Positions 1-64,000 of a DNA stretch of 64,000 bases are shown here, one piece after another. Below the pieces are notes generated by a model. That model was not told the DNA's origin. It saw nothing but the letters and a program-made list of their open reading frames with translations, and did no database searches. Source of the stretch: Neoconidiobolus thromboides FSU 785. Its lineage: Eukaryota; Fungi; Entomophthoromycota. How positions within the stretch are numbered: position 1 is the stretch's first letter; every line of letters begins with the position of its first letter. The position numbers were made by a program, and so were the translations under genes. The stretch spans positions 45,365 to 109,364 of the forward strand of contig MU626319.1 in NCBI GenBank assembly GCA_025603075.1. Reading direction: 5' to 3'.

Positions 1-1710
1 AAATTATCAATTATTGAATTATTTAGTATAGATGGAGTTATACTATTATTAATTAAATAAATTTGTTTAATTTTCCCATATTTACTTGTAATTTGTAGGG
101 TCTATTATTTGATGGTATTAGTAATATTTTTATAGAACATATCATTAGCTTACCAATTCATAATCATTATTGTTATACTCAAAATTAAATTGATGATCTA
201 ATTTAAATTCTGGTGTTTGTCCGTAGATCCAATCCCAAGACTATAGAAGTTGATAATAAAATGTATTAATATTTTATATTGAAATTCTTTGAATATTAAA
301 ACCTCTTACTTTCAACTTATCTGCATAACTTAAAATTGATGGATTTTTATTTAAAAAGCTCCTATCAATTAGAATTGGCTATGTTATTTTAAAATAAATA
401 TATTGGAAATAAAATAAAATAAATAATAATTAAAACTCTTACTTCACACTTTTCCCCATTATTATATTTTATATTAAATTGATTTATAATAGCTTTACAA
501 AATAGTGAATGATTCAAATCTTTTTTGTAATTAATCAAATTGGTCACTTTAGATCTTACTGAATCTACGCCTTTACTTTCAATAGTTAAATTATTCTATA
601 AACAAATAAAGAGAACAAATATTAATTAATTTAATTATTATTTTAAACAAAAGTATGTAAAATCAAGTGTTGCAATTGATATAAAAAATACTTACTTTTA
701 ATACCTTGGATAAACTATTTAAATTGGTATCAATTAACATAGTCCCATGATGATAAGCCCAACAACCTGATATTTTATAAGCAGAACCAGAGATGTAATA
801 ATATCAATAATAATAAGGATTCAAGTTAAGTCTTTATAATTTTATAAATTTCGATTTCATTGTATTAATCATTTAAAATTTTCAATACTAATAAATTGGG
901 TTTTGAATTTATAGAAATAAAAAAAGGATATCTTTAAGTCATCAATTGTTAAGTCTTTTCTTTCATTAACTTTGACAGGTAAATTGATTTGATTTAATGC
1001 TTGTTTCACCAAAGTTACATTTATTATTCGTTCAAATTTTTCACGTTCCATTAATACAAAATAATTACTGTTACCTAAATCCTATAGTGTTTGATTAATA
1101 TATTTTATTATTTTTATTTATTTTTTATTTATTTGATCATTTATTTTTTAAATTTAATTAAAAAATTTCTAATAACTTACATGATAAACCGTACCGCCAC
1201 CACTTTGTCTTCTTACTAATTTTATATCTTGTTTTTTTAATTCGAATAAATTGCTTTCTTTCCAAGGGTTCTATTTTATTTTGTTTCATTTTATTTTAAT
1301 GTGTTAGATAAATAAAAACTTACTTGACTTCTACCAATTACTACACATGCTTCATTTTGATATAAATACAACACTCCTCGATGATTAGGTGGAGTTTTTT
1401 TTATTATCCTTTTATAAAATTTAATATGCAAATTTACTATATTATATTATTTATTTTAATTATTACCATTCTTCAACAGCTATATTAAGATATGGATCTG
1501 TTAATGAAGATAAATAAATACTAACCTAATAAATTATATTTAGTTAACAATTGTTTTAAAATGAGAATCCTTGAATATTTGATTTACTTTATTTTTATCT
1601 TTTGAATCTATTTCATTGGATTTAATACTTGAATAAAATTTCTTTGTAATACTAAGTTGATTCAATAATTTTAAACTATTGATATTATTGATACGTTTTA
1701 TTGTCATCAT
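1..1710 (-). CDS. AIM22: Mitochondrial lipoate-protein ligase A / lipoyltransferase (Lip3/Aim22-like), multi-exon, 3' end runs off the window
   Basis: Manual splicing gives MMTIKRINN.. (presequence-like), [77 protein letters not shown] and [11 protein letters not shown], which are LplA-family motifs. Confidence 0.92.
795..931 (-). other. AT-AC (U12-type, minor spliceosome) intron, 137 nt, phase 0
   Basis: The minus strand reads GACTTAAAG|ATATCCTTTTT...GACTTAAC..ATCCTTAT..TATTAC|ATCTCTGGTTCT. Removing it restores the conserved KISGSAYK, and no GT-AG solution was found. Confidence 0.88.
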
Positions 1711-1876
1711 TTTATCTATTTTGTTTATTCTATTTAAAATTTTGTGAATTTATAAAGTTAAAAAAAGAAAGAATCAAAAAAAGTTAAAATAGCAACTTCC
1801 AATTTTAATAAAAATATCAAAAACACAAAAATGATCTCATTTTCATTTCCTTATAACTTAACCAATAATTTATGAA

Positions 1877-4497
1877 TCAACTATATATATAATTAGTGTT
1901 AATACATTTATCACTTTTAAAATAATATAAATTGTATCTTACCTCCAATTTTTTCATTAGTTTATTTATTTCTTTTATATTATCCCTTTTGTTTTCCTTC
2001 ATTATATTCATATTAATTAATTGAAATTGAATATTTAATAGTATGTTTTTAATAAATTCAACATTACTATTAAAAGTTAACGGGTTATTGATTGGATTAA
2101 TATTATTTAAATAATCTATTGAAATTTCTTCATAAATATCTAATAATTCAGTATTAATTTCATTTTCATTTTCTTTATCTTTGTCTTTATCTTGACTCTT
2201 ATGTTTAATATTATTATATTGTCGTCGTTGATTCAAATTACTATTTTGATTTTTAAAATCATGATAATTATTGATATCATTTCCATCTTCAAATTTTGTA
2301 ACTGATAAATTTAGAAAACATAAATTAGAATTCATACTTTCATAATCGTTTATAATAACATCATTCTTCCTACTCCTGTCTTTCTCATTTTCACACTCAC
2401 TTCCCTTACTAATTAATAGATTCAATAAATTTGGGTCTTTATTTGAATTGTTAATTTCAGTATTATTATTATTATTATAATTTATTTTAATATGATTTTT
2501 ATTAATATATTCATATTCATCTTTGGATTTTGGTATTGGTAATTTTAATAATTTAACTTTATTTTTAATATGATTTTTATTATTACTTTTAAAACTACTG
2601 GTATTATCACTGTTTTTGATACTACTATTACTATTATTAATATTATTAACACTGTTATTACTACTGTCTTTTATATTACTCTTATTATTACCCTCATTTT
2701 TTAAACTGCTTCTACTATTACTCTTCCCACTTCCACTCCCCTCTCTCACATTGCCTTCTTCTTTCCCATTATTTTCAATTACATTCTTAAATTTATTAAA
2801 CTTATCTAATATTAATTGATGTTTTAATAAATCATATTGATCTAAATTAATAATTGAATTTAAATTAATTTTATTCAATAATTCGATTAATTTTTTATAT
2901 TTATTAATCTTTAATTCATCTTTTAAATCTTGATTTGATATATTCATTTTTTCTAATTGAGTTATAATCTTTTGATAGTGTAATTTACGTTGGTCTGATT
3001 GTAACTCAAAGGTAGGAGCATTATTATTAGGTATGGTGAAGGCTTCCTTCTTTTTTTCTTCTTTGATGTTATTAATGGGAATTGTCTCTTGAAAATCATG
3101 AATATACTTTTCATTGATTTGGCTATTAAATACTAAGTTCTCACTTTCTCTTCTATTATTATCAATATTCATATTTATATTCTCCTTTTCACTATTTTGA
3201 TTTGATTTTTGCTTCATATTCTGTTTTTTATTGATTTTATTAACGGATATCAATTTTTCTTTCTGTTGAGTGTTATAATTCATCTTTGAACTCTCCTCTC
3301 TATCATTTAAATTCCTATTATCATGGTTACTGTTATTATTAATTTCATTAATTAAAATTGAGTTCTTTTTTTGTTTAATATCAACGTTAATATTATTGAT
3401 ATTCTCTTTTTGAATATTTGGATTTCCTTTTCGATAAGAATTAGAATTTTTATTCAATTCATTAAATAACTGTAACTTTTTTTTTTCTTTGTTATTATTG
3501 ATACCAGTTGTCATAGCCTTAACTCCAGTACTAATTTCATCTAAAAAATAGTTTATTTTAAAAAAAAATTAAACATAATATTTAGAATATATTTACTTTG
3601 AATTAACTTATTAAATCTATTATCAGTATCCTCTTTTCTAATTACTCCAACTTTATTAACATCAAATTTATCTCTATTTAATATACTATTTAATGTTAAA
3701 TCTAAATTATATTAATATCATTATATTATATATGTTATATCAAATTTACTACCTTTAAACTCTTCCTCTTTAATCAGTTTGTCTTTAGGTTTAATTACCT
3801 TATTTAAATTATCATTATACTTATATTGTTTGTTATAGAGTTCAGATAATAATTGAGTATCTAAAATAGAATTGGAATTGAAATTAGATAAATGATTATT
3901 ACTTAATTTCTTCGAATTAGGACTACCATTGCTAATATTAGCAGGTTCTTTATTACTGCTACTCCTTATACTATTACTATTAACAATATGCTCTCTACTA
4001 TTCCTCCTTGTACTACCATGATCAATTCTGTGCTTTATATTATTGTTCCTCAAGCCGTTCTGATTGATAATATGCTCTTTACTATTCCTTCTTGTATCAA
4101 TATTGAAGTATTTATTTTTATTAAATTGATTAATATTTAATTGAGTTAATAATTGAGTATCAAATAAATTTTCTGAATTTAAACTGGATAAATAAATGGA
4201 ATTTTGTTGCTTTGAATTCCGCTTATTAGTAATATACTCGTTATTATTAACACTATCATCATTTATATTATTATTACTGTTCTTTATATCCTTAATATTG
4301 TTCTTTATATCATTTATCTTCTTATTAATGTTTATACAAACATCATTGCCCTTATTCTCCTGTTTTTCATGGATTACTAAACTAGGATTGTTACTATTAT
4401 TATTAAATAATAGATTTAAATTTAGATCATTAATTAAAAAAGAATCATATTCATAATTGATTGTAGTTGGATTTGTAGTATATCTTTCATTTTTCAT
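1877..4497 (-). CDS. Large Asn/Lys-rich low-complexity protein of unknown function (2-4 exons, junctions uncertain)
   Basis: Two long same-strand ORFs (258 and 545 aa) are separated by ~200 nt containing splice-like signals. No recognisable domain; the C-terminus looks helical. Confidence 0.65.
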
Positions 4498-4649
4498 TTT
4501 AAAATCAATAAAATCAAATGAAGGAATTTATTAGCCTGGATTTCATAATCCATTTTTCAAATTACTCACAATTTATTCATTCTTTTATAAATGCATTATA
4601 ATTTTCCTTTTTTAAGTTATTGTCCGTTTTTAATAAAAAGTTGAAATAT

Positions 4650-4748
4650 AGGAATGTACTTTTGTATTTAAGAATTTTACTAACAATTTTTCCACTTAAA
4701 TAGCCACTTAAAAGATAGAAAAAGTGATGAAGTCAAAAAAACATCCTC
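4650..4748 (+). mobile_element. MITE family 1, copy A (~99 bp)
   Basis: Matches consensus GGGGATGTATTTTTGTGTTTAAGAATTTTACTAACAAATTTTCCGCTTAAATAGCGCTTAAAAGATGGAAAAAGTAATGAAGCCAAAAAAAACATCCCC; ATAT on both flanks. Confidence 0.85.
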
Positions 4749-4864
4749 ATATATTAAAAAACATAATAGAAACTAGAATATAAAAATAAAATATAATAAT
4801 AAGTAAAATAAGATATAGTAAAAAATAAAATAAAACAAAATAAAATAAAATAACATTTATTACT

Positions 4865-6220
4865 TTAATAAATTCCAGGTAAAATCCTATATGGAACTAA
4901 TTGTCGATATTTTAACCAAGTTTTACCATATTTTTTACTACATTCATAATCATCTCTTGAATCTCTATGAATTAATAAAATAGCAAAATATCCAGCAAAG
5001 AAGTAGGGAATAATACTACCAAATCCGGTAGCTAAACATTGAGAAAGGGATAATAACCAATCACCTAAATAATTAATATGAGAAGCAATACCCCACCAAC
5101 CATCAACTAATAATTTTCGTCCAGTATCTGATTCGATATAATTTAAATGAGCTACTTTTGGATCTTTATGATTTTTTTTGAAGATATTCTTTTCATTATT
5201 TGCTAATCTGAAAATGGAATAACCCATACAAGAAGTCACTGCTATCAATGCTACACTAAAATAAGACATTTCTATTGGGTGAATCGAGAGATAACGAGTT
5301 TGTATGGAATAAAAAAAAGGAACCCAAGATATATCTCCAAAACATAACATAAACCCAAAGCCATCAGTAGTTATATCCATAGTAGTCAAGACTGCTTCTT
5401 CATTATATAAAGAATCAGCTACATAAAAATATTGACAAATAGTAACAAAAAGAATTGAATATGTGTAAGTGTTATTCGTATCTATTTGTTTTAATAAAAA
5501 ACAAAAATTCAATAAGGACCATCCCATTAATCCAGGTCTCAATTCAAAAAATTGTTTTAAATCTAAATTACCAATACTTGGATTTAACTCTCTACCCATA
5601 AAAAAATCATGAATTAAGCTATCTGTATTACCACTTAATGATAATAATTTGTTATCTTCTCCGATAAATGAATTAATATATAACAAAGTTGACATTACAA
5701 ATGTAAATATTAAACTACTTAATAATAATTCAAAACAGATATCCACAACAAACAAAAATGGAAAAGACCCATACATTTTATAGGTTATTAAAACAATTAA
5801 ATTAGTAATAATAAAGCCTAAAAACCCATTCATTTTATACTTTTGATATTCTCCTGTACGTAATTGAATACCATTGACCCATTTACCAGGTAAAATATAC
5901 CAACAAACTAAATGATATGATAGCCATAATAAATAATACTTCATACCACGTAAAGTTATAAATTCAGTTATATTATTTAATTCAAACGTTACAGAATTGA
6001 TATTAAAAATACTACAACCAAATTCGGAGTTACATGTTATATATTGATAGACTAAAAACAATGGGGAGATAATTGTAATGATTCCAGTACCTAAAGGACC
6101 AAAAAATTCATAACGATGAGATTTGGGGTTTAAAAGAGTATTCCTTTTCTTTAAAGGTTTTGTTGTCATTTTATTACTTTTTTGATTATTAAAAGGAGTT
6201 GTTTGCTTTTTTATATACAC
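4865..6220 (-). CDS. ERG24: Delta14-sterol reductase (ERG4/ERG24 family), intronless
   Basis: 451-aa multi-TM ORF with YEFFGPLG, FFMGRELNP, ELRPGLMGW, DITTDGFGFML, LLVDGWWG..HINYLGDW and LLIHRDSRDD..C..KYG..W..Y. Confidence 0.93.
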   Translation of the reverse strand: MYIKKQTTPFNNQKSNKMTTKPLKKRNTLLNPKSHRYEFFGPLGTGIITIISPLFLVYQYITCNSEFGCSIFNINSVTFELNNITEFITLRGMKYYLLWLSYHLVCWYILPGKWVNGIQLRTGEYQKYKMNGFLGFIITNLIVLITYKMYGSFPFLFVVDICFELLLSSLIFTFVMSTLLYINSFIGEDNKLLSLSGNTDSLIHDFFMGRELNPSIGNLDLKQFFELRPGLMGWSLLNFCFLLKQIDTNNTYTYSILFVTICQYFYVADSLYNEEAVLTTMDITTDGFGFMLCFGDISWVPFFYSIQTRYLSIHPIEMSYFSVALIAVTSCMGYSIFRLANNEKNIFKKNHKDPKVAHLNYIESDTGRKLLVDGWWGIASHINYLGDWLLSLSQCLATGFGSIIPYFFAGYFAILLIHRDSRDDYECSKKYGKTWLKYRQLVPYRILPGIY

Positions 6221-6566
6221 ATGGTTAGAATATCGTTCGATTTATAGATCTATTTTTACTAGTATATTTAAAGTTCAAATTTTATTGGTTGAACTCAAAA
6301 ATATAATTGGATTTAGTCTAGTGAATGAATTTGTTTTTTAATTATGAATTTGATTGAAAATTCTTTTGAAGTTCTATTCCATAAAATTGAACAAGAAATT
6401 AAAATAAAAAGATCTCCTTCTACCTTTTTCAAATATGGTAGGTTTAAACAAGTAATCTAAGTTCTAATATTCTTATCAATATAAATTAATAAGATAAACT
6501 ACTTTCTATTAATTGTTTGTTCAATTTATAATTAAATGGAATATTTATCATAAAAATAGTTAATAT

Positions 6567-6658
6567 GGGAGTGTTTTTTCTAACTTTATTTTTTCCATTT
6601 TTAAGCACTATTTAAGCGGAAAATTTGCTAGTAAAATTCAACACAAAAATACGTCCCC
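6567..6658 (-). mobile_element. MITE family 1, copy B
   Basis: Reverse-oriented copy with small internal deletions; ATAT on both flanks. Confidence 0.85.
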
Positions 6659-6889
6659 ATATACTAAACTATTACCCGATATTTAATAAAATTCAATGCT
6701 CGTTCTAAAAACTTAATAGTTGAGTAAATCAATTCCACCCTTAGTAATATAATTATTTCATAATAAATTTGTTTTTATAGCATTATTAAAAAAGAATGGT
6801 ATCAAAATGTTAAATTAGTTATTAAATTTGCAAAGGAAATATTAAGATATTGCTTATTATACAATATAATATACTCAAACTCAATATAT

Positions 6890-6986
6890 GGGGATGTATT
6901 TTTGTGTTTAAGAATTTTACTAACAAATTTTTCGCTAATAGCGCTTAAAAGATGGAAAAAGTGACGAAGCCAAAAAAAATACCCCC
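6890..6986 (+). mobile_element. MITE family 1, copy C
   Basis: Near-consensus copy; ATAT flanks. Confidence 0.88.
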
Positions 6987-7572
6987 ATATGTTTTGTGCC
7001 TAATAATTCTATTTTAAACTCATGGTTTTCCTATATGGAAGCTATCATCTTCTTTTATGTAACTTATTGAACAATAGTTTAACTATTGAATGATTAGTTC
7101 CTTTAAAATATTAATTTTATATCATATTAAATTCCAATTACTGTCTTTTAATTTAACTTGAAGTGATAAAAATAGAAATAAAATGGTTCGTTTTATAGCA
7201 TTAAATTTCTTTTACCATATTATTCTTATTCTTTCCCTCCCTATCCTATTTCAAAACATTATCTTCATTTATATTACTTTCCTTATTAATTTCATCCTAC
7301 ACTTTAAATTTATCGAATTCTCTATACTCCTTTCAACTCAGTTTTAGTATTGATATTCAAATGTAAGATTTGATTTAGAATTGATTTAGAGTTTAAAAAA
7401 ATGAATACTATCTTACTATAAAAGAAAGTGTGTTTAAGTTACTAATATTATAGAATAGTCTTTTGCTATCTTAAATAACTAAATTTAAAGTAAATTGACC
7501 GATTTCTTATTTTTCTATTGAAAGATGGGACTGCTTTTTTCATTTCATTTTGTTAATTTTCTTTCACTATTT

Positions 7573-7670
7573 GGGAGTGTTTTTTTTAGCTTCATTACTT
7601 TTTCCACCTTTAAACACTATTTGAGCGGAAAAATTCTTAGTAAAATCCTTAAATGTAAAAAAACATCTAC
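7573..7670 (-). mobile_element. MITE family 1, copy D (degenerate end)
   Basis: Reverse copy GGGAGTGT...ACATCTAC; flanks ATTT/GTTT. Confidence 0.8.
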
Positions 7671-7785
7671 GTTTATTACTTTTTACTTAACAGAGGAGAT
7701 TAAAATGTATATATAAAAATCCAACAAAAAGCTTTAATAATGAGATAGATGAGTTTTTCATTAATTTGTTTTATAGTCATTATAT

Positions 7786-7884
7786 GGGGATGTATTTTTG
7801 TATTTAAGAATTTTACTAATAATTTTTCCACTCAAATAGCGCTTAAAAGATGGAAAAAGTAATGAAGCCAAAAAAAACACTCCC
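7786..7884 (+). mobile_element. MITE family 1, copy E
   Basis: Near-consensus copy; ATAT flanks. Confidence 0.88.
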
Positions 7885-9624
7885 ATATATAAACATATAA
7901 CTTAATGAAGTATTATATTTTAAGATATAAAAAATAAATATAATTTACCAAAGATTTATATTAAAAATACTAATAGCATTATAACATGTAAAAGATAGTT
8001 ATATATATTTTCTACATTGTTTTGTTTTGTAGCTCATAAATAACATAAAGCTTAATCTGAACATCACTTAAATTATTCATTATTGAACTATAGTCAAAAC
8101 TTTAAAAAATGGTACACTGGGACAATTTTTTGTTATAACCCAAACGCAAAACTACAAATAAAAGTTTCTATTAGTAATAATTTTTTTTAATTTTATTTTA
8201 TAAATGAATGGTTTGATTAATATAAAGTTCTGAAAAAATCATATATAGGATGTACACAGTGGATTTTTGTAAAACAAATATAGTTATCTTTTATTTAAGT
8301 TCTTTATACAAGTTTTTTAAACTAGTCTTTAAAATAAAGTTAAAGCTGTAGCTAAAATTGCAAAATTTAAATGAATAATACAATACTGCTGAATTTTTAA
8401 ATCAAGCATTGAAGGTTTACTGATCTTTTTCATTAGGCATTTGATGAATGAATGCAGTAATACCAATAAAATATTGAAATCGAACCGAGTAAATGAATGG
8501 TAATAAATATTAAAAATAGTCTAAATTTCAACTAAGAGTTTTATTATAAAAAGACATATATAAAAATATTCGAGTATTGATATTAATATTTTAGTTGTAT
8601 TTAAATTAAAATATTAAATATTGCTATAAAAAACATAAAGTACTTTACTAACTCCACAGCCTCTTTCAATTCATCTTTATTCTCCTTTTATAAATAAGAA
8701 ACTAAAGACTATCAATTTTTTAATATTAAAAAAGATATATAATTTTAGAAGCAAATGTTGATATGCTGTAAAACAATGTCAATAAAGCATGTTATAGTTT
8801 TTCTAAAAACTACTTTTAATGTAACAAAGAATTATAATAATACAAAATTTATAAAATTGTTAAATTTAATATTATATTGATTCAGATTTAATATGTCTTT
8901 AATAGCTCTTTTTTTGGTAACTATCTATAGGTATTATTTAAAATAAATAAATGAATGAAATTTGAACAATAACACCAGGTTGTTTCTAACAAACAAAACA
9001 AGCATTAATGCGAGGCTTCATACGAGCACTAAAAATTACTATATTTAACATTCATTATTTAATTCTAGATGATAAGAATGTTACTTATAACCAAGAATTT
9101 AAATAAAATTTAGCATGACGTTGCAGCTTGTTCAAGTTTGCATGTGTAATGGCTAGTGATAATTTCTATAACTAATAATTCAAAACATTCCTAGTTTACA
9201 TACTAATACTTAGATTTCTATTTAAGAACAAATAACTAGTCAGCGCACATTTGAACTTAAATAACTATATAAAATAAAAAACACTTTAAAGATACTAAAC
9301 ATTCATTTATTTTACACATAAAATAAATGAAATATCTTTTATGATATTACACGGCTGTTTTTGTTTAATATGTACTTAATTTATTGTTTTCAGGCTTTCT
9401 AAATATTGAATTAATTATAATAAATATTTAATAAACATCAAAAGGTAAATTTACTAATTCAACCATCATGCATCATCTAATTCTAAATAAGAAATAAACC
9501 AGTTTTTTATGCCCTATTATTCATATTGTTTTAAAAATAGAATATTATAAGAATAAATAAAAATAATGATTTAAAATTATATAAATTAATTCAATTTTTT
9601 ATCGTTTACACACTTTGATTAAAA

Positions 9625-9771
9625 ATGAAACTGAGTTTAGCCCTTATTTACATTACTGCTTTAGTATCTTCTCAATCCACTGCTCCTTGTGTTACTAAGA
9701 CTATAACCAATGCTAGGACTTCAACTGTAACTGTCACTACTGTTTATGTTCCTCCATGCACTCCATGGTAA
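9625..9771 (+). CDS. 48-aa putative secreted Thr-rich microprotein with two Cys
   Basis: The ORF is below the track cutoff: MKLSLALIYITALVSSQSTAPCVTKTITNARTSTVTVTTVYVPPCTPW. It has a signal-peptide-like N-terminus and shares a motif with the neighbouring gene. The end overlaps a possible GTAAAT donor, so a further exon is not excluded. Confidence 0.7.
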   Translation: MKLSLALIYITALVSSQSTAPCVTKTITNARTSTVTVTTVYVPPCTPW

Positions 9772-9963
9772 ATTTATTCATAAAACCTGAATTAAAGTAT
9801 AAAGCTTAATAAAGTTGAATTACTTCAGTTTAAATTTTATTTATTTAAATATTTAATAGTAGATACTTTAATTTCATAATATTATAAATTTAAGAAACCT
9901 GATTTTAAAAGCAGTTAATAAGACTATTATAATAAAAATTTAGTTTATTTACTACAAATAAAG

Positions 9964-10305
9964 CTATTTTGATGTGGTTTTAGCTGGGCATGATGGAGTA
10001 GCAGTCAACGTAACAGTTTTAGTTATAACTACATCTTTTTCTAGCGTCGCAGTGGTATGACGACAATATGGGAGACATGATGGTGTGGCAGTTAAAGTAA
10101 TAGTATCAGTAACAATTACATCCTTTTCTAATGTTACAGTAGTATGATGGCAGTATGGTAAACATGACGGGGTGGCAGTTAACGTAACAGTTTTGGTTAT
10201 GATCACATCCTTTCCTACTGTAATAGTAGGACAAGTACTACTATTGCTTATTGAAGAAACAAGGGCACTGAATAAAGAAACTAAAGTGAATCTGAGTAAT
10301 TGCAT
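9964..10305 (-). CDS. 113-aa secreted Thr-rich protein with three Cys-bracketed ~29-aa repeats
   Basis: Signal peptide followed by three units of C-x-x-T..T(L/V)(E/G)KDV..T.T(V/I)TLTATPSC(LPY). Confidence 0.8.
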   Translation of the reverse strand: MQLLRFTLVSLFSALVSSISNSSTCPTITVGKDVIITKTVTLTATPSCLPYCHHTTVTLEKDVIVTDTITLTATPSCLPYCRHTTATLEKDVVITKTVTLTATPSCPAKTTSK

Positions 10306-11329
10306 TGGAGTTAAAAGTAAAATAGAAATAATTCAAATATTATTTAAATAGTATTAGAATATTCTAAATGATTGAGTTTTTATTTTTAGAACCTAATTAT
10401 TGCTTATATCATAAGATACAAAATTTATGGATGAATTTATTTTGATATTTTGATTGCATTTATACAAAATTCTATCTCAAAGTTATGCTAACTTTTCGAA
10501 AAGTAATTGTCACAAAATTCTATTTTTAGATAATAATTTACTATTGATAAAAGAACGATCTTTTTTATTTTATTTAAAAGACTTTTATTGAATAAAATTA
10601 AAAAAAGTAGTTTGTTTAGAATTCTAGGTAATTAAGTTGTCATTTGTTTTATATATCAAATAGATCAAATAGATCAATTTTATATATACTATGACGATTA
10701 CCTTTAAAGATTATATTTATGATGTCTCTTTTAGTTTTACAACATTAAATTTAAAATAATTTGAGATGTATAATTTAGTTTCCCTGAAAAACGTTTATTA
10801 AATTGAATATCTTATATAGTCTGTTAAGGCAATATTTGAATGTACGAAGTTTCATAACTAACTTGTATGCTATTATTATGTATAGTGTTACTTTTCAGAA
10901 AATAATAGTAAGTATTTATTATCTAACATCCTAATATATTTTTGAATTTATTTTTAAATGGTTTGTATTGTTTTCTATAACAATTATCTCAAAAAACATA
11001 GTCTGTATAAATATTTACAACTAAGTACATACAAAATTAATCAATGATATTTAAACATTAGCTTTAGTATTTTAATGACTATTATAAATAATTATCATTT
11101 GATTTAATTAATTTTTATCTATTTTTATGTCAATCAATAAATAAGGATTGAAGTTTATTAGTCTTACTTTTATCATATATTAAAATTTGAAATATTTTTA
11201 TATAAATATACTATATTATTATTTTGTGTAAAAGTATGTTAAAATTATTTACATTTATCATTTAATACTAGTGTTTGTTCATTATTTAAATTTTGAGCTG
11301 TTTTAAGATTACAATATCTGTGTCAATTT

Positions 11330-11820
11330 ATTAGCCTTCATAAAAGATTAAATATAGTGTGAAATATCGCTTTGCCAGTCCCGTGGTTAATTATAGTATA
11401 ACAATTGCCTAAGCTGTTGTGTTCTTGAGTTCAGAGAAAATCAATCTCACGTTCTTAGTTTGATTTGATATGAGAATTTCTATCTTCGTCTCAAAGAACA
11501 TTCTCCCCTCATTTTGATATTTATACTTATCGGAGTATAAAAGAGATTCTAAAACATAATAGCTCGAGGCTTTTTAACTGAATTATTCCCTGATATCTCG
11601 TACATTTAATAAACCTACTAAGTTTTCTTGATATTATTTTATCTAAATTTTACAGTAATATTGTCTATTCTATTTGCTTTACATAATCTGTAGCATATTA
11701 TTTGCTATTCCTCATAATCCAAATCTATCTTGATCAAATAAACTAAGACCTTTCGACTTATAGTGTGGTCAACCCACCAATAGCTGTTTTTGACTTCAAT
11801 CACTGAGTACCAGATTTCAC
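11330..11820 (-). pseudogene. Decayed coding fossil of unknown origin (possibly transposon-derived)
   Basis: GC-richer island; minus-strand frames read like protein (e.g. QEHNSLGNCYTIINHGTGKAIFHTIF) but are broken by many TAA/TAG/TGA codons. Confidence 0.35.
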
Positions 11821-11827
11821 ACCATAT

Positions 11828-11926
11828 GGGGATGTATTTTTTTGTTTAAAAATTTTACTAACAATTTTTCCACTCAAATAGTGCTTAAAAGATGGAAAAA
11901 ATAATGAAGCCAAAAAAAACATCCCC
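11828..11926 (+). mobile_element. MITE family 1, copy F
   Basis: Intact GGGGATGT/ACATCCCC termini; ATAT flanks. Confidence 0.9.
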
Positions 11927-12741
11927 ATATAATAATTTTGATATGCTTACTTTTAATTTTTATTTGTATTAAATGCAAAACTTCTATGTTCATCAAATAA
12001 TATACTGGAACTATAATCAATAATAATACTATTTATTGATTTTTATTTCCTATTTCTTTTAAGATATCAACTTTACATATTGCTTACTTAAAATTATTAT
12101 TAATAGTAAACTTTAACACTTTCTCTTTTTTATTTTTATTTTAATAAAAAATAAAGTTAAGCAACTATGTATTTATATGTTGTATGCTTATTAAATATTT
12201 GATAGAAATAATATAAAATACATAATCAAAAGAATTAATTAAGAAAATAAAATAATTAAAATAAATCTCTTAAATACAAAAATTTAACTAATCACATGCT
12301 AAAAATTTATAAATTTAAAAACAAACTTAGATTAATTTTTAAGTAAATTCTAAAATCAATTTAGACATCCACATATATTAGCTTTAAATGCTAAAATTTA
12401 AAACATATTTCTTAGTACTACTTATAGTAATTATGACTACAAGATAAAATCATTTTTCACAACTTATTTTAATTTTAAATAGTAGCTTAAACGATCAAAT
12501 AATGTGGGTATAATATATTATATTGCAACTCTTATTTTTTTAAATTTACCAAAATAAACAGAATCTATTTGCTTATTTAATCATTTCCCCTTTCTATCTA
12601 TTTAATTGGATTAAACAGAAATAAAGTGAACTTTTAAGGAAGTTAATTGATGAAAATTTGGTTTCTAACAAATCAAAAAAATAAAGAATCAAGGTATCAT
12701 ACATATCCTTATATTTATTCTTCAAAAAGTAAACAATAACT

Positions 12742-15623
12742 ATGGGTGTACGCAATTTCGAAGGTAAAAAGGATAGTAAAATAGATTGATTATAAGTTTA
12801 AAAAAAATAGTTTATTTAGCAGACCATCAACTTATTCAAACTGTACCGTTAAATCTTCTTAAAGATTGTAAAATATTAGTTGAGGGTCACTTATGGTTGA
12901 AAAAGATTTTAACAGGAAGCAATAAAGAATCTCCCACTGTCGCTATGGGAGGGGCACCTATAGGTTTAGATGATTATATTATTAAGGAACTTAACTATTT
13001 CAAGTAACTAATTGACATTTCAACTATTAATTTAAAGTACTAATAAAGTTTAAGATCTAATGGAATTAAAGCCACTTTCGTATTTACCTCATTAACCCCC
13101 TTTAAAAAAGACAGACCCTTTAGTACTGAGGATAAACGTCCCCTTAAACGCACACAAGCTTGGGAAGCGTATGAAAAGGGAAATTCGGAACTTGCTACTT
13201 CTTTTTGGAATACAGCTAGTAATTTCAAGGTTTTAATTAATTTTTAATATTAACATGTTTTAGCTTCAACATATCAGCCTGAACTTTTAAATATTGTATT
13301 TAAGACTTTGACTGAAAATAATGAAGACTTTATCCGTGCACCATATTCTTCTTGGGCTCAAGTAATTATTATTCAATCATCAATTTAAAATATTTATTTC
13401 TTATAGATAGCTTACATTTCCAGAATGGGACAAGCACACGCCGTACTTGCTGGAACTGAGGCCTTGTTATTTGGAGTAGAAAAATTAATTACTGCAATTA
13501 ATTTTGAGGTAAAGCTATTTTTTTGTCATTTAAATTTTTCTAACTTTTTCGCAGAAAAATGAATTTACATTTATTCATAAAAGTAAAGCTCTTCAAGAAA
13601 TGCAAATCAACGATGACCAGCTTTTGGATATCGCTGTTTTGGCTGGATTTGATTACTGCTCCACATTTCCTCCACTTGCAAGCGATAATAATAATTCAAT
13701 TTTCAAATGTAAGATGTTTAACAAAAATTATACTTTTATAATAATATATTTATTTTAGCTGCTTTGGAAATGGTCAGGCACCACAAAACTGGGTTCAATG
13801 CTGTTCAGGCATTTACTGAACATCCAGAGGTGATGATTTACTTACTATTATTTGACATTATATTGAATATTTTTAGGTAGCCAGAACAAACTATGTTGAT
13901 AATTACTGTAGAGCTGTCTGCTCTGTCAAGTACCAACCTTATCTTAGCAGATCCGGAGTAGTTGAACCTTGTAACGCTGAAACTGCTCCAAAGTAGATTT
14001 TTAATATTATTACTATTTAATTTACTAACGTCATACAGTGATTTACAAACTTTTATGGGACATCGTTTACCTGACGAAGTGTACTATTATTTATCAAAGG
14101 GACTTATAAGTCATCATGTAGTTTTTTTAAATATTTAAAAAAATATTTTTTTAACATTTTGATAAGGTTGTCAGTGCATTAATTACTGGTATTATAGTAG
14201 ACACACAGCCACTTTGTAACGGATTTAAGGAGTACCGCAAATTGTTAAATGACTTAATTGAAATCAGATCTCAAACTTTAGCTTTATTAACCAGGCATTT
14301 ACATGGATTCTTCCAATCACGCAAAGTGGTAAGTTGTTTAAAAAAAAACTTTAATTTGAAGATTTTAAAATTTTAAACTTAAGCATGCTGTGTATTGGTT
14401 TGAGCCTAAAGAAGAACATAATCTCATTCCTTATGACAGCGTTGTTCTTCCAAAGTTGCATACTGCTAAATGGCGCTGTAATCACGATCTTATTGAAGCT
14501 GAAAAACAACGCCAAAATGTATACTATTATTTAATTATAGATAATATCATACTTACACAATTTTAGTTTCAAGGAGAATCTGATATATTCTTTGCTGCTA
14601 TTGCTGCTCAATCACCAAAATTTTTAGAAATCGAAGATTCTGGACCGATCCCACTTTTAAAAACTGTAGATCAAATTTTAGTTACTACAATTACACGTTT
14701 CCTCGAACTTCGAGGGTAATTTTGCTTTTATTCGTTTATTTATATTTTTTTATTTATATTTTATTTATATATTAGAATGCTTGCTCATCCTAATGGGACT
14801 TATCCTTATGGTAATGCATTGAACAGTGCTATAGATGGGTTTGAAGACATGCCTAATGATGGTATGGAAGGATTGATTATAGCTTTAGAGCTTTTTAAAC
14901 TTGGTCTCCTTAATAACCAACCATATGAATTTGAGTATAAAGATATGTGTACCACTCATATTCCAGGTATTTCTTTTAAATTTGAAAATTCTTAACTAAT
15001 TTTTAAATAGAAAATGAACTTCCTCATGCTCGTCTCTTTTCTAGAGTTGTATCTCTTATTACAGTCGGTTATGAAGTAAAACTTTTTTATTAAAAAATTA
15101 TAATATTAAAAAGATTAGACGGCACCATGGGAGGGACCAGTGGATCGCAATCTTTTGTGCTTCCAAAGCTGTGCTAGACTCGTATCCCGTAGCTTACGTC
15201 ATTATGTCGAAATGGTAGCAATGGGTATAATACTTGGTGGTGAAACTGTAAAGCCTAGAACCGATATTACAAAAATTGCACAACGGTAAATTTTATTCAA
15301 CTTTTTTAAATATTTTATAAATATTATATAGTCTTCCATTTGTACAAGAAACAAATACTGCTTTAGGTGTACTAGCTAAACTCTTTTTAGATCGTGTTTG
15401 TCAATACCCAGAAACTGACATAAACCATTGGTTTGAACCTTCTCAACTACCCAAAACATTTGCATCTTGTGCGGATGTACAAGAGGATCTTTTCCGAGGA
15501 TTTGATTTCTGGGATCAAGTGTACAGTGCAATTATAACATTAAAAGGAAATTCAAAAGAAGGTGATGTAATTGTACAACAATTTATTGATGCGAATGAAT
15601 GGTTATCTAACAAACGACTATAA
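12742..15623 (+). CDS. MKT1: Post-transcriptional regulator Mkt1 (XPG/FEN1-like PIN fold), multi-exon
   Basis: Spliced segments MGVRNFE, FIRAPYSSWAQ, FLDIAVLAGFDYCSTFPPL, VWFE, IALELFKLGLL and WEGPVDRNLLCFQSCARLVSRSLRHYVEM match the Mkt1 N- and C-domain pattern. Confidence 0.82.
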
Positions 15624-16306
15624 TTTTAACTAAAAATGAAAAATAATAATAAAAAAGATTTTATCAAAACGTTATGGGATGCTGGACCCATTTGCATGTC
15701 CTGTTTGTATAATATTCATTAGCTTTGAATATTAAACGTATTTAAAAAAATAAAAGGATCCAAACTTAAGTTTAATGTTTAATAGGTTATTGTGTAGTAT
15801 AAAGTTTATTAACAAAGTTTTACTTAAATTACTATGATATTTGTAATAAATTTAAGAATTTAATATGGTTTGTAATCAAATGAATGCTGAATAAAACTTC
15901 AATATAATTCTTAAAAAATAATGTTGCTTTTAACACTAATTAGAATATTGCTTTTAAGATACTTAATATTTTTTTTATTAAAGGATTTGTAATTTATTAC
16001 GTAATTGAGCAACAGATGTAGTCGAAGATGATGTTGAGTACTTAAATATAAAATTAACTTTAAATGAAGTTTAGTAGAAAGTTTCAGCTGATATCAAAGA
16101 AAGTATATGAGAAACAATGAGTTAAAATAGTAGTTGAACAAAAAATATCGTTAAAAGAGCAAAACAAGCTGAAAGTATTAAAAATAAAATAATAAATTTT
16201 ATAAATCCCTAAAAAATCCAACTTTGTTTTCTAAACTAAAAAAATACAATTTAAAGATCATTAAAAAACAAAAAGAGAAAAAAACAATGTGAAACCTCAA
16301 AACAAA

Positions 16307-17791
16307 TTAATGATTAAGTGGTGGTGAACTTTTTTCTGGTTTAGGGCGGTGAGTGTCAACGGCTTCAATTTCAGCAGAAAAGCGTTCTTCTACTGTACCA
16401 TAAGCCATAGGTGTAAGTTTGATAACAGTATGTAAAGGGATTTTAATGTATGGGATCTCACTTTGTGGAAGATCCATAAAATACCCATAGATACATCTTA
16501 ATATAGCTTGATGGCCAATAATGAGAATATTTTGTTGTCTTTCTAACTCCATAATAACTGGTTCGAGCCTCAAAATGACATCCTTGTAAGATTCTCCTCC
16601 ACGATAACGATAACTAAGTTTATCATCATCCCTATTTGCATAATCTTCCGGATATTTTTCAGCAATTTCTTCATAAGTCAAACCATCACACACACCAGCA
16701 TCTAATTCATCTAGAGCTTTCCATTGTAATTTTGGATATGGAAGATTTTTTCCAGTAGCAACGGTACGCTTCATTGTAGAAGTCCACACTTTAAGGTTTG
16801 AAGTATCAAAATTTTTACTAATAAGTAAAGGTAAAGTCTCTGAATATTGAGAGCCTTGAGGTGAAAGCTCTGAATCGCCTCCAATTTTACCCTCTGTATT
16901 ATATATACTTTCGCCATGCTAAATAATTTTTAAGTTGTGTTGAATTTGGTGAAGTTAAAATTAAACTTACTCTACTTATAAAAATAGATCGTGGTGCAAT
17001 ATGCAAATTCATCAAATAGTATACAATACGTGATTCAAGATAGCCTCTAATACGATTCACCACATATTTAGCTCCAACATTAATAATCTTTATATAAGTT
17101 AAATCTAATTCTTCAATAGTTTGGTAGGCTTTTTCATAATGAGATATTCTGTTTTTGAAATCTTGAACTGCAGCTTGCTTTTCTTCTAACTGAGCATAAT
17201 CTGGTGAATTTGTTTTTACTGCAATAATGTTTTGAAGAATGAGTTCTTCATCATTACAAACAGACTCTGCAAACATTACTTGTACATCATTTTGGCTACA
17301 TAAATCTAAAATAAAATCACGTCTTTCTTTCGTTGAGTTAGTTGCGTCATAAATCCCTACTTCTCCACCATGCTCTTCAAACCAGTTAAACATGTCTTCA
17401 AGTGCTTCTTTAGCACTTTGTTCCCTTTGATGTTTAGCTTCTTCATTATTAGGATCAAAAAAAGTATGTGGTTGAGAAGCTCCCCAGTCACGTCTTCTAT
17501 AGTTACCAACGTTAAATACCTTTGTACTGATTCCGAGCCAGCGAAGATATCTTGAAACTTTTTATTTTTAACAAATAGAAAATGGTTTGCTATATTTAAT
17601 ACCTTTTTGACCAATAAATGTTTTACCTCTTGCAGGTAATCCGACTAGCTAAATTTTAATTAACATAAATTTTTTAATACATTTTAAATATGGTTACCAC
17701 ACAGGCTAATTTAAGGTTTCCTATAAACAAATATATTAATTAAGCCCATATTATAAAATAAATACTTACCACCAACAGTAACAGTTTTCAT
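16307..17791 (-). CDS. FBP26: Bifunctional 6-phosphofructo-2-kinase / fructose-2,6-bisphosphatase
   Basis: LVGLPARGKT, VFNVGNYRR, IYDATNSTKERR, RHGES histidine-phosphatase motif, LDELDAGVCDGLTYEEI and YRYRGGESY. Confidence 0.92.
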
Positions 17792-18470
17792 TGTAATTAT
17801 AGAATAAAACAAGAAAGAATATTAATCAATTTAAGTACTATAATAAAAGTATTCAAGGATAAATTAGAAAGATTAAGCTTCTTTAAAATTTCAAATAGAA
17901 AATTGAACTGATTGATTTTTTAACAGTTAATTTTAATTGAAATTAACTAAAAGTCGGAATATATTGTTACATATTAAAATTCAACACTTAACCAATCATT
18001 GACGTGTTCATTATAAAACCAGGCTTGTTATTAATTTAAATAGCTTTATTAATCATTGAATAGGCTAGTGTTTTTATAATATTATAATATGATAAGGTTA
18101 ATATTATATAATACTTTATTTCTAATACTATTAAATTGAAAGGCTGACAAACTTAGAACTGTTCGATATTTTAAGCCACCTGCTACGTCCAAAAATATTA
18201 GGATTCGTTACCAACCAATAAAAAAAATATTCTATTTACATTCAAAGAATTTTTTTTTAGATTGAAGATTTTTTTTAGAATAAAGTTATTCTTGGCTATT
18301 TAGCCTTAAATTTATTAGCTTGAAAATTGAACAACTCGAATAACAAGGTTTTCGAAAGCTCTATTTGATCAGAGTGGAATTTTTCTATCAAACTCCTACT
18401 AATTATATAACTCTGTATTTAGTTAGAATTAAACTTGAATTCAACTTGTCTTGAATTAATAATAGCTAAC

Positions 18471-18730
18471 GAAACTATGACCAGTTAGGCTTGTTATAGT
18501 GCACCTTGGCATGGAAATAGTGGCAAATTTAATTTGCTTGTGCCATCCAAAAGATTGGCAGCTTCAATATTAGTTAGTCAAAACTAAAGCTTGATTTTTT
18601 TACTGTTTTATCTTTAATAAAACCTGTTAATAAAACATTCCCTGCTACAAAAATGGTTGTCTTTTTGTTTAACTTTATAGTATACAGTTTGATAGATTTT
18701 CCATAGAGAATCTAACTATGATTTTTAAAT
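18471..18730 (-). repeat. Decayed dispersed repeat, inverted relative to 37820-38080
   Basis: The reverse complement aligns with 37820-38080 (shared AATGTTTTATTAACAGGTTTTATTAAA.ATAAAACAGTAAAAAAA); differences are largely transitions. Confidence 0.75.
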
Positions 18731-19603
18731 TTTTGTGTTGGATAGAAAAGGGATAGAAAAGTTAAGGCAAAAATCAGGTTACAGTCAAGAAAAATAGGAA
18801 TTAATTTTTCCCTGCTAATTCTCGCAGAATTTATTTTGTTTTATAGTTAAAATACTAACCAAGGAAACAATTGAAGCTTTCCAAGCTTAGAAATACAGCT
18901 TGTATATAATAAAGGTTAAAACTAAGGTTAAGAAGGGTTAATATCAGAGTCAAAGTTAAAAAAAGTCAAGGAAGAGGTGTTTAATTTTACTTTATTAAGG
19001 CAAATCAATTAACCTTTGCCTGTTTAGTAACTATTTATTATTTGAGTTTTTTTTAAAACAAATAAAAATTTATAGTGATTTCTTTTTTTTAACTGCCACT
19101 AAACATATAAGCCATTTTTAACCAATATTAGTATAAAGTTAAAATCCCATAAGATAAAAATTTAGCATAAATTGTTTTTAATATAAAAAAACAGGAAGTG
19201 CTTATAACTATTTAAAGAGCTATTTTACATGAAAATAAAAATAAAATATTAGCAAATCATTTTTGTTTTTAATTGTGTTTATATTTATAAAATAGTAGTT
19301 ATTCAACTGTTTAATTATAAGTGTTAAAAATTTAAACTAATTTAAATGGCTAAAGTTCAAATAAAATAAAATAAAAGCTTATCAATTTTTATAATCAAAC
19401 ACTTTAAATATCCAGGGATAAAGTTTTTCAAAAGTAATCCAAACAAGATAGTATGATTCATTTTTTTGTTAATAAAATTTTCAATGAATTTTTATTATAA
19501 ATTATAAAATCAAAATCAAATCAAAACATTTTTATAAACATTTAAATGTTTTTTTAGGCAAATTTTAACTACGAAACTTGCAAATTAAAGTAAAAATTAA
19601 TTC

Positions 19604-19702
19604 GGGGCTATTTTTTTTGGTTTCATTACTTTCTTCATTTTTTAAGTGCTATTTAAGCGGAAAGATTGTTAGTAAAGATCTTAAACAAAAAAATACATCC
19701 CC
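19604..19702 (-). mobile_element. MITE family 1, copy G
   Basis: Reverse copy; one terminus is mutated (GGGGCT). Confidence 0.82.
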
Positions 19703-20035
19703 ATATAAAAATACATAATATAAGTTAGTTTAGAAGCTTGATTCAATTTTTATCTAATTTAAATTTTTAACAAAAAATAAAATCAAGCACAAAATGCTAT
19801 GAAATTATCCGCTTTTTGCCTAACTAAAACCATATATATATGAGCATTTTCTTATCCAGTATTACCCAAAAAATTTCAAAAATTTACGTTACAGAAAATG
19901 GACAAAAAATATGAAATAGAAAATTTTAGCTTTAACTTTGAGTTTCCAAGCTTACCCATATATAAAATTTATTTTAGAAAAAGCTGTAGGAAATTCCAAA
20001 CTTATTCTTAACCATGGGACTTGACTTTGATTTCT

Positions 20036-20672
20036 CTAGCTTTCCTTCTCTTCCACAGCATATCTAATAAACTTGGTATGTCTACCCAATGCAATAACCT
20101 TTTGTTTATCTCCTTGTTCTTTCCATATTTTTACAGATGTATAAGCTAAATTTTTTCCAAGTTTATCCACTTGAGAAGACTACTGTATGATTAGCAACCA
20201 AAATAAAAAAGTAATAAAAATCTTTAAAACCATTTAGGTTATTACCATCTTCACTGTCTCCCCCAGTTTAGCTCCAGCTAAATAACTAATACTAATATCG
20301 GTAGAAACTCCTGTTTGTTTTAAATCCATAGTATTGATGGCTAAGGTACCACCCATATCGATCAAGGTAGCTAAAAAACCACCATGTAAACTATCGTTGA
20401 TATTCTAAAATTAGGAAAAATAAGTTAATAAAAGATTTAACTGTTTTCTATCAATTTTTTCTTACTAAATGCTTTTCTTCCACTTGAAATTGATGAGTTA
20501 CTTTACCGCTGTCCGCGTTAACTAGGGTCCATGACTGAAGTGGTATTAATCAATGAGTTTTTTACAATTATAGATAGGATACTTTGGGCATCACTAATTG
20601 AGTATAACCATTCTTTTTTAATAATGTATTTGTGTACGCTTTTAAGTTGGTTATTAAAGTGGATTTACTCAT
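20036..20672 (-). CDS. Hotdog-fold acyl-CoA thioesterase (ACOT13/THEM2, PaaI family), 4 exons
   Basis: Spliced MSKSTLITNLKAY..VMPK|SWTLVNADSGKVTHQFQVEEKHL|NINDSLHGGFLATLIDMGGTLA..GVSTDISISYL..|..KLGKNLAYTSV..IALGRHTKF. Not in the ORF track. Confidence 0.88.
20535..20582 (-). other. Candidate GT-AG U12-type intron (48 nt)
   Basis: Donor GTATCCTAT (U12 consensus RTATCCTTT); branch-like TCATTGAT with its A about 15 nt from the CAG acceptor. Confidence 0.5.
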
Positions 20673-21013
20673 TTCCGTTTTTCTTTATATAATTAAATTA
20701 ATAAATATTGAAAAAAACGATTATATTACTTTAATTAGAATAAAGCTAGACTTTAAAAATAGTAATGTGCGTTTTGAGCTATTCTTTAAACAATCAAAAA
20801 TAATATACTTATTTGATATTGAATTTAAATTTATAAATTCAATTGTGGCTTCAAAAGACTTCGAAAATACTGCTGGAATTTAATTAAACCAATTAAAATG
20901 GATTGCTTATAAATGATTCATTTGTAGGTTGAACAAATTTACCCAAAAACTAATAAATTTAACTCAAATAAAAATAGTTGACTAGTTTTCAATTGACAAA
21001 AACAATCTACAAC

Positions 21014-24000
21014 ATGTCAGATGCCAAATATTTTCAACGGGGTACATCTTTGGTGTAGATTATAATAAATAACATAGTAATATTCTCTTTTAGGTAAAAT
21101 CCAAGAACTTCGCAATGAGTTAAACTCCGATAAGAAAGATCCCAAGCATCAAAAAAAGAAAACAGTAATGAAAAAGATAGTAGCTAACATGACCATGGGA
21201 AATGATATGTCTTCATTATACACAGATGTAGTAGCTTGTATGCAAATCAATGTATTAGAAATTAAAAAAATGGTTTATCTCTATTTGATTAATTATTCGA
21301 GAGCTAAACCAGAACAAACTAAAACAGCTATTGCTTATTTTTTAAGAGTAAGTAAATAAATTGACCTTCCTTTTTTCATAATGATTAATATTAATCTACT
21401 TTCATCATAGGACGTTAATGACCCAGACCCATTAATTCGAGCATTAGCTATACGTACTATGAGTTATATTCAAGTTAAAGAAGTGATTGATTCTCTTATT
21501 GATCCATTAAGAAAAAGTTTAAAAGATAGTGATCCATACGTTCGAAAAACGGCAGCTACTTGTGTAGCTAAATTATATTCTTATGATCGAAATTTAGTTG
21601 ATGAAGAAGGTTTTATGTCCATGTTAAAAGATTTATTATTAGATTCTAATCCAACGGTATGTGTTTTTGATATGTTTCTATTGTTGCAAAAAGATCAATA
21701 TATTGATTTATTGATTTTAGGTGGTTTCTAATGCAGTAGCTGCATTAGCTGAAATATCGGAGCGTTCACCTGAATTAACTTTGCAAATCAACCTTAGAAT
21801 TGCTAGTAAATTGATCGCTGCATTAAATGAATGTAATGAGTAAGTTTTTGCATCTGTATTTTTATAAAGTATCCTTTTAACCTATATAATTCAATTAGAT
21901 GGGGCCAAGCTTACATTCTTGAAACTTTATTATATGTAGTACCACAAGAACCTGGAGATGCTGAAATGTTAGCTGAGCGTGTAGCGCCACGATTACAACA
22001 TGCCAATGCCAGTGTAGTTCTTAATGCTATTAAAGTAATTATTTATTTAATGAATTATATGGGTAAAGAAGATGATGTTTTAAATTTTTGTAAAAAATTA
22101 TCACCACCACTTGGTAAGTTTTTAACTATGATTTTAAGATTCAATTATAAAAAAGGAATTAATAATTTTGTTTTAATTTATTTTAGTCACTTTATTATCT
22201 TCTGGACCTGAAGTACAATATGTAGCTTTAAGAAATATTTTATTAATTATTCAAAAACATCCTGGCATTTTAAAAGAAGAAATCAAAGTTTTTTTTTGTA
22301 AATATAATGATCCAATTTATGTTAAATTAGCTAAATTGGAAATTATATTTCGATTGGCTACTTCAGCTAATGTTGGTCAAGTATTGAATGAACTTGTAGA
22401 GTAATTGTTTTTTTTATAATAGTAATTCATTAATCTAGTTAATCTATTTAGATATGCTTCTGAAGTAGATGTTGATTTTGTTCGTAAATCGGTTCGTGCT
22501 ATTGGTCGATTAGCTATTAAAATACCAACTTCAACTCAACGCTGTATATCTGCGTTATTAGAATTAATTCAAACTAAAGTTAATTATGTAGTACAAGAAG
22601 GTATTGTTGTTATTAAGGTAAGCGATTTAATATGATTTAAATTTAAATAATATTAAATATTGGATCTTTTAGGATATTTTCCGTAAATATCCTAATAAAT
22701 ATGAGGGTATTATCGGTAAATTATGCGAAAATTTAGATTCTTTAGATGAACCTGAAGCCAAAGCAGCAATGATTTGGATTATTGGTCAATATGCTGATCG
22801 TATTGATAATTCCGATGAAATTTTAGAAGGCTTTATGGATTCTTTTTTAGAAGAACAACCAGAAGTAAGTAAACTTTATTATTAATTATTATTATTACTA
22901 ACTTAAGTTAAATTAACATTAATATTTTATATTAAATAGGTGCAATTATCATTATTAACAGCAGTAGTTAAATTATTTATTAAAAGACCTACTGTTGGTC
23001 AAGAATTAGTACCAAAGATACTTAAATGGGCAACAGAGGAAGTAGATAATCCGGATCTTAGAGATCGGGGATATATTTATTGGAGGTTATTATCAGCTGA
23101 TCCATCAGCAGCTAAAGTAAAATTTAGTATAAAAATTAATACCAACAAGTATTTTATTAACATATTAATTAATATTATCAATAGGCTGTTGTATTAAGTG
23201 AAAAGCCGGATATTTCTACGGAAACAGAGAATATAGAAATTGCATTATTAGATGAATTATTATTACACATTTCTTCATTAGCTTCTGTTTATCATAAAAT
23301 ACCATCCACTTTTATTCCTGGATCAAAACCTCGATTTTTGATTGATTCAAAAGTATTACATTGCATGATTCCATCTCAATCCGAATCTACTATAGAAGAT
23401 AACAATAATAGTAATAATAATAATAAGTAAGTAGAATTTGTTCAATATAATTGGGTTTTAATTGGTCATTTATTTTATAGATCTATCACAACCAATGGTT
23501 TTGGTGATGAAAATAACGCACCTTTTGATGGGGGTTTCTTTAATAATGCTTATGTGAATGATGTAGCTCCAGTAAATGAAGGTCAAATAGTGAATTTATT
23601 AGATTTAGATTCTGGTGATTTTGCCTCTGCTATGGGACAAGTAAATAGTACTACTGATTTTGGGAATGGAGAAATGGCAGATAGTAATATTGTATTTGAA
23701 TCTGGGTTATTGAATCAAAGTATGAATGGCTCTATTAATAATTCAAGTAGTTATTATGATTCTTCTAGACAACAATCAAGTAATAATAATAGTTATCCAA
23801 ATGTACAATCTATTTTTAATTTCAACAATAATAATGATTCCATTCAGTTTGGTCAACAAATGGATTCCCCTTTCCCAATGGCTAATTCATCCGATTATTT
23901 TGCTAATCAATCTCAACAAAACATGAGTTTTAATAATAGTAGTAATAATGTACTTGGTAGTATGAATACTTCATTTAATTCATCTAATCAAGCAAATAAT

Positions 24001-25315
24001 ACATTTAATAATATAAACAACACCAATTCAAATATGTTTCAAAACCAAAATAATTCCACTTCGAATCAAATGAATTTCAACAACAATAGTACTGGTACTT
24101 ATAACCCTTCTAATGAAACTTCAATCTTTGGAAATATAGGGTTTAATAATAATAACTCAAATAATTCATTTGGGAATTCTAGTTCCAACAATAATTCTGG
24201 GAATTTATTACATGGTAATTAGAATAATTTATGAAGTATAATTTATTCCCACAATTAATTTTAATACTTTTAGATACTAATACTAATTCCATGTTCCATT
24301 CGGGCGCTCAATCGCCTTTAAGTCCTACCTTTTCAGAATCAAATATTAATTCAATTAATCTCTCAGATAGTATGAATCAGTTACAATTAAGTAAGATTTA
24401 TTTTACTATAGTATATATATATGAATTGGAACAAAACATTAATTTTTTTTAATTAGATGATACTTATATACCTGCCAAAACATTATTAGTTGACCAACAA
24501 ACTAGTCAAGGATTAGAAATTCATGGTACTTTTGGTCGTATTACTGGAAAAAAACAAATGTCATTACAATTTGTTAATCGTAGTCAAAAACAATTAATGG
24601 ATTTTGCTATTCAATTTAATACTAACACGTAAGCTTATTTCTATTTAAGTATTAATTTAAAATTAATGTATTAATCTTGAATTTAGGTTCGGTTTATCAC
24701 CTGATAATTTACAAGTACCTATATTAGCACCTAATCAAAGTCATACAACAACAATTGAATTAAATTACAACAATTCCATCTCATTAACTTCCCCATTAAA
24801 TTCATTACAATTAGCATTTAAATCCAATCTTGGTGTATTTTATTCCCAAACAGATATACCCTTACATTTATTATTTAATGAACAAGGAGGTTTAGATCAA
24901 AAAGATTATTTATCTTATTGGAGGAATATTGATTCCAATCAAGAAGTTAAACAAAGTGTAACAAACATTAAACCAATACCAAGTACTGAATGGTTAAGAA
25001 ATAAATTACATAAAAATAATGTATTTACAGTGGCCGATAGAAATATCAATAATAAGGTAAATATTTAATATAAAATTTTAATTTTGATTTATTAATATAA
25101 TAATATTTTTATTTTTATTATAGACTTATATGTTTATTTCATGTACACTGGATGATAATACATTGTTTCTATTGGAATTGACATTTGAAGGGGTTGGTGC
25201 TACTAATTGTAATTTAGCTATTAAATTAGTACCTAATACAGGTTCCCTTGGTTCTAATTCGATCCATTTAATCCCTTTATTTTATAATGCGGTGAATGAT
25301 ATACTTAAATCTTAA
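21014..25315 (+). CDS. APL1: AP-2 complex beta subunit (beta-adaptin) with hinge and appendage domain
   Basis: [30 protein letters not shown] (fungal AP-2 beta style), [17 protein letters not shown] and [15 protein letters not shown]; LLDLD in the hinge; appendage [15 protein letters not shown]. Confidence 0.88.
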
Positions 25316-25462
25316 TATCTTTTAATTATATCTTAGTTTCAATTATTATAGTTTTTTTTTATTTTAAATTTTAAAATTATATTATAATAAAGTTTAAAAA
25401 ATCATGTTTTTTTTAAAATAAATTTTTATTGAAAAATAAACTTATATCTTTTATTTTATTAT

Positions 25463-28400
25463 TTATTCAATAATAAATTTAAAATCAAAATTAACATTAA
25501 CATCACAATAACCTTGAGGTAATAACATAAGTTTATAATTATAGTCTCCTAATTGATTAGGTGTAATAAATTCTAATTTAGTCGCTACTTCAAATTGTTT
25601 TCTATTATTATTTCCGTTTCCTTTATTATTATTATAGTTAATTGTTATCATTGTTACTTTTTTATTCGCAATAACTTGATTCTTATTTTCATCTACTAAT
25701 AAAACATACCAATTTTTATTTATGTTATTAATATTAATATTATTATTTATAATAACATTGAATATAATCTCTAACATTATTGTTTGATTAATGGAGTATT
25801 TATTACCTTGTAATACAATCTTATTATTCATTTGAACTATTGGATATTCTATCAATTGATTTTCAATTTGTTCTACTTTTTGTTTGTTGATTTTTAATTG
25901 ATTTAATAATATATTCTTTCTCTCTTTTAGATATAACAAATCCTTTAATTCATTCACTGGAGTTTCCAATTTACTCAATTTATTTAATAGTTCATTCCCT
26001 TTTAATTGCTTGATTCTATCTAATGAATTCATTTGTGGCCATTGAGCTTCATTAATCCCTTGAATCAATTGAATTGTAATTAATACTGCTTTAAGATTAT
26101 TAGAATTCAAACATAATTCTAATGTAGCTTCTAAAATATTTAATGTTTTTAAAATTATTTGTTTTAATTCCATTTGAACTTCAACATCAGGTAGATCTCT
26201 ATTAGTCATATGAATCTGTAATAAATTCAATACTTTATAATAAGCTTGAGAGGAATCCTTATTTAATAAACTTAATGGTAATTGATTTTTAATTTCTTCA
26301 TAATACTTTTCTTCATTAAATTTAATTTCATAATTATTAAATTCTTTGACTGAACATATTGTTGTAAATAATAATTCAAAATTCATTTTTTTTAATATAT
26401 TAAAAATATTATTCATTGTTTGACAAGATATTGAATAAATTGAAGCTATTTTTCCTAATTTACTTGAAACTAATGAATCATCTTTACTTTTATCTAAACA
26501 TTTTAAGTAAATTAATTCATCTACTGTTTTATTAATTAGTTGTAATAAATATTCTTCAATAGTCTTAGTATCCTTATCTTTAATCCCATAATAAGCTGGA
26601 TTTTCTATTACTCTTTGATAGAGAAAAGTATTCTTTAAATATTCCATTGCTTGTTTCTTATTTTTGATAATTTTACTAGCAATTTCCCCATTAAATAGAT
26701 CAATCAATTGTTTATTTAATATAGATTCAATTGGAAAAGGTTCATTTAAAAACTTTCTATAAAATTCAACTTTTCGATTATAAACAAATATAGATGTTTT
26801 AGCTGAATAATCTATATTATTTCTACCTGCTTTACTCATCATTTTTAATATTGTAGAAATTGAATGATCTTTATATCCCCTTAAATTAGTATTAAAATAT
26901 TCGGTACCTTTAATGATCACTAATTTAGTACCAAATTGCATTTGATCTGTCATTTGATAAGTTGAGATTAACACTTTAATTATATTATTATTAAATAATT
27001 CTTCAACTAATTTTAAATCTTTTTTAGTTAATCCAGTATGATACAAACCAATTCCAAAACTTAAAGTTAACTTCAAACTTTTATCTGAAATTTGATTGGT
27101 TAATAAATCAAATTCAATTTCACTTAGATTTAAAAATTGTCTCGGATTTTCTTCTAATCCACAAAACGCAATTAAATCTTTAGCTGTTAATAATCCTTGT
27201 TTTCTTGAAGATACAAATACAATTGTTGATTGTTCTTTTGAATAAACTTGGATTTCCTTATAAATAGGTCGATTCATACTTGCCATTCTAGATAAATATT
27301 GATTACCTGGAAATCCAGTTATATTTAATTCTAGCGGAATTGGTCTTACTGAAGGTCGGAAGTTAAAGAAATTGTTATTTTTTATATTCAACCATTTTAA
27401 AAAATCAATTGAATTAGATAATGGAGAAGATAAGCCAATTATTCGAATATTCTGTTGAGTTTGTTGATTTTGATATTTTATACGTGATATAATAATTTCA
27501 ATTAAATGTCCATTTAATTGATCTAATAAATGTAATTGATCTAATAAAATTAAATTAATTTGTTGAAATCCTTTTAATTTATATTTATCTTTAATTAAAT
27601 TATTATAGTCTTCAGGTGTTGTTAATATAATATCGTTAAAATTAACTGCTTTAAAATCATGAATTAATGACCCAGTTAATTCGATTACTTTTTTATTTAA
27701 TAAATTGTTAAATAAATTATTAAATTGCTGTTTTCTTTGACTTAAAAATTGTTTATTTGAATTAATATATACTATTTTACTATTTGGGTTTTGTTGAAAT
27801 GAATTGAAAATAGCTAATTCCATTAATATGTTTTCCCCTGAATTAATTGGTGTAGCTAAAAATACATTATCTAAATCTTTATAAAAGGAATAAAAACAAT
27901 GTGTCTGTATTGGATTAAAATAATTGAATTGTAATGAATAATATTCTTCTAATATAGGATTGTTTAATGCACTTATTGATAATAATTGAGTGTCTAATAA
28001 ATTAGTGTAAATACTAGATAATTGAGGTAATATTAAATTATTTAATGAAACTTCAATTAACGTTTCTGAACCTAACCATCGATCAGATATTGCTCTTACA
28101 TAAATTTTATCTGGTAATGGATCTAATGCTGGTATATTAACTTCTAATATTATGGGATCATTGATTGTTATTTTTTTTAATAATATCTTTTCACTGAAAT
28201 ATAATTCCAATTGACTTTGATCTTCAATCCAAATCCAATAAGCTTCTGTATTACCATGAATTCTATCATTCCATTTAAAATCAGCTTGAATTTGAATTGT
28301 TATCTTTAATACTGTTTTGATTAATGGTTGTACAATCACATTTAAATTAACTAATGGAAATTCATTAATATGTTTATATAATGTGGGTCCTAATCTTTCA

Positions 28401-31400
28401 AAGTTGATTAATTCTCCAATTTGTTTAGCATCTAGTTTACGTAATTCATTAATACTTAATTCCTCTGTTGATTGTTCTAATTTCATTCTTACTGCTTCTG
28501 ATAATTGAAATTGAGCTAATGGATGTTCGAATGACCACATTTGATGTTCAATAGATTTACATAATGATAATAATATATAAGCTGTATTACCCCAATTTCT
28601 ATTTAACGCTACTTCAAAAGTAGAACGAAAAATTCGTGCTGCATTTTGAGATACATAATATAAATCTGAAATCAATGCAAAATCTTCTGGATAACCTTTA
28701 GAAATATAAGTTTGCATTAATAAATTCACTTTATCTGCTGAATTATTAATTCCATTTTTTAAGGGACAAGCAGCCATTTCATACATTAATTTATTTAATT
28801 CATTTGTCTCGTTTTCTCGTACTTTAATATTTTCAAATTCCTTACTACAAGCTACCATTTCAAAACAATCTAATTCTCCCATACGTAATTTCATTTTAGA
28901 ACATAAAATATCCATTGAATTAAAACTAACATAAAATAAGGAAGATATGCGTCCTAAATCTCTTGGTGACATAAATCCTGTTTCAACATCAAAATAAATC
29001 ATATTATTTTGTTGTAATGATTTAGCAGCAGCCACAATCAAACTATGTCTTTTTTTACCTAAATATGGGTCATTAAATGCCTCTTGATAAGTAATGCCAT
29101 AAATCATTGGATTTCTTTGCATACGAATATATAAAAAAGTATAACTTAACCAAGTCACTGCTTCATCAATATTAGCTACAGTACCTAAACATATTTCAGC
29201 ACATAAATTATCAATAATATTATTAATAAAATTCGATTCAATTGGATGTTGTTGAGTAATAGCCGATACAAAATGAGATAATTTATCACCAGTTGTTAAG
29301 ATATAACCAACCCCTTGATCCTCATATTGTGGTCGACCTGCACGACCAAAAATTTGTAATACATCTAAAATGGATAAATCTACAAACGAACCTTTTTGGG
29401 CATCGTAAACTTGAGTACCACGAATGACAACTGCATAAGCTGGTAAATTAACACCCCAAGCTAAAGTAGCTGTACAACATAACAGTTTTAGGGCACCATC
29501 TGCAAACATTTTTTCAGTTAATAATCTATCACTTCTTAACATACCAGCATGATGAGCTCCAACTCCATTTTTGAATAATTCTTTTAATTGATTATTACGG
29601 GATTTAGATACTTCTCTTGAGTAATTTGAATGAACTTCTAAATCTTCTTCCTTAATTGAGAATAAATCTGGAACTCCATTTTCAGCTGCCATTTGAATCA
29701 AAGTTTTAGCTACTCTTACTGTTTCTTTTCTAGTATGAACAAAGACCATAACTTGATGTCCTTCACTTAATAAAGCTTCTACTTTTTCAAAACAAGCTCG
29801 ATCTAAATTTAAATTAGAAATTGGAGTTCCAGGTTTCCCTCTGACACCTAGGAAATGTTGTTCAAGTGGAACAGGACGAAAACCCCCATCAAAAAAGAAT
29901 AAACCTTTATATGGATTTACTTTTAAAAATTTAGATACATCCACATAATTTGGTAATGTAGCTGACAACCCAACAATTCTTATCATAGATTGAGTTGATT
30001 CCACTTGTCTCAATGTACGTGCTACTATACTTTCAATAACCGAACCACGATCATCATGTAATAAATGAACTTCATCAATAACTAATAGTTTTAATTTTTG
30101 AACCAATTCTAAATCTCCAGTCCCTTTTCTCGTAACAACATCCCATTTTTCAGGTGTAGTAACAATAATTTGGGTTTTTAATATTTCATCTTTAGTCAAT
30201 TGCATATCTCCAGTTAATTCTCTTACTTGAATACCTAACCATTTGAGTCTCGTTCCCATTTTAGTTACTATTTCAGTTGCTAATGCTTTCATTGGAGCTA
30301 CATAAACTATTTTAAATGCTGATTTATTAATCTTTAATTGATTCAAATTATCTTTTGTTGGCGTTGGGGTACAATGTGCATATAAGGTACGTAAAATTGT
30401 TAACATAGCTACATCTGTTTTACCAGCACCCGTTGGGGCACATAATAGCATATTTTCATTAGTTTTATAAGCAATTGGATAAACAATAGATTGGACTCGA
30501 TTTAACGAAGTGTATTTCTAAAATCAAACTTAAACAAATTAAAAATATATATTAATATTTAACTTACTTTAAATGTTTCCTTACATAAAGAATCCATGTC
30601 TTCTAAATAAATTGTTTTTTCGCTGGTTCTTGTAGGTGCTCTAGGTTTAATTGGTATTGTAATTTCATCATAATATTCACCAGAAACACGAATAGTACCC
30701 ACCGGTAGATGATATTTGGTACCATAAATAGATAGTGAGTTTTGGCTTGAATTACCTTCTTTAAATACATTTGGATACGATTCTTCTTTTTCCTTTTTTT
30801 TAAAATCATTGATAAATTATTAACGTATTTAACAATTACAAAACTTACTTGTTCAAACCCATCATAATTATTACCTTTACAACTAGGTCCTTTTCTTAAT
30901 GCTTCTTCTCTTAACCTTTTTAATTCACTAGGATTTAAACTTACTTCTTTATCATCCAATTTTCCAATGGTATTTTTATTACTCTTTTTAACTTCTTTGC
31001 GATATTGTTTCATTTGATTTTTTTCTGATTCAAACATAACAGTGACTTGGTTTCCGTACATTGCTTTTGTGTTTTTATTTAATTCCTTCATACGACGGTT
31101 ATGAAACTCTTCTTCTTCTGTAGGTTTATTAAGCTAATATAAAAATTTACTAAAATAAACATTAATTTTTATACATTGATTGTTTTACCTCTTTCCCAAT
31201 CGCCTGTCTTAATTCTTTTTGATAACTAATCAGTTCAGTAAGAAACTCAAAACTATCATAACCAACAAGGTCTAATAACTCATTTTGTATTTCAGCACTA
31301 TCCTTGTTACTGAGTATTATTTTGACAATAGAATCAAATAAATTATCGGAATTTAAGCCAGTATTAATGGCAATTTTATCAGTTTCCTTTAGTAACCATT

Positions 31401-31692
31401 CAATGTCATGGGCTGAATTGTCATCCTCTTGTTGTTGATAATTTTGAGTTGGATAATAAGTATCCAATGAATACTCTTGAGTATCATGAACGATGTCTTC
31501 ATCTATATTCATTTCTAAATCGCAACCATAGTATTGTTCTGGAAAAGCCTCCTGTTGAATATCATCTTGAAATAAGTTCAAGTTTAAAAAATCTTGCTTT
31601 TGTTGATCTATGAAAGATTGATAGGAACGACTATCTGGAAAACCAGGTTCCACTTGTAAACAACGGAGTAGATTCGAGATCTTTGGTCGCAT
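25463..31692 (-). CDS. SLH1: Ski2-like tandem helicase Slh1/Rqt2 (ASCC3 family) with Sec63 domains
   Basis: APTGAGKT, DEVH, GLSAT and FVDLSILDVLQIFGRAGRPQ (ASCC3/Slh1-type rather than Brr2), two helicase-Sec63 cassettes and an N-terminal LQNELLDLVGYD region. Confidence 0.9.
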
Positions 31693-32226
31693 TTTGTATA
31701 AAAACCTGTTTTTTATTGTTTATTTTAAAAATGTTGAAGGTGAGAAATATCTTTTATACTAAGATTTTTTTATACGTAGTTTTTTTGAACTGCAAAGTTT
31801 AGTGAACTTTTTTATTTGAATAAGTGCTCAGTTGATAATGCTGCGAACATAATAAAAAGGTTATTTATAGATTTTTATGCTTTAATAGAAATTGACTAAT
31901 ATTATAACAATGATAATAATTTATGTATTTAAATTCATTATTGCATACTAAATATTAAAACAGTATATTTTATGATAAGATTAATAACAAAAAAAAATTC
32001 AAAATTAATGTACTACTTTTACTAAACTAACTTCTTTATGTTACCCAACTCTCTGCAAAATAAATCACTTGAATAAATATAACTATCGTATATTCTGTTA
32101 ATCTTAAGTAACCTAAACCACGATTACAATCGCATACAAATTTAAAAAAGCTAAAAAAAACCTCGAAATTACTATTTATAATTATTTCATAAAACTTTTA
32201 ATTTAAAATCTGTATCTATCCCATTT

Positions 32227-34102
32227 CTATTCCTCTATCATAAACTTATTATACTCCATTTGATTTTCCCCAGTAAACTTCCATTCATCAAATGGTGAGC
32301 ATTTAAAAAATTTAGTCCTTCTTTTTTCATAAATCGATTTTAATCCTTGCTTATTTTCAATATCACGTTTAATCTCTGCATACGATTTTTTTCTTTCACT
32401 TTCATAATTAGCTTTAGTTATATAATATCCAGTTTCATTATTTTTAGAGTTTACTAAAATCTCTAAAAACAATAATTAGGAACATACTTTAACAATTCTA
32501 GATTTGAATTATTGTTACCTTTATTTTCATTAAATTTTACCTTCTGCAATGCCTTCAAATTCTGCAAATACTTATCAAAAAAGATAGCTTTACATAGATT
32601 AGATCTATACAAAAAATTAAATTAAATCAAAATTATATATTTTATTTAATCGTGTTTTATCTTAGCTAACCTAGTTTTTAATGAATATTTACCACTCTTT
32701 TTATTGATAGCTGCACCTTGTTTCCTTCCATTAACTAATATTTCTACCATCCTTTCACTATTAGCTTTATTATTCAAATCGGCTGTTCTATTTTCTACCC
32801 AACTCAATGCCACCTCACTTGGCTTTATAATTATATCATCTCCATTTTTATTCAATAAATAATATTTACCAAACTTAAAATTAAAGGATGTGTGTAAAAT
32901 TTTTGGAACGTTATAATTGATGTAATTATCATCTATTAATTGATATTGTTCAGTAAAAAAACATGGTAAAATAAAACTAAAATACCTTACCTTTAATACC
33001 TTCAATTCTATCAATCAAGGCCCGCTTTAAACTAACGGGATTAAATAATTCGCCTACTACTATAGTAATTGGAAAAATAGGCAATACAAAATCTGATAAC
33101 AAACTGCCTTGATAGCCCAATGTATTCCATTTGGCTATTTTATCACTTTTAAATAAAGAATTAATAAAATTATAAATACAAGTTAAAATTACCTGCATGA
33201 CATACAAGAAGTGGGCTCAGAATCCATTCGACCTAAATAATACAATTAAGTTTAACTTGTAACTTCAATTATATTATCTAAATATAGATTAAATGCAACA
33301 GTCTAAAGCAAATGAAGTTCATATAGATAAGTAAAACTACCTGGCTTTGTTCTAATAGCCCCAAGGCGATCAAAGTTATTTCTACCACGAATTAGATTAC
33401 TTTGATTATCAATCTTTTGTTTTTTTACTGGCTTATCTATCACTTTATCCAATGTCTTTTTATCCAACTCTTCCATAGAACCATCACCACCTAGAATAAT
33501 ATTAATTCGAGTCATCATACTTAAAATGTGATAATCTTTACATGGTGCTTGACTGATATAAAAATGTAACCTTACATCTTCTTTAAATTTCAATTTGATC
33601 TCTTCATCAACTATACATTTATCGAAAAATTCTGATTCTTCTAAAAAACTTGGTTCTAATTGATCCCATAAAAACCTAGATTTTAATCCAAAACCTTTTA
33701 AATAAAAACTTAACGCTTACTTCATCAACCCTCTTTTAGCTAAAACTTCAGCATGGCTATCGTTTAAACAAGTGCCATCAAATACAATTTTACTTTCTGA
33801 TAAACATTTAACTCCAGTTCTGTTATATCTATTAAATTAATTTCATTGTTATAAAAATAAATTTTTACCCTAAAGAAACACATTCAAACCTCGATTCATC
33901 ACCTTTTAAAATTAGTCTTGAATTTCAAAAATTCTTTCTCTTTTTTACCTTCTAATTTTTCTAATGCAAAACCAGCTAATATTGTAAATTCTTGATGAGT
34001 TTTGCTTTTTTTAGGTTTACCGTTCCCAGCTAATGAATTGTATTTCTCGATACAACATTGTGCTATCTTATCTGCTAACTGGATATTGTCGCAATCTTTC
34101 AT
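32227..34102 (-). CDS. TAD1: tRNA-specific adenosine deaminase 1 (Tad1/ADAT1)
   Basis: TGVKCL, NDSHAEVLAKRG, FYISQAP(C)GDGS, GAIRTKPGR and MSCSDKIAKWNTLGYQGSLL; no dsRNA-binding domains. Confidence 0.88.
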
Positions 34103-34649
34103 TTTTAATGAAAGTTTAGTTTTATGATTGAAAAAAGTAGATGAATTGAAAATTGATGTGGTTTTTGTGACGATTTTTAAATTCTTTTCAAAACCTTGGA
34201 GAGAAATATCTCAAATGCTTTTATTATTAAAGGCAAAGACAGTCAGACAATAACCTGAATAATAAATGGATATTGGCGAGAGGAAGGTATAAAGATGAAG
34301 GGTGAGAAATTAAATCATTGATAGGTTTAGTTTTTAATTAAAGTTAATTATATGAAAACATCTTTATTTCACTATTTAAAAAATATTTTTTTACATTTTA
34401 TTACATAAAAAGTGGACAAAGTACTAAACCAAATTCCCTTTTCAAGGTTTTTTCAAACTTCAAGTGATGAAAAAAAATGCTCAAATGCTTATTAGAAGAT
34501 GAAAATAAATGGAAAATTTATAATATAAACGATATTAAGTGATCCCAAGTAGTGGGCAAAATAATGATTGAATCGGATAGGGTTAAAACGGTCACCGATC
34601 CATCCTTGTTTAATTTCAAATTGCATAAATTAAGCTGGAAAGAATATAT

Positions 34650-34749
34650 GGGGATGTATTTTTATGTTTAAGAATTTTGCTAACAAATTTTCCCACTCAA
34701 ATAGCGCTTAAAAAATGGAAAAAACAATGAAGTCAAAAAAAACACTCCC
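34650..34749 (+). mobile_element. MITE family 1, copy H
   Basis: Near-consensus copy; ATAT flanks. Confidence 0.88.
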
Positions 34750-35329
34750 ATATTCAGGTTTATGAATCTATATTCAACTGTGCTCTAAATTAAGAGCAAC
34801 TTTGTCAATAATTACAGTCATTTTAGATGACAGCTATGGAAGAGAACGGCCACTTGAGACTTCTCGAATAGAACTTTTAATGGTGTTAAAATAAGATAAA
34901 AGATATAGTAAAGCTTGTAATAGCTACAATAAAAGCTAAATTTTATGATCTTGTACTGGAAATTTTGTTTTTATAGTAAAATAATAATGTTAAGATAAAG
35001 TTAAAATTATTACATAAAGTTTAAAAATTCAATAGCATAATAATTTAATATATCAGTAAAATTTGAGTATAAATATTTTTTAACTGTAGTATAACTATTT
35101 TGATAACTTCAGTCTGGATGAAATTTCAAATTTTAGGTTTTAAATAAGTCTAACTATAAATATGTACTATTAGTACGTAAATCAATAAAGCGTATAATTG
35201 AACACCTGATAGACTTTCATTAGGTTGCAAACTTTATTGTTAAAGCTTTTCTTTTCTCAGATAAAATCTCCTTGAGAATAAGTATATAAGTGTCCAAGTA
35301 ATAATTCTCTTGTGTTGATTTTATCAATC

Positions 35330-37700
35330 AGAGCTATCACCGCATCATTTTTGATATCTTGTTGGTTTTCTCTTCTTTTACTAGAAATAATATGACTATG
35401 AATCATAATAATTTAAAGTACCATTTATGTAGCATTGGTTTTTGTTGTAATAGCAAACTGTTGGATTAATCCGATACACCCTTTTCTTTCCATATACGGA
35501 TAAAGAGGAAGTGCTGGACCTGGAGTGAGTACATTTGGATTCAAAAGGATTATCATAAATAGACTTCACAATTATATTAGATATTTGTTGTATAGCTCCC
35601 AATTAAATTTTGAATCAATAAGTACAGCTCCCAAAAGTGATGCCAATGCAGAGTTCAACAGCTGTAACGATACATCACTATCTCTAGATCTATCTATTGT
35701 AATGTTATCCTTAAAAATAGTAAAGTTATGGAGACCCGAAGTCACCATTATTGATAATGAAACACCATCGTTTTTCACTAAGTGTCCTCTAATTTCAGTA
35801 AGACCACCAGATTGTTGAATTGGAAAATCATGAAAGATACACGATAACACAGAACAGTATAATACCTTACCACCTGAATATTCAAGCTGTTTTTGAGATA
35901 GAACAAATATTGTATTGTCAATACACTCAAAAGCTTCAATTAAAAGTACTGGAAGCGTAAATTCATACCCAATTATAGATTGGACATAGCTAACATCAAA
36001 CCTAAGTAGTGTAGTAAGTTTTACAATATCACTTCGAGCAATTATATGCCCTCTTAAAATGCCTTTATTTCCATAATCATTTCATATTATATCCAATGCT
36101 CGAGCACATTTTATTCCTAATTTCTCTTCACTTGATAATAAAGCAGCTTCCAGGATAGCCTCCATAGCATCTGCCAATAGTTTACCACCTATAGAAAATG
36201 CATTCACAGTATTATAATAATGATTTCTGCTTTTAAACCCAAGAGCGCGATAATTTGCAGAGATAAAGCTACAAAGGATAAAATAACTATAATTGTAAAG
36301 CTCTACAAAGTTCATCTAATTTTTTGGTATCATACATTGTTGTATAGCAAAATCCCCTCTGATGGTCATTATGATCTGTAAAGTTCAAAAAGACATGGAC
36401 AGCCGAAATTAAATTTAAAAACCCATCTTCGAAATATTCAAATCTTTCTGCACTTCAAAATGTTAAGGCTTCAAGTAAATGTTCATCAACTATTTCGAGT
36501 AACTATAGTATCACTTTAACCTCTTTCGTCACATACAGGCGATCTAATCTTGACATTAAAGAAGGCAGTAGAATTATCATATTGAATACGGATAAAGCCA
36601 ATGGATAAACTAGTGTAAATTTCCCTAATAAATATAAAGTTCATTTTTTTGTTTTTGTTTCATTGAGCTTAGAAGTAAGATAAGTGGATATAGTGCATAC
36701 ATCCTCCACTTCAAATATTTGTGATTTTAAATTAATAACTTTACAATTTAACATCATTCTATAGTATTGTATAAAAGTTTTATTTCTACTTTTTCTCATA
36801 TTGTTATCTAAATGTACTATTGAGTTTGAATTAAAACCACGCCCAACTTCATCTACTTTTCATTGCTTACAGTTATCTGTTAAATCTTTAACTGTCAACA
36901 TTTAATCTTGGTTAAATTCAAGGTGACTAGGGGACCTACCCCAATTAATTAAATCTTATATATCTCTGCTGATTTTAGTTGATGCAATAAAAGAATGAAT
37001 TTTGTTTCCACCACATTTGAAAGTTTTATTATAAGTCCAAAACTAAATAATGTAAACTTTAAAAGTGCTTCTAATCCAGTCTCAACTAGTCTGATCTTTG
37101 ATTTATACGACCCTTCGATTTTCAAATATACAATGATTCTATTAATATAAAACTTGATTAGATTGAATTTTAGTAATAGTTTTTGAGTTATAATAACAGT
37201 TAGATAGTAGGTTTTTTGTTTCATCTATTACATTCAGACTATCCACATTAACTATATTAAAATAAGGATTATTCCAGCCTTTGTAAGTGTCATCTCAATG
37301 CCTAGGCATTTTTAATTCATATGTTCCAACTATTTTATAATTACTATCTATGTTTTACACTGGTTCATCTTGTCTTTCTGGTCCATAAAATTTTGTTGTA
37401 GCCCAACTTCCATATCTATGCCATATATAATTTATAGCTACTGTTAATGTATTTGATTTTATTGAGTCCGAATCGTCATCTGAAATTTATATTATACTCA
37501 CTGAATGCGTCGAATCATAGTCTTGTTCGACAAGTTCATCATTTGAAACTTCTATTATGCTTTCTGATTACAATGAACCGTAACTATACTCCACGAATTT
37601 GGCTTCTGAAAAATCCATTATGTCAGCTCAATGGAATAAGTGATACCTTCTTTATGGTTATTTTCGTTGGCTTGAAAGGCATCCACAGATTGATTTTAAC
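35330..37700 (-). pseudogene. Dicer-like pseudogene (connector plus two RNase III domains; no helicase seen); boundaries approximate
   Basis: LPSLMSRLDRLYV..HLLEALTF*SAERFEYFEDGFLNLISAVHVF (RNase IIIa), KLLADAMEAILEAA, then IIGYEF..LLIEAF..QKQLEYSG and LASLLGAVLIDS (RNase IIIb). Many in-frame stops and frameshifts. Confidence 0.8.
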
Positions 37701-37819
37701 CACTAGGGCACTCTTAGAAATTAAAAAAAGGAAAAATAATTTTGATTCAACTACGAAATATAAAAAAAATGAATTTTTTCATTTCATTTCTTTCTGTCCG
37801 TTTTTTATAGCATAAAGAG

Positions 37820-38080
37820 CTTTTAAAATCATAGTTAAATCCTGTACAAAAAATGCCATCATCGTATATTATAAAGCTAAATAAAAAGATAACTATTTTC
37901 ATAGCAAAAAATGTTTTATTAACAGGTTTTATTAAAAATAAAACAGTAAAAAAAATCGAACTTCAGTTTAAAACTAACCGATATTAAGGCTATCAATCCT
38001 TTGGATGATACAAGCGAGTTAGACTCATCATTATTTTATCATGCTAAGTGCATTATGACAAGTCTTACCAGCCCTAGTTT
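37820..38080 (+). repeat. Decayed dispersed repeat, partner of 18471-18730
   Basis: Aligns to the reverse complement of 18471-18730. Confidence 0.75.
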
Positions 38081-38456
38081 TTTAATCAAAGTTAAGTCTG
38101 ACGGATTTAACTTGTCAAACCCAATCCTAGCAAAATAAAAAACTACAAAATAATTAAGTTTAATTAAAAAGCCAGTTAAGCTTCTTTTGGAATTTAAGTT
38201 TCTTTATATTAGTCTAGTAGTTATTTTTAGGTTGAATTTACAGGATTTTTTGTGGTATTCAATTTAATAAATTTCAATAATGTATGTAGCTAGTTTTTTG
38301 TTGCAGGTGTATTCTATTTTAATAATGTAAAACGTACAAGATATAACAAGTTTTTGTTAAATATGTTGATTATTTTTTTGTTTTTTATTTTTTAAATAGT
38401 CATTAGCTTAATAATTGATTTATTAAATTTATGAACTTTTGCTTTTCTTTACTCTA

Positions 38457-38761
38457 TTAGATATTCCCAGAAATAACTTCCTTTTTTGGGCAAAAACAAT
38501 AGCAAGCAAATCTGGCTATAACAGAAAACTTGATTTTATAAATTTTAATAAAGGCTCAATTTTTAATAAATAGCTTTAGCTAGTATTTAAAACATCACAT
38601 TCTATTCAACTAGTAGAAAACTAGTAAAACACTTTTAATTCAAATTTAAATTTTAGTTATAAATATTAAAATTTTTAATCCAGAATTAATTTTTATTTCA
38701 ATTTAGCAATCTTTAGTTAATATTTGCCCAAAAAAACAAAGTTATTTTTGAGAATATTTAA
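38457..38761. mobile_element. Candidate MITE family 3 (~305 bp, ~37-bp imperfect terminal inverted repeats)
   Basis: TTAGATATTCCCAGAAATAACTTCCTTTTTTGGGCAAA versus the reverse complement of the right end TTAAATATTCTCAAAAATAACTTTGTTTTTTTGGGCAAA. Single copy here; TSD unclear. Confidence 0.5.
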
Positions 38762-38897
38762 AATATTTGAAATACTAGTGAACACTGAATATAACAATTA
38801 CATTTATAAAAGTCGTTCCCTACCATCAAATGTCTTATATCATCAAAATATAAAGGGGAATAAATAACAAATAGACCAAATTAATAATTGACAATTT

Positions 38898-40630
38898 TTA
38901 TTGTTTAGTTTCAAAAGCTGGAATTCCAGTAATACCTCTACCTAAAATCAAAGCATGGATATCATGAGTACCTTCATAAGTATTGACGGATTCTAGATTG
39001 AGTACATGACGTATAATATGGTATTCGTCAGAGATACCGTTACCTCCTAAAACATCTCTCATATTTCTACTGATTTCCAATGATTTTCCACATGAATTAC
39101 GCTTAATTAAAGAAATCATTTCAGGAGCTATTTTACCCGCATCTTTTAATCTACCTACTTGTAAGCATGACATTAAAGCAATAGCTATCTATGATAATAG
39201 TTCAAAATGTATGAAGATAACTTGATAAGTTTTACTTACTTCAGTATTAGCGTCTGCAAACTTCTTTTGAATTAATTGAAAGCTAGCTAATGGTACACCA
39301 AATTGCTTACGATCTAAAGTATACTCTCTAGCCTGACTTAAACAGAATTCAGCTGCTCCTAAGGTACCCCAGGCGATACCATACCTAGCATTATTCAAAC
39401 AACCAAAAGGACCCTGAGATCGCTTTAATATAAGTCAAATAAGTATATAGTAAATTTACTTTTAATCCAGACACATTTGGTAATAAATTTTCGGCTGGTA
39501 TTTTAACATCTTCCATGGCAATCATACCAGTGATAGAAGCCCTTAATGAAAATTTACCTTCAATTTTTGGAGCGGATAAACCGGACATACCCTAGCAAGT
39601 TGAACCTTATAATCTTATTTTAATCACTATCAATTTTCCGCTTACCTTTTCCAATATGAACCCTTTGATCTTATTATCGCTGGTATCTTTTGCCCAAACT
39701 ACAAACACATCAGCAATAGGCGAATTAGTGATCCAATTTTTAGCCCCATTTAAAACATAAGATCCATCCGATTGTTTAACAGCCTTTGTTTCCATGGAGC
39801 TAGGATCTGACCCGTGGTTAGGCTCTGTTAATCCGAAGCAACCAACAAGTTCACCACTAGCTAATTTGATTTCAGCTCTCTAATTTTTATGAAAATCCAG
39901 ATATTATTTTCTTACCTAATTTTGGTAAATACTTTTCCTTTTGTGCTTCCGTACCATAAGCGTAAATTGGATGCATTACTAATGAAGACTGTACACTCAT
40001 TGCTGAACGATAACCACTATCCACTCTGGATTTAAAGTAAATAGCTATTCATTTAAAACTACTGATTATATGCTTACCTTTCTACTTCACGTGCGATTAA
40101 TCCATAGGCTACTGAAGAAGCACCAGCACAATTATAACCATTAATAGTAGCGCCTAATAAACCTAATTCACCCATTTCACTTAAGATTTCTCTGTCAAAA
40201 GCTGCATTTATTAATATGGTATTTTTTAAAAGAGTAATAATATAATTTTTACATTCATCTCTGAATCCTTTTAATACTCTTGGCATTAATTTATTTTGAC
40301 AATAGTTTCTGGCAGTGTCTCTATAGAGGAGTTAATTTATGTTTTAAAAAAAGTACTAAATGCTACCGCATCAATTTTTCCTCTTCAGTAAGAGCGGATT
40401 CAAGATTTAATGGATCTTTCCAATCGTATTTTACAAAAGCTAAAGAAATGGTTAAACTTATAGCGTTATAATTGAATAATTAAGTTTACTTGAGTTGGAT
40501 GCATATCTCACCTTAGTGTTTATAGCTAAAATTATAAAAAATTAAATCAGTATGACTCATATAGGTATAAATGCATCATGAACTTACCTATGAGTTTTTT
40601 GCTTTGATTTATAATTGTATTTAATTTCAT
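38898..40630 (-). CDS. GCDH: Mitochondrial glutaryl-CoA dehydrogenase
   Basis: [79 protein letters not shown] and [20 protein letters not shown]. Confidence 0.95.
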
Positions 40631-41614
40631 TCTTAAAGTCTTAAAAGATGAAAGTTTGATTTTTGACTTTTTTGATTTTTATACTTAAAATTTAGGCGAT
40701 GAATTCAAAACCTTAGTCACGTTTTTTGTATTCTTAAATTTCGATAAGTTTGAAATTTGACAGCTTTTTCTGTGACGTAGATAATTGAGTTTTTAGCAAT
40801 CGTTGTAAATTAAACTCGCTATTTCTGGGAATGATAGAGTATCCTGTCAATATGAAAATGATATTATACTATACTTTTATATCATAGCTTTTTATATCAG
40901 CAATCAATAATCATAATATATAGACGCTATGTAATTTTTGTATCCCATGATACGATCTCCCCTCAACTTAATATTATGCTAGAAGTTTAATAACCCTATT
41001 TTATTTTTATTTTTCAATGATTGGTTAGGTTTATTGATTTTTTTAGTATGTGAAATTATAGTAAAGTGACTATTTTTATATTAAAATGCAATAGGAATGC
41101 AATAAAAATTTGATCAATTACTGTATCCATGGTTATGATTAAAGCTAATTTATTATAATCTCCCTCTTTCCTTCTACTTTATAATTAATAGAATATCATT
41201 AATATGGTTTAAATAACATAGCATTATTATGTTTTAGTTATGTTATAAGAACATCTAGTAATTTTAAATCTTGTTCCTTTTTTATTCAGTCACAACATAT
41301 AAAACTTTTCTTACTGTAAGCTGTTTGTTAACTCTTCACCTTGTTGAAATGATTAGAACCAAATATTAAAAAAGGCTATTAGCCAAAACTATTTATTTTA
41401 AAATTAATGTCAATTAGATCTAATTCTATTAATACAAGATTTGATTTGATACTGTTGGACTATGTATATATTAAGTTGCTCTAAAAATTTTATAAAGTTC
41501 ATAGTGGTAGAAGTGTTGGTTTCTAGTAACAAAATATTTTACTAAAAGATAACTTGTATTTAAATAAAATTAAGCTTTTATGTTAGAATAAATTTAAAAG
41601 GATATAATATATAT

Positions 41615-41712
41615 GGGGATGTATTCTTGTATTTAACAATTTTACTAACAATTTTGCCACCCAAATAGCGCTTAAAAGATGGAGAAAGTAATGAAGCCAA
41701 AAAAATATCCCC
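41615..41712 (+). mobile_element. MITE family 1, copy I
   Basis: Near-consensus copy. Confidence 0.85.
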
Positions 41713-42034
41713 ATTAATTAAGATTTTTAACTTCAGCTTTAGTTGCCCATTTGGTGGAGTAATTTAATTTTTATAAGTCTATATTTTGGCTTACTACTAT
41801 ATTAACTTTTATTCTGTTTTTTATCTATCATTTATATGAAACTATTAAGAGCTTATGATAGGGCATATCTGTTTATCATATTAAACATAAAAACACAGAA
41901 ACACAAGTACTCGAGAAGTATGAGTTAACAAACAATGAAAATATATCTCAAGTTAAAAAAGCCAGCTTTAAGCAAAAATTACTATTAACTCATAACACAA
42001 TTTTAAATTTTGATTCTACAACCTAATATTATAC

Positions 42035-42129
42035 GGGGATGTTTTTTTGGCTTCATTACTTTTTCCATCTTTTAAGCGCTATTTGGGTGGAAAAATTGTT
42101 AGTAAAATTCTTGAAAAAAATATACCTCC
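42035..42129 (-). mobile_element. MITE family 1, copy J
   Basis: Reverse copy about 320 bp from copy I. Confidence 0.85.
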
Positions 42130-42519
42130 GTATGGTTGTTTTAACACTTTTATTTAGCTCTATCTGAGTTTTATTTTCCCATTTAGCTAGGTAAAACTAA
42201 TAACATGTTTAATGATAATAATTTATCGCTTTTATAGTAAGTTAATACTGTATACATTTTATATTGGTTATATTTAGTCTCAAGTATTCTATATTAATTA
42301 CATTTAATAGTAAGTATTTTTCCATCATATTGTTATTTTAGAAACTTCAATAAATAGTTACGTTGAAGAATCAATTCAATTTTTACTTTATTTCAATGAT
42401 AATAAAAAATAATATAGTAACCATTAATATTTAAATAAGAAATAATATGATAGATAGTTGAATTTAAGTCAAGAATAACAGATAATCAACATTAAAATTT
42501 AAAGAAATAGTTAAGAAAC

Positions 42520-43560
42520 ACTTACCGATCATAACAATTATAGCCAATCAATGGCTGGAATTTGAAATCTTCTATAATATTAGTATTCAGAAAACTTATA
42601 TTCTTCATTATTGTAATAGATAGAAATGTATTCAACTTAAAACTCATTAAAAAAATCAAACACTTTAACTGTTAGTGTTAATAAAATTAATGAGGTAGCT
42701 TACTGATAAGTAATCTCATTATCAAATCTAATTAGACAAACTTCATTAAGTGAGGTTTTAAAAACATCCGTTTCGATTTTTTTATAAATTGATATTATTT
42801 AATATTGACTACTCCTTTTCCATCTTCTACAATAAAGTTGTTTCTTTTAAATACTCCTTCTTTACTAAAATCCAAGCCTTTAAGTTTTATTTAGCCAAGA
42901 TTTGATGTCGTTAGAAGCAACTTTAGAAGCTCATTATTCAATTCATTTCTGAAATTCTCTTAAAGCTGGTAACTTAAAATGCTCAATTAGCTATATCTTG
43001 GTTGTAGTAACCTAAACTAATAATGCTTCTTATTCTTAATAGCTTTATAGCTTTACTATGTTTAAATAATTGAGAGTTACCAAAGGCCTCTGGTATACTA
43101 TTCGCTAACTTGACGCAATTAAAACCATTCCTTCCATTAAATTTGTAAACATTATTAAAATTTTTAAGACTATTTTTCTCTTCAAATCTTAATCGATTTA
43201 AATATTCCCAATTTTAAATTTTATAAATTATTGATTTTGATTTTATATTCATTTAAGTTATTGTTAATAGCATCAGTCTCTAGCATTTATGTTGAGTGTA
43301 GTTAATTTTTCAAGATTATAATTTTCTATTTGATATAATGAAATAATAAAACTATTAATTTCTAATACTCCAAGTTGTCTTATATTACTCTTGAAAATAT
43401 CCAAAACTTCTACGTAATTAGTCAAATTAAGTTTTAATTTTTTCAAACAATTTAAATTCGTTTCTTTATCGTACTTAATAATATCTCTGTCGTTTATGTA
43501 TTTGTTAAATTGAACATTAATAATACTTATGCAACAACTCAAATAGTTAATTGTACTGGC
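42520..43560 (-). pseudogene. Possible decayed LRR-like gene fragment
   Basis: 89-aa ORF with LKKLKLN, LGVLEI and LEKLTTLNI leucine periodicity; the downstream reading is broken by stops. Confidence 0.3.
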
Positions 43561-44950
43561 GTTTATATTTAAAGGTCATTAGCTTCCCATTTATAATAAT
43601 GAAGTTATATTGATATTGTTTGAATTATTAAAATTTAATTGACTATAAAGTGAATGTGCTGCAATAAAACTAATAACTCACACAGTTAGATTATATAAAT
43701 ATTTAGGAAACATAAGTTAACTAGTTCTTCCGGATAAACCTCTATAAACGCAATCTCAGGTATTATGTATGATAAAAATTTGAATAACTAATGCAGTCAA
43801 CATATTGACCTAAAATAAAATTACTGAAATTTAATTTTTTCTAACAAATTAATTAGTTTAAAAGTTTAATTAAAAACAAAACAGTTAAGTTTGAAGTTTT
43901 TGGATTAAATTTTAATTGAAAATTCTAAGAAACAAGCTTTGATTAAAATATCAAGCTTGTAAATTTTAATTGGTTTATTGATTAATATTACAAAGACTAT
44001 TGACTAAATTTATTTAACTTGTGTTATATATAGACAATGCTCATCAATGTTAAACTAACGAGAGTATATATTATTGTTCAACTTCAAAGAGATCTAAGTG
44101 CTTTTTATTATAAAAGTTGCCATTTCCAATAGAATCTCGCTATTTCTCTCTAACAAGTATTAAAATTAATAAATTATTTTAATTAAAAATAAATTAGTAA
44201 CAATTTCTATTACTTTATTTAGTCAAACATTCTATACCTTTTTTTAAAGTTTATAATATTCTTTATTTACACAATCTAGATATTCATGAAACACATCAGT
44301 ATCTGTGATTAAACAATCTGTGTCTTTGGTACTGCAACGAAAATACAATTTTTGAACACTATCCTTAGAAAGGTAATGTGTTATAGCTCTAAATTTATGA
44401 CCTTGATAAGTCTGTTTGTCAGCTATAAATATAGTACTGAGATCTGTGTTGCTATTTAAAATTATATCTTCATCAAATGCACCTTGTAAATTTTTATATA
44501 TTATCAGATTTTCTTCGATAGACTCTTTATCTAATGATCCTTGTTTACTTATTTTCCGTTCTTTTGAATTTATATTAAAAGTATTGTAAAATTAATAGTC
44601 ATATCTTCGCATTTTCACAAATATCAATAAATTTTATGAGAATTGCGCCTATTAACTAATTCAACCGTTTGGTTGAGCCACTTTTTATTAAGACATCAAA
44701 CCTTACAATTGACAATGATTTTTGATGAATATGCCCGCTCATTTATTATTGGCTACATTTCAATGGATTTATTTACTGACAAATAAAGGGTATGATGTAA
44801 AACATAAATTGGCAATGCCATGGCGGCATTTTATAATTTTTTTAAAAGCAAAGCTAATTATAATCTCTCTTAATTTCATCACTACTTAGCATATTAACCT
44901 TGCTTTATTAAAAAACATTTGTATAGCATACAAGTTTTGAAGTAGCCATT

Positions 44951-47900
44951 ATGGCAGTAAGTTTACCCTGGTAATTTTTTTGACAAAAATTTAATCCAAT
45001 TTCAAGGAGGACCTTACTAATAAACTCAAAGAAATCGAAGCCAAAATCTCTCATGAGGAGACTGTTTTGGCTGGTTTCAAGCACATGCTATCGGCACATT
45101 CAAAGCCAGACATTATTGCTCAATGTGAAGACGGAATCCAACAAAGTGAAACTATTTTAAGCTATTTTCGTTCAGAAAGAGAGAAGCTTATCTCAATGAT
45201 TAGGAGAAGTGCCCCTCAGGATCAAGACACTTCATTCACAAGTAACTCATTTTCATTTTATTACAAATAAATTCTAACATACATAGGCACCTCAGACCTG
45301 TTCAAAAACTTAAATAAAAAGCCCACTCAAAACCTTGCCAAAGGAAAGTTATCTGTCCTTGGTAATAGAGTACTTACTTAACTATCACAATTATTTAAAA
45401 TATATAGATTTTCGTAAACATAATCCTCCATTATCAAGGGAAATGATTACATATCGCATACAAGAGATTCAGCATAGATTAGAAATTGAAGAAAAAGTAA
45501 AAGCTGCTTATGAAAAGTTTCAAGGTACTACTGCCCTAAATAAAGATCTGGCTGCGCCTGACTCTCAAAATGAAGCAATTTTAAAGTTGGCGGATAGCAA
45601 TGATAAGATTAGAATATTTAACCTAGCGCTAAGGGAGCTTAAGCCTTTGACCTTAGCTACTCTTTCACTTGAGGATCCTGAAGGTAATAATACTATTCAT
45701 GAAACTATGACATTGTATAATAAATAATTTTTTATAGAACAAAACCTATTAAAACCAGGCTTACGTAGGCCAATGACAGGAACAATTAAAATCAAACTTC
45801 TTTCTGAACAGAATTTACAAAATATAGATCCTATAACGTCAACAATTGTGTTCCAAATCGATGGTAAAACGAGAGGCAAAATCAAGCTAAACTTTATTGA
45901 TCGTAAAGTGGATCACTTTGTTGCCAAAGTACATAAAGCAAATGAAATGGAACTTCATATTGTTAATGAATATAAAGATAAACCACCTTCAATTGTTGGA
46001 TTACTTTGGATCCCGCTTGCTGAAGTTTCTGACGATATTCGTAAAAGAAATGCAGGAAATATAGGGTGGGCACCTGCAGATGCATCAGGTCAAATCAATC
46101 GATCAAAAACAGTGGTTCGATCTACCGCAGATGGAAGTGATTTTGAAGTCATTGAGGATTGGTTTAAAGTGGAACCAGTTGGTAAATTGCTGTTAAGGAT
46201 GAACTTTAGTAAAAAAAATTTAATTGGTATTGAAATATAAAATTAATTTTTATAGTTAAATCAAATGTCCCTAAAAAACCACAAGCTTTACTTGGGCGTC
46301 AAGGTGCATTGAGGGTAGGGAAAGAAGCTGTTGCAGCTGAGATTAAAGGGCATCGTTTTGCTCGACGTGTGGTCTATCGACCACTTACATGCTCGGTATG
46401 TAATAAATTGACAGTGAACTCCACTGAATATCACTGTCAAGATTGTCGATACTTTTGCCATATTGCTTGTGCACCAGATGCGCTCACCACCTGTATCACA
46501 CGTTCCAATGATGATAATAGTGGTCGTAAAAGCCTTAATAAGATTTATAACATTCCACATCGATTTGAAAGTTCAACCACACTCGGTGCCAACTGGTGTT
46601 GTCATTGTGGACAGATGCTTTCTTTGGTTAGGGACAATGGAAAGAAATGTATAGGTATTGTTTAATTATTTTTAAACTTCAATATAATTAAATTTTGTTT
46701 AGAATGTGGTATTACTAGTCATATTGATTGTATGCACTTTGTACCCAACTTTTGTGGTCTTAGTAGGGAAATGGCAAAACAGCTTGTCGCAGCTGAAAGA
46801 AGATCAAAGTCAGATGCTGGTATGCGTCCCCCAACTTCACCAATTAAGCCTTCAATGATAACTGCTTTAGGACCACCAATAGATTCGCCAACGGATCAAA
46901 AACCTTCACCCTCATTAGAAGTACCAGGTGTTATAAGCCATAATAAAGTTAATAGTGTTCCATTTATAGAAAAAGTGGATGAAAGGCCTGCTATTACTGA
47001 ACTCAAAATACCTCCATTAACTACTAGACCAACGGAGATAGCACCTGTCAAAGCTACTATTGGTATACCAAAGCCAGCTTCTAAACCAAGAAAGGTTACA
47101 ATTAAGGATTACAACCTATTGGTAGTACTTGGTCGAGGCAACTTCGGAAAAGTAATGCTTGGGGAAGTTAAAGAGACAAAAGAATTGGTAGCAATAAAAA
47201 TTTTAAAGAAAGATGCGGCAATTGAAAATGATGAAGTAGATGCACTGAAATCGGAGCGTGAAGTTTTTAAACAAACTACAAAAGAGAGGCATCCATTCCT
47301 TGTACACATGGAAGCTTGTTTTACATCAAATGCGTCTATCTTTTTTGTAATGGAGTATGTAATTGGTGGAGATCTCATGTCTCTGATCCAACGTTTACGT
47401 AATTTTACACCTACTCAAACCAGGTTTTACACCGTAGAGGTTATTTTAGCTTTAGAATTTTTGCATAAGCGAAATATCATTTATCGTGATTTAAAATTGG
47501 ATAACATTATGCTTTGTGGGGATGGTCATATTAAAGTAGCAGACTATGGGTTGTGTAAGCTTAACATGCCTTATGGCTCAATCACTTCAACTTTTTGTGG
47601 AACACCTGAATTTATGGCACCTGAGGTAAAATCATTTATTAACACTTGATATTAATTTTAATTTTCTATAGATCCTCAATGAACGTAAATATGGCTCTTC
47701 AGTAGATTGGTGGTCATTAGGTGTTTTGATGTATCAAATGACTTTAGGACAGGTAATTGATCATAAACATGTAGAATACTGAATAACATTTTAATATTTT
47801 ATAGTCACCATTTACTGGAGCAGATGATATGGAAATCTTTGACTCAATTATTGAAGATGAAGTTTTATATCCGCTTTCATTGCCCCGTACTACAGTATCT

Positions 47901-48191
47901 ATTTTGGAACGCTTATTAACTAAGGATCCAAAGAAACGAATAGGATGTGGTCCAAGTGGCAGCGACGAAATTAAGCAACATCCTTACTTTAGAGATATCG
48001 ATTGGGATGCTCACTTCAAACGTCAAGTTACACCACCTTATATACCCAAGGTTAAAAATGGAAAGGATGTAACAAACTTTGATGAAGAGTTTACTTCACA
48101 ACCTCCTACGTTAACGCCTACCTCCTCCATGTTAACTCCAGTACAACAAAAGAAATTTGAAGGGTTTTCGTTTTACCATAAGAATTTATAA
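44951..48191 (+). CDS. PKC1: Fungal-type protein kinase C (HR1-HR1-C2-C1-C1-kinase)
   Basis: MA|[14 protein letters not shown] (HR1), C2-like region, pseudosubstrate GRQGALR, two C1 Zn fingers, [29 protein letters not shown] and C-terminal FEGFSF. Confidence 0.93.
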
Positions 48192-48364
48192 CTAGTAAAG
48201 AGATGTAATAAGGTTTTAATTTAATATAGTAAAAAATTGGTGTTGAATTATTAACAATGATTTAAAAATAAATAGTTTAAGTATAAAAAGAATACTATGC
48301 TTTCTATTAACCATTCAAAATTTAGACAGTATAAAATACTAACACTTTATTATCAAAAATAAAA

Positions 48365-51329
<2,965 letters not shown>

Positions 51330-51589
51330 TTTAGTGTATATCACTCTAATATTATAAAAAATAGTAAAAACAACAATAAATCAGAATAAATAAACCAAAT
51401 GATCTAATTTAGTTTAAATTTTAACAATGATTGGCTTACTATCAACGAATTAAATCTTTCCAATGGGTGGCTCAGTTTACTCTATTAAACTACTTTAAAA
51501 GTAAATGCGTATATATGGCAAATTATTAGACTTTTCCATAAATTTGATTGCTTTCTTATAACTACCATTTTTAAGCCCTGTATAGTGAA

Positions 51590-51800
51590 AAATTGGAACG
51601 AGAGCCCAATGATAAAAATTAATGTAATAAACTTGTGTGCTAAAAAAAGAAAGACTCCTATTGAAAAAGTTTATTTATCCTGGGTTTGATAAAGTTTCTT
51701 AACTATATCAATGCCTTAGCCTAATAGAAAAAAATATAAACCCACTTAACTTATTCACACCATTGGCCTCAAAGGAGCTTACGTCCCTTGAATTAAACTT
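51590..51800 (+). ncRNA. Candidate RNase MRP RNA (P4 pseudoknot motifs)
   Basis: GAAAGACTCC (51649-58) and CAAAGGAGCTTAC (51770-82) resemble CR-I/CR-V and can pair as P4. A P2-like long-range pairing links 51600-11 with 51761-70. CR-IV was not recognised and P1 is weak. Confidence 0.4.
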
Positions 51801-52016
51801 GCATTTGAGACGTCACAAAAAGACATTAGAAATTCGAATTGATGGGGCTCCGTATAATTTGTCTCCCTACAGACCCCAAATTGATCTTCGGAAGATTTAA
51901 ATCCAACTAATAGCATATTTTTGGGTAGATTTAATATGCAAAAAAAAAAATTTATTGCGAGTTTTATGTCTATTTAAAATTTTGGACTAAAACATTGATT
52001 TTTCGATCATAAATAT

Positions 52017-52251
52017 GAGTGTTTCAAAGCTAAGTTAAAGTTGAAAATAAAATTTTCTAATTCACTTTTCTGACCATCCCTATAACATAATGTTAAAAAA
52101 TTATTAAAACTGGATAAAAACGTTTCAATATGAGTAATATGAAATTAAGCAAAAAAATAGCTAATCTCATAGTACAAAGGTACTCGCTTAATTTACAATC
52201 TTTGGAAAAAACCAAATTGGACGAAATTTGAATCAAGTTTTTAACTAGCCC
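52017..52251 (+). mobile_element. ~235-bp element (family 2), left copy
   Basis: Reverse complement of 56307-56544 with only 2 substitutions over ~220 bp; begins ATAT|GAGTGTTTC. Confidence 0.85.
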
Positions 52252-52342
52252 ATTTATTAGCTTAAAATAATCAAAACAAAGGCATAGTAATTTAGCAGAA
52301 CAATAAACTAAAATTAAAATACCTTTCTTGTTATAAAATAAA

Positions 52343-54669
52343 ATGAGTAATTTGAATAACGAAGAGCTTCAACAATTCATTAAAGCTTTAGAACCACAAA
52401 AGTAATTTATCATCAAGATAAACTGAACGATTATTAACAATCAAATAGGAACTTGAGAAATAATTTTAATATTGGTAAAGAGAAGATCAATTTTTAAAGG
52501 AAGAGGCTAAATTTACAAATTAGATTTGAATAAAAAATTGAAAGAATATTTAAAACAAATCGAAACTATTTTTCTAGGGTTTAATAATACGGATGAAGGC
52601 CCTAATACTTACAGTTTTTCTCATGGTAAATTATAGTAGATATTAAATTACAATACGCTTATTTTGTATGTATTTAGCTGCTTTAATGCTCCAAAATACA
52701 ACTGTAGTTTATCATCGTAAAGTTGAATATCTATATCAATTGGCATACGCAGAAATGGTAGCGGAAAGGAAGTAATTAAGAAAATAATAAGGTATCTATG
52801 ACTAACTTCAAAATGTTTAGAAACAAATCGAAACATTTTGTTGGAGATAGTATTAGAAATTACGAAGACTATATTAATCAAGAACCTACATCTATTTTTA
52901 ACAACGGAGATTATATTGAAGGTGATAATTAGTAGTATGTACTATGGATTATAGTACTGATAATCTTTATTTAGCATCCACGAACATTGATAATCAAACT
53001 AACATAACTTTAAGTAAAACACAATTAAATATACCAGACTTATTGTTACCTAAAGAAGTAGAACAAAATATTTATCCATTAAATAACACAGTTTATGATC
53101 GTTATGGTAATTCTATTGGAAATTCATTAGACTTTATGGTAATTTAATATCAGAAGTGTAGTAATAAACTTAATATTAGTTTGTTTTATTTAACAGATGA
53201 ACCAGCTGAATTTAAGCCGATCAAATTTTAATTCAGCAATGAATGAGTCGATTGGATCGATTGAGGTTGGCCGTAGAGATAGTAAATATATATACCATGT
53301 TATATAGAAATATACTAATAGTAATGCTACTAGCAACGATGATAGATAATGGAATCGATAATGATTTTTATGATACACTAGGCTTTGATGATTATAATCC
53401 AAAAGATGACCAGAATCAAATTAATTTAACAGAAATGAACAATACTAATTTTGAAATCACCTCGTTGTCCAATGATGACATATTAAATCAATTATTATCA
53501 ACAAACTCAATTATCTTAGATCCCCATCAATCTATCCCTGATTTAGAATCGCCATTAAAAGAAGGTAGCATTAATACAATAATACAATAAAATTATATAA
53601 TGATCTCAATTGTAATAGTCGGACTAAAGGCAGTAATAAGTGATAATGTAGATGATCAAAGGGGTAAAAAGAAGACAAACAGTAAAAACAGTAATTTGGT
53701 ATATTTACTATTTATTTGATATTAACAATAATAGCAAACGACAAAGTATACTATAGTTATTCTACTTCAAATAGGAAATCAAAGAAAAGAAGCAACTTCC
53801 CAGGTAATAGCAAAGTACTAACCAAAGTATTAATTAATAATCATTGACCTTGTTATATTAGAATTAGAGCCGAACGATACTATACAAGAATTAGAAAGTA
53901 AGAAAAGAATCGATGATGCGTATATTGTGGAACAATATGATCAAAGTTTTAGAGACAACTATAATACTTTATTTACTAATTTAGATTTCGAAGTGGATTT
54001 TAACAATGAACAAGTAATAATTATATCAATCATTAAATATTGAATTGTTTTAACTTACTATTTTAGTACAATGATGAATCATCTTCATTTAATAATGACA
54101 ATAGTCAATCTCATTGGATAGATAATGAAAAGTACAATCAAATGGTGATACTATTAATTAATTGAATTGATATTGTTAATATTAACATCAATCTTAGAAA
54201 CCATTTTTAGAAGAAGCAGTTAGATTCGAATCCCAATTGGAATGTAAATTGAGTAGGAAAGTCAAACATTGGGATCACCATATTAAAAAGATATTAGCTG
54301 AACAAGTAAACATCAACGCTATATAAATTATGAAAATATTAATATTATATTAGAACAAAAAACCGGTATTCAACTTGTCAACTTATCAAAATAATATAAA
54401 TAACTGGTTACAATGTGGTATGTTTTGTTATTAATAATGTAGCTTAATGTATTTATATATTTTATAGATGAAGAGTTGGATTTCAAATCCAAGTTTAATC
54501 ATTCAGATCCCAAAGAAATTTCACGTTACTTTTTGGCTACTCTACATATGGTAATTTTAGTTTTAATTTTATTATATGACTATATAGTATTATTTTCAAG
54601 GCACAAGACAGTCATATTTCTATTGCTAGTTCAGATTCTTTGGAAAACTTTGTTATTATTAAGCAATAA
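52343..54669 (+). CDS. NCAPH2: Condensin II kleisin-beta subunit CAP-H2 (NCAPH2), ~16 exons, reading frame intact
   Basis: Manual GT-AG splicing gives an open ~500-aa frame: FIKALEPQKNLRNNFNIDLNKKLKEYLKQIE..FSHAALMLQNTTVVYHRKVEYLYQLA; YDRYGNSIGNSLDFMMN; LDPHQSI; LSRKVKHWDHHIKKILAEQNKKPVFNLSTY; EISRYFLATLHMAQD. These follow the human NCAPH2 N, middle and C motifs in order. Confidence 0.85.
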
Positions 54670-55319
54670 AATATAATCATAAGTTAACTTTATTGTTTTT
54701 ACATCCCTTTAAAGACGATGTAGCTTCTGAATAAAGTACCCTTTTTTTTGAAATTAAGATAGAATTTTAAAACTAGCTACATTTAATTAAAACTGAATAC
54801 TCAAACAGTAACAAACTGATTTTTCATCTTCTCATTATTAATTTAAGTTTGACGTTTTTCATTATATTATGATATTTTAAAACATGATCTCTTCAGTGTA
54901 CTACCATCAATTATTCTAAAATAATCTTACTTCGTTAAAAAATCTATAAATAGCTACTTAGTATTTTGTTGATTGGATGAATCTAGCTAAACAAATTTTG
55001 ATTTGAGGACAGCTTTTAAAAGCAATGTTTGATTAGTCAAAGCAATAAAGTGCTATTATTGGGTGTATATATCAAAGTATTGTTTCTAATAATTGTTTAA
55101 AATTATGAACTTAGATGAAGTCAAAGACTTCAAAATTTGATTATCACAATTCTACAAAAACATCTCGCTGTTAGCTTTTCAAGCTTCTAAGCCTATCCAC
55201 CCTCTACAATGTTTTTTGGTAAACAAAAACAAGGTCAGAAGGACTTCGAAATTATATAAATTAGTGATTAAAAATATTTTCGTTTTTCCATCTTCCAATC
55301 ATATTCATTACCTAAGCTC

Positions 55320-55495
55320 CAATAATCGCGCTTGAATAGTTTTTTACAAATTCAATCATTTTTCAAAAGCGCGTTTTTTTGATCCAAGTTTGAATTTTGA
55401 AATCTTGAAATTTCAAAACTTTCTAAATAAGGCAACCCAATTTGAATCTCATTATTTAAATTGAAACGAAAAAAAGAATTCAAAACTATAAAAAG
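55320..55495 (+). promoter_or_regulatory. Histone H4 promoter: two CGCG cores and a TATA box
   Basis: TCGCGC at 55326, GCGCGT at 55369, TATAAAAA at 55487, and CCAAT motifs just upstream. Confidence 0.45.
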
Positions 55496-55538
55496 AGAAC
55501 TTAAATCTTAAATCTTAATTTATTAAACTTCAAATTAA

Positions 55539-55853
<315 letters not shown>

Positions 55854-56306
55854 AGTTAGCAAGCTTTCTAAATAACCTATTTATCGCTTTTGCAAACTAT
55901 ATTTAAAATAAACCTTGAATAGTAGTCTATATTTTTCCTCACTATTGTATCTCTTTTCTTCTGAGCTGAATCTATGTTGTTTTAATAAAAAAAATATGTT
56001 TAATATTTAATGTTCTGCTAATATTATTAAAAGCGTTATTAATCTCCCAAATGATTTGCTATTAAGCTGAAATAAACAATAATTAAGCAAGTGGTGATAA
56101 AGGCAACATTAAAAGGTGCTTCATAACTTTTGCCTTTAGCTAACAGATTTTGTTCCATCTAAAACTGCTAACCAGAACTATTCCCTATTCAATCAATAGA
56201 GAAAGTACTGAGATACTTACAACTTAGTGTTAAACAGTGATTTATAGTCTATTTTTAAATACATTTGATTTCTTATTTTTTTATGTTAAATATGATAATT
56301 GAATAT

Positions 56307-56544
56307 GAGAGTTAGTTCAAAAACTTGGTTCAAATTTCGTCCAATTTGGTTTTTTCCAAAGATTGTAAATTAAGTGAGTACCTTTGTACTATGAGATTAG
56401 CTATTTTTTTGCTTAATTTCATATTACTCATATTGAAACGTTTTTATCCAGTTTTAATAATTTTTTAACATTATGTTATAGGGATGGTCAGAAAAGTGAA
56501 TTAGAAAATTTTATTTTCAACTTTAACTTAGCTTTGAAACACTC
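56307..56544 (-). mobile_element. ~238-bp element (family 2), right copy
   Basis: ATAT|GAGAGTTAGTTCAAA...TTTGAAACACTC|ATAT: imperfect self-TIR with GAG/CTC termini and ATAT flanks. Confidence 0.85.
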
Positions 56545-56547
56545 ATA

Positions 56548-56571
56548 TTAGAATTAGAATTAGAATTAGAA
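56548..56571. repeat. (TTAGAA)4 microsatellite
   Basis: Direct reading, adjacent to the family-2 element end. Confidence 0.8.
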
Positions 56572-57215
56572 CTTTCCAATTTTTAGAACTTTGGGAGAGT
56601 AACCAGCTTACAAGTGTTTTACTTTTAAAGGAATGAAAGTGTAAAAAGTTAAGGTGGAAAAGCAAAAATGAAGTAACGAGATATTAAAGTTAATGCAAAT
56701 AGAAAAATATTATGGTTTCCTATGTGTTAAAAAGGTAAATTAGTGTTAATAAGCTCTAATTCTGATAGTTAAAGCTACTAGTAAAGGATCTAATACTTAC
56801 CATTAATGTGATAGCAAGTTTAATTAAAGTAAAATAAAATAAAAATTCATAAAGTTTTACATTTCCCATTTAATAACCTACAGCTTTACTACTGTTACTC
56901 TGCTTCACTAAAGTAAAAATACGACTAACTCTAAGACATACTTTCTAATATGTATAGTGAAATCGATTGATGTTTAAAACATGTTATTATTAAATAAACC
57001 AAAACCTATTTTAAATAGTCAAATTTGAAAAGCTTATTTAAAAATTTAAAAATCACTTTATTATCCTATTAAATTTAAATTAATAGTATTATAAAGTTCA
57101 TATATTATTGAAAAACAATATGAGTATTTTTATAAATGTATTTTAAATTTTAAGTCATTTATTCGACTTGTTTAATATACATAATACTTGTTAATTGTAT
57201 ATAAATAAAATTAAC

Positions 57216-57241
57216 ATAATAATAATAATAATAATAATAAT
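57216..57241. repeat. (TAA)8 microsatellite
   Basis: Direct reading. Confidence 0.8.
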
Positions 57242-57582
57242 TAAAGCATAGCCAATAAATTTAGCCAATCTGATAACTTTATTGAATAAAATAAAAACAT
57301 AACAAAAATATTAAGCTCGATAATAACAATACTAAATGGTCTGAAAAGCCCTTCTTTTTGCCTAACGGGAAGATAACTTGTAAGGTAATACCCAATGCTA
57401 ATAAAACGACAATAAGTGAAAATAGAGAAGGAAAAGAGATACATCCATCCAACAATAGCATATAACAAAATGAAACAATAGAGTTTAAAACGTACAATAT
57501 ATATCATATGTCGAAATCTAACATAAATCCTGGAAATTTGAATAAAGTGAACCTAAAATAGTATATTTAGAACAAAGACATA

Positions 57583-58335
<753 letters not shown>

Positions 58336-58772
58336 AAAACTCAATTGAAACTAATAAATATATTCGAGTTATAAAATTAAAATAACTATTTAACTTAATA
58401 GCAAATAATATTTTTTCTAGTGATTAAGGATTTGTTTATTGTATATTGGTTTTGATAAAATAAATAACAATGCTCAACTGATAATACGAATATAAATAAT
58501 AATGGCTATGGAATAAAAATATCGTGTTTTATAAGTGATTATATCCATTGTCTGGTTAAAAATGAAGAGATAATGTATACTATTAACTTTTAGTCAAAGA
58601 AAATTATATATGACCGGAGGAGAGGGAATACATGTATTTATTAGCTCTAATTAGTGAATGCTTGGTGAGCAGGGAATATTTTGAATAAGGTAATGATAAA
58701 TAAATAAATAAATATAGCAATTTAGTATAATTTATTAAAATTTATTATTTTGGCTAAGGAAAATAACCATTT

Positions 58773-58869
58773 GGGGATGTTTTTTAGCTTCATTACTTTT
58801 TCTATCTTTTAAGCGCTATTTGGGTAGAGGAGTTCTTAGTAAAATTCTTAAACACAAAAATATATCCCC
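58773..58869 (-). mobile_element. MITE family 1, copy K
   Basis: Reverse copy flanked by direct ATTT/ATTT (non-palindromic, so a true duplication). Confidence 0.9.
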
Positions 58870-58979
58870 ATTTACACTTTTTAACATATCACTAAAGTTA
58901 AGAACGATTAAAAATTAAAAATGATATATAAAGCAAGTTGTTATTTATTTAAATTCATCAAAAAATTATAAGTTGTGAA

Positions 58980-59729
58980 TTATAATGATTGAGTATGTTC
59001 CAACACCCTATTATTGTTAAATAGCAAGTTGAAATATGCCCAATCACTAATACTCACATTATTCATAAACATACTATTATAAACATAGGAACAATTAATA
59101 TCATTGTGAAGTTTAGGAATTATATGGCTGTTGCTATTGTCATAATCAAAATCTAACACTTGTTGATTGCTATCCATCATAGTATATAGACTAGCATTAT
59201 TTGTAAAATTATTAGATACAATACTAGTATAGTTATTAGTGAAAGCCGGATTGATACTCAAAGTATTATCATATACATTATCAAAAACGGAGAGTGGACT
59301 GATAGCAGAATTATTAAAGTCATCATAATAAAGCAAATTTGGATCAATCATCGGATTATTATATTCATCAAAAAAAGGAATAGGAATAAGATTTAAAGAA
59401 TTGTTGTGATTGACATTAAAGGGAGTTACTGGGCTTATGTTTGAGCTATTTACATTGCCATTACCTGTGATATTATTTAAAATAGTTGATTTAGACTTCT
59501 GCCGTGCATTTTGAAACCAATTATTAACTTTGCGGATCGTCACGTTTAATTCTATGGCAATTGCTTGCTTATCTATTTTATTTGGCTTTTTGTTCTTCTT
59601 AAAATACTCCGTTAAATATTCCCTTTGGTATGGTTTGAAGGTAACTTTGCTGCTGGGAACACTTTCGTTTTTTAGTAGCTCCCCTATTACATCCGAACTC
59701 AAACTGTGCCTGATGCTTTTTTTCCTCAT
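58980..59729 (-). CDS. Homeodomain transcription factor with Asn/Tyr-rich tail
   Basis: VTFKPYQREYLTEYFKKNKKP..IAIELNVTIRKVNNWFQNARQK; single exon, 249 aa. Confidence 0.88.
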   Translation of the reverse strand: MRKKSIRHSLSSDVIGELLKNESVPSSKVTFKPYQREYLTEYFKKNKKPNKIDKQAIAIELNVTIRKVNNWFQNARQKSKSTILNNITGNGNVNSSNISPVTPFNVNHNNSLNLIPIPFFDEYNNPMIDPNLLYYDDFNNSAISPLSVFDNVYDNTLSINPAFTNNYTSIVSNNFTNNASLYTMMDSNQQVLDFDYDNSNSHIIPKLHNDINCSYVYNSMFMNNVSISDWAYFNLLFNNNRVLEHTQSL

Positions 59730-60176
59730 TTTTTGTAATTAAACACAATATCTATTTTTTATTTATATATACTTCTAGAGTAGTGAGTATTTCATTATTT
59801 TAGATAAAAGTGATGATACTGTAAAATAAAATGATTGTTTATAGACATCATTTAAATCTCATTTTTTTAATAAAATATTTAATTTTATTATTCATTTACT
59901 AAGTTTGTCTCATCTCAAACATTGCTAATAGAAATAAATTTTAATACTAAGTTACATAAAGTATTACTAATTTCGTAATCTTAAAAAAATAAACTTATTT
60001 TCATTTAAACTAAAGACTAAAGTAAACGATAATAGTATCAATGTATGGCTATCTCTTTAAAAAGCTGGCATTACTATGCTTATTATCATTTGATATTACT
60101 AAGAAATATTATGATATATTCGAAAACAAGTAAAGATATAATATTAACTTTAAATCTTTTTTTTGAAATAACATAA

Positions 60177-60273
60177 GGGGATGTATTTTTGTGTTTAAGA
60201 ATTCTACTAACAAATTTTCCGCTTAAATAGTGCTTAAAAAATGGAAAACAATGAAGTCAAAAAAAACACTCTC
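60177..60273 (+). mobile_element. MITE family 1, copy L
   Basis: Flanked by direct ATAA/ATAA. Confidence 0.88.
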
Positions 60274-61255
60274 ATAAGTTAATTTTATTAAATTTGAGCA
60301 TGTGCTTTTATAATATCAATACTTAGAAAAGTAAGAAAACCATTCAAGTTGAATGGTTTTTAATAACAATAATGGTTTAAAAGACAGGTCATTACTACTG
60401 TTATTCATTTATGATAATATCACTCCTTTAATACTTATATATCATTTTGTTTATTATAAAGAGTTTATAGTATTGAGAGAAATAGCTATAAGACAAAGTA
60501 AACAAATTTTTTTAAATTTACTTATAGACAACAAAATAAAAAACAAAGGATAAATTTAGTAACTTTAATAAGATTAAGACCCTCTGACTTTTGATGCTTC
60601 TTGTTTTTTATCATTTGTAACTAACCCTAACATACTAGACTATACTGGTCGTAATATGGAAATCAGGATATCATTAAAGACCATCTAACAATAACTATAT
60701 TATGGTAGATATGATGATTGAGCTTGAACGAGTTTATGAAGCATAGGAGTAGTGTAAATTCCTTATTATAATAAACCTTTTTTATAATTAAAATATTGAA
60801 ACTGTAAACCTCATATTGTGACTATACTCAAAACATAAACACAATATTCTGTAAATAATCAATATTTAATGCTAATAGTTGTTAAGTTTGAAAAAATCAA
60901 GTAAAAGAAAAACACATTGCCTTTTTAAGTTTTAAAGACCGAGTTAGACTAATCGTATATGCCATATAGACCAAGATAAACAAATGGTTAATATTAATTT
61001 TAAAACGAAATAAAATTATACAATTCATTATAACTCTTTAAAAGAAATATCGATATCATTTTACAGGTAGCTTTTTGTCAAAATTTGTGATTTAACCTAA
61101 AATATTATATTTATTTTAATACTATTTTAAAATCAATTTGACTATTTAATAAAGTAGATTGATAATATGAATTCCTTTATTGATTGTAGGGGATATTAGA
61201 GCTAGCGGTAATGGTACATTCTCTTTACAACTTATTAAAGGATAGTTGAATATTG

Positions 61256-61976
61256 CTATCTGCCTTGAATTGTAATTACACTAAAAAAACTATTATAATA
61301 GGCACTAGTATTAAGTATATTGTTGATAAAGTAGTTACTAAAATGCTAATAGAATCTTTCATTATAGGAATCATTACAAGTACCATGATTGCTGTTAATT
61401 TCACGAGTAGTGCAATCATTAATGTACTTATCAATAATTTCAGGGATGGAAGAAATAACATATTTATCGTTAGCGATCCCGGAGTTATAATAGTTAACAA
61501 GACGTCTATTGTTGCTATGAATTTCAGGAATGTGGTGGTTATTAAAATAGCTGTCTAGAAAAAAATCAAATGCTCATTGATTATTGTAATTCATATAGTA
61601 AACATCACTGGGTGGAATGTTATTATTTTTACTGATACATTTTGGAGCACTAATTAAACCACTACATTTATCACAATAATAAGAAGTCGGATTCAAATTT
61701 GAACTATAGTTATATAGGTTACTTACGGTGTTATTTGGAATTATCAATACATGCTTTTGACTCATATTTTGAAACCAGGTATCCACTTTATATCTTAGTA
61801 CTTTTAACTTAATCGCAATTTTGTAAATATCCTGGCTGTCTGGGTAACTATCCTTTTTAAAGCATCTCAATAAGTATTTTTTCTGGTAAGCTCTAAAACT
61901 AGTTTTATTACTATCAACGTTCCCATTTTTTAGCGGCTCATCTGCTACATCAAAGTCCAAATTATAACTAACCCAT
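61256..61976 (-). pseudogene. Second homeodomain gene, probably decaying (two premature stops)
   Basis: TSFRAYQKKYLLRCFKKDSYP..IAIKLKVLRYKVDTWFQNMSQK. The frame continues past TGA (61574-76) and TAG (61346-48) as Asn/Tyr-rich sequence to TAG at 61256. A start at ATG 61976 would need a 31-nt intron. Confidence 0.65.
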
Positions 61977-63039
61977 CCCTTTTCTAATTTCTTGTGATTA
62001 AATTGTTTCTTAACTTATAGTTTATATAGTTTATAGCAAACAAGTATTTTACAATTAAATAAAAAGTCAATATGATAGGCTTATAAATAATTAAACAAAC
62101 ATCATTCAAGCTTATTTATTTATCAACTACTTCATTGTTTATTTACTTAGCTATTCACTTCATCCTAAGTATTGATTATTAGAGGTAAAATTCACAACAC
62201 TGAGCTCTATGCAAAATAACTGAATTTTATAATGTTTATGAAAAAAGACTTATTTTTTATTAATATATTTAAGCTGGAATCAATAAATCGATAATAAATA
62301 ACATAATATCACTGGCTTATAATAAGGCTCTTTTTATTACCCACCATGAATGAAGTATTTTATTTATTCAAGAAAAGGTATTGAGCATTATTTGTTTTTA
62401 TTGCGTTATATATTCTAAAAAACAGAACAATATTAATATCATAAAAGCACATGCGGAAGTTTGTTAAACTCAACTTCACAAAAGAATAAGTGTTACTTTG
62501 TAAGTCTAATATTTTCATGTCTTATCTTTATTAATAAATTTAACTTTATTCAAATTGCTATCTCATTTTTTTAAATAATAAATATATTCTAAAAAACGAT
62601 TTATTAATATTACTCATTAGAATGTGTCACTTCAACTAAAACCATATTTTGTTTATTATAAAGAGGTTAAAATTTAAGGAAACGGTTATAAAACAAACTA
62701 AATTCTAGAGCTAATAAAATTTTGTCTAAAAGACTAATAAAAAATAATAAAAATAGATTAACAAAATAATAAAATAAAAATCTCTTGGCCTATGCGAATC
62801 ATTTATTTAGAAATTAAAGGCTTATACTTAAAATTTAGAAATTGTTTATCTATTTACTTATAAACCCAATCATATGGATAATCCCTTTACTTTAACAACT
62901 ATTTTAAAGCTCTATACTTTATTTTGCTGATGTGAATAGTTAGATATCATAAAGTTAACATCAAGATATTAGTAAAAATAATATAATAATTTAGTCAAAG
63001 TCCTAATGAATTAAATTTAACTAGAATCACAGTAATAAA

Positions 63040-63340
63040 GGAGTATCAGCAAAAGGGTCACAGCTATTTTTAGTCAAAAGATTGCAGTTTTTTACAATCT
63101 AAAAGTGTAAATGATCTTAACACAAATTTGGCATAAAAGCTTTAATTCAAATAGTAAATCAAGTTAGGCTCCCTAAATTTATTATCAGGATTAATTTTAA
63201 ACTAAAAACAATGCTGTAATATTGAAGTTGCATAAATCATTTAAAGCCTTGTTTATAGCTCTGCATTATAGATGATTCAATTTCATACAGTAAGTCATGA
63301 AAGCCTTTGAAGCTAAGTAATAAAACATAATTAGAAAGGA
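63040..63340 (+). pseudogene. Stop-riddled coding fossil of unknown origin
   Basis: One frame reads EYQQKGHSYF*SKDCSFLQSKSVNDLNTNLA*KL*FK**IKLGSLNLLSG... with repeated TAA/TAG codons. Confidence 0.3.
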
Positions 63341-63413
63341 ATAAGATTAGTATAAATAGAATGAATTGGAGTTGAAATCCAATATTAATTTATTAAAACA
63401 ATAATATATAACA

Positions 63414-64000
63414 ATGATTTGCAATAAATTTATACTAAGTTTAACTTTATCAGCAGTATTAGCTCAAAACGCAAACCCAGCTTCTAATCAAATACCACCT
63501 CCATCAAATATAAAGCCTTCTAATGGACCTCCAAACCAAGATTTACCTCCACAACTTGCACAACCTCAAAATAACTTACAACCTAATGGACTCCCTAATG
63601 GACAATCAGGCAACCCGCTATCTCAAAACCCAACCCCAATAAATCCTTCACCACAAGCAGCAAATGATCCAAATTGGGCAGTACCATACCAAGCTAAAGA
63701 CGTTTTTTGGGCAGTACCAAACCAGGCTAAAGATGTGTTTTGGGCAGTACCAAATCAAGCTAAGGATGTGTTTTGGGCATTAAAGGATGGTAAGGCGCCT
63801 GGTCCATCTAATAATAATCCTCCATCCGGTCCTCCTCCTTCTAATCAAGGGCCACCAAATGGACCACCACCATTGGGTCAAGGGCCACCACCAACAGGAC
63901 AAAACGGACCACCAAATGGCCCACCACCTAATCAAGGACCACCAAATGGCCCACCACCTAATCAAGGACCACCAAATGGCCCACCACCTAATCAAGGACC
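63414..64000 (+). CDS. Secreted Pro/Gly/Asn/Gln-rich repeat protein, 3' end off the window
   Basis: The frame is open from ATG 63414 to the window end: MICNKFILSLTLSAVLA|QNANP.., three WAVP(Y/N)QAKDVF units, then GPPNGPPPNQ repeats. Missing from the ORF track because it has no stop here. Confidence 0.85.
   Translation, partial: MICNKFILSLTLSAVLAQNANPASNQIPPPSNIKPSNGPPNQDLPPQLAQPQNNLQPNGLPNGQSGNPLSQNPTPINPSPQAANDPNWAVPYQAKDVFWAVPNQAKDVFWAVPNQAKDVFWALKDGKAPGPSNNNPPSGPPPSNQGPPNGPPPLGQGPPPTGQNGPPNGPPPNQGPPNGPPPNQGPPNGPPPNQG
63675..63779 (+). repeat. 33-bp coding tandem repeat x3 (WAVPNQAKDVF)
   Basis: TGGGCAGTACCA recurs every 33 nt. Confidence 0.9.
63906..64000 (+). repeat. 30-bp coding tandem repeat, at least 3 copies (GPPNGPPPNQ)
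   Basis: GGACCACCAAATGGCCCACCACCTAATCAA repeated perfectly to the window end. Confidence 0.92.

Follow-up and report, generated by a model that had tools for sequence, protein, structure and literature searches.

The first 1,710 nucleotides of the window, by which we mean the whole 64,000-nucleotide stretch of Neoconidiobolus thromboides FSU 785 analysed here, contain a gene for a lipoate-protein ligase of the LplA/LIPT1 type, which is read on the minus strand and whose 3' part, the last ~200 nt, lies beyond the left edge of the window (Table 1). The protein matched Pfam PF21948 (LplA-B_cat) with E = 7.4e-56 and 189.7 bits against a cut-off of 27, over profile positions 1-199 of 200, and PF03099 with 27.2 bits against a cut-off of 21. 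A profile-free search with exon 5 alone against 1.8 billion representative proteins retrieved the deposited NCBI protein P0001 (389 aa; contig MU626319.1, assembly GCA_025603075.1), which is identical to our independently built gene model, and the closest relatives found in protein searches belong to Zoopagomycota and Mucoromycota. The ligase is probably a nuclear-encoded mitochondrial enzyme. The surrounding DNA is very A+T-rich, with a G+C content of 20-33% in the window, and directly upstream of the ligase gene, at 1877-3514 on the minus strand, is an open frame of 545 codons with an extreme abundance of Asn, Lys and Ser and no obvious domain.

Alignment of the deposited 389-aa protein to the DNA gave an exact splice map with nine GT-AG introns and one AT-AC intron, the latter spliced in the deposited model at exactly 931..795. 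The nine GT-AG introns are 50-100 nt long and have the form GTAAxx...AG (GTAAGT, GTAAGA, GTAAT... to ...TAG or AAG). In alignments with PDB entries, exon 5 extends as far as E. coli LplA K133 and bovine LIPT1 K135, and exon 6 begins at E. coli residue 134 and bovine residue 136. The AT-AC intron thus directly follows the lysine that precedes (I/V)SGSA(Y/F), a residue known to be catalytic in those two enzymes (E. coli K133, bovine K135), and in the ligase of N. thromboides the sequence K169-ISGSAYK exists only after AT-AC splicing.

Table 1. Coordinates of the ligase gene, of its AT-AC intron and of the matching position in other species.
Feature	Position	Strand	Remarks
Lipoate-protein ligase gene, LplA/LIPT1 type	1..1710	-	ATG at 1710; 11 exons, 10 introns
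Exon 5, residues 120-169	932..1081	-	ends gat gac tta aag = DDLK (...TIDDLK)
Presumed catalytic lysine codon aag, end of exon 5	934..932	-
AT-AC intron, intron 5 of 10, 137 nt, phase 0	795..931	-	exact splice map; sole junction keeping K-ISGSAYK
5' splice site ATATCCTTT	923..931	-	U12-type consensus /ATATCCTT(T), 9/9 match
CTTAAC, second branch-like word	825..830	-	-36..-31 from 3' end
TCCTTAT, likeliest branch-site word	813..819	-	-25..-19 from 3' splice site, 18 nt before end
3' terminal dinucleotide AC	795..796	-	paired with 5' AT; intron end ...TATTAC
Exon 6, residues 170-202	696..794	-	starts atc tct ggt tct gct tat aaa = ISGSAYK
Entomophthora muscae, AT-AC intron			same codon boundary, phase 0; 61 nt; start ATATCCTTTCGT
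Basidiobolus meristosporus, AT-AC intron			same boundary, phase 0; 74 nt; start ATATCCTTTTCT; TCCTTTAAC 11 nt from end
Basidiobolus ranarum, AT-AC intron			same boundary, phase 0; 77 nt; start ATATCCTTTTTC; TCCTTAAT 10 nt from end
Syncephalis plumigaleata, AT-AC intron			same boundary, phase 0; 73 nt; start ATATCCTTTACA
Mortierella claussenii, AT-AC intron	L012:1504-1638		start ATAAGT, same boundary, phase 0; our reading of the DNA against the deposited model
Paraphysoderma sedebokerense, GT-AG intron	L010:1231-1291		same boundary, phase 0
Mucor hiemalis, Dispira simplex, Fimicolochytrium jonesii, Allomyces javanicus, Acanthamoeba castellanii			intronless at this boundary

Signals and junctions of the AT-AC intron

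The initial annotation, made from the letters alone, had read exon ends of DDLK and ISGSAYK, an AT-type opening and a close in TTAC, all of which were confirmed in the minus-strand sequence. From 931 the intron opens with ATATCCTTTTTT, a 5' end also written ATATCCTTTTT. The intron is 84% A+T, and its last 18 nt (TATTATTGATATTATTAC) are A/T-rich without a C run, which at such a composition says little on whether a polypyrimidine tract is lacking between branch site and 3' end. It had also been described as two to three times longer than its neighbours, which is true against the median of the nine other introns (137 nt vs 62 nt, or 2.2x) but not against its two immediate neighbours of 99 and 100 nt, relative to which it is only 1.4x as long.

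The 5' splice site motif carries its weight through where it lies. RTATCCTTT occurs three times in the window against 3.2 expected, a count that proves nothing, and because of this the evidence for the AT-AC intron rests on position and not on motif number: ATATCCTTT, with a per-position frequency of 1.6e-5 in the window, falls here precisely at the exon end that homology requires.

Both branch-like words named by the initial annotation, CTTAAC and TCCTTAT, are present in the 3' part of the intron. Read with the following base, TCCTTAT(T) agrees with TCCTTRAY at seven of eight positions and has a T at the canonical branch-A position; its distance from the 3' end fits the class criterion of about 10-26 nt for the branch word. 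None of the gene's nine GT-AG introns has TCCTT in its last 40 nt, and the chance of encountering TCCTTA[AT] within 30 positions is 0.007, so that we infer TCCTTAT to be the putative branch site. The distance between branch and 3' splice site is short in U12 introns, and for this reason CTTAAC probably lies too far upstream to serve as the branch site.

Between exons 5 and 6 we enumerated the GT-AG, GC-AG, AT-AC, AT-AG and GT-AC removals that keep the frame open (n = 36), and the collinear K-ISGSAYK product came from 931..795 alone. The initial annotation had stated that there is no GT-AG alternative, and this was borne out: the only two stop-free, frame-preserving GT-AG removals, 1044..767 and 888..767, each delete a run of 10 residues and destroy the conserved motif. 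The GC-AG, AT-AG and GT-AC alternatives delete or disrupt conserved residues, and unspliced read-through meets a stop 21 codons downstream. That the mechanical ORF track runs on into KISFFYF was likewise found, in the ORF at 869..1051 on the minus strand. Eleven of twelve aligned orthologues carry K-(I/V)-SGSA-(Y/F)-K, and there is no viable junction other than 931..795.

The orthologous position in other species

Intron maps drawn from eleven orthologous genomic loci showed the codon boundary of the AT-AC intron to carry an intron in several lineages (Table 1). Four orthologues, from Entomophthora, two species of Basidiobolus and Syncephalis, are annotated with an AT-AC intron there, and in a five-species DNA alignment of these with N. 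thromboides ATATCCTTT is invariant while the intron bodies are unalignable; selection therefore maintains the sequence that pairs with U11 and U6atac in these lineages. Nothing else among the evidence speaks as strongly for the class of the intron, or for a functioning minor spliceosome, as this purifying selection on U12 signals in five species. The proposal of the initial annotation that this genome keeps a working minor spliceosome is supported only indirectly, through the same selection and through the literature on Zoopagomycota (PMC10639083). Because the same U12-type AT-AC intron is common to Entomophthorales, Basidiobolus and Syncephalis, it is at least as old as the common ancestor of these Zoopagomycota lineages.

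Five independent annotations, those of N. thromboides and of the four orthologues, all place an AT-AC intron at this boundary. To our knowledge, ab initio predictors that lack transcript hints propose no AT-AC introns, and the five annotations can be taken as indirect support for splicing.

Mortierella claussenii (GCA_022750515.1) appears to present a different state. Its deposited protein P0177 uses a forced GT-AG pair that gives KKIR-SAFK, and it is the sole sequence to lose VSG in the twelve-orthologue alignment, where the others follow the pattern KK(V/I)SGSA(Y/F)K. An AT-AC intron of 135 nt (ATAAGTTGC...CTCTTCCAC) restores KK|VSGSAFK, so the public model seems to be mis-spliced. The ATAAGT start and the pyrimidine-rich 3' end of this intron (...CTCCTCTCCCATCCCTCTTCCAC) make it look like a U2-type AT-AC intron. 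The prediction that gene callers limited to GT-AG would mis-model this gene is supported in principle by our enumeration of junctions and by the Mortierella orthologue, but the deposited model of the N. thromboides gene itself is correct.

In Paraphysoderma sedebokerense (Blastocladiomycota) a 61-nt intron, GTGAAC...AATAG, interrupts VVDGKK|VSGSAYK, and it is a candidate for minor-to-major conversion of the same ancestral intron. If the positions are homologous, a U12 AT-AC intron, a U2-like AT-AC intron and a U2 GT-AG intron, together with losses, would occur at one site, though parallel gain is possible. Three such states plus losses match the known routes of minor-to-major conversion and loss (PMC10639083), and the site may serve as a compact natural series for minor-to-major intron conversion.

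Several GT-AG positions of the gene are also common across fungal phyla (loci L001-L011), namely EE|W in phase 2, (R/K)(S/N)Q|N(P/A)W, VY(H/Q)|D and the boundary before (S/T)W(D/E)W, and the intron at VY(H/Q)|D is found in Acanthamoeba as well. Since several other introns are positionally conserved in this way, the structure of the ligase gene is old. The ligase gene of Dispira simplex has one intron left and has lost all others.

Intron class, RNA data and competing explanations

The sequence features of the AT-AC U12 class are found together at this intron: the 5' consensus, a branch word, the terminal AC and conservation of the class among orthologues. Taken together, they make it very likely that 931..795 on the minus strand is a genuine, ancient and positionally conserved U12-type AT-AC intron. 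The initial annotation had called it a canonical AT-AC U12 intron in a lipoate ligase gene, a call upheld by the perfect 5' consensus, the AC end, the restored motif and the four Zoopagomycota orthologues. If minor splicing follows its established model here, the /ATATCCTTT 5' splice site would pair first with U11 and then with U6atac, U12 would pair with TCCTTAT some 20 nt before the 3' end, and excision at AT...AC would join DDLK to ISGSAYK to give the 389-aa enzyme. Removal in RNA at the 931..795 joint, and its dependence on minor snRNPs, are what these signals lead us to expect.

Public sequencing runs were compared by run-index word shares, with 11 words sampled from the intron and 186 from window 1-1800, and with a run type that was guessed ('RNA?'). 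The share of the words of window 1-1800 is expected to be 0.41-0.46 if only exons are present, 0.50-0.55 for exons plus the AT-AC intron, and 1.0 if everything is present. Five RNA-labelled runs from two studies (X1-X5) contained 0.44-0.56 of these words, with X1, whose organism label is that of the DNA source, at 0.56. The eleven words of the intron itself were present at 1.00 in X1 and at 0.73-0.82 in X2-X5, and DNA runs of other strains reached a similar level (0.55-0.73). The RNA assemblies seem to contain the AT-AC intron in unspliced form but to lack most of the nine GT-AG introns, which suggests that the AT-AC intron is noticeably retained in RNA. Since its sequence persists in these assemblies, its removal is probably slower than that of the nine GT-AG introns. 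Absence of the intron from RNA runs was considered as evidence of splicing and was ruled out, the runs holding intron words. A hosted small RNA was likewise rejected as a cause of the extra length or of the presence in RNA, as there was no Rfam match to E = 1 and the fold had z = +1.0 relative to shuffles. Searches of protein collections, using either the whole protein or residues 60-260, returned no near-identical sequence besides the deposited model, and so no transcript-derived protein of this species.

Terminal dinucleotides alone reportedly do not define the class of an intron, a point associated with Dietrich, Incorvaia and Padgett in 1997 and with Wu and Krainer in the same year, and an AT-AC intron could in principle be removed, like a small subclass of its kind, by the major, U2-dependent spliceosome and so be uninformative about the minor one. 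The imperfect branch word TCCTTAT would sit comfortably with such removal, as would the lack of any Rfam match to a minor or other snRNA within the 64-kb window, the only DNA to which that search applied, and the Mortierella intron, with its U2-like ATAAGT at the same position, makes U2-type AT-AC splicing plausible in fungi. We nevertheless regard U2-dependent removal as very improbable here, since the 5' end is not ATAAGT but a perfect ATATCCTTT, the consensus that pairs with U11 and U6atac, and its invariance in five species with diverged intron bodies is hard to explain without minor machinery. Two of the orthologues, moreover, have a textbook TCCTTAAT or TCCTTTAAC 10-11 nt from the AC, and minor introns and minor snRNAs are both documented in the phylum (PMC10639083). 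More improbable still is that the gap is never removed, in which case the gene would be broken or would yield a shortened product of 190 residues, with a deposited model that is a homology-guided guess. The intron words in the RNA-labelled runs (all eleven in X1) would agree with this, as would the X1 share of window 1-1800, which is closer to the expectation for exons plus intron than to that for exons only, but an unspliced form is compatible with a spliced one, and from contigs one can read presence but not absence. None of the 11 exons is damaged or out of frame, the nine canonical introns have strong signals, and the splice signals of the AT-AC intron are perfectly kept where those of a dead gene should decay. 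The same arrangement is found in four other species, and the protein searches returned a single relative of the ligase from this genome.

The reading as a U12-type intron could be extended to a slowly spliced, 'detained' intron whose retention limits or regulates the amount of active lipoate ligase. This intron, alone among the ten, seems to persist in RNA assemblies of two studies, and its retention would lead to a stop 21 codons past the presumed catalytic lysine; some U12 introns are known to be spliced slowly (PMC4066798). Set against these points are the coarseness of the word shares, with 11 and 186 words and a guessed run type, and the situation in Rhizophagus, where retention of minor introns differs only modestly between cell types (PMC10639083), and we consider the extension unlikely. 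A broader proposal is slightly more doubtful again: that the intron after the catalytic lysine acts as a slow-splicing gate, setting ligase supply by way of a truncated inactive product, and that one ancestral position survives in all three conversion states, as U12 AT-AC in Zoopagomycota, U2-like AT-AC in Mortierella and GT-AG in Paraphysoderma.

Relation to known minor introns

Minor introns, which Dikarya lack, are known from Zoopagomycota (Basidiobolus meristosporus, n = 249) and Glomeromycotina as well as from some chytrids and from Neocallimastigomycetes; minor snRNAs are also present in Zoopagomycota (PMC10639083). The N. thromboides intron resembles the U12 AT-AC introns of other early-diverging fungi, such as B. 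meristosporus and Rhizophagus irregularis (Larue and Roy 2023, PMC10639083), in its /ATATCCTTT start, its terminal AC and, not far from the 3' end, a word like TCCTTRAY. The Basidiobolus lipoate ligase introns are its orthologues, and it too is a single rare intron among many of GT-AG type. It differs from its orthologues in being longer (137 nt, at 84% A+T, vs 61-77 nt), and from those of Basidiobolus in a degenerate branch word, TCCTTAT, which at -20 is farther from the 3' end than the corresponding words at -12 and -13.

Animal and plant AT-AC U12 introns have the identical 5' consensus and terminal dinucleotides, going by the accounts of Hall and Padgett 1994 and Tarn and Steitz 1996 as cited in PMC10639083, but lie in a different set of genes; LIPT1/LplA genes of animals or plants are not known to have a U12 intron at this site. 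The slow splicing and retention reported for such introns (PMC4066798) would fit the RNA word shares described above. U2-type AT-AC introns (ATAAGT...AC), the type to which the Mortierella claussenii orthologue apparently belongs, share the terminal dinucleotides with the N. thromboides intron, but this class fits it poorly, as it begins with ATATCC rather than ATAAGT and has a U12-like branch word. Acanthamoeba has a minor spliceosome, and the ligase gene of A. castellanii is intronless at this site.

Our literature searches brought up no paper naming minor introns in Conidiobolus, Neoconidiobolus or Entomophthoromycotina, though the data of the pan-eukaryotic survey (PMC10639083) may include such species. 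With the present case the catalogue for Entomophthoromycotina gains a firmly placed minor intron, and one that has been kept at a single codon boundary across Zoopagomycota. It is also a useful annotation marker, in that pipelines restricted to GT-AG introns break the catalytic motif of the ligase, as the Mortierella orthologue appears to show. Knowledge of minor splicing itself stays the same, since this class of intron was already established together with its signals and its scattered occurrence among fungi, and the public gene model needs no correction.

The two other RTATCCTTT matches in the window, at 21869 on the plus strand and 41597 on the minus strand, are not splice sites. The former belongs to GTATCCTTTTAACC, a chance U12-like word of no evident role at 21843-21899 (plus strand), within an ordinary GTAAGT...TTAG intron of a plus-strand gene. 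The region at 41578-41714 (minus strand) holds a second ATATCCTTT within a short element that recurs inverted at 42039-42167 (plus strand), about 400 bp away. Small ORFs in both copies read ...FFWLHYF.HLLSAIWV.KLLVK..., and the element looks like a MITE-type repeat rather than an intron.

What the first reader, a model, noticed from the sequence alone, without database searches (positions are those of the whole stretch)
52343..54669. Intact condensin II subunit CAP-H2 in a fungus, hidden in ~16 tiny exons
Seen: about 15 GT-AG introns can be removed to give one open frame. Its N-terminus (F..LEP.KNL..NFNID...L.EYL; AALMLQ....Y.RKVEYLY.L), middle (G..IG...DF.MN; LDP) and C-terminal winged-helix (LSRKV..W...I..IL..Q...P.F....Y; EISRYFLA.L.M) parallel human NCAPH2 rather than Brn1/CAP-H or Rad21/Rec8. 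Established: Dikarya use only condensin I, and condensin II presence correlates with chromosome-territory versus Rabl-like genome folding. Inference: this lineage retains condensin II, which bears on when fungi lost it and predicts a non-yeast-like 3D genome.
Basis: partly seen in the sequence, partly recalled or inferred. Interest (0 to 1): 0.85.

Follow-up and report, generated by a model that had tools for sequence, protein, structure and literature searches.

The report
Expressed CAP-H2 kleisin in Neoconidiobolus
An insect-pathogenic zygomycete fungus, Neoconidiobolus thromboides, carries an intact, spliced, expressed gene for CAP-H2, the kleisin subunit of condensin II, a complex that the literature reports as lost from fungi except in the chytrid Gonapodya; the public annotation shows only a 124-residue fragment of it.

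Summary
At 52343-54669 (+), 16 exons (26-231 nt) and 15 GT-AG introns (44-58 nt) give one 518-codon frame. Spliced RNA contigs from four coded organisms/studies show the junctions, a 5' end at or before 52273 and a poly(A) site near 54687.

It is a CAP-H2:
- Exon 4 alone hits Pfam CNDH2_N (E 2.5e-7), and its only PDB match is human NCAPH2.
- A profile of 34 CAP-H2 proteins, built without window rows, aligns the spliced protein end to end at 124.7 bits (best of 200 shuffles 4.8).
- The N-terminal domain scores 76.7 bits and the C-terminal winged helix 48.9. The mid domain is not significant.
- No other kleisin family appears.

Variants in diverged transcripts are mostly synonymous (pN/pS about 0.12).

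The scaffold is N. thromboides FSU 785 (Entomophthoromycotina). GenBank holds only a 124-aa fragment model here. Published tables score related fungi 0/0/0 for condensin II and find it only in Gonapodya.

I could not test CAP-D3 and CAP-G2 in this genome, because I had no query I could pass by reference. Only unchecked first-stage notes of this scan report them, on other pieces of the genome.

Verdict: a real new fungal member of a known family, of moderately high interest.

The parts
52273..54687 (+). Transcribed unit of the CAP-H2 gene: 5' UTR of at least 70 nt, 16 exons, 18-nt 3' UTR
   Evidence: The 1653-nt and 1635-nt spliced contigs of runs X6 and X8 start at 52273. A loose end of run X5 at 54687 continues as poly(A).
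52343..52401 (+). Exon 1 (start codon, aa 1-20)
   Evidence: ATG at 52343. Junction 52401|52449 is seen in X6 and X8. It aligns to profile positions 3 onward.
52449..52474 (+). Exon 2 (26 nt, aa 20-29)
   Evidence: Junctions are seen in X6 and X8. Loose ends at 52523 in X1 and X4 spell the end of exon 2.
52524..52625 (+). Exon 3 (aa 29-63), part of the N-terminal domain
   Evidence: The joint 52624/52677 (cut +1) is seen in X1, X4, X5, X6 and X8.
52678..52771 (+). Exon 4 (aa 63-94), core of CNDH2_N (AALMLQNTTVVYHRKVEYLYQLAY)
   Evidence: Pfam PF06278 CNDH2_N, E 2.5e-7 and 31.2 bits for this exon alone. Its only PDB match is human condensin-2 subunit H2, 9f5w_H residues 57-80. Joint 52771|52821.
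52821..52921 (+). Exon 5 (aa 94-128)
   Evidence: RNA joints.
52975..53138 (+). Exon 6 (aa 128-182), holds the G..IG...DF.M motif of the mid region
   Evidence: RNA joints. It aligns to the profile's 'GealgerndfrlN' stretch, but this is not significant alone.
53197..53281 (+). Exon 7 (aa 183-211)
   Evidence: RNA joints 53138|53197 and 53281|53334.
53334..53564 (+). Exon 8 (aa 211-288), variable D/N-rich linker ending in the LDPH motif
   Evidence: RNA joints. LDPHQS aligns to the family's DPW..LDPH.
53619..53690 (+). Exon 9 (aa 288-312), basic K-rich stretch
   Evidence: RNA gives the donor at 53691 (joint 53690|53735), not the alternative in-phase GT at 53664.
53735..53803 (+). Exon 10 (aa 312-335)
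   Evidence: RNA joints.
53862..54013 (+). Exon 11 (aa 335-385)
   Evidence: RNA joints.
54067..54144 (+). Exon 12 (aa 386-411)
   Evidence: RNA joints.
54198..54305 (+). Exon 13 (aa 412-447), start of the C-terminal winged-helix domain (KLSRKVKHWDHHIKKILAEQ)
   Evidence: Pfam PF16858 CNDH2_C, E 0.028 for this exon alone. It lies within the 48.9-bit C-domain match, aa 412-508. RNA joints.
54354..54417 (+). Exon 14 (aa 448-469)
   Evidence: RNA joints. It aligns to the family's 'rPFDIhkYgee' stretch.
54468..54550 (+). Exon 15 (aa 469-496), EISRYFLATLHM helix of the winged helix
   Evidence: Joint 54417|54468. It aligns to 'yeVcRlFlAsLqLaN'.
54601..54669 (+). Exon 16 (aa 497-518, then TAA)
   Evidence: RNA depth is present over 54602-54685. 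The length of the 1653-nt X6 contig fits only if intron 15 is removed.
53239..53719 (+). The only gene model in the deposited annotation at this locus: a 124-aa fragment (internal Met of exon 7, exon 8, exon 9 read through into intron 9)
   Evidence: the look-up of encoding contigs shows NCBI GCA_025603075.1 MU626319.1 with a 124-aa product and no Pfam hit. Its sequence is P0001.

Best explanation
The gene encodes the CAP-H2 (NCAPH2) orthologue of Neoconidiobolus thromboides FSU 785, a fungus of Entomophthoromycotina, Zoopagomycota. CAP-H2 is the kleisin of condensin II. Shown here: the gene is intact, transcribed, spliced at all 15 short introns, polyadenylated, and under purifying selection. 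Its N-terminal and C-terminal domains are recognisably CAP-H2 and not any other kleisin family. Inferred from the established architecture of condensins: the N-terminal helical domain binds the SMC2 neck and the C-terminal winged helix binds the SMC4 head, which closes the SMC2-SMC4-kleisin ring. The poorly conserved acidic and basic middle part would carry the HEAT subunits CAP-D3 and CAP-G2. The complex would extrude DNA loops and compact chromosomes lengthwise, alongside condensin I. The most likely history is vertical retention from the opisthokont ancestor. That implies several independent losses of condensin II within fungi rather than one early loss.
For: - Gene model: one 518-codon frame from 16 exons.
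- RNA: spliced contigs from runs of four coded organisms/studies give the junctions, the 5' end and the poly(A) site.
- Family: exon 4 alone hits Pfam CNDH2_N at E 2.5e-7, and exon 13 hits CNDH2_C at E 0.028; no other family appears at E<=10. The only PDB hit is human condensin-2 subunit H2.
- phmmer of the spliced protein against metagenome ORFs that Pfam confirms as CNDH2_N+M+C gives 84.6 bits with collinear N and C matches.
- A profile of 34 animal, choanoflagellate, plant and stramenopile CAP-H2 proteins, built without window rows, scores 124.7 bits. The match covers aa 2-508 against profile positions 3-585 of 621. The best of 200 shuffles scores 4.8 bits.
- Domain profiles: N 76.7 bits, C 48.9 bits.
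- Constraint: 24 synonymous and 13 nonsynonymous changes among the 37 listed variants, for 285 versus 1269 sites, so pN/pS is about 0.12. The indels are in frame.
- Organism: the SLH1/ASCC3 helicase on the same scaffold is the 100% match to N. thromboides FSU 785. Its next relatives are Entomophthora, Massospora and Conidiobolus at 64%.
- The gene's composition and introns match its neighbours.
- Tree: the protein lies inside the opisthokont clade (99/97). A position as sister to Holozoa is not rejected (AU p 0.48).
Against: - Partner subunits CAP-D3 and CAP-G2, and also SMC2 and SMC4, were not examined in this genome. Only unchecked first-stage notes claim CAP-D3 and a shortened CAP-G2.
- The mid domain, where the HEAT subunits should bind, is not significantly similar to the family (1.4 bits against 7.1 for shuffles).
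- The protein is very divergent: at most 26% identity to any sampled CAP-H2, on a branch of 3.9 changes per site. Its exact position in the tree is therefore unsure.
- Full-length Pfam scoring of the spliced protein could not be run, because the spliced sequence has no reference.
- No biochemical or cytological evidence exists.
Confidence: 0.88

Rival explanations
1. Orphan or repurposed kleisin: CAP-H2 survives and is expressed, but one or both HEAT partners are gone. This would resemble Drosophila, which lacks CAP-G2. The protein would then act in a reduced or different complex, not a canonical condensin II.
For: The mid region that should bind CAP-D3 and CAP-G2 is not significantly conserved. 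The branch is very long. The first-stage note describes the CAP-G2 candidate as divergent and N-terminally shortened. Insects show recurrent partial losses of the complex (PMC6759200, listed).
Against: Both SMC-binding ends are conserved and the gene is under purifying selection. First-stage notes report both CAP-D3 and CAP-G2 candidates in the same genome; these are unchecked.
Confidence: 0.15
2. Horizontal acquisition: the gene entered this insect-pathogenic lineage from an animal or another eukaryote instead of being retained from the fungal ancestor.
For: The protein falls in a clade with Metazoa and a choanoflagellate, and its position inside that clade is unresolved. For Gonapodya, the authors could not exclude transfer (10.1101/2024.01.07.573240). 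Close relatives are scored as lacking the complex.
Against: It is not nested in any animal subgroup. Sister-to-Holozoa, the position expected for a fungus, fits as well as the best tree (AU p 0.48). Identity to any animal protein is at most 26%. The gene has 15 host-type short AT-rich introns and native composition. No arthropod sequences were in my sample, so this remains open.
Confidence: 0.07
3. It belongs to another kleisin family (a divergent CAP-H/Brn1, Rad21/Rec8 or Nse4) and resembles CAP-H2 only in short motifs.
For: All kleisins share an N-terminal helical domain and a C-terminal winged helix. I had no sequences of the other families with which to build competing profiles.
Against: Pfam at E<=10 returns only CNDH2_N and CNDH2_C, not Cnd2 or Rad21_Rec8. 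The only PDB match is NCAPH2. The CAP-H2 profile match runs the full length at 124.7 bits. Separate Rec8-like kleisins and a condensin I YCG1 are noted elsewhere in the genome; these notes are unchecked.
Confidence: 0.02
4. It is a decaying relic, an assembly contaminant, or a chance open frame made by choosing splice sites.
For: The official annotation has no full model here. Many GT and AG dinucleotides exist in AT-rich DNA.
Against: Independent spliced transcripts reproduce the junctions. A diverged strain or species keeps the frame, with in-frame indels and mostly synonymous changes. The gene sits on a 109-kb scaffold beside genes whose closest relatives are Entomophthorales.
Confidence: 0.02

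Closest known systems
Human NCAPH2 (condensin-2 complex subunit H2; PDB 9f5w chain H; Pfam CNDH2_N / CNDH2_M / CNDH2_C)
   Same: It has the same three-part order. The N-terminal domain carries the AAL.Q....VY.(R/K)KVEYLY.L motif. The middle has the G..(I/L)G...DF.MN and LDPH motifs. The C-terminal winged helix carries LS(R/K)(R/K)V..W and E(I/V).R.FLA.L motifs.
   Different: It is shorter: 518 aa, against the 640-residue chain deposited in PDB 9f5w. Identity to the animal proteins sampled is at most 26%. The mid domain falls below significance. The linker is D/N/K-rich and of low complexity.
Condensin II of Gonapodya prolifera and Gonapodya sp. JEL0774 (Monoblepharidomycetes), the only fungal condensin II reported in the papers I could search
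   Same: It is a fungal CAP-H2 in a kingdom otherwise described as lacking condensin II (PMC10246852; 10.1101/2024.01.07.573240).
   Different: The lineage differs: a non-flagellated terrestrial zygomycete (Entomophthoromycotina) rather than a zoosporic chytrid. In Gonapodya all three non-SMC subunits are reported; here I verified only CAP-H2. I could not obtain the Gonapodya sequence for comparison.
CAP-H / Brn1 (condensin I kleisin, Pfam Cnd2) and Rad21/Rec8 (cohesin kleisins)
   Same: They share the kleisin logic: the N-terminus binds one SMC neck, the C-terminal winged helix binds the other SMC head, and the middle binds HEAT subunits.
   Different: No Pfam or PDB match to these families from any exon at E<=10.

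Membership tests
CAP-H2 / NCAPH2 (condensin II kleisin) | N-terminal CNDH2_N domain (the SMC2-neck-binding helices) | tested here: met
   Exon 4 alone scores 31.2 bits, E 2.5e-7, on PF06278 (whole-protein cut-off 32.3). A domain profile from 34 CAP-H2 proteins scores 76.7 bits over aa 11-98, against 6.7 or less for shuffles. The only PDB hit is NCAPH2.
CAP-H2 / NCAPH2 (condensin II kleisin) | C-terminal winged-helix domain CNDH2_C (the SMC4-head-binding part) | tested here: met
   Exon 13 alone gives E 0.028 on PF16858. The domain profile scores 48.9 bits over aa 412-508, against 7.4 or less for shuffles. phmmer to Pfam-verified CAP-H2 C-domains gives E 1e-9 to 1e-11.
CAP-H2 / NCAPH2 (condensin II kleisin) | Mid domain CNDH2_M | tested here: inconclusive
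   Only a short collinear motif (aa 164-185, G..IG...DF.MN) and LDPH are present. The domain profile scores 1.4 bits, below the shuffles at 7.1. Some bona fide diatom CAP-H2 proteins also lack a Pfam CNDH2_M hit.
CAP-H2 / NCAPH2 (condensin II kleisin) | Full-length collinear match to the family, better than chance and better than other kleisin families | tested here: met
   124.7 bits, aa 2-508 against profile positions 3-585 of 621; 200 shuffles score 4.8 or less. No Cnd2, Rad21_Rec8 or Nse4 hit at E<=10 for any exon. Competing full-length profiles of other kleisins were not available.
CAP-H2 / NCAPH2 (condensin II kleisin) | Official Pfam gathering thresholds passed by the whole spliced protein | not testable with these tools
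Only single exons could be scanned.
Condensin II complex | CAP-D3 and CAP-G2 encoded in the same genome | not tested
   I had no query for these proteins that could be passed by reference. Only first-stage notes s1-241671 (CAP-D3) and s1-263705 (CAP-G2, 'divergent, N-terminally shortened') exist, and they are unchecked.
Condensin II complex | SMC2/SMC4 core present and bound by the kleisin | not tested
   Not examined. A condensin I YCG1 note (s1-064778) implies that condensin exists in the genome. Binding needs experiment.
Functional gene | Transcribed, correctly spliced, polyadenylated, under purifying selection | tested here: met
   Spliced contigs in runs X1-X6, X8 and X9, with poly(A) at 54687. 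24 synonymous against 13 nonsynonymous listed variants, pN/pS about 0.12.

The most novel reading that the evidence does not exclude
Entomophthoralean fungi retain a complete, working condensin II inherited vertically from the opisthokont ancestor. In that case condensin II was lost several times independently within Fungi. The published 'absent' calls for relatives such as Conidiobolus coronatus would then be at least partly artefacts of missed many-intron gene models. This lineage would give a second, culturable fungal system, alongside Gonapodya, in which to test whether condensin II presence changes Rabl-like folding into chromosome territories.
Probability: 0.45. Interest if true: 0.72.

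Novelty: new member of a known kind. Interest (0 to 1): 0.62.

Why it matters
Reviews and recent preprints still state that fungi lost condensin II. The exception is Gonapodya, whose origin (retention or transfer) is called unclear (PMC10246852; 10.1101/2024.01.07.573240; 10.64898/2026.07.21.739809).

An expressed, constrained CAP-H2 in a distant, non-flagellated fungal lineage has three consequences:
- It favours retention with repeated losses over a single early loss.
- It shows that proteome-based presence/absence tables can miss such genes. The deposited model here is a 124-aa fragment without domains.
- It nominates a culturable fungus for Hi-C and cytology to test the proposed link between condensin II and chromosome territories.

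The weight of all this depends on confirming CAP-D3 and CAP-G2.

Tried and rejected
1. Whole-library search with exon 8. It returned only the 124-aa annotated fragment and two low-complexity hits, so it gave no full-length relative.
2. Metagenome scan with exon 4. An alignment with the 24-residue human peptide printed gave 80 loci. These supplied bona fide CAP-H2 ORFs by reference, but none is a close relative of the window protein.
3. Two profile searches for fungal relatives. The lists are capped at 120 rows and filled with diatom, plant and animal CAP-H2 proteins. The window's relatives would score about 140-150 bits and stayed below the cut. Truncating the first row did not narrow the length filter.
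4. Placing window exons in alignments. MAFFT scatters short fragments unless several full-length rows guide them.
5. Synteny route to a Conidiobolus coronatus CAP-H2. The neighbourhood of its SLH1/ASCC3 gene shares nothing with the window, so I dropped this.
6. Single-exon PDB searches for exons 3, 6 and 13 found nothing.
7. Rfam on 50000-57000 found nothing.
8. Sequence-only choice of the exon 9 donor at 53664 was overruled by RNA, which gives 53691.
9. I left out a scan of the full spliced protein against Pfam, structure prediction of it, and any CAP-D3/CAP-G2 search. None of those sequences has a reference.
Full report
**Observation**

The stretch 52343-54669 (+) lies in very AT-rich DNA: the window runs 20-36% GC. 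Three-frame translation shows open pieces that switch frame every 60-230 nt. Joining them at GT-AG boundaries gives one frame.

RNA evidence corrected one donor. With that change the model has 16 exons of 26-231 nt and 15 introns of 44-58 nt (mean 51 nt, 19.7% GC). Donors are mostly GTAAnn, and 13 of 15 acceptors are TAG. The CDS is 1557 nt, or 518 aa, ending in TAA at 54667-54669.

**RNA evidence**

Public runs holding this stretch were found in four coded organisms/studies.
- Run X1 holds a 1422-nt contig identical to the window. Three runs of organism B were laid with it. Together they show GT..AG joints at exactly the predicted introns 3-14. They place the exon 9 donor at 53691 rather than the in-phase alternative at 53664.
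- Runs X6 and X8 (organism C) hold 1653-nt and 1635-nt contigs of a form mostly 90-95% identical to the window. These start at 52273 and show introns 1 and 2 and most of the others. Their length fits only if introns 14 and 15 are also removed.
- A loose end in run X5 at 54687 continues as A20. This marks a poly(A) site 18 nt after the stop codon.

The gene is therefore transcribed, fully spliced and polyadenylated.

The diverged form keeps the reading frame; for example it has an AAG insertion after 53402. Of the 37 exonic differences that the tool listed, 24 are synonymous and 13 are not. With 285 synonymous and 1269 nonsynonymous sites, pN/pS is about 0.12. Another 22 differences were not listed.

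**Family assignment**

The spliced protein has no reference, so public-library tools could only take single exons.
- Exon 4 (30 aa) alone hits Pfam CNDH2_N at E 2.5e-7 and 31.2 bits; the whole-protein cut-off is 32.3. Exon 13 hits CNDH2_C at E 0.028. No exon hits Cnd2, Rad21_Rec8 or any other kleisin family at E<=10.
- Exon 4's only match among all PDB chains is human condensin-2 subunit H2, 9f5w_H residues 57-80.

To test the whole protein I fetched CAP-H2 genes from metagenomes. The query was an alignment of exon 4 with the human peptide printed. Pfam confirms several of the resulting ORFs as CNDH2_N+M+C at E 1e-13 to 1e-52.

In the sandbox, the spliced protein matches these ORFs at up to 84.6 bits. 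The N-terminal match (aa 12-188) and the C-terminal match (aa 412-507) are collinear.

I then built a profile from 34 CAP-H2 proteins of animals, a choanoflagellate, plants, stramenopiles and metagenome ORFs, with no window rows in it. It scores the spliced protein at 124.7 bits in a single alignment covering aa 2-508 and profile positions 3-585 of 621. The best of 200 shuffles reaches 4.8 bits.

Profiles cut to the Pfam domain limits give:
- N domain: 76.7 bits (aa 11-98).
- C domain: 48.9 bits (aa 412-508).
- Mid domain: nothing significant. It scores 1.4 bits at aa 164-185, which is the correct position, but shuffles reach 7.1.

So the two SMC-binding ends are clearly CAP-H2.

**Organism and annotation**

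The exon 8 search returned a 124-aa protein. It maps to NCBI GCA_025603075.1, scaffold MU626319.1, which is 109,364 bp. The window corresponds to positions 45365-109364 of that record.

That 124-aa product is the only gene model between the NSF/SEC18 gene and histone H4. It starts at an internal Met of exon 7 and reads through intron 9, and it has no Pfam hit. The 'hidden' part of the finding is therefore literal.

The 1662-aa open stretch of the SLH1/ASCC3-type helicase at 25463-30451 (-) matches at 100% a protein named for Neoconidiobolus thromboides FSU 785 on a contig of the same length. The next relatives are Entomophthora muscae, Massospora cicadina and Conidiobolus coronatus at 64%. The host is therefore a fungus of Entomophthoromycotina (Zoopagomycota), an insect pathogen. 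The gene's GC, GC3 and intron style match its neighbours, which argues against contamination.

**Phylogeny**

In a maximum-likelihood tree (LG+C20+F+G4, 625 columns) the protein falls inside the clade of animal and choanoflagellate CAP-H2 proteins (support 99/97). It is separate from plants and stramenopiles.

Its terminal branch is very long, at 3.9 changes per column. Identity to any sampled sequence is at most 26%, and its position inside the clade is unresolved. Holding all holozoan rows together with the fungal protein outside, which is the species-tree position, costs no likelihood (AU p 0.48).

Vertical inheritance is therefore compatible with the data. Transfer from an animal is not excluded, because I had no arthropod or Gonapodya sequences, but nothing points to it.

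**What is known**

A 2023 review states that fungal genomes do not encode the condensin II accessory subunits, except in Monoblepharidomycetes (PMC10246852). Its Supplementary Table 2 scores CAPH2/CAPG2/CAPD3 as follows:
- Conidiobolus coronatus: 0/0/0.
- Basidiobolus meristosporus: 0/0/0.
- Gonapodya prolifera: 1/1/1.

A 2025 preprint analysing 177 eukaryote proteomes found condensin II in fungi only in two Gonapodya species. It calls the history of the complex in Fungi unclear, with horizontal transfer not excluded (10.1101/2024.01.07.573240). A 2026 preprint still speaks of 'the loss of Condensin II in Fungi' (10.64898/2026.07.21.739809).

No paper in the library pairs condensin II with Zoopagomycota. 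The one that pairs it with Conidiobolus uses C. obscurus only as a phylogenetic outgroup. N. thromboides was not named in the text I read of those surveys. A CAP-H2 in this lineage is therefore a new member of a known family in an unexpected place.

**Mechanism**

Shown: an expressed, constrained kleisin with CAP-H2-type N and C domains.

Inferred from the established condensin architecture: the N domain binds the SMC2 neck, the C-terminal winged helix binds the SMC4 head, and the linker recruits CAP-D3 and CAP-G2. The holocomplex would extrude loops and compact chromosomes axially, next to condensin I.

The inference to a complete complex rests on two first-stage notes of this same scan, on other pieces of the genome. 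One reports CAP-D3 (s1-241671). The other reports a divergent, N-terminally shortened CAP-G2 (s1-263705). I could not check either. Other notes mention a condensin I YCG1 and Rec8-like kleisins, which fits CAP-H2 being an additional kleisin and not the only one.

Published exceptions run both ways: Plasmodium and Dictyostelium have condensin II and a Rabl-like arrangement, while Physcomitrium lacks it and has territories.

**Verdict**

The main open question is whether the lineage keeps the whole condensin II complex.

Interest is moderately high. The finding contradicts a widely repeated generalisation, exposes an annotation blind spot, and makes the retention-versus-transfer question for fungal condensin II testable. 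It remains a new member of a well-known family, with one subunit verified.

Noticed in passing
window 52012-52242 and 56319-56549: A 231-nt inverted repeat, 99% complementary, brackets the CAP-H2 and histone H4 pair with 4076 nt between the arms. These are the only two full copies in the window. The flanks of a 1067-nt RNA contig of run X1 match the surroundings of the arm at 56319-56549, so that arm lies in a transcribed stretch. The arm at 52012-52242 ends 100 nt upstream of the CAP-H2 start codon.
   Followed up: partly
window 53239-53719 (record MU626319.1): The deposited GenBank annotation represents the 16-exon CAP-H2 gene by a single 124-aa fragment model with no domain hit. Exons 1-6 and 10-16 are unannotated. 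Short-intron, many-exon genes in this assembly may be under-called more widely.
   Followed up: yes
window 52273-54690, runs X2-X6 and X8: Runs of coded organisms B and C carry a second form of the transcript, mostly 90-95% identical to the window. It has in-frame indels (for example AAG after 53402) and mostly synonymous changes. In organism B it sits beside a form nearly identical to the window. It could be a second haplotype, strain or sibling species.
   Followed up: partly
window 4865-6220 (-): This single-exon sterol reductase (ERG4_ERG24 family) is nearest, by Atlas features and structure, to animal TM7SF2/DHCR7/LBR-type clusters rather than to Dikarya ERG24 clusters.
   Followed up: no
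L023, L025, L034, L036 (bog/peat metagenome contigs, GC 55%): These contigs carry an intron-bearing CAP-H2 gene of unknown organism. It has the highest N-terminal identity to the window protein (40% over aa 19-94) and a clear C-terminal domain. It could come from another little-sampled lineage, possibly fungal.
   Followed up: partly
window 25463-30451 (-): A 1662-codon uninterrupted exon of the SLH1/ASCC3-type Sec63 helicase (2022 aa in the annotation). It stands out in a genome where CAP-H2 has an intron about every 100 nt.
   Followed up: no
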